A stretch of DNA of 64,000 bases from Longimicrobiales bacterium (lineage in GTDB: Bacteria > Gemmatimonadota > Gemmatimonadetes > Longimicrobiales > Gaopeijiaceae): contig CBDFIQ010000002.1 in the NCBI GenBank assembly GCA_965248195.1, positions 1,888,001-1,952,000 of the forward strand, read 5' to 3'. The translations under genes and the position numbers were made by a program. The notes beneath the pieces are model-generated. The model was not told the origin of the DNA and searched no databases. It worked only from the letters and a program-made list of their open reading frames with translations. How positions within the stretch are numbered: the first letter of the stretch is position 1; each line of letters opens with the position of its first letter. This document shows positions 1-64,000 of this stretch, piece after piece.

Positions 1-1
1 C

Positions 2-358
2 TCAATCCCATTCGAGACCTCCCTTTTTCCACTCGTAGACCAGCCCCAAGGCCAAAACGGCGACGAAGAGACTGACAGCTACGAACGGACCCCACCCCAA
101 CTCCCTCATTTCGACCGCCCACGGGATCAGGAAAATCGTCTCCAGATCAAAGACGATGAAACTGATCGCGACCATATAGAATTTGACGGAAAAACGAAGA
201 CGAGTATCCCCGAGTGGGATCATCCCCGACTCGTACGCCATGGATTTTTGTGGGGTTGGTCGCCGGGGGTTCAGAATATGGGAGGCGATCCCCATTCCAA
301 GCGCGTTCACGACGGAAACGCCGAACAGGATCAGAAGCGGGATGTATGATCCCGACAT
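2..358 (-). CDS. nuoA: NADH-quinone oxidoreductase subunit A
   Basis: YESG, FSVKFYMVAISFIVFDLE and EWKKGGLEWD motifs; start moved to ATG at 358 (MSGSY). Confidence 0.95.
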   Translation of the reverse strand: MSGSYIPLLILFGVSVVNALGMGIASHILNPRRPTPQKSMAYESGMIPLGDTRLRFSVKFYMVAISFIVFDLETIFLIPWAVEMRELGWGPFVAVSLFVAVLALGLVYEWKKGGLEWD

Positions 359-603
359 GGCGGCCTTTGGACCTGGCTTGTGAAATCGTTCACTTGTGGA
401 CTGATAAAGGTATTCTGAGTCTCGAACGAGTGTCAACCCGATTTCGGCCTCATTTCGCCCCTCGAAAGCCTTAATATACAATCCCCGACGGGACCATCTT
501 ATCGTCGACGCGCGGAGGGCGCGTCGCGGGGGGTGTGCGGGCCCCTCTCGATCGCTTATTCTCCCGTCGCAGTGACGATTTCCCATCAACTTGACGCAGA
601 AAT

Positions 604-1158
604 ATGCCGATCAAGAGCGACCACTGGATCCGGCGGATGTCCGAAGAGCACGGAATGATCGAGCCCTTCGAGCCGACACAGGTAAAGGACGGGAACATCT
701 CGTACGGCCTGTCTTCCTACGGCTACGACATCCGGGTGGCTGCCGAGTTCAAGGTCTTTACCAACGTCCATAACGTGATCGTCGATCCTAAGAACTTCGA
801 CGAGCGTTCGTTCGTGGATGTAAACGAGACGGAATGTATCATCCCGCCCAACTCCTTTGCTCTGGCGAGAACCGAGGAATACTTCCGTATTCCGAGGAAC
901 GTGCTCGTCGTGTGCGTCGGGAAGAGCACTTACGCCCGATGTGGTATCATCGTGAACGTGACCCCCCTCGAGCCTACCTGGTGTGGATACTTGACCCTCG
1001 AAATTTCGAATACGACGCCCCTGCCGGCGAAGATCTACGGGTGCGAGGGGATCGCTCAACTGCTCTTTTTCGAGGGGGACCAGGAGCCGGCCGTGGCGTA
1101 TGCGGACCGGCAGGGCAAATATCAGGATCAGGTTGGGGTGACGCTTCCGAAGTTGTAA
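604..1158 (+). CDS. dcd: dCTP deaminase
   Basis: [24 protein letters not shown] and LEISN motifs. Confidence 0.95.
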
Positions 1159-1241
1159 TGATCGACTCTTCACCGATACTTGGGGGGTTGCCGGGATCCC
1201 GCGTGCCCGGTGTTTGATCGCATCCTACGACTGACTCCTCC

Positions 1242-2360
1242 GTGGACACGAACAACTTCGGGGGGATCGTGACCGAGGCGCTACCTGGAGATCGCAAGTA
1301 CGAGCACACTTGGACCGCCCGGCATTTCTCGCCGCCGTGGTGGTTGGCGAGCCCCCATCTTCAAACACTGGCCGGAAAGTTTCTTAGGGCCGCGCCAGGC
1401 GGGATGCTCACAACCGAACGCTTAGAGACGCCGGACGGAGACTTTTTGGACATCGATTGGATGCCCGAGACCGATCCCGCGGGACCCCTCGTGCTCCTGC
1501 TTCATGGGCTAGAAGGCCATACGAAGAGGGGATATATGGTCCAGACCTATCTGGCGCTGGCGAACCTTGGAATGCGTGCGGTGGGCCTCAACTTCCGCGG
1601 CTGTTCCGGAGAGGCGAACCGGGCCCCCCGCTTCTACCACTCAGGCGAGACCGAGGACGTCGGCTTCGTTGTCGGGCTGCTCCGCGAGCGGTTCCCGACC
1701 CGCCCGCTCATGGCGATGGGCTTCTCTCTAGGAGGAAATGTCCTCCTCAAATTCCTGGGGGAACAGGGGGCGAAGAACGCCGCTCCGGTTTCTGCGGCTG
1801 TGGCGATCTCGGTACCGTACGACTTGTTGGCTGGAGCGATCGCCCTCGAACGGGGCGGCATGGCCAGAATTTATTCGGGCTACTTCCTCCGCTCACTTCT
1901 CGCCAAGGTCCGCGCCAAGCAAGAAATCCTGGCGAACATCCTCGACCTCGACGCCGTGTGGGCCAGCGCGACGCTCCAGCAGTTCGACGACGCCGCCACC
2001 GCCAAGCTTCATGGATTCGCGGGCGCCGAGGATTACTACCGGAAATCCAGCTCAAACCGGTTCGTCCAGTCGGTCCGGACTCCGACGCTGCTCCTTCACT
2101 CCCGGGACGACCCCTTTCTGCCCCCGGCGGCCCTGCCCCTTTCCGTGATCGAGGCGAATCCATTCTTGACCCTGGTCTTTACCCGTCGCGGCGGCCACGT
2201 GGGCTTCTTCGAGGGCGGACCACTTTGGAATCCGGCCTTTTGGATGGAGGAGCAAAGTGCGTCTTTCCTTGCCAACCATCATCAGGGCACCCCAGCAACA
2301 ACCGGCGACGTGCACTCCATCGCGCCCGGATGGGTTGACCCGAACCCCGAGAATATCTAG
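1242..2360 (+). CDS. YheT-family alpha/beta hydrolase
   Basis: HLQT, HGLEG, GFSLGG nucleophile elbow, DDP and GGHVGF; start uncertain. Confidence 0.85.
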   Translation: MDTNNFGGIVTEALPGDRKYEHTWTARHFSPPWWLASPHLQTLAGKFLRAAPGGMLTTERLETPDGDFLDIDWMPETDPAGPLVLLLHGLEGHTKRGYMVQTYLALANLGMRAVGLNFRGCSGEANRAPRFYHSGETEDVGFVVGLLRERFPTRPLMAMGFSLGGNVLLKFLGEQGAKNAAPVSAAVAISVPYDLLAGAIALERGGMARIYSGYFLRSLLAKVRAKQEILANILDLDAVWASATLQQFDDAATAKLHGFAGAEDYYRKSSSNRFVQSVRTPTLLLHSRDDPFLPPAALPLSVIEANPFLTLVFTRRGGHVGFFEGGPLWNPAFWMEEQSASFLANHHQGTPATTGDVHSIAPGWVDPNPENI

Positions 2361-2437
2361 TGTGGCGCCATCCGAAGGACACAACCCGTGCTGGCAAAAC
2401 GTGAGCACGACGCAACAATGGATGAGGGAGTAGTGGC

Positions 2438-2644
2438 ATGGCCGAGGGAACCGTGAAGTGGTTCAACGACAGCAAGGGTTTTGGGTTCATCACGCCGGAC
2501 GAGGGCGAAAAAGATTGTTTCGTGCATTATTCGGCGATCCAGGGGGACGGTTTCAAAAGCCTCGCCGAAGGGGACCGAGTACAGTTTGAAATCGGTGAGG
2601 GACCGAAGGGGCCCGCTGCAGAGAACGTGACCCGACTCGAATAA
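2438..2644 (+). CDS. Cold-shock protein
   Basis: GTVKWFN, KGFGFI and FVHYSAI RNP motifs; GAGGGAG SD upstream. Confidence 0.97.
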
Positions 2645-2688
2645 CACGGCTCCCGAGGGCGCCCGTTCGAATTCAATCCGCTGGAGGC

Positions 2689-2709
2689 GCCTCGGCCGAT
2701 GGCCGAGGC
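2689..2709. terminator. Hairpin between convergent genes
   Basis: GCCTCGGCC-gat-GGCCGAGGC perfect 9-bp stem; no U-tract. Confidence 0.4.
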
Positions 2710-2736
2710 AACCTTGGCCTTAAGACACCTTGGCCT

Positions 2737-3258
2737 TTAGACTGGGGGCCTGCGCTGCCCCGAGGGCTTGAAGAACACCCTTTGGTGCCAGCTCTCCCGT
2801 GCCGGACACTCCCACCGCCCCGAGCGCGCATCCTTCAGGCGGGTGACGGTATTGTCGAACACCACCGTGTCCGGACCCACCGCCCCCTCCTCCGCCAGGC
2901 GGCCGAACCCAGATCGGGAAATTCGCTGCACCTCTCCATCCGCCACGAACCAAACCGGCGTGTTATCGATGACCCGCACGCCCAAACGGCGCTCCTGATC
3001 TCTCAGCACACCGACCATCGCGTCGATGGAGCACCCTGAGGGAGGCGCGGAAGCTTCGTCGACCGCAACGAGGAGAAAACGTCCCCATCTCCAATCGCGG
3101 CCGCACGTCAGTGGAACCCCGTGCGCCACCCACATCTCGAGAAACAGATCCACGGCGCTCAAGAAGCTCTCCCGCTCGGCTGCTGCCAGGGCGCGCTCGA
3201 CCCCAAACACCCAAAGGCGTGATTCGTCGGGCAGAGCCTCGAACGGAACCATCGGCAT
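2737..3258 (-). CDS. Conserved hypothetical protein (SGCSID motif)
   Basis: LPDESRLWVF...W.AHG.PL...DE...SGCSID pattern; coupled to the upstream gene. Confidence 0.75.
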   Translation of the reverse strand: MPMVPFEALPDESRLWVFGVERALAAAERESFLSAVDLFLEMWVAHGVPLTCGRDWRWGRFLLVAVDEASAPPSGCSIDAMVGVLRDQERRLGVRVIDNTPVWFVADGEVQRISRSGFGRLAEEGAVGPDTVVFDNTVTRLKDARSGRWECPARESWHQRVFFKPSGQRRPPV

Positions 3259-4466
3259 CAGACCATCTCCGCGTCGGCCGTGGTGACGTCCGGGGCGGCG
3301 TCCGCACCCCCCGCAGGCTCGGCGACGTCGGGGCCGTCTACGCTGCCACCGGTTGTGGACTCTGAAGGGTTGGTAACGGCGAGGCTCGGCACCATCTGCG
3401 GGGGCGATTTATCCAAGAGTATTGCCACCCAGCGCAGATCCTCGGTGTTCTCCAACATGATCTTGACTACCATCGTGAGGGGAACCGCGAGTAGGGCTCC
3501 CACCGGACCCCAGACCCAGGCCCAGAACAGCAAAGACAGGATCACCACCAGAGTCGATAGCCCCAGCCTCCTGCCCATCAGGTTGGGCTCGATGATATTC
3601 CCAAACACCATGTTGATCGCCCCGTATCCGGCGACCACAAGCATGAAATTGATGAACGTGCCGACCCCAACCAGGCTGAGAAAGAGGGCCGGAACCGCCG
3701 CCAGAATGGACCCGACGGTGGGAATGTAATTCATGACGAATCCGATGAGTCCGAGCAGGACCGGAAAATCCAACCCCAACAACCACGCCAGCGCACCGAT
3801 CAGCAAACCGGTGGCCAGGCTCACCACCGTCTTGATACCGAGATACTCCTGGACCTCCGTGACGATCTTCGTCACACGCCTACGGTCGCTCGTCACCGAC
3901 TTCGTGGCACGCCGCCGCTCGCCTTCGCGAGGCCCCACGATCGCCCGGAACTTGAACGGGAAAACCATGGCCTCACCCAGAATGAACGCCATGATCAGCA
4001 GGACCAGGAACGCGTCGGTGAGGAAGGCCACCACGTCAGCAAGCCTCGTGGCGAAGAAGCCGACCGCAATACCAGGATCGATCAAGTCGAGGAGCCGATA
4101 TTGGTCGAGCTCGATTCCGCTCCACGCACTCAAGCCGACCACCCATGAGTCGTAAAGCGTCTGTACGCGTGTTGTATACCCCGGGAGCTGGTCCTGGAAA
4201 TCGCCCACAGCCTGCGTACCCAGCATGATGAGCGCCCCGAATAGCGCACCGATCACGAGCATCGTGAGCACGATGGCCAGAGGTGCGGGCACACGTCGGA
4301 GTTGGAGCCAAAACATGAGCGGCATGCTCATCACGGCCAGGAACAGGGCCAAGGCGAAGGGAAGAAGGATGCCCGCGCCCTCGCGTAACCCCGCGACGAC
4401 GATGACGAAGGACGCCCCCATGAGAAGGAAGCGGGCTCCAGGGGTGTTGGCTTGCATCGGAATCAT
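3258..4466 (-). CDS. AI-2E family transporter
   Basis: Multi-TM; YLGIKT, NYIPTVGS, IEPNLMG and WG..GALLAVP motifs. Confidence 0.9.
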   Translation of the reverse strand: MIPMQANTPGARFLLMGASFVIVVAGLREGAGILLPFALALFLAVMSMPLMFWLQLRRVPAPLAIVLTMLVIGALFGALIMLGTQAVGDFQDQLPGYTTRVQTLYDSWVVGLSAWSGIELDQYRLLDLIDPGIAVGFFATRLADVVAFLTDAFLVLLIMAFILGEAMVFPFKFRAIVGPREGERRRATKSVTSDRRRVTKIVTEVQEYLGIKTVVSLATGLLIGALAWLLGLDFPVLLGLIGFVMNYIPTVGSILAAVPALFLSLVGVGTFINFMLVVAGYGAINMVFGNIIEPNLMGRRLGLSTLVVILSLLFWAWVWGPVGALLAVPLTMVVKIMLENTEDLRWVAILLDKSPPQMVPSLAVTNPSESTTGGSVDGPDVAEPAGGADAAPDVTTADAEMV

Positions 4467-4599
4467 CTAGCGTGTCGCATCTCCGAGAGTCATGATCGCG
4501 AACGAATAAGAGCCGAATCTTGTCGGCCAGCGCCGCCGTCCACACTACACAACAACTACATAACAAGATAACAAGGCTCGTACTAGCGGAAGCCGTCTG

Positions 4600-4974
4600 A
4601 TGCCTGAACACCGATCTCATTCCGGGGTTCCGATTCCCCATTCCAACTCCGGCCTGCTTGGCCAGTGCCGGGTGGACGTCTTTCGCTCCGGTGGCAAGGG
4701 TGGACAACATCAGAACGTCACCGAGAGCGGTGTCCGCCTCACGCATCTTCCCACCGGGACCGTGGTCACCAGCCGCCGTTTCCGTAGCCAACTTGCCAAC
4801 AAGCGGAAGGCGCTGGTCACCCTTCGCAGGAGACTCGCCGCGCTGAACACACGTAAGAAACGGCGCATCCCCACCCGCCCCACCCGCCGCGCTCGGGAGC
4901 GCCGCTTATCATCTAAACAACGCCACTCTTCGAAGAAGATTCTCCGTCGAAAACCGAAGGTGGACGACGATTAG
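4600..4974 (+). CDS. Peptidyl-tRNA hydrolase/RF-1 domain protein (ArfB-like)
   Basis: [24 protein letters not shown] and a basic C-terminal tail. Confidence 0.85.
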
Positions 4975-5048
4975 GCAGTAGGCTTATCATTAACAGTAGC
5001 TTTAGACTCCCCGTTGGTTCGATTGATCCGCACTTCGAGAGGCTTTAA

Positions 5049-6176
5049 TTGAAGGAGAAAATCCGTGCGCTCTTGATCGATGATGATCAAGGGGACTTCG
5101 TCTTTACGAAGGGGCTTCTGAGTCAGATCAAGCGGCCCACCATCGAATTGGATTGGGTCCCCACGTTCGAAGAGGGGTACGATGCCATCGCCCAGGGTGA
5201 GTACGACATCTATCTCGTAGATTATTTCCTCGAGGACCGTACCGGCCTTGATTTACTCCGTGAAGCCGCGCGGCACCAACTTCAGGCGCCAGTGATCATG
5301 CTCACCGGCCGGGGCAGTCATGATGTAGACATCGAGGCGATGCAAGCGGGTGCCGCCGACTATCTCGTCAAGGGCCAGATCGAACCCGAAGACCTCGAAC
5401 GCTCTATACGATATGCGCTTGATCGTATGGAAGCCCAGCGGGCGCTCAGGGTGAGCGAGGAGCGGCATCGAGGGATGTTCGATCACCTTCCCCTGGGCGT
5501 GTATCGGTGTACTCCAGAGGGTGAGTTTTTGGATGCCAACCCAGCCCTGGTCAGGATTCTCGGCTATCCCAACCCGGCAAGCCTCGCAAGCCTATACGCC
5601 TCCACGTTCTACGTCAGCGCCGAGGACGAAGACACGTTCAAGGCTCGGCTCAGAGAATTCGGAATCGTGCGGGGCTTCGAGACAGAATTACGCGACCTGG
5701 ATGGCCGCAAGATCCGCCTTCGTAATACGGCGCGGATTCATCGGGACGCGGATAAGAAGGTGGGCTACGTCGAGGGCGTCATCGAGGAGATCTCGCGTAC
5801 GTCGCGTTCGCTCGGATTATACCAAGAGGCCGCCCGATACAGGGCACTATACGAGTGCGGCCACATCGGCATCCTCACGTTGGACCGCTCGGGAGAAATT
5901 CGAGATGGCAACCCTGCCTTCCGTGCGCTGTCGGGTTACGAGGAGGAGGATCTTTCCTCGGTGGAATATGCCCAACTTTTCGAGGAGGGGAATCGAGGGG
6001 AGGCTTTGGTGAAAATCCGGCAACTCTCGGAAGAGGGCTCCGCGGGTCGGGAAAAACTCCTTACGCTTCAAATGAAGGGCGGATCGACCCGTACCGTGAG
6101 CACCCTGGCCGTTCTCATCAGAGACTGGGACGGGGAGCCGGACCACATCCTCGTGATGTTCGAGGCAGCACCATGA
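5049..6176 (+). CDS. Response regulator with two PAS domains
   Basis: N-terminal REC (IDDD, LVDY, MLTG, DYLVK) followed by two NPA-type PAS repeats. Confidence 0.85.
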   Translation: MKEKIRALLIDDDQGDFVFTKGLLSQIKRPTIELDWVPTFEEGYDAIAQGEYDIYLVDYFLEDRTGLDLLREAARHQLQAPVIMLTGRGSHDVDIEAMQAGAADYLVKGQIEPEDLERSIRYALDRMEAQRALRVSEERHRGMFDHLPLGVYRCTPEGEFLDANPALVRILGYPNPASLASLYASTFYVSAEDEDTFKARLREFGIVRGFETELRDLDGRKIRLRNTARIHRDADKKVGYVEGVIEEISRTSRSLGLYQEAARYRALYECGHIGILTLDRSGEIRDGNPAFRALSGYEEEDLSSVEYAQLFEEGNRGEALVKIRQLSEEGSAGREKLLTLQMKGGSTRTVSTLAVLIRDWDGEPDHILVMFEAAP

Positions 6177-6187
6177 TGTTCGAGGCA
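6154..6187 (+). repeat. 14-bp direct repeat at gene 3' end
   Basis: TGATGTTCGAGGCA at 6154 and 6174; the second copy supplies the stop codon. Confidence 0.8.
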
Positions 6188-6233
6188 ACGCTGACGGACT
6201 AGATGCCCGGCAGGATTCGGCCCTGGTCGACCG

Positions 6234-7070
6234 TTACGCCAGATGTTCCTCAGCCTGATCCGGCCCGTCGGCGGCTGGATCGTCCTCGGCCCGTGGCTCT
6301 TCCATCACTTCCGTATCACCCTCGCCGGCCTCGCCGGCCTCGCCCATATCGGTATCCCTCGCGGCGGCGGGCCCGGAATCCGGCGCCTCCTCTGCTTGGG
6401 GGATGTCGGCAAGTACCTCCTCGGGCGGGGCGACCCTTCGAGCGTTCGAACCCAGAGCATGACTCAAGCATCGGTCGCTCCAATCCCGCTGACGCTCCCC
6501 ATCGTGCGGCGCTCGCCCTGCCGCCACCCAATCCCTCACCTCATTCGCATCGTCCGTGCGTTCGAGAGCATCCAACGCATCTGCCGCCAGAACCCGGAAA
6601 TCTTCGTCCGGAGCGACTTGGGCCATCATATAGATCTGTTCCCCGGCCAGATCCTGATGGTCACCTTTTTTGGCACTCGCCACATACTCGTTGAGGTGCA
6701 CCACCACGGAGGCCATATGACGGGAAGCGAGGTCGAGCCACGTCAGAGTGCAAAGCGTTCGAACCGCGTCGGGGTGGATGCGCACGATCTTCGTCGCGAG
6801 TCCACGGGCGGGCTCCGACTGCCCGTCCTCGAGCATCGCATCAATGGCGCGGCCGTAGTACTTGAGCGCCCGCGGCCGATCGCCCGCACGATCGCACAGA
6901 TCACCCGCGCGGTTGAGCGGCACCCATCTGAACCCCAATCCCGCCGACTCCGCCTCGTCCTCGAGAGCGTGCAGCATCGCATCGGTGACCGGTGCGCGCC
7001 GATCCCCGGCAGGCTCCTTAGAGCGAAACAAGCCCCAAAGTCGTTTCATCCAAGCCGGTGCAGTATTCAC
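6234..7070 (-). CDS. Hypothetical helical-repeat (TPR-like) protein with acidic tail
   Basis: NRAGDLC...ALKYYGRAID helical pattern; plausible codon usage. Confidence 0.65.
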   Translation of the reverse strand: MNTAPAWMKRLWGLFRSKEPAGDRRAPVTDAMLHALEDEAESAGLGFRWVPLNRAGDLCDRAGDRPRALKYYGRAIDAMLEDGQSEPARGLATKIVRIHPDAVRTLCTLTWLDLASRHMASVVVHLNEYVASAKKGDHQDLAGEQIYMMAQVAPDEDFRVLAADALDALERTDDANEVRDWVAAGRAPHDGERQRDWSDRCLSHALGSNARRVAPPEEVLADIPQAEEAPDSGPAAARDTDMGEAGEAGEGDTEVMEEPRAEDDPAADGPDQAEEHLA

Positions 7071-7127
7071 AGGGAACGAACCTAGTAATCCACAGCGAGT
7101 GCCGATAGCCGGATGTTCGTGTTGCCG

Positions 7128-9695
7128 TCAAACGGACCCACGCGCTCCAGAGAATCGTCGCCAAAACCACGGCGCACGGCGAACCGCAACATCCATGAAA
7201 AAGCTAAACAGAGCCAGGGCGGAGAGCCACGGCCACAGGGGTGTGGGTACCGAGGCCGTCTCTCCGTAGTCTTCGAAAATCTCTCCCACGTCCGGTAAGA
7301 ATTCCCCTCCGGTTTGCACAGCAATCTCATTCAGCAGGTCGTTATTGGCAGGATAGAGCCGGAATTCGTCCCCATACCTGTAATAGAGAGCCTGCGAGCG
7401 GTCCTCGATACCGTTGCCCGACAACTCGAATCGATACGGCTCCTCGCCAGGAGCGCCGAGGACGTGCCGAGCCTGAAACGTTCCCGGGCCAATCTGTTGG
7501 AAGGACAAAGGCACCGCCTCCGCTCCGGGTCCGACCAGTCGTAGCTGCGGGTCCAGATCGGTACGGTAGGCACCCTCCTCGGTGAGCGCACTCACCGTGA
7601 TGAAGGCCTCATCCCCGACCCGCTCTACGACGAAATCCAACTCGCCGCCGCCGTCACGCCTCATCGTTTCTCGGACCAGTTGGGACCAAAATTTTCCATA
7701 CCCATCCCACGTCAGCCAATCGGCGGCCCAGCGGTTCTTGACGTCCGATGTAAAGACGGCGGTCCTGCCCAATCCATACCGCCACCGCGCCAGCAGTGGG
7801 TTCTCCGAATCGGATTGGATGAGCACCTCGGCGGTCTCCTTCGCCAGCGTCCTCACGTAGCCTCGGAGAGCCGGCGCCGCATCCAGGTCGATGTCGGTGA
7901 AGGCCTCGATGGAGGTGATTACCGTAGTCTCGACGGCCTCTTCCACCAACGTGGACTGCGAGGCGATCTGGGTTTCCTGGATGAAGATTCGCGGAACCCG
8001 GTCAGCGTCTTGAATGAAGTAGGCACGCCCCCTTCCCCAAGTTGCAATATTCCCCAGTAGTTCTCTATCCGCCTCCTGGCCCACCGCCACGGACGAGACG
8101 GTGATGTCCGAATCGGACATCAACGAAACGAGCTCCTCGTAATCGTCCGCGTAGGTTTTTCCATCGGACAACAGGATGATGTGCCTCACCTCCGCCTCGG
8201 AGTCCGAAAGAGCCTGGAACGCCGTCTCCAACGCCGGATAAATGTTGGTTTGGGACCCGGCAATGATGCGACTGATGAAGTCGTTCATGCGGGGCTTCTC
8301 GACGGCGAGCTGAAGCGGTACGGTCACGTAGGGAGTATCATCGAAGGTGATCAATCCAAAGCTGTGGGTCGGCTCGAGTAGATCCAGCGCCGCCTTGGCC
8401 GCTTCCTTTGACAATTCGAGTTTCGGGCCCACCATGCTGTAGGACTTATCCAGTACGATGATGAGGGCCAGGTCCTTCCGTTCTTCGTTGATCTCGAACC
8501 AGATGGGAAGTACTTCCTCGATCTCCGACCCGGCATACCCCTCTTCACCATAGCTCGACTCACCGGCGGCGAAAATGAATCCGCCCCCGGAGTCTCGGAC
8601 GTATTCGAGGATGGCGTTCACCTGATCGCTACCCAACGCGTCCATGGGTACGTCACTCAGCAGCATGAGGTCGAAATTTTCAAGAGCCGCAGCCGTCTCC
8701 GGCAGTGATTGAGGGCCCACGACGGTGACGTCCATGCCCTCCGCGGAGAGCGCGTCTCTCAGGTACTGGGCGCTGGCCAGTCGACCCTCGACGTAGAGTA
8801 TGCGGGGGCGTGCGCCAACGGAGATCGCCCGTGTATGAAGGTCATTTTGGCCGAGCGGGTCGTTCTCACTTCGGAGCTGTCCCGAAAGCGTTCCCGCGCC
8901 GCCGCCCGGAAGCCGTACCTCGAAATCGACCTCGTTGAGTCCGGGCTCGAGGCTCACCTCGCGGCTCTCGAGGGTCAGGTCGTCACCCACGAGTGCGACG
9001 GTGGCAGTGGTGGCCACGCGGCTGAACACACTTACGGTCGCGGTCACCGGCTCCTGCTCGCGGATCTCATCGGGTAGATCGATCGCTTCGACCCAGCTGT
9101 CCCCTTCCCCCCGAACCGTGGCGGGAAGCGTGAACACACGGACATCGTTTTCCTGCGCCTCCCCCAACAGCCGAGACACGTTCCCCGCATTCTCGTTGCC
9201 GTCCGTAATCAATACGAGGCGCTTGAGGTAGCGGGGATCGAAGCTCCGGAGCGCGTGCGACAGGGCCGTTTCGAGATTCGTAACGCTCTGGTCGATCGAA
9301 CGGTTGGCTCCATCGGCCGAGACTTCGACCGACCGGATCGCCTCGGCGGTAGCCACGGCCTGAGCCGACCCACCAAAGGCGAGGAAGGCCGCGTGCGCTG
9401 GATCCCCCCGGGCATTCGTCGAGGCGATCCAATCGATGGCCGTATCGACGAACGCCGGATCGATGCTGCTTGATACGTCGAGCGCGTAAACGATGGACAT
9501 CCACTTGCCCGACCGGTGCCAGACGGGCTCGATGAGGGCGGAAACCAACAAGACCACGACCGCAATCCGAAACGCGGCGGCCACCGTGCGATGCCGGCGC
9601 GACGACCCCAACGTAGAGCGCTGAGACAGCCGCCAAATGAATGGGACCGCCACCAATCCCAGAATCGGCCACCACCGAGCGAACTCGATACTCAT
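7128..9695 (-). CDS. Membrane protein with two VWA domains and a GATase-like middle domain
   Basis: DVSSS and DKSYS MIDAS motifs, TDG/SDG, GGGFIF; ATG at 9695 overlaps the upstream stop. Confidence 0.85.
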   Translation of the reverse strand: MSIEFARWWPILGLVAVPFIWRLSQRSTLGSSRRHRTVAAAFRIAVVVLLVSALIEPVWHRSGKWMSIVYALDVSSSIDPAFVDTAIDWIASTNARGDPAHAAFLAFGGSAQAVATAEAIRSVEVSADGANRSIDQSVTNLETALSHALRSFDPRYLKRLVLITDGNENAGNVSRLLGEAQENDVRVFTLPATVRGEGDSWVEAIDLPDEIREQEPVTATVSVFSRVATTATVALVGDDLTLESREVSLEPGLNEVDFEVRLPGGGAGTLSGQLRSENDPLGQNDLHTRAISVGARPRILYVEGRLASAQYLRDALSAEGMDVTVVGPQSLPETAAALENFDLMLLSDVPMDALGSDQVNAILEYVRDSGGGFIFAAGESSYGEEGYAGSEIEEVLPIWFEINEERKDLALIIVLDKSYSMVGPKLELSKEAAKAALDLLEPTHSFGLITFDDTPYVTVPLQLAVEKPRMNDFISRIIAGSQTNIYPALETAFQALSDSEAEVRHIILLSDGKTYADDYEELVSLMSDSDITVSSVAVGQEADRELLGNIATWGRGRAYFIQDADRVPRIFIQETQIASQSTLVEEAVETTVITSIEAFTDIDLDAAPALRGYVRTLAKETAEVLIQSDSENPLLARWRYGLGRTAVFTSDVKNRWAADWLTWDGYGKFWSQLVRETMRRDGGGELDFVVERVGDEAFITVSALTEEGAYRTDLDPQLRLVGPGAEAVPLSFQQIGPGTFQARHVLGAPGEEPYRFELSGNGIEDRSQALYYRYGDEFRLYPANNDLLNEIAVQTGGEFLPDVGEIFEDYGETASVPTPLWPWLSALALFSFFMDVAVRRAPWFWRRFSGARGSV

Positions 9696-11536
9696 ACGGT
9701 CAGTCGTCTGTGGTAGGTGACCCACTCCGCCACCACCAACAGCAGGGCCAGGAGGAGGAGGAAAATCCATAATTCCTCGCTGGGACCCGGCTCCGCCCCT
9801 GCCACCACGATCGGGGGGGCGGCCGTGATCTCGCCAGAGGCGAGGCCCGAATCGTTGACGGAGGAACGCTCGGCACTGGCCAGGTTGACGGCCACTCGAA
9901 GCCGTCTTTCGCCCTCGGCCACCACCGTATAGAGGCCCGGCTGATCCGCCAGGAAGACCGTGCGATCGGACAGCGGCCAAGCGACGATCTCGCTGCCCTC
10001 GAGGTCCGTGACGGCGGCCATAGGAAGTGGCACCTCGACCCGGCCCGGCGCTCGAGCCAGGGCAACCTGCTCATCCGTCAACCACTGCATGGCGTTCGCG
10101 AGGAAGATCGGGAAGCCCGGGTGGAGTGGAAAATTCGAATCCTCGAGCGCAAACGACACCCGTAGGATCCGATCTTCCTGGTCAGTAACCAAAATCAGCG
10201 GCAGCGACCTGTTCCCGACAACGATCTCAGAGACCGGCACCCTTCCCGGTTCACCCACAGAGGACTGTGGCCTCGACTGACTCTCCGCGGGCACCGCAAT
10301 TCGTGCCGCCCGATCGATACGTAGATCCTCCAGCGCCACGAAGCGGAGCACCCGATGAGCTGGATTCCAACCCGGTACCTCCGGAACCTCCACGACATCG
10401 AGCGTCGGGGTCAGCCACTCCACGTTGGGCGGCAAGAACAGCAAGGCCGGTCCACGCGGTGCCTGAGGGGGAGCGAAGCGATCGAAGATGTATACGTCCG
10501 CCGAGACCTGGGGGCTGTATTGGGCGGGGCGCATCACCTCCAGAGACAACCTCGGTTCGTTCGCCAATACGTTTTCGAGGTACAGGCTGCCCGGCGTGAT
10601 CAGCGCGACCCGGGTCTGAGTCCGGATCGGTAAGAACCCAAATGCGTAGTCGTCGGCAGCGAATGCGTCGGAGTCCGCCGTAACCACGGCTCGCACGGGG
10701 CCGCGCCCGAAGCCATCCAATTCGATGAACCGCGCCCGTGTCTCACCCGCCTGGAGGGTGAGCGTGTCGCGTATTCCGCCCTCAACGCTTCCAGTCAGCC
10801 GAAGTGTGATCCGCTTCGCCACGGGCGACGCATTTTTCACTTGGACAAAAGCATGGTAGCGCGTCGGTTCGGACGGTAACGCTTCGATTTCAAAAACCGT
10901 GATGCCAACATTGTGGGCAGGCTCGAACACGGAAATCAACGTCGCCTCTGGCGGAATCCCGTCCACCATTACGCCATCCGAAACGAAAAATACCTCAGAC
11001 TCGACCTCGGGCAGATCCGGGAACTCGGGCTCACCACCCAGGGACACGGTGAGTCCAGCGAGCGCCTCCAAGGCCGAGCGCCGGTCGCCGGGCTCCCTGG
11101 GCGGGGCCTGGCCCGACGTGTCGAGAATAAGGAATTTTCCGCTCGCGCTCCCTTGTCTCAAGAATCGGCCCGCATGCGCCACCGCGTGCTCCCAACGCGT
11201 GAACCCGTCCCCCGTGCGGGTTGCCATGGTAGCGGAATTATCGATCACGACCGTGATGTTGCGAATATCTCTACTTGGGGAGGAAAGCTCGGGACGCCCG
11301 ATCCCGGCGGCGACGGAAAGTGCGATCGTCAGCGCCAGCATCAGCGAGATCCACCATCGCAATCGGTCGAAGAAGGTGTTCCTCTTCTTCTCCCTGAGTA
11401 GGCGGTCCCAAAGCAACGTCGATGGAACGATGACCCGACGGGGAGGCGGCTTGAGCCAATACAGGAATACGACAGCAGCCACCGTAGAGCCCAGCAGGAT
11501 TCCCACCATCCCCGCGCTCATCCCGAGAAATATCAT
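9692..11536 (-). CDS. BatA-N/VWA domain membrane protein
   Basis: N-terminal LYWLK...VPSTLLW double-TM, DNSATM MIDAS, C-terminal ELW...AEW anchor; ATG at 11536. Confidence 0.85.
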   Translation of the reverse strand: MIFLGMSAGMVGILLGSTVAAVVFLYWLKPPPRRVIVPSTLLWDRLLREKKRNTFFDRLRWWISLMLALTIALSVAAGIGRPELSSPSRDIRNITVVIDNSATMATRTGDGFTRWEHAVAHAGRFLRQGSASGKFLILDTSGQAPPREPGDRRSALEALAGLTVSLGGEPEFPDLPEVESEVFFVSDGVMVDGIPPEATLISVFEPAHNVGITVFEIEALPSEPTRYHAFVQVKNASPVAKRITLRLTGSVEGGIRDTLTLQAGETRARFIELDGFGRGPVRAVVTADSDAFAADDYAFGFLPIRTQTRVALITPGSLYLENVLANEPRLSLEVMRPAQYSPQVSADVYIFDRFAPPQAPRGPALLFLPPNVEWLTPTLDVVEVPEVPGWNPAHRVLRFVALEDLRIDRAARIAVPAESQSRPQSSVGEPGRVPVSEIVVGNRSLPLILVTDQEDRILRVSFALEDSNFPLHPGFPIFLANAMQWLTDEQVALARAPGRVEVPLPMAAVTDLEGSEIVAWPLSDRTVFLADQPGLYTVVAEGERRLRVAVNLASAERSSVNDSGLASGEITAAPPIVVAGAEPGPSEELWIFLLLLALLLVVAEWVTYHRRLTV

Positions 11537-12423
11537 CTGAGGAACCGGCCCTGGCGGAAAACCTGGAGAATCAGGTCCTCGAAGGGGACATCGGTCGTGG
11601 CCCGTAGGTAGCCCCAACCGTGCTTCCGACAATAGGCGCCGACTTCCTCACAGTGCTCGTCGAACTGGTCGGCGTAGGCCTCGAGGAGCGCCGGCGTAAT
11701 CCTGACGCGCTGGGAGGTCCCGAGCTCCGCATCTTCGAGAAGCACCTCGTCGGGAAGGTCGGGCTGTGCCTCCTCGGGGGTGTGGACATGGACGGCGAAG
11801 AGATCTTGGCGGAAGAAGCGGAGCATATCGAACGCCTTGGCGAACCCCTCCTCATCCAAGAAATCGGACACCACCACCACCAGTCCGCGGCGCCGGCGAG
11901 AGGAGAAGAAACCCCTGAACGCTTTCTCCATCGAGGTCGCCCCACGAGCTTCAACGGACTCCAGAAAACGGAATGCGTGCCAGACCTGGTGCTTCCCCCG
12001 ACGTGCGGAGAGCTCCTGGGCAATTCCGTCGGCGAAACCCACGAGGTTGACGCGGTCCTGGTTCAGGAGCCCGACGTAGCACAGTGCCGCTGAGATTTTT
12101 CGAGCGTAGTCGAACTTCGCGGGCGCACCGTAATCCATTGATGCACTCGCGTCGAAGAAGATGTAAATGGGAAGGTCCGCGTCCTCCTCAAAGAGCCTCA
12201 GAATCAGCTTGTCGGTGCGCAAGTACGTACGCCAATCGACGTTCTTGGTGTCTTCCCCCGATACGTATTGCCGGTAGTCGGCAAACTCGATCCCCGAGTC
12301 GGTCTTTTTCTTGGCCCGATGCTCCCCATGCAGGTGTCCGGGGATCATGTGGTTGGAGACGAGGTTGAGGTATTCGAGCTTCTTCAAGAACTCGTCGTCG
12401 AAGAGCGTTCCGTTCTCACCCAT
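11533..12423 (-). CDS. DUF58 domain protein
   Basis: GIEFADYRQY..G.D...VDW, DASASM and VVSDF motifs. Confidence 0.92.
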   Translation of the reverse strand: MGENGTLFDDEFLKKLEYLNLVSNHMIPGHLHGEHRAKKKTDSGIEFADYRQYVSGEDTKNVDWRTYLRTDKLILRLFEEDADLPIYIFFDASASMDYGAPAKFDYARKISAALCYVGLLNQDRVNLVGFADGIAQELSARRGKHQVWHAFRFLESVEARGATSMEKAFRGFFSSRRRRGLVVVVSDFLDEEGFAKAFDMLRFFRQDLFAVHVHTPEEAQPDLPDEVLLEDAELGTSQRVRITPALLEAYADQFDEHCEEVGAYCRKHGWGYLRATTDVPFEDLILQVFRQGRFLR

Positions 12424-12447
12424 TCGATGAAGGCCGGGCTCCCCGAC

Positions 12448-13446
12448 TTACTCCGAGGGTTCTGGAGTGTCCTTCATGATCGCCTCCAGGATCGTGTCGG
12501 TGTCGATTCGCTCCGCCTCGCCCTCGAAGTTGAGCAGCACGCGGTGGCGCAGCGCGGGAAGCATGAAGGCACGAATATCCTCGCAGGACACATGGACACG
12601 GCCGTTGAGCAACGCGCTTACTTTGCCCCCGATCACGAGCGTCTGGGTTCCGCGCGGACTCGCCCCAAAACGGGCGTACCGCTGCGTCAGCGGGTGCGTG
12701 TGCTCCGTGTCGGGATGGGTTGCAAGTGTCAGGCGGATCGCGTAGTCCTGAATGGCTCGTGCGATCGGAACCGAGCGAGCCGTGTCGCGCATCACCAGAA
12801 TCTGATCGCGGTCGAGCACCATCTCCGCCTCGGGCTCTTCGCGGCGGGTGGTCCGATCCATGATTTCGTGCATGTGATGCGCTTCCGGGTACTCGATCTT
12901 AAGCTTGTAGAAGAACCGGTCGAGCTGTGCTTCGGGCAGCGGGTAGGTCCCTTCCATCTCGAGCGGATTCTGAGTGGCGAGAACGAAAAAAGGAGGGGGG
13001 AGACGGTGCGTCGTAGTACCCACCGTGACGCTGCGCTCCTGCATCGCCTCCAGGAGCGCAGATTGGGTCTTCGGGGTGGCACGATTGATCTCGTCGGCCA
13101 GGAGGATGTGGGTAAAGATCGGTCCTCGTTGGAACGCGAGATGTTTTTCGCCGGTGTCGCTCTCGTGCACCACGTCACTCCCCACAATGTCGCCCGGCAT
13201 GAGGTCCGGCGTGAACTGGATGCGTGAGAAAGTCAGATGCAGAACGTCCGCCACCGTCGCTACGATCTTGGTCTTTCCGATCCCCGGAATTCCCTCGAGC
13301 AGCACATGTCCCTTGGCGATCAAGCTGATCAGGGTTCCGTCGATGACCTCATCACATCCGACGATGACCCTCCCGATCTCGTCCTTGACCTTCTGAAACT
13401 GCTCAGTGAACTCACTGACCTGAGTGTCGAGTTGCGTTGTCGTCAT
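12448..13446 (-). CDS. MoxR family AAA+ ATPase
   Basis: GIPGIGKT, RIQFTPDLMP, LADEINR and ATQNP.E.EGTYPLPEAQLDRF motifs. Confidence 0.95.
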   Translation of the reverse strand: MTTTQLDTQVSEFTEQFQKVKDEIGRVIVGCDEVIDGTLISLIAKGHVLLEGIPGIGKTKIVATVADVLHLTFSRIQFTPDLMPGDIVGSDVVHESDTGEKHLAFQRGPIFTHILLADEINRATPKTQSALLEAMQERSVTVGTTTHRLPPPFFVLATQNPLEMEGTYPLPEAQLDRFFYKLKIEYPEAHHMHEIMDRTTRREEPEAEMVLDRDQILVMRDTARSVPIARAIQDYAIRLTLATHPDTEHTHPLTQRYARFGASPRGTQTLVIGGKVSALLNGRVHVSCEDIRAFMLPALRHRVLLNFEGEAERIDTDTILEAIMKDTPEPSE

Positions 13447-15035
13447 TTTCTCTCGTCGGGCCGAATGGCCAAGAAATATTTTTTTACCAGGCTCCGGTAC
13501 CGCCAAGGAATTCGCTCGGCGTTCAACGCCGAGCCCTGGGAGTAGCGTAAGGGCGCCCGCACGTCACGGTACTGCACGATGGAAGCTTGCTGACGACTGG
13601 CCTCCTGGAAGAGATCTTCGGGGTCCAACTCCTGGTCCTCTTCTGAGTCAGGCGGGGTACCGTCCATCACCTCGAGCGCGAATTGCGCTTCCAACGTCGT
13701 GCTGGCGCCGAGTTCGAGATCACCACCTGACGGATCCCCCGTCGCATTGCCCGCCGGGCCAGTCTGGGTCCCTGGCGAGCCGCCCTCAGACCGTGTGACC
13801 TCGGAGGATGGTGCGGCCATCGACGCATCGGTTCGCTCGCCGGCGACGGATTGGCTCTGAGCCATCTGCATCTGCATCTGTCCCGGCGAACCCCCGGGCT
13901 GCTGGGCCAGTGCCTCCTGCATCGCCTGAGCCGCCTCTGCGGCCTCGTTATTCGCTTCCTGGCGTGCCCGCCCTTGAGCGATTTCCTCGAGCGCAGCCGC
14001 CACCCGGTCCATCGCCTCTTGGGCATCGGAGAGGCGGTCCTCCGACATGGCGTTGGCGGCCTCTTGCAACGCCGCGAGCAACTGGTCGATGACCGGCTCA
14101 TCGATCTCCGAGGCTTCCTGCAGACGAGCTTCCAACCCCGCCAATTCCTGGCCGTCCAGGTCGCCTAGTCGCTCGGCGAGATCCCGCAAGAGATCAGCCG
14201 CGTCTGTAAGTTCCTGGTTCATCAGAGCGTTGACGAATTCGGCTAGCTCGCTCGATCCCGCAAACTCCGCTACCAACTCGTCGAGGGCGTCGCGAGTGGC
14301 AGTCATCTCCAGATTCCCCTCGTCGAGTGCATCCTGCGCCTCCCGCAAATCGCGGAGAAGCTCGTCGAAGGACGTTTCTGCCGCTTCGAGCTCCTCAAGC
14401 GCCGCCTCGAGCAGGGCTTGGGCCTCTTCATCCAAAAGCTCGTCGCCCTCGCCATCGATGAGGTCGCGTAGCTCGTCGGCATACGCTTCCCGTTCACGCT
14501 CAAAGCGAGTGGAGTCCGATTCGGCCGCGAACGTCAGAAGCGGTCCGTCCGAGGGCACGAGCGCCATCGCCTCCACGAGTCCGAAGAGCACCAGCGCGAC
14601 CCCAAACCGCTTGGGGATCGTAACCGGGACCAGGCCCCTCGGATCCAGTCGGCGAGCCGTTTCCGCGGCACGCCCGACCAAGAGATCGGTCCAAGGTGAA
14701 GAGTCGTCCTGTCTCATGAACCAGTACGCGCTCTTTATTTCGTCGTTCAAGCCAGCGCGCAGATCGGCGACCCCGGCGGCGCGCTCGAGCTGCCTACCTC
14801 CGATTTGGGACCAGAGGAGGAACGCCGTGAAGGCAGCAGACCCGGCCGCGACGATCAGGCCGCCCGAGGGCACGCTGACCGGAACCAGGAGCGGCGCCAC
14901 TTCGATAAGCAGAAGGACGCCGAGCACCAAGCAAGTAGCGACGGAAAGGTGGCGGAGCGTCTGGTTGAAGCGAACCTTGAGATCGATACGCCTCAGCACC
15001 GTAGTGATCGTGGACCGCTCGATTGCCCTACTCAC
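13443..15035 (-). CDS. Membrane-anchored acidic coiled-coil protein of the MoxR operon
   Basis: N-terminal TMs, long E/A/L-rich coil, C-terminal IPWRYRSLVKKYF; overlaps the MoxR start. Confidence 0.75.
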   Translation of the reverse strand: MSRAIERSTITTVLRRIDLKVRFNQTLRHLSVATCLVLGVLLLIEVAPLLVPVSVPSGGLIVAAGSAAFTAFLLWSQIGGRQLERAAGVADLRAGLNDEIKSAYWFMRQDDSSPWTDLLVGRAAETARRLDPRGLVPVTIPKRFGVALVLFGLVEAMALVPSDGPLLTFAAESDSTRFEREREAYADELRDLIDGEGDELLDEEAQALLEAALEELEAAETSFDELLRDLREAQDALDEGNLEMTATRDALDELVAEFAGSSELAEFVNALMNQELTDAADLLRDLAERLGDLDGQELAGLEARLQEASEIDEPVIDQLLAALQEAANAMSEDRLSDAQEAMDRVAAALEEIAQGRARQEANNEAAEAAQAMQEALAQQPGGSPGQMQMQMAQSQSVAGERTDASMAAPSSEVTRSEGGSPGTQTGPAGNATGDPSGGDLELGASTTLEAQFALEVMDGTPPDSEEDQELDPEDLFQEASRQQASIVQYRDVRAPLRYSQGSALNAERIPWRYRSLVKKYFLAIRPDERK

Positions 15036-15158
15036 CAGCGACCTTTTTCGAGGTTGGGCGCCTAGACGTATTGTGAACCATGGGGCACTCCCGGTGGACC
15101 GAGGTAGCAGGCTAAACTGACGCCACCGCAGAAGAGGAGCAAGAGAGGGCCGGCGGTT

Positions 15159-16373
15159 CTATTTCGAAACTGTGTTTCCGCCAGCGTTTTGACCACGGTG
15201 GAGGGCACTGCGAGCGGCCCGGGCGATAGCGCCATATCTGGCGGACCACCCCTCCATACTTGCGTCGCGCTCGGCCACGCCGACAGTCACGGTCAGGGAC
15301 CACTCGGCGGAGGAAGACTCAGCGCCTACACCCCTGCCGTTCTGCGCAGCCTTGGGGTGCATCGCGAACCGAAAGTTTTCGATCTCCGCTCGCAGGTTTT
15401 CGAGATCGCCGAGGACCTCGTTGCGCCCCTTCCCGGCGAAGACCAGCGCGAAATGCTCGCCACTGTAGCGGAAGGGGAGTGCGTGCCGGCCCACCATCTT
15501 CACTTCTTTGGCAATTTCTCTTAGGACGCGGTCGCTCGCGTCCCGTCCATAACGGTCGTGGAGGGTCTTGTAGTGATCGATACCCACCAGGGCCAGCGCA
15601 TAAGAGGGCCCTAAGCGCCTGATCTCGCGCCGCATGGCTCTCCGTGCTGGGAGGAGCGTGACCTTGTCATAGAGGGAGAGCGCGTAGGATTTCTCGAGCA
15701 CGTTTACGATCAGCATGAGACCGGCAATGGTCAGGTAAACCGTAGACTCCACGGATTCGGAACCGCCTCCCAGAGCCAACAGAAGCGCCACGGCGACCCA
15801 AAAGAAGCCCTTGTCCAGGCGATGGCGGCGCCAGCGGGCAAGGCCTCCGATGGCCAGGAGCGTGAACAGGCCTACGATAAGCCCCGCATCCGACAACCGC
15901 AGTCGGGAGAGGTCCCAGGGAAGGAAGGATTGCCAAGTCCATGACAAGAACTCGGGTCGCACAGCCCAGACCATGAGTCCACCGGTCAATCCCGCCAGGA
16001 TGATCGCCGGCTGAACGAGCCCCCGGGCCGAGAGAACTCCCCGATCCTTCATCGCTGTGACCACCGGGAGTAGAAACAGGAACAGCACGCCGCTGGCATC
16101 CCAGACCGACCCAACTCCCGGCTCCAGCGTGGAACTCGAAGGTCGAAGGAGCACGTCCATCATGAAGAGGCCGAGCAGGACCGCCGCCACACGGCTGCGG
16201 CGGAATCGCCAAGCGAGAAAAAACCCGGCGCCGTAGACCGCTAGCGGATACAAGCGGGTCGTCGCTACGAGCCAGGGTGTGTCCGCCGCGAAGGTGGCAA
16301 GTAGGACACTCAGGAGAAGGAAAATCAGACCGGGCCAGACCCAGCCCCGCACGACTTTTACCTTCATCAACAT
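15159..16373 (-). CDS. Membrane GGDEF-domain protein, degenerate active site
   Basis: Multiple TMs, then D.VT.LP.R, IDHYK..HD.YG and FRYSGEHF. Confidence 0.8.
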   Translation of the reverse strand: MLMKVKVVRGWVWPGLIFLLLSVLLATFAADTPWLVATTRLYPLAVYGAGFFLAWRFRRSRVAAVLLGLFMMDVLLRPSSSTLEPGVGSVWDASGVLFLFLLPVVTAMKDRGVLSARGLVQPAIILAGLTGGLMVWAVRPEFLSWTWQSFLPWDLSRLRLSDAGLIVGLFTLLAIGGLARWRRHRLDKGFFWVAVALLLALGGGSESVESTVYLTIAGLMLIVNVLEKSYALSLYDKVTLLPARRAMRREIRRLGPSYALALVGIDHYKTLHDRYGRDASDRVLREIAKEVKMVGRHALPFRYSGEHFALVFAGKGRNEVLGDLENLRAEIENFRFAMHPKAAQNGRGVGAESSSAEWSLTVTVGVAERDASMEGWSARYGAIARAARSALHRGQNAGGNTVSK

Positions 16374-16522
16374 GTTTTCAGGTGGGAACGCGGTGATGAC
16401 CCTCGAGCCGCACCCGGTAATCGGGGGCCCCACTCGCAGAGGGTCGAAGCCTAGTTAGAAAATTAGGAAGCGATGGGGGGCCGGGGCCAGAAGTTTTTCG
16501 GGAATCGGGGGCTTCCATCAAG

Positions 16523-17434
16523 CTAAATATTGTTTTTCTTCGTGTCCCTGATACGTCGGACATCGAGGTCAACACGGGCCCATATGCGATGCGCAACTTC
16601 AGTCGCATCCTCCTCGAATGCTTTGATTCTGTATCTGGAGATCACTCTAGTCGCGGCGGGTTCGGACCCGTCGACGTTGTGGACCGTGACCCGAATGAGA
16701 TCGCCGTCCACCTCCTCGAGATCTACCTTGAAAGAGTCCAGCATGCCGTCAGGCGAGTGAGCCGCCAGCGCACGGTGGAGATCATTCATCCAGCCGCCCC
16801 TGGTCACCGAAGACTTCCATAGAAGGCCCGGTCGGACGGACTCCCGCCGGAGATCGTCACGAGGGCGTCCCACCTGAGGTGAGGAACCTTTGAGAACCCT
16901 GTCCGTACTGCCGACTTGCGCCTGAAGCCCGGGAAACATGCTGGTTTTCGCAACCGCCTGGAGCCTGCGAACCATGCTCGCTCTTGCAACCGGATTGGAC
17001 GCTACTTTGCCATCGGCCACTGTCTGGAAGGCGGTCCGAAGGTCCTTCCGCCACCGGTCGAGTTGGTGAATCGAGAATTCATACGTAACGGTGTTCGACC
17101 CACTGATATCGAAGGGTAGCTTCTCCCCCTCGGGGATCATCTGGATGATGGGCTCGCCCGTGGCGTGTCGGAGGGCCATTCCATACATGACGTTGCCGTC
17201 GTGGCCGTGGAGGTCCGCGATCACTAGATCGGCTTCGATCAACTTCGTCACGATCCCTTCGGTGACAATACTTGGGTTCTTGTCGTGGATCGCAATCTCG
17301 GCTCGGTAACCGAACTCCTCGGCAACCGGTGCGATTACCTCATTGAAGATCCCGTCCATCCGGTCCCGGGGCTGCGAACCTCGCGGCCCGACCGGGCAAA
17401 CCACGAAACAAAATCTCCTCTTCTCCTCCGCCAT
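16523..17434 (-). CDS. Nucleoside 2-deoxyribosyltransferase-like domain protein
   Basis: CFVVCP.G...ADLVIADL...NVMYGMALRHA...LPFDI pattern. Confidence 0.65.
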   Translation of the reverse strand: MAEEKRRFCFVVCPVGPRGSQPRDRMDGIFNEVIAPVAEEFGYRAEIAIHDKNPSIVTEGIVTKLIEADLVIADLHGHDGNVMYGMALRHATGEPIIQMIPEGEKLPFDISGSNTVTYEFSIHQLDRWRKDLRTAFQTVADGKVASNPVARASMVRRLQAVAKTSMFPGLQAQVGSTDRVLKGSSPQVGRPRDDLRRESVRPGLLWKSSVTRGGWMNDLHRALAAHSPDGMLDSFKVDLEEVDGDLIRVTVHNVDGSEPAATRVISRYRIKAFEEDATEVAHRIWARVDLDVRRIRDTKKNNI

Positions 17435-17713
17435 GGCGGTGCTTCTCCTGTTCTGCTTCCCCCGTCAGCGGATCTGGAGGGTGCGGCGGAAACTTGGCGG
17501 CAGAGAGGCTATGCCGAAAGCCACAGTTCGTCCACCACCTCCAGCTCTCCGTTATCTTCCGGCCCCAGAGTGCCTTTAGAGTTCCTGTTGTGAGAAGGCG
17601 GCCGCACGCCAAGATATCACACACTCTTTCTCACTGAATGAAGATCGGGGTGTAGCCGTTGCTCCCACACCGTGCAGGAAGCTAAACCGCAAGGTCTCTC
17701 AGGTCACACCACC

Positions 17714-17739
17714 GCCACCCTCCGAACGATGGGGGTGGC
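17714..17739. repeat. Palindromic element, copy 1
   Basis: GCCACCCTCCGAACGATGGGGGTGGC, near-identical to 18507-18537. Confidence 0.7.
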
Positions 17740-17769
17740 CGCTCCTTGCCCTGGCACCCAGAGAAGTAA

Positions 17770-18414
17770 CTATCCGCCCACGGAGAACGACAGACCGGCG
17801 AGAATGGAGAACGCCCGGTTCTTCACGTCATTGTCGACATCACCACTATCATCGATGTTGGTGAGGCCAAGATCGTAGAAGCCGTCAAGAACCAGAGAGA
17901 GGGTTGGGGTTAGACCGATATTCAGACCAGCACCTACCATACCACCTAAATCGACACTCTTCAGCGGTGTGTCAAGCTGAGGATCGTCGCAGTCGACGCT
18001 CACCGTTAGGCCACCCTGGCTCCTGCTTACGGTGCAGGGGCCAGTCTTGAAGCCTAGGGCTGGGCCCACGAAGAAGTCGAAGCCCACGTTGCCGGTCGTA
18101 GGTGGAGAGAACGTGAGCAAGAGTGGTATCTCAAGGTAGTTCAGCTTGAGCTTCCCCACAGCGCCAGCCTCGGTCTCTTCGCCCCCTTTCTGTACCAGCC
18201 CGACCCCAACTTGCACTCCGAGAACGTTGGACACCGGAACGTTGAAGAATCCGCCGAAGTTCACGGCCGTTCTTGAACTAGGGTTCTCGACATTGTCGCC
18301 TTCCAACGTCGCGAGGCTCAACCCGCCCCGAAAGCCGAGCGTCTGCCCTGCTACGACTGTCGGCAGAGTCAAAAGGAGAGCGGTGACTAGAACCGTCTTG
18401 AGCCGAACCCGCAT
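17770..18414 (-). CDS. Outer-membrane beta-barrel (porin/PorT-like) protein
   Basis: Signal peptide, G.RGGL, YLEIPLL, FVGP and YDLGLTNI motifs, terminal beta strand. Confidence 0.85.
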   Translation of the reverse strand: MRVRLKTVLVTALLLTLPTVVAGQTLGFRGGLSLATLEGDNVENPSSRTAVNFGGFFNVPVSNVLGVQVGVGLVQKGGEETEAGAVGKLKLNYLEIPLLLTFSPPTTGNVGFDFFVGPALGFKTGPCTVSRSQGGLTVSVDCDDPQLDTPLKSVDLGGMVGAGLNIGLTPTLSLVLDGFYDLGLTNIDDSGDVDNDVKNRAFSILAGLSFSVGG

Positions 18415-18506
18415 GAGGGTCTCCTCGTGGTCCAGGGGGGGCGCTGATTCTATCGCTGGCGTCTAGTTAAGCGCAAACGATCCTCAGATGCCCCCTGAAC
18501 GAGAAG

Positions 18507-18537
18507 ACGGCCACCTCCGAACCATGGGGGTGGCCGT
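18507..18537. repeat. Palindromic element, copy 2
   Basis: ACGGCCACCTCCGAACCATGGGGGTGGCCGT. Confidence 0.7.
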
Positions 18538-18619
18538 GTTTCAGGTCGGAGGTCTCGACGGGGAACGAGCGCATGTCTGGATGGGCGGCGGTGGGTGAGC
18601 GACGCTGGACCCTTAGAAC

Positions 18620-19103
18620 TCAATCAACTCCGCCCGAAACCGGCCTCTTTCTCAAGTCGAAGCTATCATGGTCTCGGATCAGGAGCTGTCGCCAAGGGAT
18701 CTCCTCAACTCCACGAGACGGCGCTTGGCCGGGCTTTGGCGCGGTCTTGACGCTCGACTCACCTAGGGCGATCTGTCCTTGGAGCTCGGCTCCGTCCTCC
18801 ACATGCATCCGCCGGGCCTGGATCTCGCCAGAAATCCGGCTTGTTGCCTGAAGTTCGAGGTGCGCTTCAGCGTATACCGCACCTAGGACCCTCCCTGCGA
18901 TTACCGCGTCCGGGGTATAGATGCTGCCACTGACGAGACCGTCCTTGCTGATCACTACGGATTTTCCGGCTCGCACGTTGCCACGGATGGTGCCGTCGAT
19001 GTGAAGCGAACCCAGCGTCTCGGAATCTCCTTCCAGCGTCATGCCTGCTGCGATGACAGAGATCACCATCTCGGGTGGCGTCACCGGGGGCGCATTGGTC
19101 TTG
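18620..19103 (-). pseudogene. Bactofilin (polymer-forming cytoskeletal protein), 5' end cut by IS3
   Basis: SVIAAG..LEGD...LHIDG.I.G beta-helix repeats; the frame runs into the IS end at 19104; internal ATG at 19069. Confidence 0.8.
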
Positions 19104-19153
19104 TGAATCACCCCGGGTTTGCCGGAGACTCCATCAGTTGAGAGGATGGAGTC

Positions 19154-19474
19154 ATGAAAAGGAAAGGACAGTACTCCCCAGAGGTACGGGAGCGAGCCGT
19201 TCGGATGGTTTTCGAGCACGAGCCTGAGTACAGCTCACAGTGGGCGGCGATCTGCTCGATCTCGGAGAAGATCGGGTGCACGGCGGAGACGCTACGTAAA
19301 TGGGTTCGACGAGCGGAGCGAGACACGGGGCAACGGCCCGGTCTCAAGACAGAAGAGCGTGAGCGACTGAAGGTGCTGGAGCGTGAGAATCGTGAGCTGA
19401 AGCGGGCGAACGAGATTCTGCGTAAGGCATCGGCGTATTTCGCACAGGCGGAGCTCGACCGCCGAGTTCGGTGA
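19154..19474 (+). CDS. IS3 transposase OrfA
   Basis: [13 protein letters not shown] and [20 protein letters not shown]. Confidence 0.95.
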
Positions 19475-20406
19475 TGGTGGCCTTCATCGACGATTACCGG
19501 CCCACGTACGGAGTCGAGCCGATCTGCGAGGTACTGCCGATCGCTCCGTCGACCTACTACACGCACAAGGCGATGCAGGCAGATCCGACGCTACGATCGG
19601 TCCGGGCTCAGCGCGACGAGATGCTGAAGCCGGAGATCCGTCGAGTGTGGATGCAGAACTTCCAGGTCTACGGGGCGAAGAAGGTGTGGAAGCAGCTGAA
19701 CCGGGAAGGCATCACCGTGGCTCGATGCACGGTGGCTCGGCTCATGAAGGAACTGGAGCTTTGTGGGGTTACGCGAGGGCGGCGCTTCAAGGTGACAACG
19801 CACACGGCGGAGGGCGACGAGCGCCCGCTGGACCTCGTGAACCGAGACTTCAGCGCGGCACGTCCCAACGAGCTGTGGGTCTCGGACCTCACGTACGTGC
19901 GGACGGGCCATGCGTTTGTCTTCGTGGCGTTCGTGATCGATGCGTTCAGCCGTCGCATCGTCGGATGGCGGGTCTCGAACTCATTACGCAGTGACTTAGC
20001 GCTCGACGCTCTCGAGCAGGCGATCTGTGAACGCGAGGACGACGCAGACAAGCGCCTGGTGCATCACAGCGACCGCAGGGGGCAGTACCTGTCTATCCGC
20101 TACACCGAGCGCCTGGCGTTGGCAGGCATCGAGCCGTCCGTAGGCAGCCGGGGGGATTCGTATGACAACGCCCTGGCCGAGACGATCATCGGACTCTACA
20201 AGACCGAGCTCATTCGTCCACGCGGTCCGTGGCGCACCCTCGAAGACATCGAGCTCGCCACCCTCGAATGGGTCTGGTGGTTCAATCACCATCGCCTCTT
20301 CGAGCCCCACGGCCATATCCCGCCGGCCGAGTACGAAGAGTTGTATTATTCGCGTCAGGACGCTCCAGGTGAGCCTCTGACACTCAAGTCAAACAGTCTC
20401 CGATGA
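19471..20406 (+). CDS. IS3 transposase OrfB (DDE)
   Basis: WVSDLTY, HHSD and DNALAE...YKTE motifs. Confidence 0.95.
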
Positions 20407-20422
20407 ACCCGGGGCGATTCAG

Positions 20423-20644
20423 TCGGTACTGGATAACCTTCGCGTCATCACAGGGATCGAAATCTTCCAAACCAACCAGCTCACCTGCTCGAACATGGCA
20501 ACCGGCGGGAACGTGGCGAATGCGAATATCGCTGATCCTGAGACGACGGATAGCGACGGGCAGATCAGCATCGTGGTGAGTGGCGGGAGCTACGTGGTGA
20601 GCTTGCCCGCAAGGGGGACCTCGCAGACCTTCTTGATCAACTAG
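20423..20644 (+). pseudogene. 3' fragment of an unknown gene
   Basis: Open frame SVLDNLRVITG...SQTFLIN* starting right at the IS right end. Confidence 0.5.
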
Positions 20645-20698
20645 TGAGTGCACGCTGAAGAGGCAGGCCGATACCGGCGGCGTTCTGAGGATGCAGAC

Positions 20699-21085
20699 AT
20701 GCGATTACTCGGCAACATTCTATGGTTTGTCTTGGGCGGCGGGATCATCGCGGGCCTTTCGTGGTTGCTGATGGGACTCTTTCTAGCGATGACGGTAGTC
20801 GGCATTCCGTTCGCAGTTGCGGCGTTCCGTATTGCAGGGTTTGCGGCCTTTCCGTTCGGGAGGGAACTCGTGGATGCGCGTATGGTCGGACAAGCACGAA
20901 TCCTTGGAACCGGGTTGACCAATCTCCTATGGATCGTTCTTGCCGGGATCTGGCTGACCATCGGACATGTGATCTTGGGTATGGCCCTTTGCCTGACGCT
21001 CATCGGCATCCCCTTCGGGTTGGCCCACTTCAAGCTCGCCAGCGTATCGTTCGCGCCGTTGGGGAAGCGCGTTGTTTCGACCTAG
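20699..21085 (+). CDS. YccF-domain inner membrane protein
   Basis: LGNILWF..GG, two GIPF repeats and P.GK motif. Confidence 0.92.
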   Translation: MRLLGNILWFVLGGGIIAGLSWLLMGLFLAMTVVGIPFAVAAFRIAGFAAFPFGRELVDARMVGQARILGTGLTNLLWIVLAGIWLTIGHVILGMALCLTLIGIPFGLAHFKLASVSFAPLGKRVVST

Positions 21086-21097
21086 TGGTAGTCGAGT

Positions 21098-21463
21098 ATG
21101 GAGCCTTCTGAACAGAAAGGGCTAGAGGCGGTGGAAGGCCTCTTGCGAGTCGCTGAGTTCGAGGATGAAATCAGTGCATTAGCACGGCAGCATCGTCGGG
21201 TTGAGGTGGGCGTTCTTGTTGGGGTGGTGCTGCTGGTCGGCTCGGCCATCGGGGTGTCGGTGGGTACCCCGGGGTGGGGATTCACCCTTCTGGGGGGACT
21301 CTTGTTCCTGCCCTGGTTCCTGCTAGCGAGCCGCGCCGAGATGCAGAGAATCACTGAGAGCGCCGAGGACCTTCTTCTCCAGGTCGAGGAGGTGAAGCAA
21401 CGGGGCGGTCTCTACACACCTGACGACGCCACGGTTGAGGCTAGGCCCCCAAGAGGGCTCTAA
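21098..21463 (+). CDS. Hypothetical two-TM protein
   Basis: ATG ORF with two hydrophobic helices directly after the YccF gene. Confidence 0.55.
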   Translation: MEPSEQKGLEAVEGLLRVAEFEDEISALARQHRRVEVGVLVGVVLLVGSAIGVSVGTPGWGFTLLGGLLFLPWFLLASRAEMQRITESAEDLLLQVEEVKQRGGLYTPDDATVEARPPRGL

Positions 21464-21506
21464 GGTTGCGTCTTAAGGTGCTCGTGGGCATGGTGATGCG
21501 CAGCAT

Positions 21507-22027
21507 CTATAAGGTGAAGGGAGTCAACAGGGCGTAGCCCTCCCTTACCCGTCCGGGGTCCCGGAGGGGTGGCTCGGTCCACTGGTCTGTAGCTCAAGGC
21601 CTGCGTCCGTTTTTCATCCTTCAGTACCAACGTCGCGTCCGATCTTGGGTGAGTCTCCTCTCACGAGGAACTCAGGCATCTATTCAGGTTTCATCCCAGC
21701 GCGGGGATGTCCGAAGATCTGCTATGCGAGCGAGGGGGGCTCAATCAGAATCTGAGGGTCGTCGTGCGACATGCTGCGCGCGGAGCTCACCCCTGTCGTG
21801 GTACGGTCCATCATCGTGTGTCATCTCAGTTTGATCGAGCCACGGGTTCATCGTGCCAGACCTCACCCGTACGGAGCATCGCGTGCACAGCACGAGCGAG
21901 GCGCCGAGCGGTAGCGACCCGAGCGACCTGCCACCCGAGCCGTTGCCTGATCAGTTCGTACGACTGTGATAGCCAGCTGTCGGGCGCGTGAGTGACGTGG
22001 CTCACGACGGTCCGGACGAAGGTGCCC
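21507..22027 (-). mobile_element. IS110/IS1111-family remnant (transposase C-terminus plus 3' non-coding end)
   Basis: Manual translation of 22027-21826: GTFVRTVVSH...ARVATARRLARAVHAMLRTGEVW...*; about 320 bp non-coding tail ending GTTGACTCCCTTCACCTTATAG. Confidence 0.7.
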
Positions 22028-23403
22028 GGTCAAGTCCCGATTTGTGTGTAAAAGCGGAGGAAGCTCCTCGCCTTCGGCTAGGCTGCTTGGGCGACCTCCT
22101 GTTTCTGGAGGAGTGAGAGGTCGAGGTAACGCCGGTCGCCCCAGACGTGTGTGGTCCTGAGTGCGACGGCCGTGATGAGCCTGAGGGCGCTGGCCCGGTC
22201 CGGGAAGGCGCCGGCGGCCTTGATCCTGCGTTTGATCTCGCCGTGCAGCCGCTCGAGGCTGTTGGTGGTACGCAGCCGGGGCCAGTGCGCCTCGGGGAAC
22301 GCGTAGAACTGCGTCGCTGCCCCGAAGCCCCGCTCCAGGACCTCCACGGCCTCGGGCAGCTCCTTCTTCCAGCGTGCGCCGAACTCGCCCAGGAGCTTCT
22401 TCGCCTCGGCGAGTCCGGATGTCTGGAAGATCACCGAGACCTCACGCGCCACGCGCTTGCGTAGGCGGTGGGGGACCCTCGCCCCCACATTACGCTGCAG
22501 ATGGACCGTACACCTCTGACGGCGTGCCTCGGGCAGGAAGCGGCGGACCGCAGCTGCCAGGCCTGCGTGCTCATCGGCGATCACGAGCTCGACACCGCCG
22601 AGGCCGCGGTCCTGGAGTTGCTCGAGGAGCTCCGACCAGCTCTGCTGCGACTCCTCAGCGCCCAGCGTGACGGCCAGGAGCCGTCGGTGACCCTCAGGGC
22701 CCACTGCATACGCCACGAGCGCACTCACGTTCTCGACTTTGCGGGCCCAGCGGGCGTCCAAGAACGTGGCGTCCAGGTACAGATAGGGGTGAGGCCCCTC
22801 GATCGGCGCACGGCGCAGCCCTTCCACGGCCTCGTCGAGCCGTTTTGCCACACGACTCACCGTCGAGCGCCCAACACGCTCGCCCATCAGCGCCTCGGTG
22901 ACGTCGCCCATCTTGCGCTGTGACACGCCGCTCACATACGCCTCGACCATCATCTCGTCGAGCTCGGGGCTCCTGCGCTGGTAGCGGCCGATCACGTCGG
23001 CCGGCGAACCGTTGTCCCGGCTCCGGGGCATGGCGACCTCGATCTGCCCCAGGCTCGTCAGCAGCCGCCTCAGGTATGTGCCGTTCCTATGGTCCTTCCG
23101 GCTTCCCACCCGCTCGAAGCGGCGTGCACCTACCATGGCCTTCAGCTCCTCTTCCAGCACCATCTCGAGCGTCAGCCGGATCGCGCCTTGAAACAGCTCG
23201 CGCAAATCATCGCGTAGCTCGTCTTGCGTGGCCCGACCGATCTCCACAATCTCTTGCATCGGAAGCTCCTCTCCGGTTCCGAGCCTGCTCTGCAGACCCG
23301 GACTCCCGGGTTCATGTGACAGTGAACAACAACAGAGGAGCTTCCGTTTTTCTTTCCCTCCTGTCCAGCTTATCCGCTTTTACACAAATCTAGGGACACT
23401 ACC
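22028..23403 (-). mobile_element. IS256-family insertion sequence
   Basis: Imperfect 31-bp IRs GGTCAAGTCCCGATTTGTGTGTAAAAGCGGA and (rev-comp) GGTAGTGTCCCTAGATTTGTGTAAAAGCGGA; no target duplication. Confidence 0.9.
22078..23259 (-). CDS. IS256 transposase
   Basis: RNGTY, YLDA, IADEHAGL, QRC.VH and TTNSLERLHGEIKRR motifs. Confidence 0.95.
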   Translation of the reverse strand: MQEIVEIGRATQDELRDDLRELFQGAIRLTLEMVLEEELKAMVGARRFERVGSRKDHRNGTYLRRLLTSLGQIEVAMPRSRDNGSPADVIGRYQRRSPELDEMMVEAYVSGVSQRKMGDVTEALMGERVGRSTVSRVAKRLDEAVEGLRRAPIEGPHPYLYLDATFLDARWARKVENVSALVAYAVGPEGHRRLLAVTLGAEESQQSWSELLEQLQDRGLGGVELVIADEHAGLAAAVRRFLPEARRQRCTVHLQRNVGARVPHRLRKRVAREVSVIFQTSGLAEAKKLLGEFGARWKKELPEAVEVLERGFGAATQFYAFPEAHWPRLRTTNSLERLHGEIKRRIKAAGAFPDRASALRLITAVALRTTHVWGDRRYLDLSLLQKQEVAQAA

Positions 23404-23706
23404 ATCACACCGTGGGTGTTCCATTACCGAGGCAAACGCCTGAATGACTTCCGTCGGACGTGGAACGCCGCCTGTGAGAACGCCGGAGTGCCGGGCACCG
23501 TTTTCCACGATCTTCGCCGCACTGCGGTTCGGAACCTTGAGCGCGCCGGAGTCTCACGGTCCGTTGCCATGAAGATCACTGGACACAAGACCGAGGCCGT
23601 TTATCGCCGCTACGCCATCGCAGATCAGCGTAGCCTGGAGGAGGGCCTAGAGAAGCTCGCAACCTTCAGAGCGGCACAATCACGGCACAATGAGGCCAAA
23701 GCGTAG
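23404..23706 (+). pseudogene. Tyrosine integrase, C-terminal fragment
   Basis: HDLRRT, TGH and catalytic Y (YRRY) present; N-terminus lost at the IS256 end. Confidence 0.88.
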
Positions 23707-23775
23707 TCAGTGGCGGCTGAAACGGAGGCAAGACGAATCCGCCTAATTCCCTGCCCTGCCGAACCTTACATAAAG

Positions 23776-23858
23776 TGCCGGGGGTGGGAATCGAACCCAC
23801 ATGGGATTTCTCCCGAGGGATTTTAAGTCCCTTGCGTCTACCATTCCGCCACCCCGGC
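23776..23858 (-). tRNA. tRNA-Leu(TAA)
   Basis: GCCGGGG acceptor stem, AGGGA-CTTAAAA-TCCCT anticodon arm, long variable arm, GTTCGATT T-loop; CCA not encoded. Confidence 0.97.
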
Positions 23859-24010
23859 CGAACAACCATCATTCTACGCTCCGACTGCTCGTTGCCGGAA
23901 GGGCACGAAGTTTTGCCCCACCCGAACCCGGCCTCTAGGTTTCGCTCGGGTCAGGGACGCGGCACACCAACGATGGAGAGGCACCCGCCATGGCGCTCTC
24001 TAGAGGAAAT

Positions 24011-24148
24011 GTGAGTCGAGAGTCACTACGCTCCGGACTCGTCGCTCTGGTTCTCGCCGGCTGCATGGGCGACGATTGGCCCGCGCCCCCGCCCGTGTCC
24101 TTCGACGAATTTGCACAGGAGCATCAGGAGTGGCGCGGCTCGCCGTGA
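24011..24148 (+). pseudogene. Short lipoprotein ORF or truncated lipoprotein gene
   Basis: GAGG SD + GTG; MSRESLRSGLVALVLAGC lipobox; stop after 45 aa. Confidence 0.45.
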
Positions 24149-24179
24149 CGGCCGGCGAAAAAGGACCGGTCGAGCCGGC

Positions 24180-24611
24180 TCACTGATCGCCCGGTTCGCT
24201 TGGCCCCATCTGGACTCTCACAGTCAGGAACCAAACGATGGCTGCCGCAGCGGCGACGTGCATCAGCATGAGCACCCCGACCCCTGTAGGGGTTACCCCC
24301 GGGAAGGCAGCAGCTCCGTCGCCCAGAAGCAACATGTCTGGCAGGAACGACAGCAGCAGAACCCCAAGGGCAATCCAACGAAAGAGATACTCGGGCCTAT
24401 CCGCACGTCGACGAACGACCCCGAAGACGGCGGTCGCTCCGAGCGCGCCCACAGCTGTGAAGAAGATTGTCGGGGCCGGTCCCGCCAAGGGGGGAAACTC
24501 GGTCGGAATGTCGAGAGTGGCTAAGGCGGCCCAACGAACCGCGAGCGTCGCGATGATCGACCCGACAAGCCCCTTGAGCCCACGCGCCCACAGCCTGTCT
24601 TTTGCCGTCAT
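24180..24611 (-). CDS. Hypothetical four-TM membrane protein
   Basis: Four hydrophobic helices; FPPL, SFLPD and LMH motifs. Confidence 0.7.
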   Translation of the reverse strand: MTAKDRLWARGLKGLVGSIIATLAVRWAALATLDIPTEFPPLAGPAPTIFFTAVGALGATAVFGVVRRRADRPEYLFRWIALGVLLLSFLPDMLLLGDGAAAFPGVTPTGVGVLMLMHVAAAAAIVWFLTVRVQMGPSEPGDQ

Positions 24612-24731
24612 GTCGATAGTTCCCGAAGATGTGGCATTGAGAATGGGAAGTCATAACCGGCGTAGAAGATTTCGGTCAAGCGGTCGGTTTCGTATGCTTA
24701 CCCAACCTTCGCGAGAGAGCACCACTGAACG

Positions 24732-25391
24732 ATGAATCCGGAGCGTTTCCAGAAGCTGGCTCGGGCCCTACGCAGGCGGCAGCCAGACCTGACTGTGCTG
24801 ATGGAGCGCGTCCATAAGAGCCACAATCTTTCGGCCATCCTCCGTAACTGTGACGCGGTGGGAGTGTTGGAGGCTCACGCGATCCCCCCCGAGGAGGGCC
24901 TTCAGATTCATTTCCATACCTCGGCGGGGACGGCCAAGTGGGTTCGATTGGTCAGGCACCGCACCATCCAAGCGGCGATCGAGGAATTGAAGGGCCGCGG
25001 TTTCCGAGTGCTGGCTGCAAATCCCGGTCCCGATGCCGTCGATTTTCGAGAGGTGGACTACACAGTACCCACCGCCCTGATGATGGGGGCGGAGCTTCTG
25101 GGCCTGAGCGACGAGGCACTCGCGTTGGCGGATCTACGGATTTCGATCCCGATGGTGGGAATGGCCCAATCGTTCAACGTTTCAGTCGCTTCTGCGCTCC
25201 TGCTATTCGAAGCGTTTCGCCAACGTGATGCCGCCCAAATGTACGACGAATCCCGGATCGACCCCGAGGATATGGAGCGGATTCTGTTCGAGTGGGCGTA
25301 CCCGCGTATAGCCCGCCACTGCCGGGACCGGGGCACACCCTACCCGTCGCTCGGGCAGGACGGAGGCCTGCCGAAGATCTCCTTCGAGTAG
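24732..25391 (+). CDS. trmH: tRNA (guanosine-18-2'-O)-methyltransferase
   Basis: RRQPDLTV, HNLSAILR, GAE..G, IPMVG...S.NVSVA and LFEWAYP motifs. Confidence 0.93.
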   Translation: MNPERFQKLARALRRRQPDLTVLMERVHKSHNLSAILRNCDAVGVLEAHAIPPEEGLQIHFHTSAGTAKWVRLVRHRTIQAAIEELKGRGFRVLAANPGPDAVDFREVDYTVPTALMMGAELLGLSDEALALADLRISIPMVGMAQSFNVSVASALLLFEAFRQRDAAQMYDESRIDPEDMERILFEWAYPRIARHCRDRGTPYPSLGQDGGLPKISFE

Positions 25392-25394
25392 CTG

Positions 25395-26777
25395 TCAACG
25401 TATCTCCCGCCCTAATTGGTGGCGCAGGGACTCCTCCAGTCCCGGATACATGAACTCGAAGCCCGTTGTCTCGGCCACCGCGGGCTGGACTCTCTGCCCT
25501 TGCAGCAGCATCTCCTTTCCCATCTCGCCAAACAGCGCATGGACCGCCAGACCGGGTACGGGGATGAGGGTCGGGCGCTCGAGTACGCGGCCGAGCGTCC
25601 CGGTGAAGGAAGCGTTCGGAACGGGATAGGGTGCCGTGGCATTCACGGCTCCACGGATCGACGGCGTATGGATGACGTGAATGATCAGGCTCAACAAATC
25701 GTCATGATCGATCCAACTCACGTACTGCCGCCCGCTCCCAAGCCGTCCACCTACGCCGATCTTGAAGGGGAGAAGCATGGTGCCGAGCGCGCCGCCCGCC
25801 GGCGTCAGCGTGAGGCCGGTCCGAAGGTTGACGACACGGATGCCCATCCGTGCCGCGGGACGCGCGGCCTCCTCCCACGCCCCGCAGAGCTCGGCAAGAA
25901 ATCCCCTCCCCTGCCTTGCACTCTCACTCAAGGGATTATTGCCGCGATTCCCGTAGAAGCCCACGGCCGAAGCAGACACCAGCACCCTGGGAGGCCGCCG
26001 AAGACTTGCCAACGCGCGTGAAAGGTGCGCCGTGCCCTCGACCCTGCTCGCCCAGATGCGCTTCTTTTTCTCTTCGGTCCAACGCAGGCCGAGTAGTGGC
26101 TCACCCGCCAGGTGTACGACCGCGTCGAGCTCCTCCAACCCCTCCTTCTCGACCGTGCCCTCGATCGGGTCCCAAAGCGCGTCTTGGGAAGTCTGCTCTT
26201 TCCGGCTCCGGATCAGGCGAACGACATGGTGGCCCCCGGTGGTGAGCACGTCGCAAAGGGCACGGCCGATGAGGCCACTCGAACCGGTCACGGCGATCCT
26301 CAGGGGTGTGCCATCCCCGTATCGCGAAATCCGGTCGAGGTCGTTCTGGAGCCGATGGTGTCGGAAGGTGAAGACCCGCTCCAGCTCCACCTCGACACTC
26401 GACCCGCCGAGCAGACGTCCGGCGGCGCCCACGGGCAACTCCCAATCGACATGGTCCTCCACGGTGCATCCGCCCTCGCTCTCCGGCTCGAAGCGATGGG
26501 TGTGGACCCATCGAGTGAACGGTCCCCGGACCTGCTCGTCACGGAAAAGGTGGTATAGCTCGAAATCAGTGTGCAGCACCTCGATCCGGATCTCGGTTGG
26601 ACCCCGCCGCACACGAAATGAGACCCGCCCGCCCGTGGCCGGAGTTCCTTCGCGGCTCTCGATCGTGACGCTTTCCCAGGGCGGGATGAGTCGCTCGAGG
26701 GCACCTGGGCGCATATGCCACGCGAACACGTCCGCAACCGCATGGTTCAAGCGGGTTCGGTGAACGAATTCAGGCAT
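25395..26777 (-). CDS. SRPBCC + TIGR01777-family epimerase/oxidoreductase fusion
   Basis: WH.RPGALERL.PPW N-domain; TGSSGLIG, SASAVGFYG and GSGRQYVSWI. Confidence 0.9.
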   Translation of the reverse strand: MPEFVHRTRLNHAVADVFAWHMRPGALERLIPPWESVTIESREGTPATGGRVSFRVRRGPTEIRIEVLHTDFELYHLFRDEQVRGPFTRWVHTHRFEPESEGGCTVEDHVDWELPVGAAGRLLGGSSVEVELERVFTFRHHRLQNDLDRISRYGDGTPLRIAVTGSSGLIGRALCDVLTTGGHHVVRLIRSRKEQTSQDALWDPIEGTVEKEGLEELDAVVHLAGEPLLGLRWTEEKKKRIWASRVEGTAHLSRALASLRRPPRVLVSASAVGFYGNRGNNPLSESARQGRGFLAELCGAWEEAARPAARMGIRVVNLRTGLTLTPAGGALGTMLLPFKIGVGGRLGSGRQYVSWIDHDDLLSLIIHVIHTPSIRGAVNATAPYPVPNASFTGTLGRVLERPTLIPVPGLAVHALFGEMGKEMLLQGQRVQPAVAETTGFEFMYPGLEESLRHQLGREIR

Positions 26778-26785
26778 GTCCCACG

Positions 26786-29700
26786 TCAATCGGCAGTGGG
26801 TGCCGCCTTGCTCGTACGGGATTCCATCGGGAAAAGCGTGGCGAGGAATGCCCGAACCCGCGGCATGAAGTTGTCATCCTTGATTACCACGGCGGATGCC
26901 TTGTCGGCCAATTGGGCCTCTTCCGCCGACGTGAGCCGTTTGCCGGTCATGGCGACGACGGGAAGACCCTTGTGATAACGGCTCTCGCGCATTCGGTCGA
27001 GGAATTCGAAGCCGTCCATCACCGGCATCCGCAAGTCCAGTAGGACCGCAGCGGGGGTGTCCCTTTCGAGAAAAAGTAGGGCCTCCTCTCCGTTCGACAC
27101 GCAGTGGACGTCTAGATCGTCCACCGCCAATCCCCTCTCGAGGAGCGTCTGAATGTCAGGATCGTCGTCGATCAGCAGTACCCTCCGCCCATGCTGATTC
27201 ACGAGCTGCCGCCACAAAATACGTAAGACGTCCGACCGCTCGATCGGCTTCGTCAGCAGATCCACCGCTCCAAAGAGTCGTCCTCGCCCCTCGTTGGCCG
27301 CGACGCTCGCGATGACCACCGGAATATGACTCACCTCCGGATCCGCCTTCAGCCTCCGCAGCACCTCCCAACCATCCACGTCGGGCATGTGTAGGTCGAG
27401 CATCACGAGATCCGGTCGGTGCGTCAGGACCATCTCGAGCCCCACGGTTCCCGATGAGGCCTGAAGAACCTCGCAACCGAAATCGGCGAGGTAGTCCTCC
27501 ATCAGTACGAGAGAGTCCGGGTCGTCGTCGATTGCCAGCACTTTGAAATGCTTGACCTCACCTCGCGCCTCACGCGGGCCAGTCTTTTCCTGCCCCGAAT
27601 TTCCCTTCCCGGAGCGAGTAGCCGCGTCGACATTGTCATCTGCAGCGGCCGCGCCAACCGTCAACGGCTCGACCTCTTCTCCATCGGGTCTCTGCGAACC
27701 CCGTTGGAGCGCGGTCTCCGAGGGGCTCCCAGAGCTCTCGAATGATGGAAAGACGATCTTGAACGTGGCGCCCTGGCCCACCTCACTCTCGACCGTGAGG
27801 TCGTACCCCATCAGGCGGCACATCGAGCGCGAGATCGCGAGGCCGAGGCCGGTGCCGCCGAACTGGCGTGTCGTCCCTGCTTCCGCCTGTTGAAACGCCT
27901 CGAAGATGGCCCCTAGGCGTTCCTTGGGAATCCCGATGCCGGTGTCAATGACGGAGACGCTAGTAGGCTGGCCAGTCGCCTCATTGATCTCGATCCGGAC
28001 CACGATCTCCCCCGACTCGGTGAACTTGAGCGCGTTTCCTACCAAGTTCACGATGACCTGCTTCAGCTTCGCGGGGTCTGTTTCGATTTCCTCCATCGTC
28101 TCGGGACCCTCAACGCGAACCTCCACCTCGGCCATACGGCTCCGAATCTGACCTTCGACGAGCGCCAACGCCTCATGAGCGAGGTTGCCGACGTCGACCG
28201 TCATGAGTTCCAGCTCCATGCGTCCGGACTCGACCTTTGCCAAATCGAGGATCTCGTTGATGAGCCCGAGTAGGTGGTTCCCATTGACCTGGATTCGATC
28301 CAGGAGGCCGAGCTCTGGGGACTTCAGGTTCTTCTTCTTGTTCTTCAGCAAGATGTTGGCGAAACCGATCACCGAGTTGAGCGGCGTACGCAACTCGTGG
28401 CTCATGTTCGCCAGAAACTGGCTCTTGGCCCGATTCGCGGCCTCCGCCTCGTTCTTGGCCGACACGAGATCCACCTCGGCCCGCCTCCGCCGCGTGATAT
28501 CCTTTCCGAACACCACAACTCCGGCCGAGTCTGCTTGGTCTCGGATCGGGCTGAAGAACAACTCGAGGTGTCGAAGCTCGCCATCCATCTCTTCGGAACG
28601 GATCTTGGACAAGCGCCCTGTCCTCATTACCTCGTCGTAAGCCTGTTGGAACCATATGGCTTGGTCGCTCGGATAAAGATCTTCCGGACCATCCCCTACG
28701 CTGGGCTCAAAACCCGTTCGCGACTCGACCGCCAGAGCGAAAGCAGCATTGAAGGTGATGAGTGCGTGATCGGAATTCACGGACCAGATCACGTCACCGG
28801 TACTTTCAACCAACGCATTGAGGTTGGCCCGTGAGCCCGCGAGCTCCCTCTCGGCCATGACGGTTTCAGTGACGTTCCGGATGATCGAGCGGACGGCCAC
28901 GACCTCTCCGCTGACCCGGCTGCAGTTGGCACTGATCGCACAGATGACGGGATCTCCGTCACCCGTATGTAACTCCGAGATGAAGCGCTCCATCGAGCCT
29001 CCCTCGGCGAGCCGCCGAAACGCTGTCTCGAGTTCGACCCGATTGGAGGGGCGAAGCAAGGAGTACAGGTTCTCACCCTTGACGGCCTCCTCCTCGAACC
29101 CGAACGTGGCCGTCCAAGCGCGATTGACGTAGGCCAGCGACCCCTCGGCATCGGTGATTTGAATAAGGTCGTTCGCGTTGTCGAGGAAGTCGCGAAGCCG
29201 CTGCTCGGTCTCGCCACGAACCTCCACCTCGCGAGCCATCGCGAGGTTCGTCTGGCGCACCGTCTCCAGTGCGGACGCCTCCGAGCGGAACGTCACGAAG
29301 ACGCTGATCATCAGCCCCGCCAGCACGCTCACGTCGGACCCGATCTTCAGGAGATGTGCGGCATCGGCGATTCCGTCGAACTCGCTCGTCGCGTACGCCA
29401 TATACATCCCGTGCAGGAAAACACTGATCATGAGCGAGATGAGCAGCCAATACTGGAAGGGTTCCGTGCGCCAATCTCCACGGCGGAGGTAACCCACCCA
29501 AGCGGCGAAGAAGAAGGTAGCCGGGATGAACTCGGCCGGCCGCCACACAACGAACTCGGGATTATACGCGGGGGGGAGGGGAAAGAAGGTGAACACCAGG
29601 AAGAAGGCGGTTGTCAAGACCGCGGCCAAGACGTAGACGAACAACTCCTGGGCGTGGGATGGCTCCGAATCGGATTCGTCCGACCCGAGAAAAACGCTCC

Positions 29701-30130
29701 CGAATAGGAACATCGACAAGAACAACCTCGAGGCCGTCCAAGTCCACGCGGCGCCGTCCGCGGTCTGGAGCCCAGTCGAGCCCCCGCCGATGAGCCCCGA
29801 AGTCATGACGGCGTGGTACCCATTCAGCAGTCCGGTACCGAGGAAGCCAGTACCGATGAACAGGAAGGTTTCCTGCTTCTTACTGTAGAAACGGACGAGA
29901 GAAAGGCTCCCGACGATCAGGGCCAGCGTCGTGCTGATGAATTCCCAGATGACGTGGCGGGCCTCGTTGTCAGCGAAGGGAAAGCGCCTGACGATGATCG
30001 CGAAGACGAAAAGAACCCCCAGGATCACCCAGTAGACGGTGGCCGACCGCTCCTTGTGAGGGTCCTGGGAAGAATCACCGGCCATCATTGAAGGCCCGCG
30101 CAAGGGTCCGTCGGAGCCGGATTCGCTCAC
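26786..30130 (-). CDS. Hybrid sensor histidine kinase (membrane sensor, 2 PAS, HisKA, HATPase, 2 REC)
   Basis: FLANMSHELRTPLN, GNALKFT, DTGIGI, GGTGLGL and two receiver domains. Confidence 0.95.
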   Translation of the reverse strand: MSESGSDGPLRGPSMMAGDSSQDPHKERSATVYWVILGVLFVFAIIVRRFPFADNEARHVIWEFISTTLALIVGSLSLVRFYSKKQETFLFIGTGFLGTGLLNGYHAVMTSGLIGGGSTGLQTADGAAWTWTASRLFLSMFLFGSVFLGSDESDSEPSHAQELFVYVLAAVLTTAFFLVFTFFPLPPAYNPEFVVWRPAEFIPATFFFAAWVGYLRRGDWRTEPFQYWLLISLMISVFLHGMYMAYATSEFDGIADAAHLLKIGSDVSVLAGLMISVFVTFRSEASALETVRQTNLAMAREVEVRGETEQRLRDFLDNANDLIQITDAEGSLAYVNRAWTATFGFEEEAVKGENLYSLLRPSNRVELETAFRRLAEGGSMERFISELHTGDGDPVICAISANCSRVSGEVVAVRSIIRNVTETVMAERELAGSRANLNALVESTGDVIWSVNSDHALITFNAAFALAVESRTGFEPSVGDGPEDLYPSDQAIWFQQAYDEVMRTGRLSKIRSEEMDGELRHLELFFSPIRDQADSAGVVVFGKDITRRRRAEVDLVSAKNEAEAANRAKSQFLANMSHELRTPLNSVIGFANILLKNKKKNLKSPELGLLDRIQVNGNHLLGLINEILDLAKVESGRMELELMTVDVGNLAHEALALVEGQIRSRMAEVEVRVEGPETMEEIETDPAKLKQVIVNLVGNALKFTESGEIVVRIEINEATGQPTSVSVIDTGIGIPKERLGAIFEAFQQAEAGTTRQFGGTGLGLAISRSMCRLMGYDLTVESEVGQGATFKIVFPSFESSGSPSETALQRGSQRPDGEEVEPLTVGAAAADDNVDAATRSGKGNSGQEKTGPREARGEVKHFKVLAIDDDPDSLVLMEDYLADFGCEVLQASSGTVGLEMVLTHRPDLVMLDLHMPDVDGWEVLRRLKADPEVSHIPVVIASVAANEGRGRLFGAVDLLTKPIERSDVLRILWRQLVNQHGRRVLLIDDDPDIQTLLERGLAVDDLDVHCVSNGEEALLFLERDTPAAVLLDLRMPVMDGFEFLDRMRESRYHKGLPVVAMTGKRLTSAEEAQLADKASAVVIKDDNFMPRVRAFLATLFPMESRTSKAAPTAD

Positions 30131-30507
30131 GTTGATCTAGCGAGCAAACGCTCAATGGCCCCCGTGAGAACTTCTTCATCGATGATCGGCTTCGTGACGT
30201 ACTCGTCGAAACCCATCTCGAGGTACCTTTCCCGATCGCCGGACATGGCATGGGCGGTCAGCGCGATAACGGGGAGGTGACGCAACGGCTCCTGAGACCG
30301 GACCCACTGGAGGACCTCGGCACCATCCATGCCCGGCAGAGAGATGTCGAGCAGAACGAGGTCGGGAATGTCATCGGCCAGGCCGTCCACGACCTCCATT
30401 CCGTTCTCGTACTCGGAGATCTCGTACTGGTCCTCGAGAATGGCCTGAACTAGGAGGCGATTGTCTTCGTTGTCCTCTACGACCGCGATCTTAGGCTTCA
30501 TTGCCAT
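30127..30507 (-). CDS. Single-domain response regulator
   Basis: VEDN, LLDISLP, ALTAHA and TKP motifs. Confidence 0.93.
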   Translation of the reverse strand: MAMKPKIAVVEDNEDNRLLVQAILEDQYEISEYENGMEVVDGLADDIPDLVLLDISLPGMDGAEVLQWVRSQEPLRHLPVIALTAHAMSGDRERYLEMGFDEYVTKPIIDEEVLTGAIERLLARST

Positions 30508-30859
30508 CTCCCTCGACGATCACTTCCAACTCCTGAGCGGCCTGCGAGAAGGCCTGCTCGAGGTTGGGAATGAGATCACGAACTCGTTGGAGGTCGCCGC
30601 CCGATGCGGCCGCCTCAAGCTCACTTGCGATCTCCTGGAGGAGTTGCGCACCGACATTGGCAGCGCTGGACTTCAGAGAATGCGCGCCTCGCTCGGGGAC
30701 GACGAGATCCTCGCCGTCCATGGCCCCGCGAATCTGGTCGACCCGCGTGGGACCGTTTTCCAGGAACAGTCGAACGATCTCTTTTGAAAGATTCACACCG
30801 CCCCAGCCCTCTAACCTTTTGAGGGCGGCCGGGTCGATGATGGTGGGATCTATAGGCAT
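30491..30859 (-). CDS. Hpt phosphotransfer protein
   Basis: AHSLKSSAANVGA motif. Confidence 0.92.
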   Translation of the reverse strand: MPIDPTIIDPAALKRLEGWGGVNLSKEIVRLFLENGPTRVDQIRGAMDGEDLVVPERGAHSLKSSAANVGAQLLQEIASELEAAASGGDLQRVRDLIPNLEQAFSQAAQELEVIVEGDGNEA

Positions 30860-30929
30860 GGGTTCTCAGTTCAATGTTTTTCCCCCGGAGCGTTCACCTT
30901 GGCGCATCGCTGACGGGCCGCGATCGATT

Positions 30930-31676
30930 TCAAGTTTCCCTCTCCGGGTGATGATAGAATGGCCCGTCTTTATGGGGTAGGAGCTGATCGACGAGTCCGG
31001 ACCCGGTTTCCCAGGCATCGAACTCCTCGACCAAATCTCGGTCCCATCGATCTCCGGCGGAGCGAAGACGACCCTCGAGCCACTCAGGGGCCCCAAAACC
31101 GATGGCCCGACGATAAACCTCCGCCACCTCAAATATCTTGTCCGCATACCCACCCACGTCAAGCGCGACGGTTGGGAGGCTGGAGTGCACACCCCGCATC
31201 GTGAAGATGGGGCAGAACGCTCTGTGGGGTTGCTCCGGCGCGACCACCTTGGAGATGCGTGCGAAATTAACCGCATCGCGGGCGATTTTTCCCGTCGCCT
31301 GGTGGTCCGGGTGCCGAAACCCTCGGGCCCAGGCGTCCCCCCACGTAAGGAGGCCATGGGGTCGGATCTCCGCCATCACCCGGGCGACCTCGTCGCCCGC
31401 CTCAGGCGTCGCCTGGACCGCGGAGTCCGGAAACGAAAGGAAGCGTCCCTCGACGCCCAAACACTCCACCACCCGCATGCCCAGCTCCATACGGCGCTCG
31501 GCGACTTCCGCCTTGGGGAGGGGGCCGAAAGCGTCGGTCATTTCCCCTCGTGTGAGCCAGAGCACTACGACCCTCGAGCCGGCAGCGCGTTGGGCGAGTA
31601 AAGCGCCGGCACAGAGCACCTCATCGTCCGGGTGCGCAAGCACCGCGAGGAGCGTCGGCGGGCTCGGCGTGTTCAC
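30930..31676 (-). CDS. PIG-L family deacetylase
   Basis: AHPDDE, T.GE and HPDH motifs; GTG at 31676 overlaps the rpe stop. Confidence 0.88.
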   Translation of the reverse strand: MNTPSPPTLLAVLAHPDDEVLCAGALLAQRAAGSRVVVLWLTRGEMTDAFGPLPKAEVAERRMELGMRVVECLGVEGRFLSFPDSAVQATPEAGDEVARVMAEIRPHGLLTWGDAWARGFRHPDHQATGKIARDAVNFARISKVVAPEQPHRAFCPIFTMRGVHSSLPTVALDVGGYADKIFEVAEVYRRAIGFGAPEWLEGRLRSAGDRWDRDLVEEFDAWETGSGLVDQLLPHKDGPFYHHPERET

Positions 31677-32431
31677 TAGACTGCGTCCGCTCCACCGCCC
31701 TCGGCCGCTCCACCGTCCTTGGCCGCGCCTCCCTCCTTGGCCGCGCCTCCCTCCTCGGCCGCACCTCCCTCCTCGGCCGCACGTCGGATCAGCCGAATCG
31801 CCTCCGCGATTCCATCCGGATGCCGAAATACTGCCGCCCCGGCCACAAGCACCGAGGCCCCCGCCTCGCCCGCTTCGCCCGCGGTATCGACGTTTATGCC
31901 GCCATCCACCTCGAGTTGGGCGCCGTCTGCACCGGATTCGTCGAGCATCGCCCGGAGTCCACGAATTTTTTCGGTACTCGCTGGGATGTACGCCTGCCCA
32001 CCAAACCCCGGGTTTACCGACATGATCAGCGCCAGATCGATCTCGGGTATGACCTCCGCCAGCGTCTCGAGGGATGTGGCCGGGTTCAGCGTCACTCCAG
32101 GGTGTACACCCAGCTCGTGCATACGCTCGATGGTCCTGTGAAGGTGGGGGCAAACCTCCTGATGGACCGTGATGGAGTCTGCTCCGGCATCGGCGAACGC
32201 GGAGAGATACCGGTCGGGCTCTTCGATCATCAAGTGCACATCGACGGGGAGGTCCGTAGCCGCCCGTACGGCCGACGTCACCGCGGGTCCGATCGTGATG
32301 TTGGGGACGAAGTGGCCGTCCATGACGTCCACGTGAATCCAGTCCGCTCCGGCTTCGGCGGCCTCGGACACCTGCTCGGCCAAACGCCCGAAGTCGGCGG
32401 AAAGAATGGATGGAGCGATCAGAATCGCCAT
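31676..32431 (-). CDS. rpe: Ribulose-phosphate 3-epimerase
   Basis: APSILSADF, HVDVMDGHFVPN, MSVNPGFGGQ and VDGG motifs. Confidence 0.97.
   Translation of the reverse strand: MAILIAPSILSADFGRLAEQVSEAAEAGADWIHVDVMDGHFVPNITIGPAVTSAVRAATDLPVDVHLMIEEPDRYLSAFADAGADSITVHQEVCPHLHRTIERMHELGVHPGVTLNPATSLETLAEVIPEIDLALIMSVNPGFGGQAYIPASTEKIRGLRAMLDESGADGAQLEVDGGINVDTAGEAGEAGASVLVAGAAVFRHPDGIAEAIRLIRRAAEEGGAAEEGGAAKEGGAAKDGGAAEGGGADAV
31691..31780 (-). repeat. 5 x 18-bp in-frame tandem repeat in the rpe tail
   Basis: AAEEGG-AAEEGG-AAKEGG-AAKDGG-AAEGGG. Confidence 0.9.
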
Positions 32432-32447
32432 GGAGTGTGGTCTTCCG

Positions 32448-33173
32448 TCATGGAGCGTGATGTCCCGTCGTGGCACCGTCCCCTTTGGAAAGTGTTCTCA
32501 CGCCAGCCGGACCACTGACCAAGACTTCGGTAGCCATCCCGAGAAAGAGCCCGGATTCCACGACTCCGGCTCTCTCGCGGAGGGCCAGATCAAAGCTTCT
32601 CGGGTCATCGATCGCGCCGCGAGTGTGGCAGTCGAGAATGTAGTTGCCATTGTCCGTGACCATCGGTTCTCCGTCTGGCCCCACCCGGAGCACGGCTTCG
32701 GCACCCAACGACTTCACGAACGGCCGGTGGATCTCCCATCCGAACTGTACCACCTCCACCGGCACGGGACCCAGCGTCCCGAGGGTGGGCACCATCTTGC
32801 TGTCGTCCACCATGATCGCCAACCGCCCGGACGCCTGAGCCACCATTTTTTCGCGGAGAAGCGCGCCCCCGAGGCCCTTGATGAGGTTCAACTCCGGATC
32901 GACCTCATCGGCGCCATCGATCGTCAAATCGAGAACAGGAGTTTCGGTCAAGGAGGTCAGCGGAATGCCCAGTTCCCGCGCCTCCCGAGCCGTACGAAGA
33001 GACGTGGGTACGCCGATGACGTCGATCAGGGCGCCTCCGTTGAGCCTCTCGGACAGCGCGACCAACAAGTGGGCCACGGTCGATCCGGTGCCCAAGCCCA
33101 AGCGCATCCCACTGTCCACGAGTTCGGCCGCTGCTACGCCCACCGCTTTTTTCAGTGAGTCAACGTCCGCCAA
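32448..33173 (-). CDS. rpiA: Ribose-5-phosphate isomerase A
   Basis: GLGTGST, DGADE and KGLGGALLREK motifs. Confidence 0.97.
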   Translation of the reverse strand: MADVDSLKKAVGVAAAELVDSGMRLGLGTGSTVAHLLVALSERLNGGALIDVIGVPTSLRTAREARELGIPLTSLTETPVLDLTIDGADEVDPELNLIKGLGGALLREKMVAQASGRLAIMVDDSKMVPTLGTLGPVPVEVVQFGWEIHRPFVKSLGAEAVLRVGPDGEPMVTDNGNYILDCHTRGAIDDPRSFDLALRERAGVVESGLFLGMATEVLVSGPAGVRTLSKGDGATTGHHAP

Positions 33174-33206
33174 GTGGCTCTCCCGGCGTGCGGACTGCGG
33201 GCTTCG

Positions 33207-34145
33207 TCAGGCGCCAAACCCCTTCATCAGCTCGTGGACCCGCTCGCTGATGGCCAGCGCTTCGTCGAAGGGCCTTTGCCACATGTTGCGGCCGAAGATG
33301 AGACCGGTCGCACCGGCTTCCAGCCCGGTACGCACCTTGGTCAGGAGGTCGTCATCCCCGAGCTTGCTGCCACCGGAAAAAAGTACGAGACAGCGCCCGG
33401 CAGACTCCACCACCCGCTTCGCGCCCTCGCCATAGTCGTAGTCGATTTCGGCGTATTCCGCAGGCTGCTCGGCGTCCTTGGGACCGTGCTTCGGGATGTT
33501 CAACTTCACGATGTCGGCACCCATTTCGAGGGCGACTCGGGCGGCATAATCGACGGCGTAGAGGCTGTCTCGCCCTCCCTTCTCCTCGATCGCGGCACCC
33601 CGCGGGTACGACCACACCACCAGAGGCATGTTGTACTTGTCGCAGTCTTCACGAACGAGTTGGAGTTGTTGGAGATCCTCATCCTGCCGGGGAGAACCGA
33701 CATACAGTGTGTAGCCGACGGCGTCGGCACCCAGCGATACCGCGTCCTCGACGCTACCGGTCAACGACGAAAGGGCCTCCGCATCGGAGGGGATCGTGGT
33801 CTTGCCGTTGATCTTCAGCAGGAGCGGCACCTCGCCCGCATACTTCGTCATGTACTTGCTGGCGAGTCCGTAATGACATGCCACCGCGTTGAAGTTGCCC
33901 TCCAGCGCCAGCCGCCACTGAAAATCCGGATCCTGGGACGGCGGGTTGGGAAAAAAGTCGATCGGCCCATGCTCCAAACCCTGGTCGATGGGGAGGATGA
34001 GAAGCGTACCGTTCTTCAAGCCTCGTCCATAGAGAAGTCTACGAAGGCGTACGCGTTTCCCGAGTGGCAGGTCGAGTTCATCGAGGACGGGGCGCGCGAC
34101 GCCCGCCCTGACGGCGGGCTCCGCGTCTACCGTGGCGGTCGACAT
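33207..34145 (-). CDS. Class I (DhnA-type) fructose-bisphosphate aldolase
   Basis: LPIDQGLEHGP, WSYPRG, GADIVK, SGG and GRNMWQR motifs; ATG at 34145. Confidence 0.92.
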   Translation of the reverse strand: MSTATVDAEPAVRAGVARPVLDELDLPLGKRVRLRRLLYGRGLKNGTLLILPIDQGLEHGPIDFFPNPPSQDPDFQWRLALEGNFNAVACHYGLASKYMTKYAGEVPLLLKINGKTTIPSDAEALSSLTGSVEDAVSLGADAVGYTLYVGSPRQDEDLQQLQLVREDCDKYNMPLVVWSYPRGAAIEEKGGRDSLYAVDYAARVALEMGADIVKLNIPKHGPKDAEQPAEYAEIDYDYGEGAKRVVESAGRCLVLFSGGSKLGDDDLLTKVRTGLEAGATGLIFGRNMWQRPFDEALAISERVHELMKGFGA

Positions 34146-34238
34146 GAATAGATCCTCCAACGTGAAAAAAATGTCAGTGGCGGGCCGATTTTCGTGCCAG
34201 AATCTAAGAACGCAGAGGGCCATGGGCCAGCCCGTCTC

Positions 34239-34267
34239 TTGACTCCTCGTCGTCGCGAGCACAGCTT
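34239..34267 (+). promoter_or_regulatory. Putative sigma70 promoter for the leader-aroF transcript
   Basis: TTGACT-17 nt-CAGCTT; predicted start near the leader ATG at 34275. Confidence 0.55.
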
Positions 34268-34274
34268 CCAGCCC

Positions 34275-34343
34275 ATGATTCACGCGCACAGACATGAGGC
34301 TTTCTACTTTACGGGCCGGCCCCCTCCGGGAGCCGGCGGTTGA
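34275..34343 (+). CDS. Putative attenuator leader peptide MIHAHRHEAFYFTGRPPPGAGG
   Basis: 22-aa ORF with consecutive TTC-TAC-TTT codons, upstream of a terminator and DAHP synthase. Confidence 0.75.
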   Translation: MIHAHRHEAFYFTGRPPPGAGG

Positions 34344-34378
34344 TGCGCGCGCGCTGAGCGGAATCGCGTTTCGTCCTG

Positions 34379-34410
34379 AGGCTCTCGACTCCTGGTCGGG
34401 GGCCTTTTTT
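34379..34410 (+). terminator. Attenuator terminator hairpin
   Basis: AGGCTCTCGAC/GTCGGGGGCCT stem ending in a T6 run, 50 nt before the aroF start. Confidence 0.85.
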
Positions 34411-34460
34411 CGTGGCCGCTCACTTGAAAAGCCGGCCATCACTCACAATCTGAGAAGACC

Positions 34461-35495
34461 ATGATCATTATCACTCGCCCCGGAGTGACAGACGAAGAGC
34501 TCGACCACATCCGGGAACGAATCGAAGCCCTAGGACCTCGGACTCACCTCGTTCGGGGCAAGCACCGGACGGTCGTCCTGTGTATCGGAGAGCAGGAGGA
34601 TCTGGCCAATGTGCCCATGCTCTCGATCCCCGGGGTCGAGAGCGTTCGCGCGGTCATGAAGCCGTACAAGCTGGCGAACCGGCAAGTCCAACCGGAGCCC
34701 ACGGAGGTTCCTGTCGGCAGTGGCACGATCGGAGGGGATGCCCTCTCGATCATCGCGGGACCCTGCTCGGTGGAGGGCCTCACCATGCTCCAGGATACTG
34801 CGCGCCACGTAAAGGCCGCGGGAGCGACCGCACTGCGCGGCGGGGCGTTCAAGCCGAGGAGCTCCCCCTATGCGTTCGACGGCCTCGGTGAAGAAGGTCT
34901 GAAGATGCTTGCGGACGTGCGAGCCGAGACTGGACTCCCGGTGGTGACGGAAGTCATGGATACGCGGCAGGTCGACCTGGTCGCAGAGTACGCGGACGTA
35001 CTCCAGATCGGAGCCAGAAACATGCAGAATTATTCCCTCCTCACCGAGGTCGGGCGGCTGCACCGGCCGATCCTTCTCAAACGCGGGATGTCGGCCAAGG
35101 TCGCGGACCTTCTCCTGGCCGCCGAATACGTCATGAAGCAGGGGAACATGAACGTCGTGCTTTGTGAGCGAGGCATCCGGACCTTCGAGGACTCCACGCG
35201 CAACACGTTCGATCTGGCCGCGATTCCCGTGCTAAAGAAGGAGACCCATCTTCCCGTGGTGGCCGATCCCAGCCACGCGGCGGGGCGGCGAGACCTGGTG
35301 CCGGCCCTCTCCTACGCGGCGATCGCGGCTGGCGCAGACGGCCTCATTATCGAGGTCCATCCCGACCCGGAGATGGCCGTTTCCGATGGGGACCAATCTT
35401 TGGTGTTCGACGAATTCGAGTCGCTCATGGCCGCCCTGGCACCCTTTGCGGCGGCCGCAGGGAGGACGATGGAGGATCTCAACGGAGAGGCCTGA
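34461..35495 (+). CDS. aroF: 3-deoxy-7-phosphoheptulonate (DAHP) synthase, type I-beta with N-terminal regulatory domain
   Basis: [36 protein letters not shown] and DPSH motifs. Confidence 0.95.
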
Positions 35496-36867
35496 GGCAG
35501 GTCTCCGCCGCGGTGATTTGCTCCAAGACGGCCTTTCGGGCCGTACCACCGGGGGCTTCCCGGGCCTCGACCGAGCGCTCCCACACGAACACGTCGAGGA
35601 CATCGGAGCCGAAATCGGCGTGTACCTTCTGGAACGCCTCGAGCGGAAGTTGGTCTATCGGAACGCCCTGGTCCTCCGCGACGCGCACGACTGTCGCGAC
35701 CACTTCGTGAGCCTTCCGGAAGGGCACGCCGGCCCGAACCAGATAGTCGGCCAGATCCGTGGAAAGAAGCTGTGGGTCGAGCGCGGCCTCGATGCGATCC
35801 GTTTGAAACTCGGCACCGCGGATGGCGCCTTCGATCGCGGGCAGCACCACGGTGAGCGTGTCCATGGAGTCGAAGAGCGTTCCCTTGTCTTCTTGGAGGT
35901 CTCGGTTGTAGCCAGTGGGGAGTCCCTTCAACACCGTCAGGAGCGACACGAGATTCCCCGTCAGGCGACCGGATTTCCCCCGCACAAGTTCCGCCACGTC
36001 CGGATTCCGCTTTTGGGGCATCAGGCTGGATCCCGTGCTAAACCCGTCGGACAACCGGACGAACCCGAACTCTTTGGATCCGAACAGCACCAAATCCTCC
36101 GCTAACCGCGACAAATGAAGCCCGACGCGGGCCGCCACGAAGGCGAAACCCAGCGCCCAGTCGCGATCGCTGACCGCGTCGATGCTGTTCTCGGAAATGT
36201 GCAGGAACCCAAGCTCTTCCCTCAGGAACTCACGGTCTATCGGGAAGGGACACCCCGCGATCGCACCCGAGCCAAGCGGCATGACGCTCGCTTGATCCCG
36301 CACGGTGCGCAGCGCTGCACGGTCACGCTCCAACGGCCAGAAGTGCGAGAGAACCCAGTGAGCGGCCCGCACCGGCTGGCCCTGCTGGAGGTGGGTATAT
36401 CCGGGTAGGACCACCTCTAGGGATTCACGCGCCCAATCCAGGAGAGCACCTTCCAACGCCTTCAGGGCGTCACCGAGGACCCCGGCCATCTCCATGCCCC
36501 ACAGGCGGAAATCGGTCGCCACCTGGTCGTTGCGCGACCGACCGGTATGGAGCTTACCGGCGACCTCACCGACGTCTTCGTGAAGCAGACGCTCCACCAG
36601 GGAATGAATGTCCTCGTCAGACTCATCGGAGTGGTCGCGTTCAGAAAGGCGGGCGGCCACGCGGTCGAGCCCCTCGAGGAGTTTGACCTCCTCGTCCTCC
36701 TCCAGAACGCCCGCCTTCACCAGTGCCCGGGCCCAGGCCCGGCTCCCACGGACATCCTGCGGCCAGAGGCGAATGTCCACATCCAGGCTCCGGTTCAAGG
36801 GAACCATTTCCCCCGCCATAGCGCCCTCGATGCGGCCGCTCCAGAGGGGGGCGGGCGGGCCGATCAG
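35479..36867 (-). CDS. argH: Argininosuccinate lyase (start probably CTG at 36867; first ATG is 36819)
   Basis: [25 protein letters not shown] and YNRDLQEDK motifs; LWSGR lies upstream of the ATG. Confidence 0.93.
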
Positions 36868-38228
36868 CCCGCCGGGGTTTTGAGGCCCGCGGACTCCATC
36901 ATCTCGGTCACGGCCTCGTTCGTCTCGGTCTCGGCGCCCTTCTTGTGCGCCCCCTTGCTCTCCCCGCCCTCACTCTCCCCGCCCTTTTTTTCCCCGCCTT
37001 TCTTCTCCCCGCCCTTCTTCCTCCCGCCCTGGCCGCTGTCCCGCTCCGCCGCAACCCGCGCAGGAAGCCCGAACAACTTGATGAACCCTTCGGCGTCGGC
37101 ATGGTCGTACGTCGCCTCTTCACCGAAAGACGCGAGTCCGGCGTGGTACAACGACTCGGGGCTCCTACGGCTCGCCACCGATGCCGAACCCTTGTAGAGC
37201 TTCAAGCGCACGACACCCGTGACCCGCTTCATGAGGACGTCCATGAACGCATCCATGGCCTCTCTCTCAGGCGTCCACCACCAGCCCTCGTATACCAGAT
37301 CCGCGTAGCGGCCCGCGACCTGATCCTTGAACGCTAGAGCCCGGCGATCGAGTGTGAGCTGCTCGAGTTCCTGAAGCGCGGTATAGAGAAGCGTTCCCCC
37401 AGGGGTCTCATACACGCCACGCGACTTCATTCCGACCAGCCGGTCCTCCACGAGATCCACCCTCCCTACGCCATGCCGGGAGCCGATCTCGTTCAAGGCC
37501 AGGAGGAGGTGTACCGAGTCCATGGCCTCATCGTTGACCGACACGGGAAATCCCTGCTCGAAGCCGATCTCCAGGTATTCGGGTGTGTCCGGCGCGGCCT
37601 CGGGAGCCGTGGTCCATTGGTACATCGAGTCATCGGGCTCGAACGCGGGATCCTCGAGCGGACCACCCTCGTGCGAGATATGCCAGATGTTCTCGTCGCG
37701 TGAATAGAGCTTGGTCTCGTCGACACCTACAAGGGGTATCTCGCGAGCGCGGGCGTACTCCAATGCGTCCTCACGGGACTGCAGATCCCACTCGCGCCAG
37801 GGAGCGATCACACGGAGATCCGGTGCGAGCGCGGTAAACGTCAGCTCGAACCGAACCTGATCGTTTCCCTTGCCGGTGCAGCCATGCGAAAGCGCATCCG
37901 CTCCAACCTCGCGGGCCACCTCTACCATCCGGCGCGCGATGATGGGACGCGCCATGCAAGTGCCCAGGAGGTACTTGCGACCGTAGACGGCTCCTGAACG
38001 AAGCGTCGGCCACACGAAATCTTCGACGAACTCCCTGCGCAGGTCCTCGCCGTGGAACTCCGCGGCCCCAGTCGCCTCGGCCCGCTCCCCGAGCCCGTCG
38101 AGACCGCCCGGCTGTCCCACGTCGGCAGCCACGCAAATGACCTCGGCGTCGTAGTTCTCACGAAGCCACGGAACGATGACGGACGTGTCCAGTCCACCGG
38201 AGTACGCGAGCACCACCTTCAGCGCCAT
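36864..38228 (-). CDS. argG: Argininosuccinate synthase
   Basis: AYSGGLDTS, HGCTGKGNDQVRFE and GMKSRGVYETP motifs. Confidence 0.97.
   Translation of the reverse strand: MALKVVLAYSGGLDTSVIVPWLRENYDAEVICVAADVGQPGGLDGLGERAEATGAAEFHGEDLRREFVEDFVWPTLRSGAVYGRKYLLGTCMARPIIARRMVEVAREVGADALSHGCTGKGNDQVRFELTFTALAPDLRVIAPWREWDLQSREDALEYARAREIPLVGVDETKLYSRDENIWHISHEGGPLEDPAFEPDDSMYQWTTAPEAAPDTPEYLEIGFEQGFPVSVNDEAMDSVHLLLALNEIGSRHGVGRVDLVEDRLVGMKSRGVYETPGGTLLYTALQELEQLTLDRRALAFKDQVAGRYADLVYEGWWWTPEREAMDAFMDVLMKRVTGVVRLKLYKGSASVASRRSPESLYHAGLASFGEEATYDHADAEGFIKLFGLPARVAAERDSGQGGRKKGGEKKGGEKKGGESEGGESKGAHKKGAETETNEAVTEMMESAGLKTPAG
36924..37028 (-). repeat. 7 x 15-bp in-frame tandem repeat in the argG tail
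   Basis: GGRKK-GGEKK-GGEKK-GGESE-GGESK-GAHKK-GAETE. Confidence 0.85.
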
Positions 38229-38298
38229 GACTGCCTCTTACTGTGACATACACACAAAAAAACGCGGGCCGGGAACAGAACCAGCCACTTCTTCACTG

Positions 38299-38754
38299 TC
38301 AAGCTGGCCTCATCGCTTCATCGGCCATGGTCCGCACCTTCTCGGGCTCGAAGCCCACGCTTCGGCCGACCTCCTCGCCATCCTTGAAGAGAATCACGGT
38401 GGGGATGCTGCGAATGCCGAATTTCTGGGAAAGATCCGGCGCCTGATCCGTGTCGATCTTGACCACGAGCAACTTCCCCTCATGCGCCTGGGCGAGCTCG
38501 TCCATCAGGGGCGCGACATACTTGCACGGCGCACACCAGTCCGCATAGAAATCCACCAGCACGGGCGCCTCCGAGCCGAGTACCGTACGGTCGAAATCCT
38601 CCCCACCGACCTTGACCGGTCGATCGAGGAGCAGCGGCTTCGCACAGTCGCCGCATTTCGGTCGGTCGCCCGATTTGCCGAGATCGACGTCGTTGAGCGT
38701 CAAGCAAAAAGGGCACCGCAGGGTGACCTTGTTTTGGTGCTGGACTTCATTCAC
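38299..38754 (-). CDS. trxC: Thioredoxin 2 with N-terminal Zn finger
   Basis: CPFC...CGDC zinc finger and WCAPC active site. Confidence 0.9.
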   Translation of the reverse strand: MNEVQHQNKVTLRCPFCLTLNDVDLGKSGDRPKCGDCAKPLLLDRPVKVGGEDFDRTVLGSEAPVLVDFYADWCAPCKYVAPLMDELAQAHEGKLLVVKIDTDQAPDLSQKFGIRSIPTVILFKDGEEVGRSVGFEPEKVRTMADEAMRPA

Positions 38755-38784
38755 AGAACCGCTCCTGGAAGAGACTCCGCTTCA

Positions 38785-41649
38785 CTAGAACAGGTCGTAC
38801 CGGACCCGCACCATGATGAACCGGCCAATCTCGGGTACGCCGACGAAGCTCCTGTACCCGTTGTCGAACAAGTTGCTTACCGTCAGCTGAAGCGTCGCCT
38901 GGGTCTGGGGAACCTTATAGCCGAGCGTTAGGTCGACCAGTTGGAAGCCCTCCACACAAGTCTCCTCGAAAAGGATGCCCCTGGACTGGGTCTCGCACGG
39001 AAACGTCCCGACGAATCCGGCGGACTCCGCCGGGAAACCCGACGTGATTCGAAGCCGTGCCTCCGCATTTAAGCCCACGCGGGCGTCCCGATACGCCAGA
39101 GACACGGTGCCCTTGGCCTTCGGCGCGTTGAGAGAGATCGGTACGATCCCGTTTTCCACTTCGGGGGGGTCCGAGCCGCTGCCACCCCCCAGGTCGAAGT
39201 AGTCGTCAGTCACGAACGACGCAGTCGACGACAGTGTCCACTTGTCATTCAGAAATGCCTTGATCGAAAAATCCGCCCCGTACATGTCCACGTCACCGGC
39301 GTTGACATAAGTCACCAACAGATTCGGCGCGCTTCCCTCCACCTCATTGGACGAAACCACTCCAAGCGGAATTTCGGCCATACCAGGTGTGCCGCCCACA
39401 CCATCACCCCCGTCAGCCAGGGTCGTGGCTTGGACTATCGCAGTCGCCTGGGCGGTCACGGGATCGAGGCCCCCCGCTACGAGCGCCGCAGTGAGCGACG
39501 GCACCAGAAAGCCCACCATAGACGATCCATCGAGCAGGAGCAGCGGCGTCCGGAAGATCAACGGGGAAACGAAATTCTCCCTTTTGGAATACCACACGTC
39601 CGCCGCCAGGACTATCCTGTTGTTTATGAGGCCCTGATAGCCCACTTCGAAGGTCGTCGTGGTGCTCTCCTTGAGCTTTTCGACCGAGGGCACGGCGCCG
39701 GCCGTAAGAGGCGCTACCCCACTCGTCGCCGGGTCCAGGAGGTTGATCCCTATGTCAGCCGCGGTGGGAGACAGGCTTGCCAGAAGCCCGGCCGTGGGTG
39801 CATCGATCGCCCCCTGCGCTGCCAGCAGGCCCACTCCCAACTGCCAGAGCGTCGGCACGTCAGCGGGAATCAAACCCGGCCCACCCGGGTTGAAGGGGGA
39901 GCGCATGCCGGTGAGGCTACCGTCGGGGTTCTGGAAGACGAAGCCCTCGGTCGGCCCCTGGGCCTGCACCCTGTATCCCAAAGGACCCAGAGCCCCCGCC
40001 GGCCCTCCCGAAATGTCCAGGAACAGGTTGAGCGTCGAGGGCGTCGAGAACGCACGGTTGAAGGTGGCTCGGAAGCTGTGGTTCTCGGCCGGCTCGAAGA
40101 CCAGCGCGGCTCGCGGCGAGTAAACGTTGTCGTCGAGCCTGGAGTGCGTGTCCAGCCGGCCCGCCAGAACGAGGTCCAACTGGTCTGTCAACGCGGTCTT
40201 CGACTGGATGTACGCGCCGAATTCCTCGATGTTGTCATCGGCCTCGTTTCTGCCGTTGATCGTGCCTTCGGTCCGAGGGTTCGTGAAGAAGTAGTCGATC
40301 CCGTACGTGAAGTCCTGCCGGCCATCGAGGAGATCGCCCCCGTGCTGGATCTGCCCGACGAACATGCGAGACCGATCTGCAAGGGGCACGCCGTCTCGCA
40401 GGAGGTAGCTGTCACCTGCGTCCGTCGTGTTGACGTAGGCTTGCGCGAAGAGCCGCTCAACGTTGACCCTGGCTTGGTAGTACGCATACTTCCAGTCCTC
40501 CACCTGACCCGCGCCCAAGCCTGTGAGCTCGATCCCCTCGACGTTCGTGAGGCCGAAGTCCAGGCTCAAACGGCCATCATCCGCGAACCCATAATCCGCC
40601 CGGGCATCCACCGATTGACGCCTGAAGTCGAAGCCGTCGAAATCACGAACCCCCACTCGGTCGAAGGCCAGATTCGCATCCCCTTGGCTCAAGCCCCGAG
40701 CTATCCTCTCGGCGACGAACGCCGTTTGATCAGCACTCGCCGCAGCGCGCGCCGCGACTTCCGCGGGGTCCGTGAAGCGCCACTCATTCCCCTGAATCTG
40801 TTGGGCTGAAATCTTGAAGCCGAAGTTATCCGACAGCTTGTGGGCCGTCCGAAACGCCCCTTGCCAAGTGTTTTTTTCTCCTCCGCCCAGGGTTACGCTG
40901 GTCCCCTGACTCTCCAGGGGGGACTTCGTGATCATGTGGACAACGCCGTTGGCCGTATTGGGCCCGTAGAGGGCTGAGCCCGGTCCCAGAACGACCTCGA
41001 TCCTCTCCAGGTCGTCATTGGTGGTTGGAATCCAGTGCAGGAGATTGACACGGAGCGAGGGAATGCCGGCGATCCGGTTGTCCACAAGCGTGTGCAGGGA
41101 GCCCGAAAAGATGTTGTTGAATCCACGGAGCACGACGTTCGTGGACTGCACCCCATGCTGGATGACGTCGACACCCGGCGCCGCCCTCAGGTGATCCACC
41201 GGTGTGACCGCGGCCCTCTCCGCGACTTCGGTCACTCCCACCACAAAGGTCGTGGCTGGCGCCTCGGTATTTTTTTCGGGCCCCCTGGAGGCCGTGATTA
41301 CGATCGGATTCAGTTCCAGCGCCTCCGAGGTCAGTTGGAGATCGAGCGTCGTGGTCGCCCCGGCCCGAATACGGATGCCGTCTTCACGGTGGTCCCGGTA
41401 TCCGAGCGTGGAGATCACCACGGCGTACGTCCCCGGCGCTAGCGAGATCGTGAACTGTCCCGATGTGTTGGTCAGGGTTGTGGTTCCGCCGCTCCGCAGG
41501 ACCTCGACGCCGGCGGAGACCATGGGTGCCCCATTTTCGATATCAGTGAGCGTTCCAGTGAGCGTCCCGTTCTGTGCCGAGAGCGTGGCGGCTCCTCCCG
41601 TGAGAATCGAACCGAAAACACAGCCGGAGATCAGTAGCTTCGCACGCAT
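38785..41649 (-). CDS. TonB-dependent receptor
   Basis: Signal peptide, carboxypeptidase-regulatory-like N-domain, plug (IEVVLGPGSALYG), NLFD, terminal YDLF. Confidence 0.93.
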   Translation of the reverse strand: MRAKLLISGCVFGSILTGGAATLSAQNGTLTGTLTDIENGAPMVSAGVEVLRSGGTTTLTNTSGQFTISLAPGTYAVVISTLGYRDHREDGIRIRAGATTTLDLQLTSEALELNPIVITASRGPEKNTEAPATTFVVGVTEVAERAAVTPVDHLRAAPGVDVIQHGVQSTNVVLRGFNNIFSGSLHTLVDNRIAGIPSLRVNLLHWIPTTNDDLERIEVVLGPGSALYGPNTANGVVHMITKSPLESQGTSVTLGGGEKNTWQGAFRTAHKLSDNFGFKISAQQIQGNEWRFTDPAEVAARAAASADQTAFVAERIARGLSQGDANLAFDRVGVRDFDGFDFRRQSVDARADYGFADDGRLSLDFGLTNVEGIELTGLGAGQVEDWKYAYYQARVNVERLFAQAYVNTTDAGDSYLLRDGVPLADRSRMFVGQIQHGGDLLDGRQDFTYGIDYFFTNPRTEGTINGRNEADDNIEEFGAYIQSKTALTDQLDLVLAGRLDTHSRLDDNVYSPRAALVFEPAENHSFRATFNRAFSTPSTLNLFLDISGGPAGALGPLGYRVQAQGPTEGFVFQNPDGSLTGMRSPFNPGGPGLIPADVPTLWQLGVGLLAAQGAIDAPTAGLLASLSPTAADIGINLLDPATSGVAPLTAGAVPSVEKLKESTTTTFEVGYQGLINNRIVLAADVWYSKRENFVSPLIFRTPLLLLDGSSMVGFLVPSLTAALVAGGLDPVTAQATAIVQATTLADGGDGVGGTPGMAEIPLGVVSSNEVEGSAPNLLVTYVNAGDVDMYGADFSIKAFLNDKWTLSSTASFVTDDYFDLGGGSGSDPPEVENGIVPISLNAPKAKGTVSLAYRDARVGLNAEARLRITSGFPAESAGFVGTFPCETQSRGILFEETCVEGFQLVDLTLGYKVPQTQATLQLTVSNLFDNGYRSFVGVPEIGRFIMVRVRYDLF

Positions 41650-41694
41650 GACACCCCCCCCTCAAGAATCGAGCACTCCCGGAACCTACGTCGG

Positions 41695-41771
41695 ACCCCA
41701 CAGATGGTCCTCTTGCGGACCCGCACGAGCGTCCAGAGTCGCCTCCCGGGCGGGAAGAGGACCCACGGGGT
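41695..41771 (-). promoter_or_regulatory. Candidate structured 5' UTR RNA
   Basis: Nested stems forming a three-way junction just downstream of TATAAT (41783-41788, minus strand). Confidence 0.45.
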
Positions 41772-41932
41772 TGCGAAAGGAAATTATACAAGGGACAATG
41801 CGTGGGCAATGAACACCCTCTCCATGACTTCATGCCGAATTGGAGCCGATTTGTGGTGACATCGATTCCCGGATTCCTCCTGTTCACGGCAAGGCGAAAG
41901 CGGATCACCTCCCCCAGTCCGGCCATACCCCC

Positions 41933-42682
41933 ATGTGCCGCCTGACCGCCTACGCAGGCGAGCCCCTCGCGGCCGACCCGCTGGTCTTCGGTGGAACGCA
42001 CTCGCTCCTCCAGCAAAGCTCCGCTCCGGGGGAGTTGCTTCATGGCCACGTGAACGCCGATGGTTACGGGGTGGTGTGGTACAGGGGTGCTACGCCCGTT
42101 CGGACGGGTGCTGCCCGTCCGATCTGGCAGGACGAAGACCTTCGTGCTCTCCTCGAGGGTGTCTCCTCTTCCACGATCCTCGCCGCGGTTCGTAACGCCA
42201 CGCCCGGCATTCCCATCGCCGGAGGGAATCAGCCGCTCCTCCACGGCCGGTGGAGCTTCATCTTGAATGGTTTTGTCGAGAATTTCCGCGAGAGTCACAT
42301 GCGCACGCTACGGTCTCACCTCCCGGACGACCTCTACGGGCACCTCGCGGGCCCCTCCGATAGCGAAACACTTTTCCTGCTCGCGGTTTCCACCATCCAG
42401 ACCGGAGCCTCACGCCTCGACGCGTTGCGCCGTGTGCGGGACCTGGTGCTCGAGACCGTGCGGGCGGAAAATCATGCGGCGCAACTCACCATGGTTCTGG
42501 CGGACGGGGATGGAATCGGTGTACTCAACACCGGCTCCGAGGGCACCACGAACTCTCTCTATCTCGCCCGCGGCCATCCCATGGCGCCCGACGGTACCCT
42601 GCTGGCTTCTGAGCGTCTCGACGACCATTCCTCATGGGAACCAGTCGCATCGCACGATGACGTTGAACTCATTTCCCCGTAA
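41933..42682 (+). CDS. egtC: Ergothioneine biosynthesis amidohydrolase (class II GATase fold)
   Basis: MCRL..Y start, NADGYG, AAVRNAT, NG and SDSE motifs; adjacent to egtBD. Confidence 0.85.
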   Translation: MCRLTAYAGEPLAADPLVFGGTHSLLQQSSAPGELLHGHVNADGYGVVWYRGATPVRTGAARPIWQDEDLRALLEGVSSSTILAAVRNATPGIPIAGGNQPLLHGRWSFILNGFVENFRESHMRTLRSHLPDDLYGHLAGPSDSETLFLLAVSTIQTGASRLDALRRVRDLVLETVRAENHAAQLTMVLADGDGIGVLNTGSEGTTNSLYLARGHPMAPDGTLLASERLDDHSSWEPVASHDDVELISP

Positions 42683-42769
42683 CGTGTTAAGCGACGTTAT
42701 TGAATGTTGTTTATCACATCTCGAGCGGACTCACGACATATCTGAAGCGGACTCTGGGAACCCTGGTAC

Positions 42770-43807
42770 TCAGATCGGCGACACGAGGGCCATGGAGTAG
42801 AGTCCGTCCTCATCCGTGCACCATCTCACGATTTCCAGGCGAGCCGGTTCGAGCATTCGGGTGAGTAATGGCCGGTCGTACTTGCAGCTCAACTCGGTCC
42901 GGATGGACTCCCCTGACCCGATCTCTACAACCCCACCCCCGGGGATTCGCACCTTCTGAGCGTTCTCGGCTACCAGGTGCATCTCGATCCGCCCCGCTCG
43001 CTCATCGTAGAACGCTTTGTGCCGAAAGGCCGCCAGGTCGAAATTCGTACCGGCTTCCTGATTGAGGGCTCGCAGTATATTGAGGTTGAACTCGGCGGTG
43101 ACTCCTTTCCCGTCGTTGTATGCCGCCTCGAGACCTTCGATCGACTTTCCCTCCCCTGGACGAAGATCCGCGCCAAGCAGAAACAGGTCACTCTCGCCCA
43201 TCGCCGATCTCACGTTGGTAAGCAGCTGATTGGCCTCCTCCCCCACGAAGTTTCCGATCGTGCTGCCCAGGAGTGCGAAGAGCACGGGCTCCGGCAAGCC
43301 ACCGACAAAATCCAAGCTCCTCGTGATATCCCTCACCTGGGGCCGTACATCCAGTGAGGGATCTTCAACTCTCAGCGACTCGGCAGTCGCCCGCAGAAAA
43401 TCACCAGCCACGTCGACGGGCGCGTAGGTACGTTCCCGTGTCCCGTGCACCATGGCAGCGAGCAAGATCCTCGTCTTCCGTGCGCTGCCCGCCCCCAGCT
43501 CCACGAGGGATGCGGGCGCCATCTCTGTGACCCAACCAGAGACCGGCGTCTTGAGAAGGCCAGTCTCGGTGCGCGTCGGATAGTATTCCGGGAGTTCCGT
43601 AATGGCTTCGAAGAGCTCGGATCCGCGGGTGTCGTAGAAGTACTTCGAGGGGAGCTGCTTCTGAGGTTGGCTCAGTCCCCACCGGACATCCTCGAGCATC
43701 CCCGTCGGTGGTGATGCCGCCACGGGCGCCCCCGCTCGGCCACCCTCGAACGCATCGGCATTCTCGCTCACCGGCAGTCCCGAGCCTCGCTCAAAGATCC
43801 CGGACAC
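42770..43807 (-). CDS. egtD: L-histidine N-alpha-methyltransferase
   Basis: K.LPSKYFYD, YYPTRTE, GSTIGN, AYND..GVTAEFN and RIEMHL motifs. Confidence 0.95.
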   Translation of the reverse strand: MSGIFERGSGLPVSENADAFEGGRAGAPVAASPPTGMLEDVRWGLSQPQKQLPSKYFYDTRGSELFEAITELPEYYPTRTETGLLKTPVSGWVTEMAPASLVELGAGSARKTRILLAAMVHGTRERTYAPVDVAGDFLRATAESLRVEDPSLDVRPQVRDITRSLDFVGGLPEPVLFALLGSTIGNFVGEEANQLLTNVRSAMGESDLFLLGADLRPGEGKSIEGLEAAYNDGKGVTAEFNLNILRALNQEAGTNFDLAAFRHKAFYDERAGRIEMHLVAENAQKVRIPGGGVVEIGSGESIRTELSCKYDRPLLTRMLEPARLEIVRWCTDEDGLYSMALVSPI

Positions 43808-45128
43808 AACGGAAGCCGCTAAAAATCTGGCGCCGAGTGGGATGGTCCCAGTTCCTGAACGTGCTACGGATTGCGGCCCCCCGCGTGGCCCAGGCTCCTC
43901 CCCTCAAGACCTTGTATTCGTCGCCGAAGAAGACCTCGGAGTATTCGGCGTAGGGGAAGGTTTGGTACCCTGGATAGGCCTGAAAACTCGCAGACGTCCA
44001 CTCCCACACGTCCCCGATCATCCCGTAGCACCCGATCGGCGATACGTTTTTTTCGTAGCTCCCAGCCGGCGCCGGGCCGAAAGTCAGTACATCGACGTTG
44101 GCGAAGGCCTGTGTGGGCGGCTCCTCGCCCCACGGGTAGGCTCGCTGGGTACCGGTCGCCGGGTCCCAGGTGGCAGCCGCCTCCCATTCGAATTCGGTGG
44201 GAAGACGCTTACCCGCGAAGGCGGCGAAGGCCTCCGCCTCGTGGTAGCACACATGACAGACCGGCCTCCGACTGTCCAGCGGAAGGATGCGATCCATGAT
44301 CCGGATCTTCCACCCCTCCCCACCGGAGCTCCAATCCTTGGGGTGTCGGACGCCGGATTCACTTCTCCACACCCAGCCTTCGTCCGACCAGTATTCACGG
44401 GTCTCGTATCCACCTTCAGCGACGAAGTCGGCGTACGCAGCCTCCGTTACCGGTATCGTGTCGATGAGAAAAGAAGCGATTTCGACCGAATGGCGAGGCC
44501 GCTCATTGTCGTACGAGGCGCTTCTGTCGTTGCTGCCGATCGCCACTGTCCCAGAAGGGAACCGGACCATCGTTGGGTCGCCGAAGGGGCCATCCTCCGG
44601 CGGAACGGGATGAGGCACGGAAACGTCCGGATGGTACGGATCACCCGTCTTGAGTTGCAGGGTCTGAAGGATGGTCTCGTTGTGCTGGTATTCGTGCTGG
44701 AGCACCATCCGGAAGACGAAGCCGTGGTCGAGGAGGGGATTCTCACTCGCGAGGTCGAGGGTGGCGAGTCGCTCCAGCACCGCCTCGCGGACGCCGGACA
44801 TATACTCGAGGCACCCCTCGACACTCGGCAAAGGCAACTCCGCCCTGGTCTTCCTGGGATTCTCGACCGGATCGTACATTCCGCGGAGACCCTCGGAGCC
44901 ATTCAGCGAGCCTCCGAGACTCTCGATGAGCCACACCTCTTCGAAGTGCGCAATGTGGCCCAAATCCCACAGGATAGGACTCATGAGTGGGTCATGCTGG
45001 ACGCGTAGATCGGCCCCCGACACGGAACTCAGAAGACTTACGGTACGAGCACGCGCCTCCTCGAGGAGGTGCCGGATCTCAACGGCATCGAGGCGCCGTC
45101 CTACCTGAAGATTCATCTCGAGATCCAT
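43791..45128 (-). CDS. egtB: Ergothioneine sulfoxide synthase
   Basis: SP..WDLGH, QHEYQH.ET, FGE-like domain, RNWDHP.RRQIFSGFRC; start approximate. Confidence 0.95.
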   Translation of the reverse strand: MDLEMNLQVGRRLDAVEIRHLLEEARARTVSLLSSVSGADLRVQHDPLMSPILWDLGHIAHFEEVWLIESLGGSLNGSEGLRGMYDPVENPRKTRAELPLPSVEGCLEYMSGVREAVLERLATLDLASENPLLDHGFVFRMVLQHEYQHNETILQTLQLKTGDPYHPDVSVPHPVPPEDGPFGDPTMVRFPSGTVAIGSNDRSASYDNERPRHSVEIASFLIDTIPVTEAAYADFVAEGGYETREYWSDEGWVWRSESGVRHPKDWSSGGEGWKIRIMDRILPLDSRRPVCHVCYHEAEAFAAFAGKRLPTEFEWEAAATWDPATGTQRAYPWGEEPPTQAFANVDVLTFGPAPAGSYEKNVSPIGCYGMIGDVWEWTSASFQAYPGYQTFPYAEYSEVFFGDEYKVLRGGAWATRGAAIRSTFRNWDHPTRRQIFSGFRCVRDL

Positions 45129-45272
45129 CCCTGGATGATCGCCTTCCGCCCTTCTCCGGCCCTGTGGCAGGGAGTTTTCCGGTCGCAACCTAACGGTGGG
45201 TGGATTCCAGGCGAACCCCCTATTCGTTACCGATACCGGTGCGCACGCGACCATCCCACGCTATCGTGGAGG

Positions 45273-46091
45273 ATGCGCGATCAGGCTCTGCCCACCGACG
45301 GACCGGCCCTCTCGGCGAAAAACGTCGTGAAGCGGTTCGGGTCCGTTCACGTCCTCGATCGTGTCACCCTATCCCTCGAACGGGGTGATATCGTCGCGCT
45401 CGTGGGTGAAAGCGGCGCGGGCAAGACCACCCTGCTCCGCCTGTTCAACCGGATGATCTCCGCGGACAAAGGGGAGGTGTGCGTCGGGGGGCGCGACGTC
45501 CACACGTTGAACCCGGTGCAGCTGCGCCGCTCCATTGGGTACGTACAGCAGGAGGGGGGACTCATCCCGCATTGGACCGTGCTCCGGAACGCAGCGTTGG
45601 TCCCGTGGCTGCGGGGTATGGCGTCGCCGGACGAGCTCGCCTCCAAGGCGCTCGAGCTCGTCGGGTTGCCCCCCGATGAGTTCGGCAAGCGTAGGCCGCG
45701 CGAGCTCTCCGGTGGTCAGCGGCAGCGGGTGGCCCTGGCACGCGCGTTGGCCGCGGAGCCGGAGATCATTCTGCTAGACGAGCCCTTCCGAGCCCTCGAC
45801 GCCATCACACGCGCCGCCCTTGTCGAGGGCGTGCAGGGGCTTCTTCGAGAGATCGGCGTGACCGCATTGCTCGTCACTCATGACATCAGGACCGCGCTGG
45901 AAATCGCCGACCGAGTGGCGGTTCTCCGAGGAGGGAGGTTCGAGCAAATCGCTCCAGCAGCCGAGCTTCGATCATCTCCAGCATCACCGTACGTGCAACA
46001 ATTACTCCACCGGGCGGGCGAGGCATCGGCCACAGGCGAGACATCGGCCACAGGCGAGGCAGCGGCCACAGGCGAGGCAGCGGCCAGGTGA
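45273..46091 (+). CDS. ABC transporter ATP-binding protein (osmoprotectant family)
   Basis: GESGAGKT, LRRSIGYV.Q.GGL.PHWT, LSGGQ and LLDEPF; GGAGG before ATG at 45273. Confidence 0.92.
   Translation: MRDQALPTDGPALSAKNVVKRFGSVHVLDRVTLSLERGDIVALVGESGAGKTTLLRLFNRMISADKGEVCVGGRDVHTLNPVQLRRSIGYVQQEGGLIPHWTVLRNAALVPWLRGMASPDELASKALELVGLPPDEFGKRRPRELSGGQRQRVALARALAAEPEIILLDEPFRALDAITRAALVEGVQGLLREIGVTALLVTHDIRTALEIADRVAVLRGGRFEQIAPAAELRSSPASPYVQQLLHRAGEASATGETSATGEAAATGEAAAR
46017..46088 (+). repeat. 4 x 18-bp in-frame tandem repeat in the ABC ATPase tail
   Basis: GGCGAGGCATCGGCCACA-type units (GEASAT-GETSAT-GEAAAT-GEAAAR). Confidence 0.9.
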
Positions 46092-47683
46092 CTCGGCTCC
46101 GAAGGCTCGATCGGGTTCGCGCCTCCGGCCTCGCCGTCCTCTGGTTCGGCCTGGCCCTTGCCCTGTGCCCCGCGGCGACGTGGGCTCAGCGCACCCCCAT
46201 CATCGTCGCCTCGAAGCCGTTCGGAGAATCCTTTCTCCTGGCCGAGATGTTCGCCCAACTCCTGGAGAGCCGCGGTCTCGCGGTGCAACGCCGCTTCGGA
46301 CTCGGAGCCACGGAGATCGCGTTCCAGGCCCTCCGCACCGGCGCGATCGACGTTTATCCCGAGTACACCGGCACGGGTTTGGTGGCTGTGCTCGACCGAA
46401 CGCTCGAAGGGTCGCCGGGTGATGTTTTCCGCACCGTGTCTAGAGAGTTTCGCGAACGCTGGGGAACGCATTGGCTTCCGCCGCTCGGGTTTGAGAACAC
46501 CTACGCCATCGCCGTGCGGCGTGAGTCCGCGGAGGCCGACGGATTACGCACGCTTACCGATCTCGCACGTGTGGCCGACCGATACGTTGGCGGGTTTTCC
46601 CCCGACTTCATCGGCCGGCCCGACGGGTTGCCGGGATTACAGGCCGCATACGGCCTGCGAGTTCAGGCGCAACGATCCTTGCTCCAGGCCGTCAAGTACG
46701 AAGCGCTGGACCGCCGGGAGGTCGACGTGGTCGATGGGTACTCCACCGACGGTCGCATCGATAGGTACGATTTCGTGGTGTTGGAGGACGACCTCGGGTT
46801 CTTCCCGCCGTATCAGGCCTCACCGCTCGTGGGACGCCGGCTTTGGGAAACCCGCCCGGAAGCCGTGCGAGCGCTATCTGAGCTGGCCGGCATGCTGGAC
46901 GAGGAGGGGATGCGAGCGCTCAACCGCAGAGTTGAAGTCGAGGGAGAGGAACTCGCAACCGTCGCACGAGAGGCGTTGACGGACATGGGACTGGTCGCGG
47001 GTCCCGCCATTCGCATCGTGAGGGGCGCCGAGGGACGCGCGGGGTCACTCGGAGTCTACCTTTTCGCTCGCCGAGCCGAGATCCTCGACCTCACGACACG
47101 GCACATACTTCTCGTAATGGTGTCGCTGGTAGGCGCGACCCTGGTGGCGATCCCGCTCGGGCTCCTGCTGGAGCGAATCCGACGAGGAGCGGAGGGGGTC
47201 ATCCGGGCGATCGGGCTCTTCCAGACCATTCCCAGCATCGCACTTCTCGCGTTCATGATCCCGCTTCTCGGGATCGGCGTGGTGCCAGCCTTGGTGGCGC
47301 TTTTTCTCTACTCGCTGTTCCCGATCCTCCGGAATACCTATACGGGCATTACCGATGCCGATCCCGCCGCCGTGGACTCGGCCCGCTCTCTGGGGATGAC
47401 GGAGACACAGATCCTGAAATACATACGCTTTCCGCTCGCGATCCCCGTGATCATGGCGGGCGTGCGCACGGCGGCCGTCATTACCGTAGGAACGGCGACG
47501 TTGGCGGCGTTCATCGGCGCCGGAGGCTTGGGTGACCCGATCGTGGCGGGCCTCGCCCTCAGTGACTCCCGGATGATTCTGTCGGGGGCGATCCCCGCCG
47601 CAGCGCTCGCTTTCGCGGTGGATGGCGCCCTTGGCGTACTTCAAAGGATCGTGACGCCCACCGGTCTCGAAATCGCCGGATAA
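46088..47683 (+). CDS. Fused betaine-family substrate-binding protein + permease
   Basis: SK.F.E, YPEYTGT, NTY, YSTDG and FFPPY, then QTIPSIAL and GAGGLG permease motifs. Confidence 0.92.
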   Translation: MTRLRRLDRVRASGLAVLWFGLALALCPAATWAQRTPIIVASKPFGESFLLAEMFAQLLESRGLAVQRRFGLGATEIAFQALRTGAIDVYPEYTGTGLVAVLDRTLEGSPGDVFRTVSREFRERWGTHWLPPLGFENTYAIAVRRESAEADGLRTLTDLARVADRYVGGFSPDFIGRPDGLPGLQAAYGLRVQAQRSLLQAVKYEALDRREVDVVDGYSTDGRIDRYDFVVLEDDLGFFPPYQASPLVGRRLWETRPEAVRALSELAGMLDEEGMRALNRRVEVEGEELATVAREALTDMGLVAGPAIRIVRGAEGRAGSLGVYLFARRAEILDLTTRHILLVMVSLVGATLVAIPLGLLLERIRRGAEGVIRAIGLFQTIPSIALLAFMIPLLGIGVVPALVALFLYSLFPILRNTYTGITDADPAAVDSARSLGMTETQILKYIRFPLAIPVIMAGVRTAAVITVGTATLAAFIGAGGLGDPIVAGLALSDSRMILSGAIPAAALAFAVDGALGVLQRIVTPTGLEIAG

Positions 47684-47687
47684 ATCC

Positions 47688-49904
47688 GTGTCACGTTCGA
47701 CCGAGCCGGGGGGAGCCCCCACGCCTGCAGCGCCGGTTCGGGCGTGGGTACGGAGGTCTCGCCAAGCCCTTGGGGCGTTCTTGATCCTCCTCGCGTTCGT
47801 CCCGTTCTACCGGCTGATGGACACGTCCATAGACGCACCCCATCGGGGGGTCAGCGTCGACGTGGGGCAGGTGATCCCCCAACTCGCGTGGTGGGGCACG
47901 GTCGTGACCTTACTTCTGGCCTGGCTTTTCGCGCGGATCCTGCCCGGCAGGGCCATCCGCAAGATGGGAAAAGCCTTCGGGACGTGGCTTTCGAAGCCGT
48001 CAGCAACGATCTACGCGGTCACACTCTCGGGCATCTCCTTCGGGCTCTCCGTACTCACTGGACGCTTTTTGTATCAGGGGTTCTTCACCAACGTCGACGA
48101 GATCGCGTCCGCGATCCACGCACGCTACCTCGCGAATGGACTCCTTGCCGGGCCGATCGCCGAGGCCCCTGAAGCCTGGCTGATCCCTAACACCTTCATG
48201 GTCTCCGAGGGTTGGGTGTCCCACTTCCCTCCAGCTCACCTTCTGGCCATGGCAGCACTGATCCGGATGGGTATTCCCATGTTGCTCGGGCCGATATTCG
48301 CAGGTGTGCTCGCCGGCCTGCTCGCCCTATCCCTTCCAAGGCTACTGCCGGGGCATCCGGGGCCGGCCCGCGTCGCCGCTCTGCTCGTTGCCGTAACACC
48401 CTTCACTTTCTTCATGGGCGGCGGCTCGATGAGCCACATCTCGGCCGGTGCGTTCGGGGCGGCCGTGCTGTATTCGGCGTTACGAGCTAGGGATGGTAGT
48501 GCGTGGTGGGGAGTGGCTGCCGGGGCCGCCGTCGGGCTCATGGTTTCGGATCGTCCCCTGATCGGCTTGGTGGTAGGAACCGTTTTCACCCTGGGTCTGT
48601 GGGGCCCGCCCGCGTTCACAGAGCGTGCCCAAGCGTGGTTCTTGCGCCGCGCCGCGGCCACCCTGGTGGGAGGGGCGCCCTTCGCTGTGCTCTTCGGCTG
48701 GTTCAATCAGCGCCTCTACGGAAGTCCCTTCACCCTGGGCTATCTGGCCGCCTTCGGAGATCGCCATCGCTTGGGTCTCCACATGGATCCGTGGGGATTT
48801 CCCTACGGCGTTCGAGAGGCCGTGGCCTTCACCTCATCGGACGTGCTCAGTTTCGGAACCCAGTTGCTGGAGACGCCCTTCCCGATAACCGCGCTCATCG
48901 GGCTATACCTTCTGTTGGCTTCTCGACTTCCCAAGGGGGTCGGGGTTCTCGTAGCGTGGGCATTCCTCCCGGTCGTGGCGAACGCATACTACTGGTTCCA
49001 CGATGTACGGATGCTCTTCGAGGTGGCCCCCGCATGGATCGCCCTGGGTGTGATCGCAGCCCTCGGATTGGTCCGCGAGTGGGGCGGCAACGTCAATGAG
49101 CCTGCCGCCGCCGAAGCCGCCCCCGGGGGGGGTCGCCCCGACCAGGAACACTCCCGTGATCGGAGAAATTGGGCTGCGGATATGGCCACTTGGACCATCG
49201 TGATCGGCCTTGTGGGTGCCGTGGTGTGGGGCGCTCCCACCCGATGGGCCAGTTACCGATGGAGTGAGGAAACCTTACAGCGCATCACGGTACCACCCCT
49301 CCCTACCGAGGAACCCGCGATCGTCTTCGTACACACTTCTTGGAATGAACGCCTCAGCTCTCGCCTTCAGGGCGCCGGTGGGATGAGACAGGACACCGTC
49401 ATCACCGCCCTGCGCCGAAATACCAATTGTGGGCTTCATTCATACGCGTTGGCTCGGGAACGTCGTTTTGCCGGAACCGATCCTCGACAGACGGATATCC
49501 TGGGTCCCGGTGGCGTGTCCCTTCCCGCAGTGGACCTCGAGCAGATACCCGTTACACCTTCTGACATTGAGCGCCCCCCCTCACCGCCGGGTGCCACGCT
49601 GCGTACCCGAGCTGGAGAGCCCTTTGGGATCGCATGTCTCCGGGAGGTCGGCGCGGATCGGTACGGGGCGGTCGCGCTCGCCCCTCTGCTCTGGCAAGGA
49701 GACCTCCCCGGAATCGAAGAGGGCCGCCCGATGTTCGTCAGGGATTTCGGGCCTGAGCAGAATAGGCGCCTACTCGACGCCTATCCGGAACGGCAAGCGT
49801 TCGTTTTCGTGCCCAAGGATCCGAGCCTTCCGCCGGAGATCGTCCCGTACGATGAGGCGATGGCCCAGCTGTGGGGGGTCGTGGGTGTGGCCGGCAGGCC
49901 CTGA
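47688..49904 (+). CDS. Polytopic membrane protein, probable GT-C glycosyltransferase
   Basis: DE motif after the N-terminal TMs, S.FPP, MSH and RP motifs; many TMs. Confidence 0.65.
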   Translation: MSRSTEPGGAPTPAAPVRAWVRRSRQALGAFLILLAFVPFYRLMDTSIDAPHRGVSVDVGQVIPQLAWWGTVVTLLLAWLFARILPGRAIRKMGKAFGTWLSKPSATIYAVTLSGISFGLSVLTGRFLYQGFFTNVDEIASAIHARYLANGLLAGPIAEAPEAWLIPNTFMVSEGWVSHFPPAHLLAMAALIRMGIPMLLGPIFAGVLAGLLALSLPRLLPGHPGPARVAALLVAVTPFTFFMGGGSMSHISAGAFGAAVLYSALRARDGSAWWGVAAGAAVGLMVSDRPLIGLVVGTVFTLGLWGPPAFTERAQAWFLRRAAATLVGGAPFAVLFGWFNQRLYGSPFTLGYLAAFGDRHRLGLHMDPWGFPYGVREAVAFTSSDVLSFGTQLLETPFPITALIGLYLLLASRLPKGVGVLVAWAFLPVVANAYYWFHDVRMLFEVAPAWIALGVIAALGLVREWGGNVNEPAAAEAAPGGGRPDQEHSRDRRNWAADMATWTIVIGLVGAVVWGAPTRWASYRWSEETLQRITVPPLPTEEPAIVFVHTSWNERLSSRLQGAGGMRQDTVITALRRNTNCGLHSYALARERRFAGTDPRQTDILGPGGVSLPAVDLEQIPVTPSDIERPPSPPGATLRTRAGEPFGIACLREVGADRYGAVALAPLLWQGDLPGIEEGRPMFVRDFGPEQNRRLLDAYPERQAFVFVPKDPSLPPEIVPYDEAMAQLWGVVGVAGRP

Positions 49905-49937
49905 GGGGGGCCCCTCCTAGCACCGCGCTTCCGCTTG

Positions 49938-51666
49938 CTAGAAAAGCGGGCCCCCGTCCAGAAGGTCTCCGGCCACCGCACTCTCGACGGGCCGAGAAAA
50001 CAGGTAACCCTGGGCTTCTTCGCACCCGAGCTCGATCAGCTGTTTCAGCTGATCCTCCGTTTCGACGCCCTCCGCGATGATCGACAAGTCGAGGTTTTTC
50101 GCCAACCGGACGATCGTCTTCACGATCTCCAGGTCGGAGTCGCCCTCACTCATTCGGTCCACGAAGGACCGATCGATCTTCAAGGTGTGGATCGGCAGCC
50201 GGCACAGGTAGCTGAGCGAAGAATAACCCGTGCCGAAGTCGTCTATATGGAGGCGCAACGAACGGTCCCAGAGCTGCTGTAGGACCGCCGAGGAGCCGGC
50301 CAGGTTCGACATCAAGGAAGACTCGGTGATCTCGATGTGTAACGAAGCGGGGGGAATCCCGTAGCGGGAGATCCGGGTGGCGATCTGATCGACGAGATCG
50401 GCCTGCTCGAACTGCCTCGCCGAAAGGTTGATCGCCATGGTCAGCGGCACGTCTCGGGGAAACCGGTCCTGCCACTCCTTGAGTTGGCGGCAACCCTCCT
50501 CCAGGCCCCACCACCCGATGGGAACGATCAGGCCCGTTTCTTCGGCCACCGGCACGAATTCATCTGGAGAGACCGTGCCACGATCGGGATCTTTCCCAGC
50601 GCAAGAGGGCCTCGAAACCCAGGATGTGACCGGTCTCGAGCGAAACGATGGGCTGATAATGAAGAACCATTTCATCTCGTTCCACCGCCACCTTGAGGCG
50701 AGACTCCAAATGAACCCGCGCGAGGGCTCCAGCATGTAACACGGGATCGAAAATGCGATGGGAGCTCGGGCCGTCTTCGGCGCGAGCCGTGCGCGAGGCG
50801 GTCTTGGCGTCCCGGACCATGTCACTCGGCCTCTCGAAGCCCGTCTGACTCAGGGCTATTCCGATGCTGGCGCTGGAAAACACCTCCTGGTCCTCGATAT
50901 GGAACGGGGTCGAAAGGGCCTGATGGATGCGGTTGGCCAACCGCACCGGCTCACTCGTGTTGTTCACACCATCGAGCAACAAAATGAACTCGTCCCCCTC
51001 CATACGAGCGACCGTGTCCACCGGACGCACGCAGGGCTCCAGACGCTCGCCTACCCCCCGAAGGAGGGAATCGCCCCAGCCGCGCCCGTGCTTCTCGTTG
51101 ATTTCCCGAAAGCCGTCGAGATCCACATACAGGACCGAGAACGCCCCACTCTCCCTCGCGTGGCGCCTGGCCGCCCGATCGAGCCTCTCGAAAAAAAGCT
51201 GCCGGTTGGGAAGATCGGTGATCGGATCGCGAAGGGCGTCCCGCATCAAATCGAGCTCCCTCTGCTTTTGGCGCTGAAGCGCCCGCACCTGCCGCTCGGC
51301 GATCGTCAGCCGAACATGGAGAAGATCCCCCGTCAGCGGCTTGGTGAGATAGTCATCGGCCCCCGCCGAGAGTGCCTCCTCGAGGCCCTCTCGCCCGTCC
51401 ACGCCGGTCGCGAACAAAATCACCGTCTGGGCGGACTCCGGCACGAGTCGTATTTCACGACACAGTTCCATCCCGTTCATGTCCGGAAGCATGATGTCGA
51501 GGATCACGAGCGGGCACGGGTTGCGCTGGTACGCCAGGAGACCTTCCGCCGACGTCCCGTAAGCCGCCACCTCGTGCCCCCGGCCCTCAAGGATGCGCGT
51601 CAGCAGCACCCGCTGGTCTTCGTCATCCTCTACGACAAGGGTCTGAAGCGGATCTTGGGTCATCAA
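49938..51666 (-). pseudogene. REC-GGDEF-EAL protein, frameshifted near 50595
   Basis: REC, EGDEF and FEALLRW in one frame; DPDRGTVSP, EITE, DDFGTGYSS and AEGVE in the next. Confidence 0.88.
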
Positions 51667-51929
51667 TCGGGCGAGGCGGCTGGTTAGGGGGCGCAGGGGC
51701 AGGTTGACCTTTCACCACTCTACCCCCAAGCCCATACGCAGGTCAACGAAAAGACCACAACGGGAAAAAAATCCCGTTGGCGGCGGCCAGCACCGCAAAT
51801 AGCTTTTGAAAGACGGGGATCTCACAATCCGTCCACCCTCGATCCATCCCCTCGTCAGAGGAGCACGCTCGTGACGCCAAGCAGAGTCCCCACGGCCGCA
51901 CAGGTAGCGCGGAGTGGAGTCGACACCCA

Positions 51930-53033
51930 TTGAGGGTGTCTTGGAAGGCCGTCGTCGGTGTCGCACTCAGCGCCTTTTTCATCTGGTGGGTGCTACGAGG
52001 TGAGGACCCCGTTGAAATCGTCGCCCAGATCTCCAGCGCGAATCCCTGGTACTTCGTAGCCGCTATTCTCGTCGGCACAGGGGGATTTTTCGGCCGCACG
52101 TTGCGCTGGAAGGTCCTTCTGCACCCGCTTAAGGCCGACACGCGGTTTCGCTCCAGATTCGCCAGCGTCAGTATCGGCTTCGCCATGAACAACATCTTCC
52201 CGGCACGTCTCGGGGAGCTCGCACGGGCATTCGCTCTGAGCCGAGCCGAGCCCGTGCCGGTGTCGGGTGCTGTCGGAACCCTGGTGGTCGAGCGTTTCCT
52301 CGACTCCATCGTACTCGTGTCTTTTTTTCTGGTGCCGATGGCCCTTCCCTCGTTCCCAGGGGCGGATGAGCTCCTGAGCGGGGCGGTGGCTGGCCCCGTA
52401 CTGAGAACGACTTTCGGGATGCTCGCGATCTTCCTCATGGGGCTGGTGGCGATCCTGATCTTTCCTGAACCCTTGGTGCATGCGGTCGAAAGGCTCTGCC
52501 GTCGGCTCCCGAGAAAGTCAGGACCCCGGGTGGTCTCCGCATTGGAGACCTTCCTCCAGGCGCTGAAAGTGCTCCGCCACCCGGTCCTACTTACGAAGGC
52601 CGTTCTATGGAGTTACGCCCTTTGGCTTTGGAGCGGACTCTCGTTTTGGCTTGCCTTCAGGGCGTTCGGTATCGATTTGGGGTTCGACGCTGCGGTATTC
52701 ACGATGGCTGTGGTAGGGTTCGCGGTCGCGATCCCGGCGGCGCCTGGCTTTTTCGGAACCTTCCAGTTGGGCACTGATCTCGCCCTGAGTGGCGTTTATG
52801 ACGTACCGGAGCCGACTGCGCTCGCCTTCTCGTTCGGATTTCATCTCGGGGGGTTCTTCCCCATCACGATCATTGGACTCTACTACGCGTGGCGTTTGGG
52901 CTTTTCGTTGAGGGAGCTCCGCGAAGGTGAGGTTATGCTCGTCGAGCCCGTCGAGGTGAGTGGCGAAGCCCGCCAGGCCGGCGTCCCCGACGACCGGGAT
53001 CAGGCAGGGCACGAGGCGGGAGCTAAAGGTTGA
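51930..53033 (+). CDS. Lysylphosphatidylglycerol-synthase-TM (flippase-like) family protein
   Basis: RW..LL, NNIFPARLGE..R, ERFLD and P.APG..G motifs. Confidence 0.9.
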   Translation: MRVSWKAVVGVALSAFFIWWVLRGEDPVEIVAQISSANPWYFVAAILVGTGGFFGRTLRWKVLLHPLKADTRFRSRFASVSIGFAMNNIFPARLGELARAFALSRAEPVPVSGAVGTLVVERFLDSIVLVSFFLVPMALPSFPGADELLSGAVAGPVLRTTFGMLAIFLMGLVAILIFPEPLVHAVERLCRRLPRKSGPRVVSALETFLQALKVLRHPVLLTKAVLWSYALWLWSGLSFWLAFRAFGIDLGFDAAVFTMAVVGFAVAIPAAPGFFGTFQLGTDLALSGVYDVPEPTALAFSFGFHLGGFFPITIIGLYYAWRLGFSLRELREGEVMLVEPVEVSGEARQAGVPDDRDQAGHEAGAKG

Positions 53034-53069
53034 GATCGTGGCCGAGCTCCGCAAGCTGGTGCTCCGTCC

Positions 53070-54744
53070 GTGGTGTGTGAATTATTGACCATGGACCTCA
53101 CCTCCGAAGTCGCACCCGAGGCGCCCATGACACGGCTGACAGCCGTCACGCACGTCCTCGAACGAAGCGGCTGGGCTCGGTTTTCTCTCGTTTTCCTGCT
53201 CATCCTCGTCCTGAAGTGGGACACGCTGCTCCAGCCTCCGGTGTGGGACACCGCCATGGGGCTGTTCCCGCCCGCCCTCACCTTGGCCGAAAACGGGTTC
53301 GATCTGCTCGAACTGTTGGGGATGCCGGGCTACCAAGAGGGGGGACCCAACGCCCACAGCACGTCCCTGGTCACCCTGGCCACAGCGGTGGTCCTCTGGA
53401 TCTCGGGAGGGGGCACCAGGAGCTTCCTGATTCTCCATCTCCTTCACTTCGCCGGTGCGGCTCTGGCCCTCCTGACGCTGTTCCGCCTCGCCCGTCCGAT
53501 GTTCGGCAGCGGCACGAGCGTCCTTCTGTGCATGAGCGTGCTGCTCAATCCGATCTTCTCGACCCAGGTCGGCTACCTCTACCTGGAGATGCCGCTCTTT
53601 CTCTGCACGGTCCTGGCGCTTCTCGCCTGGACGGAGGGGAGGTTTCTGGCCGGCGGTGCTCTGGGCCACGCTGGCCTATGCGACGAAGGAGACCGGGATC
53701 ATCGTTCCGGCCACCCTCACATTGGCGGCGCTACTTGAGCGACGCGGCCTGTCTGACAAAACGAGACGAGCGGCGCAGATCGCCGTATTTCCGATTCTGT
53801 GGACGGCGGTCGTCGCCCTCTTGCGCCGAATCGCGGTCAGTGGATCCGAGGACTACGCATTCCTGCCGTCCTTCGATGGCGTCTTCGGCGGACTCGGAGA
53901 GTTCCTGGCGCACTTCCTTCTCAACGTTCCCGATCTGCTGGGCTTCATCGCCGTATTTCTTGTGACGACCATCGTTTGCTTCATTCCGATCTTCGGAACA
54001 CTCCTCAGCGAACCCCTGGATCCGTACGCCCGGACGCCGGAGCATCAGGAGCTCCTCGTTCTCGGCTACAGCGGGGTGCTCATCGTCTTTTTCATGCTGC
54101 TCTTCCTGGTGGCCCTTCCGGTGGCAACGGCGTTCACCCTGGTGCTCCCCCGCTACTACGTAATCATCTTGCCGTTTCTACTGATTTGGGTGGGCTACGC
54201 CGTGAAACGACTCCTCGGCCGTCGCCTCACATCGCCCGCGGCGGTCTGCTTCATCCTCCTTTCGGCCTTCTTCGCTCTGAACACGAGCGGCGCTCTCTAT
54301 CCCCTGGACATCGACACGAAAGGCCCAGGGAACGACCCTCCGCTCACGGAGCGCTCCAATGCTTACCGTCGCCTCCTGGCCCTCGAGGTGGACGCCATCC
54401 GGGCACTCGAGGAACTCCCGCCCGGGGTGCCGGTCTACTACGGGCACTACGAGCACTACCTGCTCCAGTATCCAGGGCTCGGATACGCCAGCGGCCCCCT
54501 CTCCAACGGGCACAACTTCTCGGTGGAGTCCCTCGCGGACCTCATCGGGGGGGAGCCCTTGCCACCATGTGTGTATGCCCTCTTCAACTACCCGTGGCTC
54601 GGTGGGGAGAAAATCCTCGGCCTGATCCGCTTCGCTTTGGCGACGCCAGGGCTGTCGGCCGAGGTGGTTCGGGAGTTTCGGGACGGACGGTACGTGATAA
54701 TACTGCTCCGAATCCGAAGCGGGGATACAGATTGTAAGGTATGA
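53070..54744 (+). pseudogene. ArnT/PMT-like membrane glycosyltransferase, frameshifted near 53640
   Basis: Two overlapping hydrophobic ORFs joined by a 1-nt shift; WD, KETG and PRY motifs. Confidence 0.65.
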
Positions 54745-55899
54745 GTACGAACGACCTCTTCGAAGGGCGGATCCCCTTCAACCGGCCCTACCTCGTGGGG
54801 TCCGAGTTCGAGCGAATGCGAGAGGCCGTGGAGGGCCTTGTGATTTCGGAGGGCGGACCCTTCACGGACAAGTGTGAGCAGCTTCTGATGGAGCTGACCG
54901 GAGCCGGGGCGGCTCTGCTTACGTCCTCGTGCACCCACGCACTGGAGATGGCCGCCCTACTGCTGGACCTGAAAGAAGGCGACGAGGTCGTGATGCCCTC
55001 CTTCACCTTCGTCAGCACGGCAAATGCGTTCGCACTGAGAGGAGCCACACCGATCTTCGCCGACATCCGCCCGGACACCCTCAACCTCGATGAGTACCTC
55101 CTGGAGTCCAAGATCACCCCCACGGACGCGGGCGATCGTGGTCGTCCACTACGCGGGCGTGGGTTGCGAGATGGACGCGATCCAGACCGTCGCCGACGAG
55201 GCCGGACTCTCCATCATCGAAGACAACGCCCACGGTCTTCTGGGGAGCTACAAAGGAAAGCCGCTGGGGACGCTGGGGGTCATGGCCACGCAGAGCTTCC
55301 ACGAGACGAAGAACCTGACGTGCGGGAAAGGCGGGGCGCTCCTCCTGAACGATGCCGATCTGCTGGACCGTGCGAGAGTCATCCGAAACAAGGGCACGAA
55401 TCGCGCGCAGTTCCTGGAGGGTCTCGTGGACAAGTATACCTGGGTCGGGCTGGGCTCGAGCTATCAGCCCTCCGACCTCCTGTCCGCCTTTCTCCTCTGC
55501 CAGCTCGAGGCGAGAACCCTCATTCAAGAGAAGCGGAAGGAGATCTGGCAACGGTACCATGAAGGACTTGAGGACTGGGCAGAGGCCGAGGGCGTACAGA
55601 GGCCGGTCGTGCCCGAGCATGTCGAGCAGGCCTTCCACATGTACTACCTGCTGCTGCCGACTGGCGAGCATCGGAACCGGTTCATCTCGTTTCTCGAGGA
55701 CCGCGGCATCAACGCGGTCTTTCACTATGTACCGCTGAACCTTTCGCCCATGGGTGAGCGTCTCGGCGCCTGGCCAGGCGACTGCCCCGTGGCTGAGGAC
55801 ATCAGTAGTCGTCTGGTGCGGCTTCCCTTCTTTACGGGGCTGGACGAGGCGAACCAGGAGATCGTCATCCGCACGGTAAGGGAGTACTGCTGTGGGTAA
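54741..55899 (+). pseudogene. dTDP-4-amino-4,6-dideoxygalactose transaminase (WecE/RffA-like), frameshifted at 55117-55121
   Basis: SCTHALE and SFTFVST in one frame; VHYAG, EDNAH, SFHETKN and KGTNR in the next. Confidence 0.9.
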
Positions 55900-56647
55900 G
55901 GCATCGAACGCCGGAGCCCCGGTAGCGGACGCGGCCTTGCGCCCGGCGCCCAAACGCATTGCCGTCGTTCAGTCGAACTACATTCCATGGAAGGGATACT
56001 TCGACCTCATCGCCAGCGTCGACGAGTTCGTGCTCCTCGACGACGCACAGTTCACCCGCCGGGATTGGCGGAACAGGAACCGCATCAAGACCGCGGACGG
56101 GCTCAAGTGGCTCACGATTCCGGTCGAGATGAAGGGCAAGTACGATCAGGCCATCAAGGATACCCGGATCAGCGACCCTTCTTGGCGTGAGAAGCACTGG
56201 ACGAGGCTCTATCATGCCTACTCGAGGGCACCGTGTTTTTCCCAGTACGCAGCGCGGATCGAGGAGGTCTATCAGGATGCGTCGGACGAGCGTCTCAGCC
56301 AGATCAACCACCGATTCCTCACTGCCATTTGTGATATCCTTGGAATCGACACCAAGATCACATGGTCCATGGACTACGGAGCGACGGGGCGGAAGTCGGA
56401 GCGCTTGTTGGACATCTGCGGGCAGGCCGGTGCGACGGAGTACCTTTCTGGACCCTCGGCACGGACATATCTCGACGAATCGCTCTTCGGGGAGGCCGGG
56501 GTCGACGTCATCTGGATGGATTACGAAGGGCATTCCGAGTACGATCAACTCTATCCGCCCTTCGAGCACCACGTCACGGTCTTGGATCTCATTTTCCACA
56601 CCGGCGCGGGAGCGCCCGGTCACTTGCTGAAGGGATCGAGTCGATGA
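55892..56647 (+). CDS. WbqC family protein
   Basis: QSNYIPWKGYF, W.NRNRI, WLTIPV and YLSGP motifs. Confidence 0.92.
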   Translation: MGKASNAGAPVADAALRPAPKRIAVVQSNYIPWKGYFDLIASVDEFVLLDDAQFTRRDWRNRNRIKTADGLKWLTIPVEMKGKYDQAIKDTRISDPSWREKHWTRLYHAYSRAPCFSQYAARIEEVYQDASDERLSQINHRFLTAICDILGIDTKITWSMDYGATGRKSERLLDICGQAGATEYLSGPSARTYLDESLFGEAGVDVIWMDYEGHSEYDQLYPPFEHHVTVLDLIFHTGAGAPGHLLKGSSR

Positions 56648-57696
56648 AGCTCTCCATCGTCACCACGCTCTACCGCAGCGCACCGTACTTGCCAGACTTC
56701 TACGATCGTTGCTGCGCGGCGGCCGAGGAAATCACAGATGACTTCGAGATCGTCCTGGTCAACGACGGCTCTCCCGACGACTCGCTCGACATCGCGCTGG
56801 AGCTCTACGAGAGGGACCGGCGCGTCCGGATCGTCGACCTCGCTCGCAACTTCGGTCAGCACAAGGCGATCCTGACCGGCCTCGCTCACGCCCGCGGCGA
56901 TCTGATCTTTTCCCTGGACAGCGATCTCGAGGAAGATCCCAACTGGCTCGGCCGGTTCCACGAGCGGATGCGGGAGACGGGAGCCGACGTCGTCTACGGC
57001 GTTCAGGAAAAACGGAAGGGAAGGCTGTTCGAGCGCATGAGCGGTACGATCTTCTACGCCATCTTCCGCATGCTCTCCAGCTACCCGGTACCAGAGAATC
57101 AGGCGTCCGCGCGATTGATGACGCGCCGCTACGTGGAAAGCCTGATCGAGCATAAGGACAAGGAGGTGTTCCTGGCCGGGCTGTGGGCCATCACGGGATA
57201 CGAGCAGGTCTCCGTGCCCGTGGAGAAGGCCGACAAGGGTATCTCCACATACAGCCTTCGGATGAAGCTCTCATTGGCCCTGACTTCGATTACCGCGTTC
57301 AGCAACGTGCCCCTGGAGCTGGTCTTCTACGTCGGCATGCTCGTAACCGCGGTCTCCGTGTCGGCCGCACTGGTAGCCCTTCTTGCCAAGGTGTTCTTCA
57401 TCGACTTCGAGCTCGGCTGGCCCTCGTTGATCATCTCCATCTGGTTCCTCAGTGGGCTCACTTTCTCGTTTCTCGGCATCATCGGCATGTACCTCTCGAA
57501 GATTTTCATGGAGACCAAGGATCGGCCCTACACGATCATCCGGCAGTCCTACGATCGCCTGGGGGAGGCTCGCATCGGGGAGGATCGCACCGGGGGGGAT
57601 CTCACGGAGGAGGATCGCCTGGGGAAGAGTCGCCTGGGCGGGGATCGGCCGGATGAGCATCGCATGCACCAGGATCGCGAGCGGCGGGAAGCCTAG
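56644..57696 (+). CDS. GT2 polyprenol-phosphate glycosyltransferase (GtrB/ArnC-like)
   Basis: NDGSPD, RNFGQ, DSDLEE, two C-terminal TMs and RP.TII; ATG at 56644. Confidence 0.92.
   Translation: MKLSIVTTLYRSAPYLPDFYDRCCAAAEEITDDFEIVLVNDGSPDDSLDIALELYERDRRVRIVDLARNFGQHKAILTGLAHARGDLIFSLDSDLEEDPNWLGRFHERMRETGADVVYGVQEKRKGRLFERMSGTIFYAIFRMLSSYPVPENQASARLMTRRYVESLIEHKDKEVFLAGLWAITGYEQVSVPVEKADKGISTYSLRMKLSLALTSITAFSNVPLELVFYVGMLVTAVSVSAALVALLAKVFFIDFELGWPSLIISIWFLSGLTFSFLGIIGMYLSKIFMETKDRPYTIIRQSYDRLGEARIGEDRTGGDLTEEDRLGKSRLGGDRPDEHRMHQDRERREA
57553..57687 (+). repeat. About 9 x 15-bp degenerate in-frame repeat in the GT2 tail
   Basis: GATCGC-led units DRLGE-ARIGE-DRTGG-DLTEE-DRLGK-SRLGG-DRPDE-HRMHQ-DRERR. 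Confidence 0.8.
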
Positions 57697-57699
57697 GCG

Positions 57700-58332
57700 A
57701 TGGTAGACGCCTCGATTCGCGAGCGAGTCGCCGATTACTACAGTGAGAAGGTCCGCCAACACGGTGAGACGGCCCGCGGCGTCGACTGGAACTCGACCGA
57801 GTCGCAGAAGACGCGCTTCGATCAGCTCCTGGGAATAGTGCCGTCCGGAGCCGCGCAGTACTCCATTCTGGATTACGGATGCGGGTACGGCGCGCTCGTC
57901 GACGTGCTCACTGAGCGAGGTCAGCCGTTTCGGTACGTGGGATACGACGTATCGGAGGAGATGATCCTACGGGCGGGGCGGCTCCATTCGGGGGAGCAGT
58001 GCTGCTTCACGACGAACGAACAAGAGTTGAGGCCCTCGGACTACCTCGTCGCCAGCGGTGTGCTCAACGTCAAACTCCAGACCTCGGAGGACGAGTGGAA
58101 GAGCCACGTTCTCGATACCCTCAACGAGATCCACAGGCTCTCGCGGAAAGGCTTCGCCTTCAACTCGCTCACGAGCTACTCCGATCCGGAGCATATGCGT
58201 GATGATCTCTTTTACGCGGATCCAAGCTGGCTCTTCAATCACTGCAAGCGAGAGTATTCGGGGCAGGTCGCCCTGTTACACGACTACGGACTATACGAGT
58301 TCACCATCTTGGTGAGAAAGAATCTAGAATGA
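57700..58332 (+). CDS. Class I SAM-dependent methyltransferase
   Basis: GVDWN, LDYGCGYG, ASG..N and HDYGLYEFT motifs. Confidence 0.88.
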   Translation: MVDASIRERVADYYSEKVRQHGETARGVDWNSTESQKTRFDQLLGIVPSGAAQYSILDYGCGYGALVDVLTERGQPFRYVGYDVSEEMILRAGRLHSGEQCCFTTNEQELRPSDYLVASGVLNVKLQTSEDEWKSHVLDTLNEIHRLSRKGFAFNSLTSYSDPEHMRDDLFYADPSWLFNHCKREYSGQVALLHDYGLYEFTILVRKNLE

Positions 58333-58991
58333 GCAAGAGCGTCGTCATCTTCGGCATCGGCGACTTCGCGCAGGTGGCGGACGTCTACCTGACCGAGGAC
58401 AGTCCCCACGAGGTCGTCGCCTTCACGGTCAACCAGAAGTACGTCGACGCCACCGAACTGAGCGGGCGCCCCGTCGTGGCCTTCGAGAGTCTGGAAGAGC
58501 TCTATCCCCCGGACGAGTTCGCCATGTTGGTGGCCATCGGGTTCAGCGGGGTCAACCGTGCCCGCGCCGACATCTGCAGGCAGTGCAAGAAGCGGGGCTA
58601 CGAGCTGATCTCGTATGTCTGCTCCAAGGCTACCACCTGGAGCGACCTCGACGTGGGGGAGAACACTTTCGTCTTCGAAGACAACGTGATCCAGCCGTTC
58701 GTGAAGATCGGAAACAACGTGGTGGTGTGGAGCGGTAACCACATCGGCCATCACACCGTCATCGGAGACCACTGCTTCATCACGTCGCACGTGGTGATCT
58801 CGGGCGGTGTGGAGATCGGCGACTCCTGCTTCCTGGGAGTGAACGCCACCATAAGGGATCACATCACCATCGCTCCTTCCACCGTCATCGGGGCGGGCGC
58901 CATCATCATGAAGGACACCGAAGAGGAAGACGTGTACATCGCTCCCAAGACCGAAAAATCCCGTCGTAGGAGCTCCGGGCTGAACATGTGA
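58329..58991 (+). CDS. Sugar O/N-acyltransferase (NeuD/PglD-like hexapeptide repeat)
   Basis: Rossmann N-domain, IGH and left-handed beta-helix repeats. Confidence 0.88.
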   Translation: MSKSVVIFGIGDFAQVADVYLTEDSPHEVVAFTVNQKYVDATELSGRPVVAFESLEELYPPDEFAMLVAIGFSGVNRARADICRQCKKRGYELISYVCSKATTWSDLDVGENTFVFEDNVIQPFVKIGNNVVVWSGNHIGHHTVIGDHCFITSHVVISGGVEIGDSCFLGVNATIRDHITIAPSTVIGAGAIIMKDTEEEDVYIAPKTEKSRRRSSGLNM

Positions 58992-59017
58992 CGCTCGGCT
59001 CAATATCCAACAACTCC

Positions 59018-59103
59018 ATGCACTCAACTCATGAGAGCCTTGCTCGCTGCGATCTTTGCGGCAGTCAAGATTCGAACCCTATCGTCCGATCCGATCCGGA
59101 ACC
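59018..59103 (+). pseudogene. N-terminal fragment of a Zn-ribbon methyltransferase
   Basis: MHSTHESLARCDLCGSQDSNPIVRSDPE runs into the IS end. Confidence 0.6.
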
Positions 59104-59136
59104 TGTCAACGACAATGGGACACTCTACGGGATTAA

Positions 59137-60144
59137 TTAGAGAGCAATATCCTGTGTGGTGAGGGAAGGGATGGGAGGATTGATGTAGACGGCCTCCGGG
59201 AGCGGTTTGGGCTTCGGCACACCTGTGACGAAGCGTTCGGGATGAGCGGCCCATGCTTCGCGGAGCACGGATTTCCTGCCGGCAATGACCTGATCGGCGT
59301 TCCCGAAGTGGACCTGCTCGGGGGTTAGCATCGAGATACCGCCATGGCGGTGCTCGGCATTGTACCAGCGGAAGAACGATCGACACAACGTCTTGGCCTG
59401 GCCCTGATCCCCGAACCGCCCGGGAAACGAGGGATGGTACTTCAAGGTTTTGAACTGAGCCTCGGAAAACGGGTTGTCATCCGACACCTGAGGCCGGCTC
59501 AACGAGCGAGTCACGCCGAGGTCAGCGAGAAGTTGAGCGGTGCATTGGCTCGTCATTGGAGCTCCCCGATCCGAGTGCAGGGTCAGGACCCGGGGCTGGA
59601 CGCCATGCTTCAGGCAGCTCTGCTGGATCAACCGGCCGGCCAGGGCCGAGTTCTCCCGGTCCGCCACCATCCAGCCCACGACGTAGCGGCTGTAGATATC
59701 CATGATGACGTAGAGGTAGTAATAGCTCCACTTCTTCGGCCCGAGTAGCCGCGTGATATCCCAGGACCACACCTGGTTCGGCGCCGTGGCCATCAACTCG
59801 GGCTTCTTGTACTCGGGATGGGTGCGCTGCGCCCGGCGTTCCTGAACCGGCACCTCGGAGGCCAGAACACGATACATCGTGCGTTCGCTGCACAGGTAGA
59901 CCTCTTCGTCGAGCAGCGTGGCCACCACCTCGGCGGGTGAGCGGTCCACGAACCGCTCCGAACACAGCGTGTCGAAGACCTCGCCTCGTTCCGTCTCGCT
60001 CAATGCCCGGGCGGGCGTCGGGCGGGGCTGCCGTTGCCCGGTCGATGGGCCTCGACGACGGTAGAACGTCGATCGGGAGACCTCGAGAGCCGCGCACGCC
60101 GGTTTTACACCGACGTGCTTAGCCAGCTCATCGGCCGCCTTCAA
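59137..60144 (-). CDS. IS3 transposase OrfB
   Basis: WSWDIT, HSDRG and DNPFSEAQFKTLKY motifs. Confidence 0.95.
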   Translation of the reverse strand: MKAADELAKHVGVKPACAALEVSRSTFYRRRGPSTGQRQPRPTPARALSETERGEVFDTLCSERFVDRSPAEVVATLLDEEVYLCSERTMYRVLASEVPVQERRAQRTHPEYKKPELMATAPNQVWSWDITRLLGPKKWSYYYLYVIMDIYSRYVVGWMVADRENSALAGRLIQQSCLKHGVQPRVLTLHSDRGAPMTSQCTAQLLADLGVTRSLSRPQVSDDNPFSEAQFKTLKYHPSFPGRFGDQGQAKTLCRSFFRWYNAEHRHGGISMLTPEQVHFGNADQVIAGRKSVLREAWAAHPERFVTGVPKPKPLPEAVYINPPIPSLTTQDIAL

Positions 60145-60590
60145 GAGTTCGTCCCGTCGTCGAGGCTTATCCCCAGCAGCCCCGCAACTTTTCCCTGCAC
60201 GTCGATGATCAGGTGTGCCTTCCTGAGCTCATTCTCGAGCCGTGCGTTTTGCCGCTCCAGCTTGCGTACCTTCTCATCCAGCGGATTCCGCTCCGGCTTG
60301 CGGCCGCGTTTCTTCGACAGGGCCTTCAGCGACCCGCTATGCGCCGCCTTGCGCCACGTCGTCAGGTGCGACGAGTACAGGCCCTCGCGCCGCAGGAGCT
60401 GACCCACCTCGCCGGGCTCGGTGCACCGGTCCGCTTCTTCGACGATCCGCAGCTTGTACGATGGACTGAACCGCCGGCGTAGCGGCCTATCTACTACCTC
60501 CGGGTCCGCAGGAGCTGCCGCGCTTCGCTTGGCCTCCCCGATTCCAGGGGCACTACCATTCTCTTCCATTCTCTCTCGCAGTCCCAACAT
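60141..60590 (-). CDS. IS3 transposase OrfA
   Basis: RRRFS..YKLRIV and LLRREGLYSS.L..WR motifs. Confidence 0.93.
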   Translation of the reverse strand: MLGLRERMEENGSAPGIGEAKRSAAAPADPEVVDRPLRRRFSPSYKLRIVEEADRCTEPGEVGQLLRREGLYSSHLTTWRKAAHSGSLKALSKKRGRKPERNPLDEKVRKLERQNARLENELRKAHLIIDVQGKVAGLLGISLDDGTNS

Positions 60591-60656
60591 GTTCGTTTTC
60601 TCTGCCTTCGCCCTACTCTAATTCTTTGCGTGCTCCGTGTCTCACGTACGTTGGCA

Positions 60657-61760
60657 GAGAGGGATCTGGAGAGATCGATGCTTTCGGATCGCAGGGTAAT
60701 CGAGCAACCTCTCGCTAAGATCGAGTGCACGGTTTGTGGACTCGTCCGAAGCGCCGAACGTCCCAGTGTAGATTTTGATTCGTATTACGAGAAATCGTAC
60801 TCGAGCGGGATTCATGATCACCTCTTCTATGTTTCCAACGGGACGCTGACGAGAAGTGAAGTCTTCGCGGAATGGATACTCGAGGCGTTCACCGCCGAAC
60901 GTTTCACTTCCGCGCGAAGATGCCTAGAAATAGGCGCGGGCGGTGGATACCTTCTGGAAACCCTGCAAGAGCGCCTGCCCAATACTGAATTTGAAGGCAT
61001 CGAAATTGGAACGCGGGCGAGCGAAAGTGCGAAAAGCCGAGGACTCCGGGTCCACAATGCCGCGCTCGAGGACTGGGACGACCAACCGTACGACGTGGTC
61101 TATTCCATCGCCGTGATCGAGCACCTGCTGTCCCCACTTCAATGCTTTCGAAAATGCCGTGACCTGCTTCGGCCAGAGGGTTGGCTGATACTTTCTCAAC
61201 CCACCCAAGACGTTCCGAGCTACGATATTCTGTTCGCAGACCATTTATACCATTTTGGCAGCGCTCATTTGCGTGCCTTCGCACAACGCACGGGGTTTCG
61301 CGAAATCGTGGGGATCGTAGGTCATCCCCTAATGCCGAACTTCAGCCTTCACGTTTTTCAGACCGCACCCATCCCAAACGACTTTCAATGGCAGGGCCCG
61401 CCAAGCACGACCGCGTGCAGAGCCACCGTGCAACGGTTGCGCGAAGATTTTTCTCGCTTGGACGACACGCTCCGCGACCTTTCGTCCGGTTCAGCGCGGG
61501 TAGCTACGTTCGGACTGCAAGAAGCGTTCTGGGTCGCGAGGACGTACTCATCGTTATTTGACTTCCCCCTCGTGTGCGGCTTGGAGGATCAACCCCGGAT
61601 GGCGGAGTACGCGGATATCGGCTTCCCGGTGTGCACCCCGGACGCCGCGCATGAATACGACGTATCCGACGCCCTACTCGCGATGAATAAGGTGTACTAT
61701 GACCGGGCTGAGGCGCGGCTCAGTGAGTTAGGCATCCGCGCCCACCGGATATTCTCATGA
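60657..61760 (+). pseudogene. Class I SAM methyltransferase (sugar C/O-methyltransferase-like), N-terminus separated by IS
   Basis: CTVCG, LEIGAGGG, VIEH and DH..HF motifs; the ORF-track start lies inside the IS. Confidence 0.75.
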
Positions 61761-61773
61761 GGAGCGTGCAGAT

Positions 61774-62598
61774 TTGAACCTGCTCGATTCGAAGAAGAAT
61801 CCCGATTGGCTCTCTCTCGCCCTGGAGGCGGTTCGATTTCAGGGTTTTTCAATTGTCGCGAACGTTGTCGACGACGCGATAGTCCAAGAAACATGCGATC
61901 GAATGTACGCGGTTCAAGAGGCCATCGTGGCCGACATTGGCCAAGATCGACTCGAAGCCGCGGGTGAGTTGGGTATCCTTCGAGGGATGATGCGGTACGA
62001 CAAATGGTTCTTGAGATTCTTGGAAATACCCGACGTACTTGCGATCGTCGACGGCACGGTTTCGAACACTGCGATCATGCACACGCAGAATGGATTCATA
62101 TTGCCATCGTTTCAGCCCGGCGAAGCCCCTCAGGTCTTTCAGAACAAATTCCACATGGATTTCCGCAGAGTTCTCAATGGGTACATGGCCTCGATAAACG
62201 TCTTTATTCCGTTTGTGGATTTTTACGAAGAGAACGGTGGGACGCTCGTCGTACCCGGGACACATCAACACGAAACGGTACCGTCAGACGATTATTTGAA
62301 TACGAACGCGATCCCCGCCGAATGCCCTGCCGGATCGATGATCGTGTTCGATTCGACACTATACCATGCCTCCGGCCAAAATAGATCCGGCGCAGATCGA
62401 TTGAGCATCAATCATCAGTTCACCCGCTCGTTCTTTAAGCAACAAGTCGATTATGTACGACTATTGGGTGACGATGCCGTCGACGCGTTCCCGCCGCGAA
62501 CACAGCAACTACTCGGCTGGTACAGTCGAGTCGTCACCAGCCTCGATGAGTATTACCGGCCTTCGCACGAGCGGCTATACCGGGCGGGACAAGGGTAA
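61774..62598 (+). CDS. PhyH-family Fe(II)/2-oxoglutarate dioxygenase
   Basis: HMD...NGGT...PGTH...YHASG.N.S...R facial triad pattern. Confidence 0.88.
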   Translation: MNLLDSKKNPDWLSLALEAVRFQGFSIVANVVDDAIVQETCDRMYAVQEAIVADIGQDRLEAAGELGILRGMMRYDKWFLRFLEIPDVLAIVDGTVSNTAIMHTQNGFILPSFQPGEAPQVFQNKFHMDFRRVLNGYMASINVFIPFVDFYEENGGTLVVPGTHQHETVPSDDYLNTNAIPAECPAGSMIVFDSTLYHASGQNRSGADRLSINHQFTRSFFKQQVDYVRLLGDDAVDAFPPRTQQLLGWYSRVVTSLDEYYRPSHERLYRAGQG

Positions 62599-62629
62599 GA
62601 CTGAAGTTTTCGCCCTCTGGGGACCTCGT

Positions 62630-63535
62630 ATGAAGTGGAGAAAGCTCGGCCGCATCTTTTCGCCGGACCATGAGCACGATTGGATGGTGTCTCATGCCTC
62701 GAATCCTTTCGCGCTTCCCATCGGGGACAGTTTGTTCAGGGTGTATTTCAGTTGTCGCGACGAGGCGAATCGGTCAAGTATCGGATACGTCGTAATCGAC
62801 CTGAACGCGCCGCAAGACATCCTCGAAATCTCGTCCAAGGCGGTCATCGGTCCGGGTGCGGTGGGTCTCTTCGACGACAGCGGCGCGTCGCTCGGATGTA
62901 TCGCACAAGGCGAGAAAGGGCTGTACCTGTATTATTTGGGCTGGAACCTAAGCGTAACGGTCCCTTGGCGTTGCGAGATCGGCGCAGCGATCAGCGACGA
63001 CGGCGGGCTCACGTTTACGAAGGTTTCGCGCGCTCCGATTCTGGCGCGAAACGATGCCGATCCCTTTTCGCTTTCTTATCCGTGGGTCATGAACGAGGGC
63101 GGCGATTGGAAAATGTGGTACGGCTCGCACCTCGATTGGGGTGCAGATCCTCATGCCTTGGAATTCGAGCATGTGTTGAAGTACGCGACCTCGACGGACG
63201 GCATTCGCTGGACACGCGACGACGTCACCTGCCTGAAGCCAGTCCATCCGGGAATTCTTGCGGTCGCAAAGCCGTCCGTGCTCAAGGACGACTCGGGGTA
63301 TCATCTCTGGTACGGGTATCGGGGAGAACAGTATCGGATCGGATACGCGTTCTCCGAGGACGGCATGCGCTGGACGCAGGATGAGGACGGTGCGGGTATC
63401 GAGCCATCGGCGGGCGAATGGGACTCGGAGGCCGTGGCGTACCCCCACGTCGTCGAGCACCAAGGTGCACGTTTCATGTTTTATAACGGGAACGGTTATG
63501 GCGCCACTGGTATGGGACTCGCCGTTTCGGAATAG
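62630..63535 (+). CDS. Beta-propeller glycoside-hydrolase-like protein
   Basis: W.KLG.IF start, repeated S.DG..W Asp-boxes and FYNGNGYG motif. Confidence 0.8.
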   Translation: MKWRKLGRIFSPDHEHDWMVSHASNPFALPIGDSLFRVYFSCRDEANRSSIGYVVIDLNAPQDILEISSKAVIGPGAVGLFDDSGASLGCIAQGEKGLYLYYLGWNLSVTVPWRCEIGAAISDDGGLTFTKVSRAPILARNDADPFSLSYPWVMNEGGDWKMWYGSHLDWGADPHALEFEHVLKYATSTDGIRWTRDDVTCLKPVHPGILAVAKPSVLKDDSGYHLWYGYRGEQYRIGYAFSEDGMRWTQDEDGAGIEPSAGEWDSEAVAYPHVVEHQGARFMFYNGNGYGATGMGLAVSE

Positions 63536-63601
63536 CGTCACCACGAGACTGGCCGGTGTGTAGCTAACCCTGTGGAACAGAGCTCACTCTGAAATGAGGT
63601 C

Positions 63602-64000
63602 GTGAACATCGACGTGAGAAGGGCGCTGCGGCGTTCGTTCGGCTGGTACCTCCGTGGCGTACATCGAGCCGCCCTGCCCCGGCTGGTCGATGTTGACCAC
63701 GAACAGCGTCGTTTGAACATACTGCGCATCTATGTGGGGCTGGTGGCGCTGATCCGCACCGTACTCATCGTGTATGCGGCTCGTTTCTACTTCGTGGATC
63801 CGACGACAGGTGCGTTGCCTACGCCCTTCGTCTTCTGGTCGACGGTAGAGCTCGGTCTGCTCGGCATGTTTACCCTGGGGATCTGCACTCCACTGGCGAC
63901 CCTGGGACTGGTCGCCACATACTTGACCGTTTTCGAGCCCCTCATGCGGAGCTTCACTCTCGGGACCCTGATTCTCCAGTCCATCTGGATCTGCTTTCTG
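63602..64000 (+). CDS. Membrane protein (possibly HTTM-like), partial
   Basis: GAGGT SD + GTG; open to the window end; LRIYVG and hydrophobic helices. Confidence 0.6.
   Translation, partial: MNIDVRRALRRSFGWYLRGVHRAALPRLVDVDHEQRRLNILRIYVGLVALIRTVLIVYAARFYFVDPTTGALPTPFVFWSTVELGLLGMFTLGICTPLATLGLVATYLTVFEPLMRSFTLGTLILQSIWICFL

What the first reader, a model, noticed from the sequence alone, without database searches (positions are those of the whole stretch)
34239..34460. Complete candidate Phe/Tyr-sensing attenuator with a leaderless leader peptide upstream of DAHP synthase
Seen: a 22-codon ORF (34275-34343, MIHAHRHEAFYFTGRPPPGAGG) with Phe-Tyr-Phe codons at 34302-34310. Seen: three mutually exclusive pairings. 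Stem 1:2 is GCCGGC 34315-20 with GCCGGC 34332-37 plus CCC/GGG. The 2:3 antiterminator is CGGGAGCC 34327-34 with GGCTCTCG 34380-87. The 3:4 terminator is 34379-34405 followed by the U-run to 34410. TTGACT-17-CAGCTT places transcription start at about the leader AUG, which has no SD. Known: this is the trp/phe attenuator logic, and DAHP synthase is the entry step of aromatic amino-acid synthesis. Inference: a ribosome stalled at FYF covers segment 1 and permits read-through; the RPPP run may add pausing. I know of no described attenuator in this probable lineage, and the ORF track misses it.
Basis: partly seen in the sequence, partly recalled or inferred. Interest (0 to 1): 0.85.

Follow-up and report, generated by a model that had tools for sequence, protein, structure and literature searches.

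The report
Leaderless aromatic attenuator before DAHP synthase
A 22-codon mini-gene with Phe-Tyr-Phe codons and a predicted switchable transcription stop signal sits in front of the first enzyme of aromatic amino-acid synthesis in this bacterium and most relatives examined, and likely lets a stalling ribosome turn that enzyme on when these amino acids run short, a textbook control seen here in a little-studied phylum.

Summary
The downstream gene is a type I-beta DAHP synthase; close relatives are Longimicrobiales (Gemmatimonadota). About 120 of 151 distinct loci of this aroF clade carry the same design: a -35 box about 36 nt before an ATG with no Shine-Dalgarno, an F/Y/W codon cluster, an antiterminator segment about 10 nt further on, and an intrinsic terminator. 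Antiterminator and terminator arm co-vary (0 of 10,000 permutations as good; 20 double changes by parsimony). In folding models, read-through is favoured only until the ribosome passes the aromatic codons. Two corrections: RPPP is not conserved (7 of 108), and a pause there would favour termination; here the last Phe is the most robust predicted sensor, whereas Tyr dominates in the class. The same logic, even F-Y-F before aroF, is published for Corynebacterium glutamicum (aroR). This scan already noted the element in at least five other Gemmatimonadota genomes. Rfam has no match, and my literature searches found no report for the phylum. No expression data could test it. Verdict: real, a new member of a known kind, modest interest.

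The parts
34239..34244 (+). -35 box TTGACT of the predicted aroF leader promoter
   Evidence: Sequence. TTGACT in 15 of 15 aligned close loci. TTG-anchored spacing to the ATG is 35-38 nt in 98 of 101 loci, within a searched range of 34-39. Kept in about 12 loci whose leader is deleted (by eye).
34262..34267 (+). Weak -10 box CAGCTT (A at position 2, T at position 6); predicted start at or next to the A of the leader ATG
   Evidence: Across 108 leaders A peaks at -12/-11 (0.43/0.42) and T at -8/-7 (0.51/0.52) relative to the ATG. Fails the strict scan. Start site not measured.
34275..34343 (+). Leader ORF of 22 codons, predicted leaderless
   Evidence: Anti-SD pairing 0 kcal/mol here; 6% of 108 leader ATGs vs 76% of their aroF ATGs have an SD. 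No indel between ATG and codon 12 in 15 of 15 close loci. No Pfam match.
34302..34310 (+). Sensor codons Phe10-Tyr11-Phe12
   Evidence: F/Y/W make up 20.2% of leader codons vs 3.3% and 4.7% in the other two frames and 7.6% in long ORFs of this genome. Synonymous changes at these codons in L009.
34315..34323 (+). Segment 1 (5' arm of the 1:2 protector hairpin, pairs with 34328-34337)
   Evidence: Fold at -19.0 kcal/mol. Cognate 1:2 pairing beats permuted partners, z -7.8; the region boundaries depend on the segment 2 call.
34327..34334 (+). Segment 2 (antiterminator strand, pairs with 34380-34387)
   Evidence: Cognate duplex mean -18.2 vs permuted -15.3 kcal/mol, 0 of 10,000. Compensatory changes on the aroF tree.
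34338..34376 (+). Predicted hairpin inside the 2:3 loop, containing a GCGCG-type motif kept about 20 nt after segment 2; alternatively pairs with the 5' end of the leader
   Evidence: Folds. Motif near the stop in 77 of 108 leaders. Role not established.
34379..34410 (+). Intrinsic terminator 3:4 and U-run
   Evidence: A terminator of -12 kcal/mol or better was called in 108 of 116 leaders tested.
34412..34439 (+). Small hairpin between terminator and aroF start, seen in the closest relatives only
   Evidence: A similar hairpin is predicted in most of the 9 closest loci and not in L011, L039, L043 or L044. Function unknown.
34461..35495 (+). aroF, type I-beta DAHP synthase with N-terminal ferredoxin-like regulatory domain; stands alone here, followed by a convergent argH
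   Evidence: NF006421 and TIGR01361 above cut-off; PF18152 + PF00793; best PDB hits include 1RZM/3PG9, E 2e-104.
33207..34145 (-). Divergent class I fructose-bisphosphate aldolase-like gene; shows the terminator cannot be the end of an upstream + strand gene
   Evidence: NF006704, E 6e-64, below its cut-off. The long - strand ORF extension over the leader holds stops in 6 of 7 relatives where the frame was printed.

Best explanation
This is likely a ribosome-mediated transcription attenuator that makes aroF transcription depend on charged aromatic aminoacyl-tRNA. Shown in sequence: promoter boxes, ORF, aromatic codons, three overlapping helices, terminator, their conservation and their covariation. 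Inferred steps: (1) RNA polymerase starts at about the leader AUG and a ribosome loads directly on the 5' end. (2) When Phe-tRNA (and probably Tyr-tRNA) is scarce, the ribosome stalls in codons 10-12, covers segment 1 and leaves segment 2 free just beyond its leading edge; 2:3 forms, the terminator cannot, and aroF is transcribed. (3) When tRNAs are charged, the ribosome runs onto segment 2 (codon 16 onward) or leaves 1:2 to re-form, 3:4 forms, and transcription ends near 34410. (4) With no translation 1:2 and 3:4 form, so this copy is predicted to be off. In this genome Phe12 is the most robust predicted sensor. Across the class the cluster is Tyr-rich (107 of 108), often with Phe (78) and Trp (66), pooling all three end products at the first pathway step.
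For: About 120 of 151 in-clade loci have the design (108 by script; 12 more by eye). 98 of 101 promoter-picked ORFs have an aromatic cluster vs 8 of 51 in the genome control. The peptide sequence is otherwise free and the enrichment is frame-specific (20% vs 3-5%). Segment 2 co-varies with the terminator arm (0 of 10,000 permutations), while the untranscribed promoter spacer does not (z -0.2). Parsimony on 104 loci gives 20 double compensatory and 34 one-sided pair-keeping changes. The last aromatic codon lies a median 10 nt (quartiles 7-12) before segment 2, about one ribosome edge. Modelled P(2:3) over 108 loci is about 0.8 up to the last aromatic codon, 0.20 two codons later and 0.01 four codons later; the drop persists with edges +6 and +12. 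The upstream gene is divergent. Functional precedent: C. glutamicum aroR.
Against: No 5' end, 3' end or regulation data: the runs found hold only contigs of relatives. The -10 box is weak. Parsimony also gives 57 pair-breaking changes, 44 of them in the four outer columns, and the register was set by a duplex fold, which inflates pairing. The fall of P(2:3) once segment 2 is masked is built into the model; only its position relative to the aromatic codons is informative. In this genome edges of +5 to +7 put all of F-Y-F outside the read-through window. With no ribosome, mean P(2:3) over the class is 0.51, so the off state without translation is not general. About 31 of 151 loci lack an intact leader. 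Loci are related and were de-duplicated only by identical 200 nt.
Confidence: 0.88

Rival explanations
1. The switch is ribosome-driven but reads general translation speed or polyproline pausing (EF-P, nascent peptide) rather than aromatic tRNA charging.
For: RPPP/WPPP follows the cluster in this genus. The read-through window here also spans Thr13-Gly14-Arg15. Leaders are Arg-rich, 15.6%.
Against: PPP is in 7 of 108 leaders and PP in 19. The C-run is explained by 1:2 pairing. Modelled P(2:3) is about 0 at Pro17-18 for every edge tested. Only F/Y/W are conserved, in one frame. Codon 15 is Trp in 4 of the 9 closest loci.
Confidence: 0.05
2. The terminator/antiterminator is switched by a metabolite, uncharged tRNA (T-box) or an RNA-binding protein, and the ORF is incidental.
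For: A GCGCG-type motif is kept near the stop at the RNA level in 77 of 108 leaders.
Against: No Rfam family reaches its threshold (best E 0.81). The 5' part has no conserved sequence or consensus fold. ATG position, frame and aromatic codons are conserved, with synonymous changes.
Confidence: 0.03
3. A separate small-peptide or small-RNA gene with its own constitutive terminator; aroF has another promoter downstream.
For: The terminator is strong (-18.7 kcal/mol) and 50 nt remain before aroF.
Against: No promoter-like site is found there. The peptide sequence is not conserved beyond composition. Segment 2 co-varies with the terminator. About 12 loci that lost the leader keep the same TTGACA box directly before aroF.
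Confidence: 0.03

Closest known systems
Corynebacterium glutamicum aroR-aroF attenuator (PMC4046766 and PMC11802643, passages read; Neshat et al. 2014 not held)
   Same: Leader peptide with Phe-Tyr-Phe before a DAHP synthase gene. The review passage reports de-repression under Phe limitation and no effect of Tyr, which parallels the Phe12-dominant prediction here. That this leader is leaderless is recalled, not seen in a call.
   Different: Different phylum. The enzyme here is type I-beta with a ferredoxin-like domain (the C. glutamicum enzyme is type I-alpha, recalled). The Gemmatimonadetes family is mostly Tyr-rich with variable Phe and Trp, so F-Y-F is a local state. Sequence homology was not tested; independent origin is inferred.
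Enterobacterial pheL-pheA and trpL attenuators (PMC3082878 abstract and passages; mechanism as summarised in bioRxiv 10.1101/834739 passages)
   Same: Leader ORF with cognate codons, alternative antiterminator and intrinsic terminator.
   Different: No Rfam Phe or Trp leader match. No SD before the leader. It controls the common first step and senses several amino acids. Segment 2 lies inside the ORF, a median 19 nt before the stop.
Putative attenuator before aroA-I-beta > tyrA in Thermus thermophilus (Table 7 of PMC1173090, passage)
   Same: Predicted attenuator directly before a type I-beta DAHP synthase gene.
   Different: Prediction only; no leader peptide is described in the passages seen; not examined here.
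Mycobacterial leaderless poly-Cys short ORF attenuators (bioRxiv 10.1101/834739, abstract start and passages)
   Same: Leaderless sensor ORF at the 5' end of the transcript.
   Different: Those sense cysteine and act on translation by masking the SD; this one has an intrinsic terminator.

Membership tests
Ribosome-mediated (leader-peptide) transcription attenuator | Short upstream ORF enriched in codons for the pathway's end products | tested here: met
   98 of 101 promoter-picked ORFs; 20% F/Y/W in frame vs 3-5% out of frame
Ribosome-mediated (leader-peptide) transcription attenuator | Intrinsic terminator between leader and first gene | tested here: met
   108 of 116 leaders
Ribosome-mediated (leader-peptide) transcription attenuator | Antiterminator mutually exclusive with the terminator, and an upstream protector helix | tested here: met
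   Covariation and permutation tests
Ribosome-mediated (leader-peptide) transcription attenuator | Spacing such that a ribosome stalled at sensor codons frees segment 2 | tested here: met
   Median 10 nt; model met across the class; in this genome only for footprint edges of +8 or more
Ribosome-mediated (leader-peptide) transcription attenuator | Leader is translated and read-through rises on amino-acid limitation | not testable with these tools
   No raw reads or ribosome profiling
Leaderless leader peptide | Transcription start at the AUG, no SD | tested here: inconclusive
   Promoter spacing and absent SD fit; the start itself was not measured
Rfam amino-acid leader, T-box or riboswitch families | Match to a covariance model above the gathering score | tested here: not met
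   Window 33900-34700: only suhB (E 0.81) and ncS037 (E 3.9), far below threshold
C. glutamicum aroR (as a homologue) | Shared sequence or descent of leader and aroF | not tested
   The C. glutamicum sequence was not fetched

The most novel reading that the evidence does not exclude
A class-wide, independently evolved family of leaderless tri-aromatic attenuators in Gemmatimonadetes, absent from Rfam, in which single codon changes retune which amino acid is sensed (for example Arg/Trp at codon 15 within this genus), and in which an extra long-range helix folds the leader's 5' end onto the stop-codon region to shut off re-loading of ribosomes on the finished leader RNA. The family itself is well supported. 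The 5'-sequestering helix is only weakly supported (cognate vs permuted z -5.8 at fixed length, but 27 of 108 loci significant against own shuffles, and no excess in this genome).
Probability: 0.25. Interest if true: 0.6.

Novelty: new member of a known kind. Interest (0 to 1): 0.4.

Why it matters
It extends classical attenuation to a widespread, mostly uncultured phylum, and it supplies an alignable RNA family missing from Rfam and a small ORF missed by gene callers. About 120 natural variants, including deletions and decayed copies, allow a direct test of how sensor-codon choice, footprint geometry and leaderless initiation set attenuator output. It changes no principle.

Tried and rejected
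RNA evidence: the 16 runs listed are all contigs; the four laid (two on record as RNA) are relatives at mostly under 95% identity and extend upstream of the promoter, and contigs also stop at the hairpin in the run of unrecorded library type, so they say nothing on starts or ends. Idea that Trp codons in the leader track Trp synthesis: rejected, since trpA is over cut-off in 66 of 69 leader-bearing genomes whether or not the leader has Trp. Idea that the - strand ORF 33207-34442 is a long aldolase covering the leader: rejected (stops in relatives; family match starts at the 34145 start). A Thr/Met-rich leader candidate at G000 C2:3325158 was rejected, as it lies in a low-complexity repeat with no promoter. 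Long-range 5'-end helix: mixed and not recovered by consensus folding of two clades. The downstream-gene survey was noisy: its largest cluster looks like antisense frames of convergent genes, and the cluster that looks like prephenate dehydratase (26 ORFs) was named from recall only because the confirming scan failed. Alignment mixed orientations and was discarded; it was redone. One search timed out. Rows dropped: 13 of 172 loci (12 duplicates and one KDO8P synthase-like locus), 8 of 116 leaders without a terminator call, and 4 of 108 without an anchor.

Full report
Observation. The terminator scan finds the hairpin; the promoter scan finds nothing, because the -10 box is weak. The region alone folds only slightly better than shuffles (z -1.87), and Rfam gives no real match. 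The case therefore rests on comparison.

Context. The downstream gene is a DAHP synthase of type I-beta with an N-terminal ferredoxin-like domain (best PDB hits include 1RZM/3PG9; that this domain mediates Tyr/Phe feedback is recalled). Upstream lies a divergent aldolase-like gene and downstream a convergent argH, so the terminator cannot end another + strand gene. Records 87-92% identical are titled Longimicrobiales or Gemmatimonadota. The genome holds two further DAHP synthase genes (78% and 50% identical), neither with a leader, plus matches to PDT, PDH, chorismate synthase, trpB and trpA.

Conservation. I gathered 172 loci; 159 remained after dropping 12 with identical upstream 200 nt and one KDO8P synthase-like locus. 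Choosing ORFs by promoter alone (TTG hexamer 34-39 nt before an ATG) gave 101 short ORFs, of which 98 have at least three F/Y/W in seven codons. A similar genome-wide scan gives 8 of 51, and only this locus also has a terminator. Adding 15 leaders found in a second pass that did use aromatic content, 108 of 116 had a terminator call. Reading the other 51 loci by eye gave 12 more intact-looking leaders, 8 distant paralogues, 5 copies of a genus-specific second paralogue, 5 decayed leaders, 12 with the promoter kept and the leader partly or wholly deleted, and 9 with nothing recognisable. That is about 120 of 151 in-clade loci; one of the 108 (L099) looks decayed. Leaders are spread across the aroF tree, in the order and in other families of the class, with scattered losses (output partly cut). 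The five loci from the other class, which are distant paralogues, have none.

Peptide and start. F/Y/W are 20.2% of leader codons, against 3.3% and 4.7% in the other frames and 7.6% in long ORFs of this genome; Tyr occurs in 107, Phe in 78, Trp in 66 and all three in 46 of 108. TAT and TTT, minor codons in this genome, are common in the leaders. A and T peak at -12/-11 and -8/-7 from the ATG, as for a -10 box, and 6% of leader starts have an SD against 76% of aroF starts. Leaderless initiation is thus well supported but not measured.

RNA switch. Each leader's distal ORF pairs with its own terminator arm better than with others (-18.2 vs -15.3 kcal/mol; 0 of 10,000 permutations; 64 of 108 also beat 95% of own shuffles), whereas the untranscribed promoter spacer shows no such effect (z -0.2). 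Anchored columns show double-sided variation, for example G-C 44, A-U 39, G-U 15 at one pair and G-C 64, C-G 20 at another. Parsimony over 104 loci counts 20 double compensatory, 34 one-sided, 57 breaking, 8 restoring and 4 other changes. Kin are not independent, so the permutation figure overstates. Segment 2 starts a median 10 nt after the last aromatic codon. With a masked footprint on the nascent RNA, mean P(2:3) is about 0.8 up to that codon and near 0 three to four codons on; it is 0.35 at the stop and 0.51 with no ribosome. In this genome P(2:3) is 0 without a ribosome and about 1 from Phe12 to Arg15 for edges +8 to +10. Tyr11 joins at +10 and Phe10 at +12; at +7 or less none of F-Y-F works. 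At Pro17-18 it is 0 for all edges. So RPPP, present in 7 of 108 leaders, cannot aid read-through and reflects the C-rich segment 1.

Extra helix. The first codons pair with the stop region better in cognate than in permuted pairs (z -8.8; -5.8 at fixed length; controls null). But only 27 of 108 loci beat their own shuffles, the gain in 5' pairing is small (0.57 vs 0.53; none in this genome), and consensus folding does not recover the helix. It is a lead only.

Known systems. C. glutamicum has a Phe-Tyr-Phe leader before aroF (PMC4046766, passages), reported to respond to Phe but not Tyr (PMC11802643, passages); the primary paper was not held. A putative attenuator precedes aroA-I-beta in Thermus thermophilus (PMC1173090, passage). 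Leaderless sensor ORFs are described in mycobacteria (bioRxiv 10.1101/834739, passages). Searches for Gemmatimonad with attenuation and leader peptide (0 papers), with attenuator (1 unrelated listing) and with leaderless (6 listings, one read as passages and not relevant) found no description; subscription literature and supplements were not seen. Unchecked notes of this scan report the same element in at least five other Gemmatimonadota genomes and similar designs in cyanobacteria and archaea. They are not independent support.

Verdict. A real, conserved attenuator-type leader; it works like trpL, pheL and aroR, belongs to no Rfam family, and is probably of independent origin (inferred). Confidence in the mechanism 0.88; interest 0.4.

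Noticed in passing
G000:C2:2832533-2832720 (+): His-rich 27-codon leader with TTGACC 36 nt before its ATG and a terminator, before a gene that looks like hisG (named from recall): a second predicted leaderless attenuator in this genome.
   Followed up: partly
G000:C2:2612212 (-): Val/Ile-rich short ORF with a terminator before a gene that looks like ilvC (named from recall); candidate branched-chain attenuator, no promoter match at 34-39 nt.
   Followed up: partly
G000:C2:2895127 and 2891610 (-): Two Cys-rich leaders with terminators, already noted by this scan.
   Followed up: partly
L031 (G000:C2:2877181), L040, L041: The genus-specific second aroF paralogue keeps only the terminator's 3' arm and U-run; the leader is lost.
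   Followed up: partly
L055, L056, L067, L066, L028, L087, L099, L109: Natural deletions or decay of the leader (ATG lost, aromatic codons lost, or fusion across the segment 2/segment 4 direct repeat), some leaving an intact terminator; assembly error not excluded.
   Followed up: partly
window 31676-34145 (-): Genes for rpe-like, rpiA and aldolase-like enzymes are transcribed divergently from aroF, placing erythrose-4-phosphate supply genes back to back with it.
   Followed up: no
G000:C2:1214876-1216014 (+): trpB matches in two frames near residue 310 and trpA lies about 3 kb further on: possible frameshift, insertion or assembly error.
   Followed up: no
window 36900-37050: The C-terminal extension of argG carries a short GGEKK-type repeat; the rpe-like gene also ends in a short repeat.
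   Followed up: no
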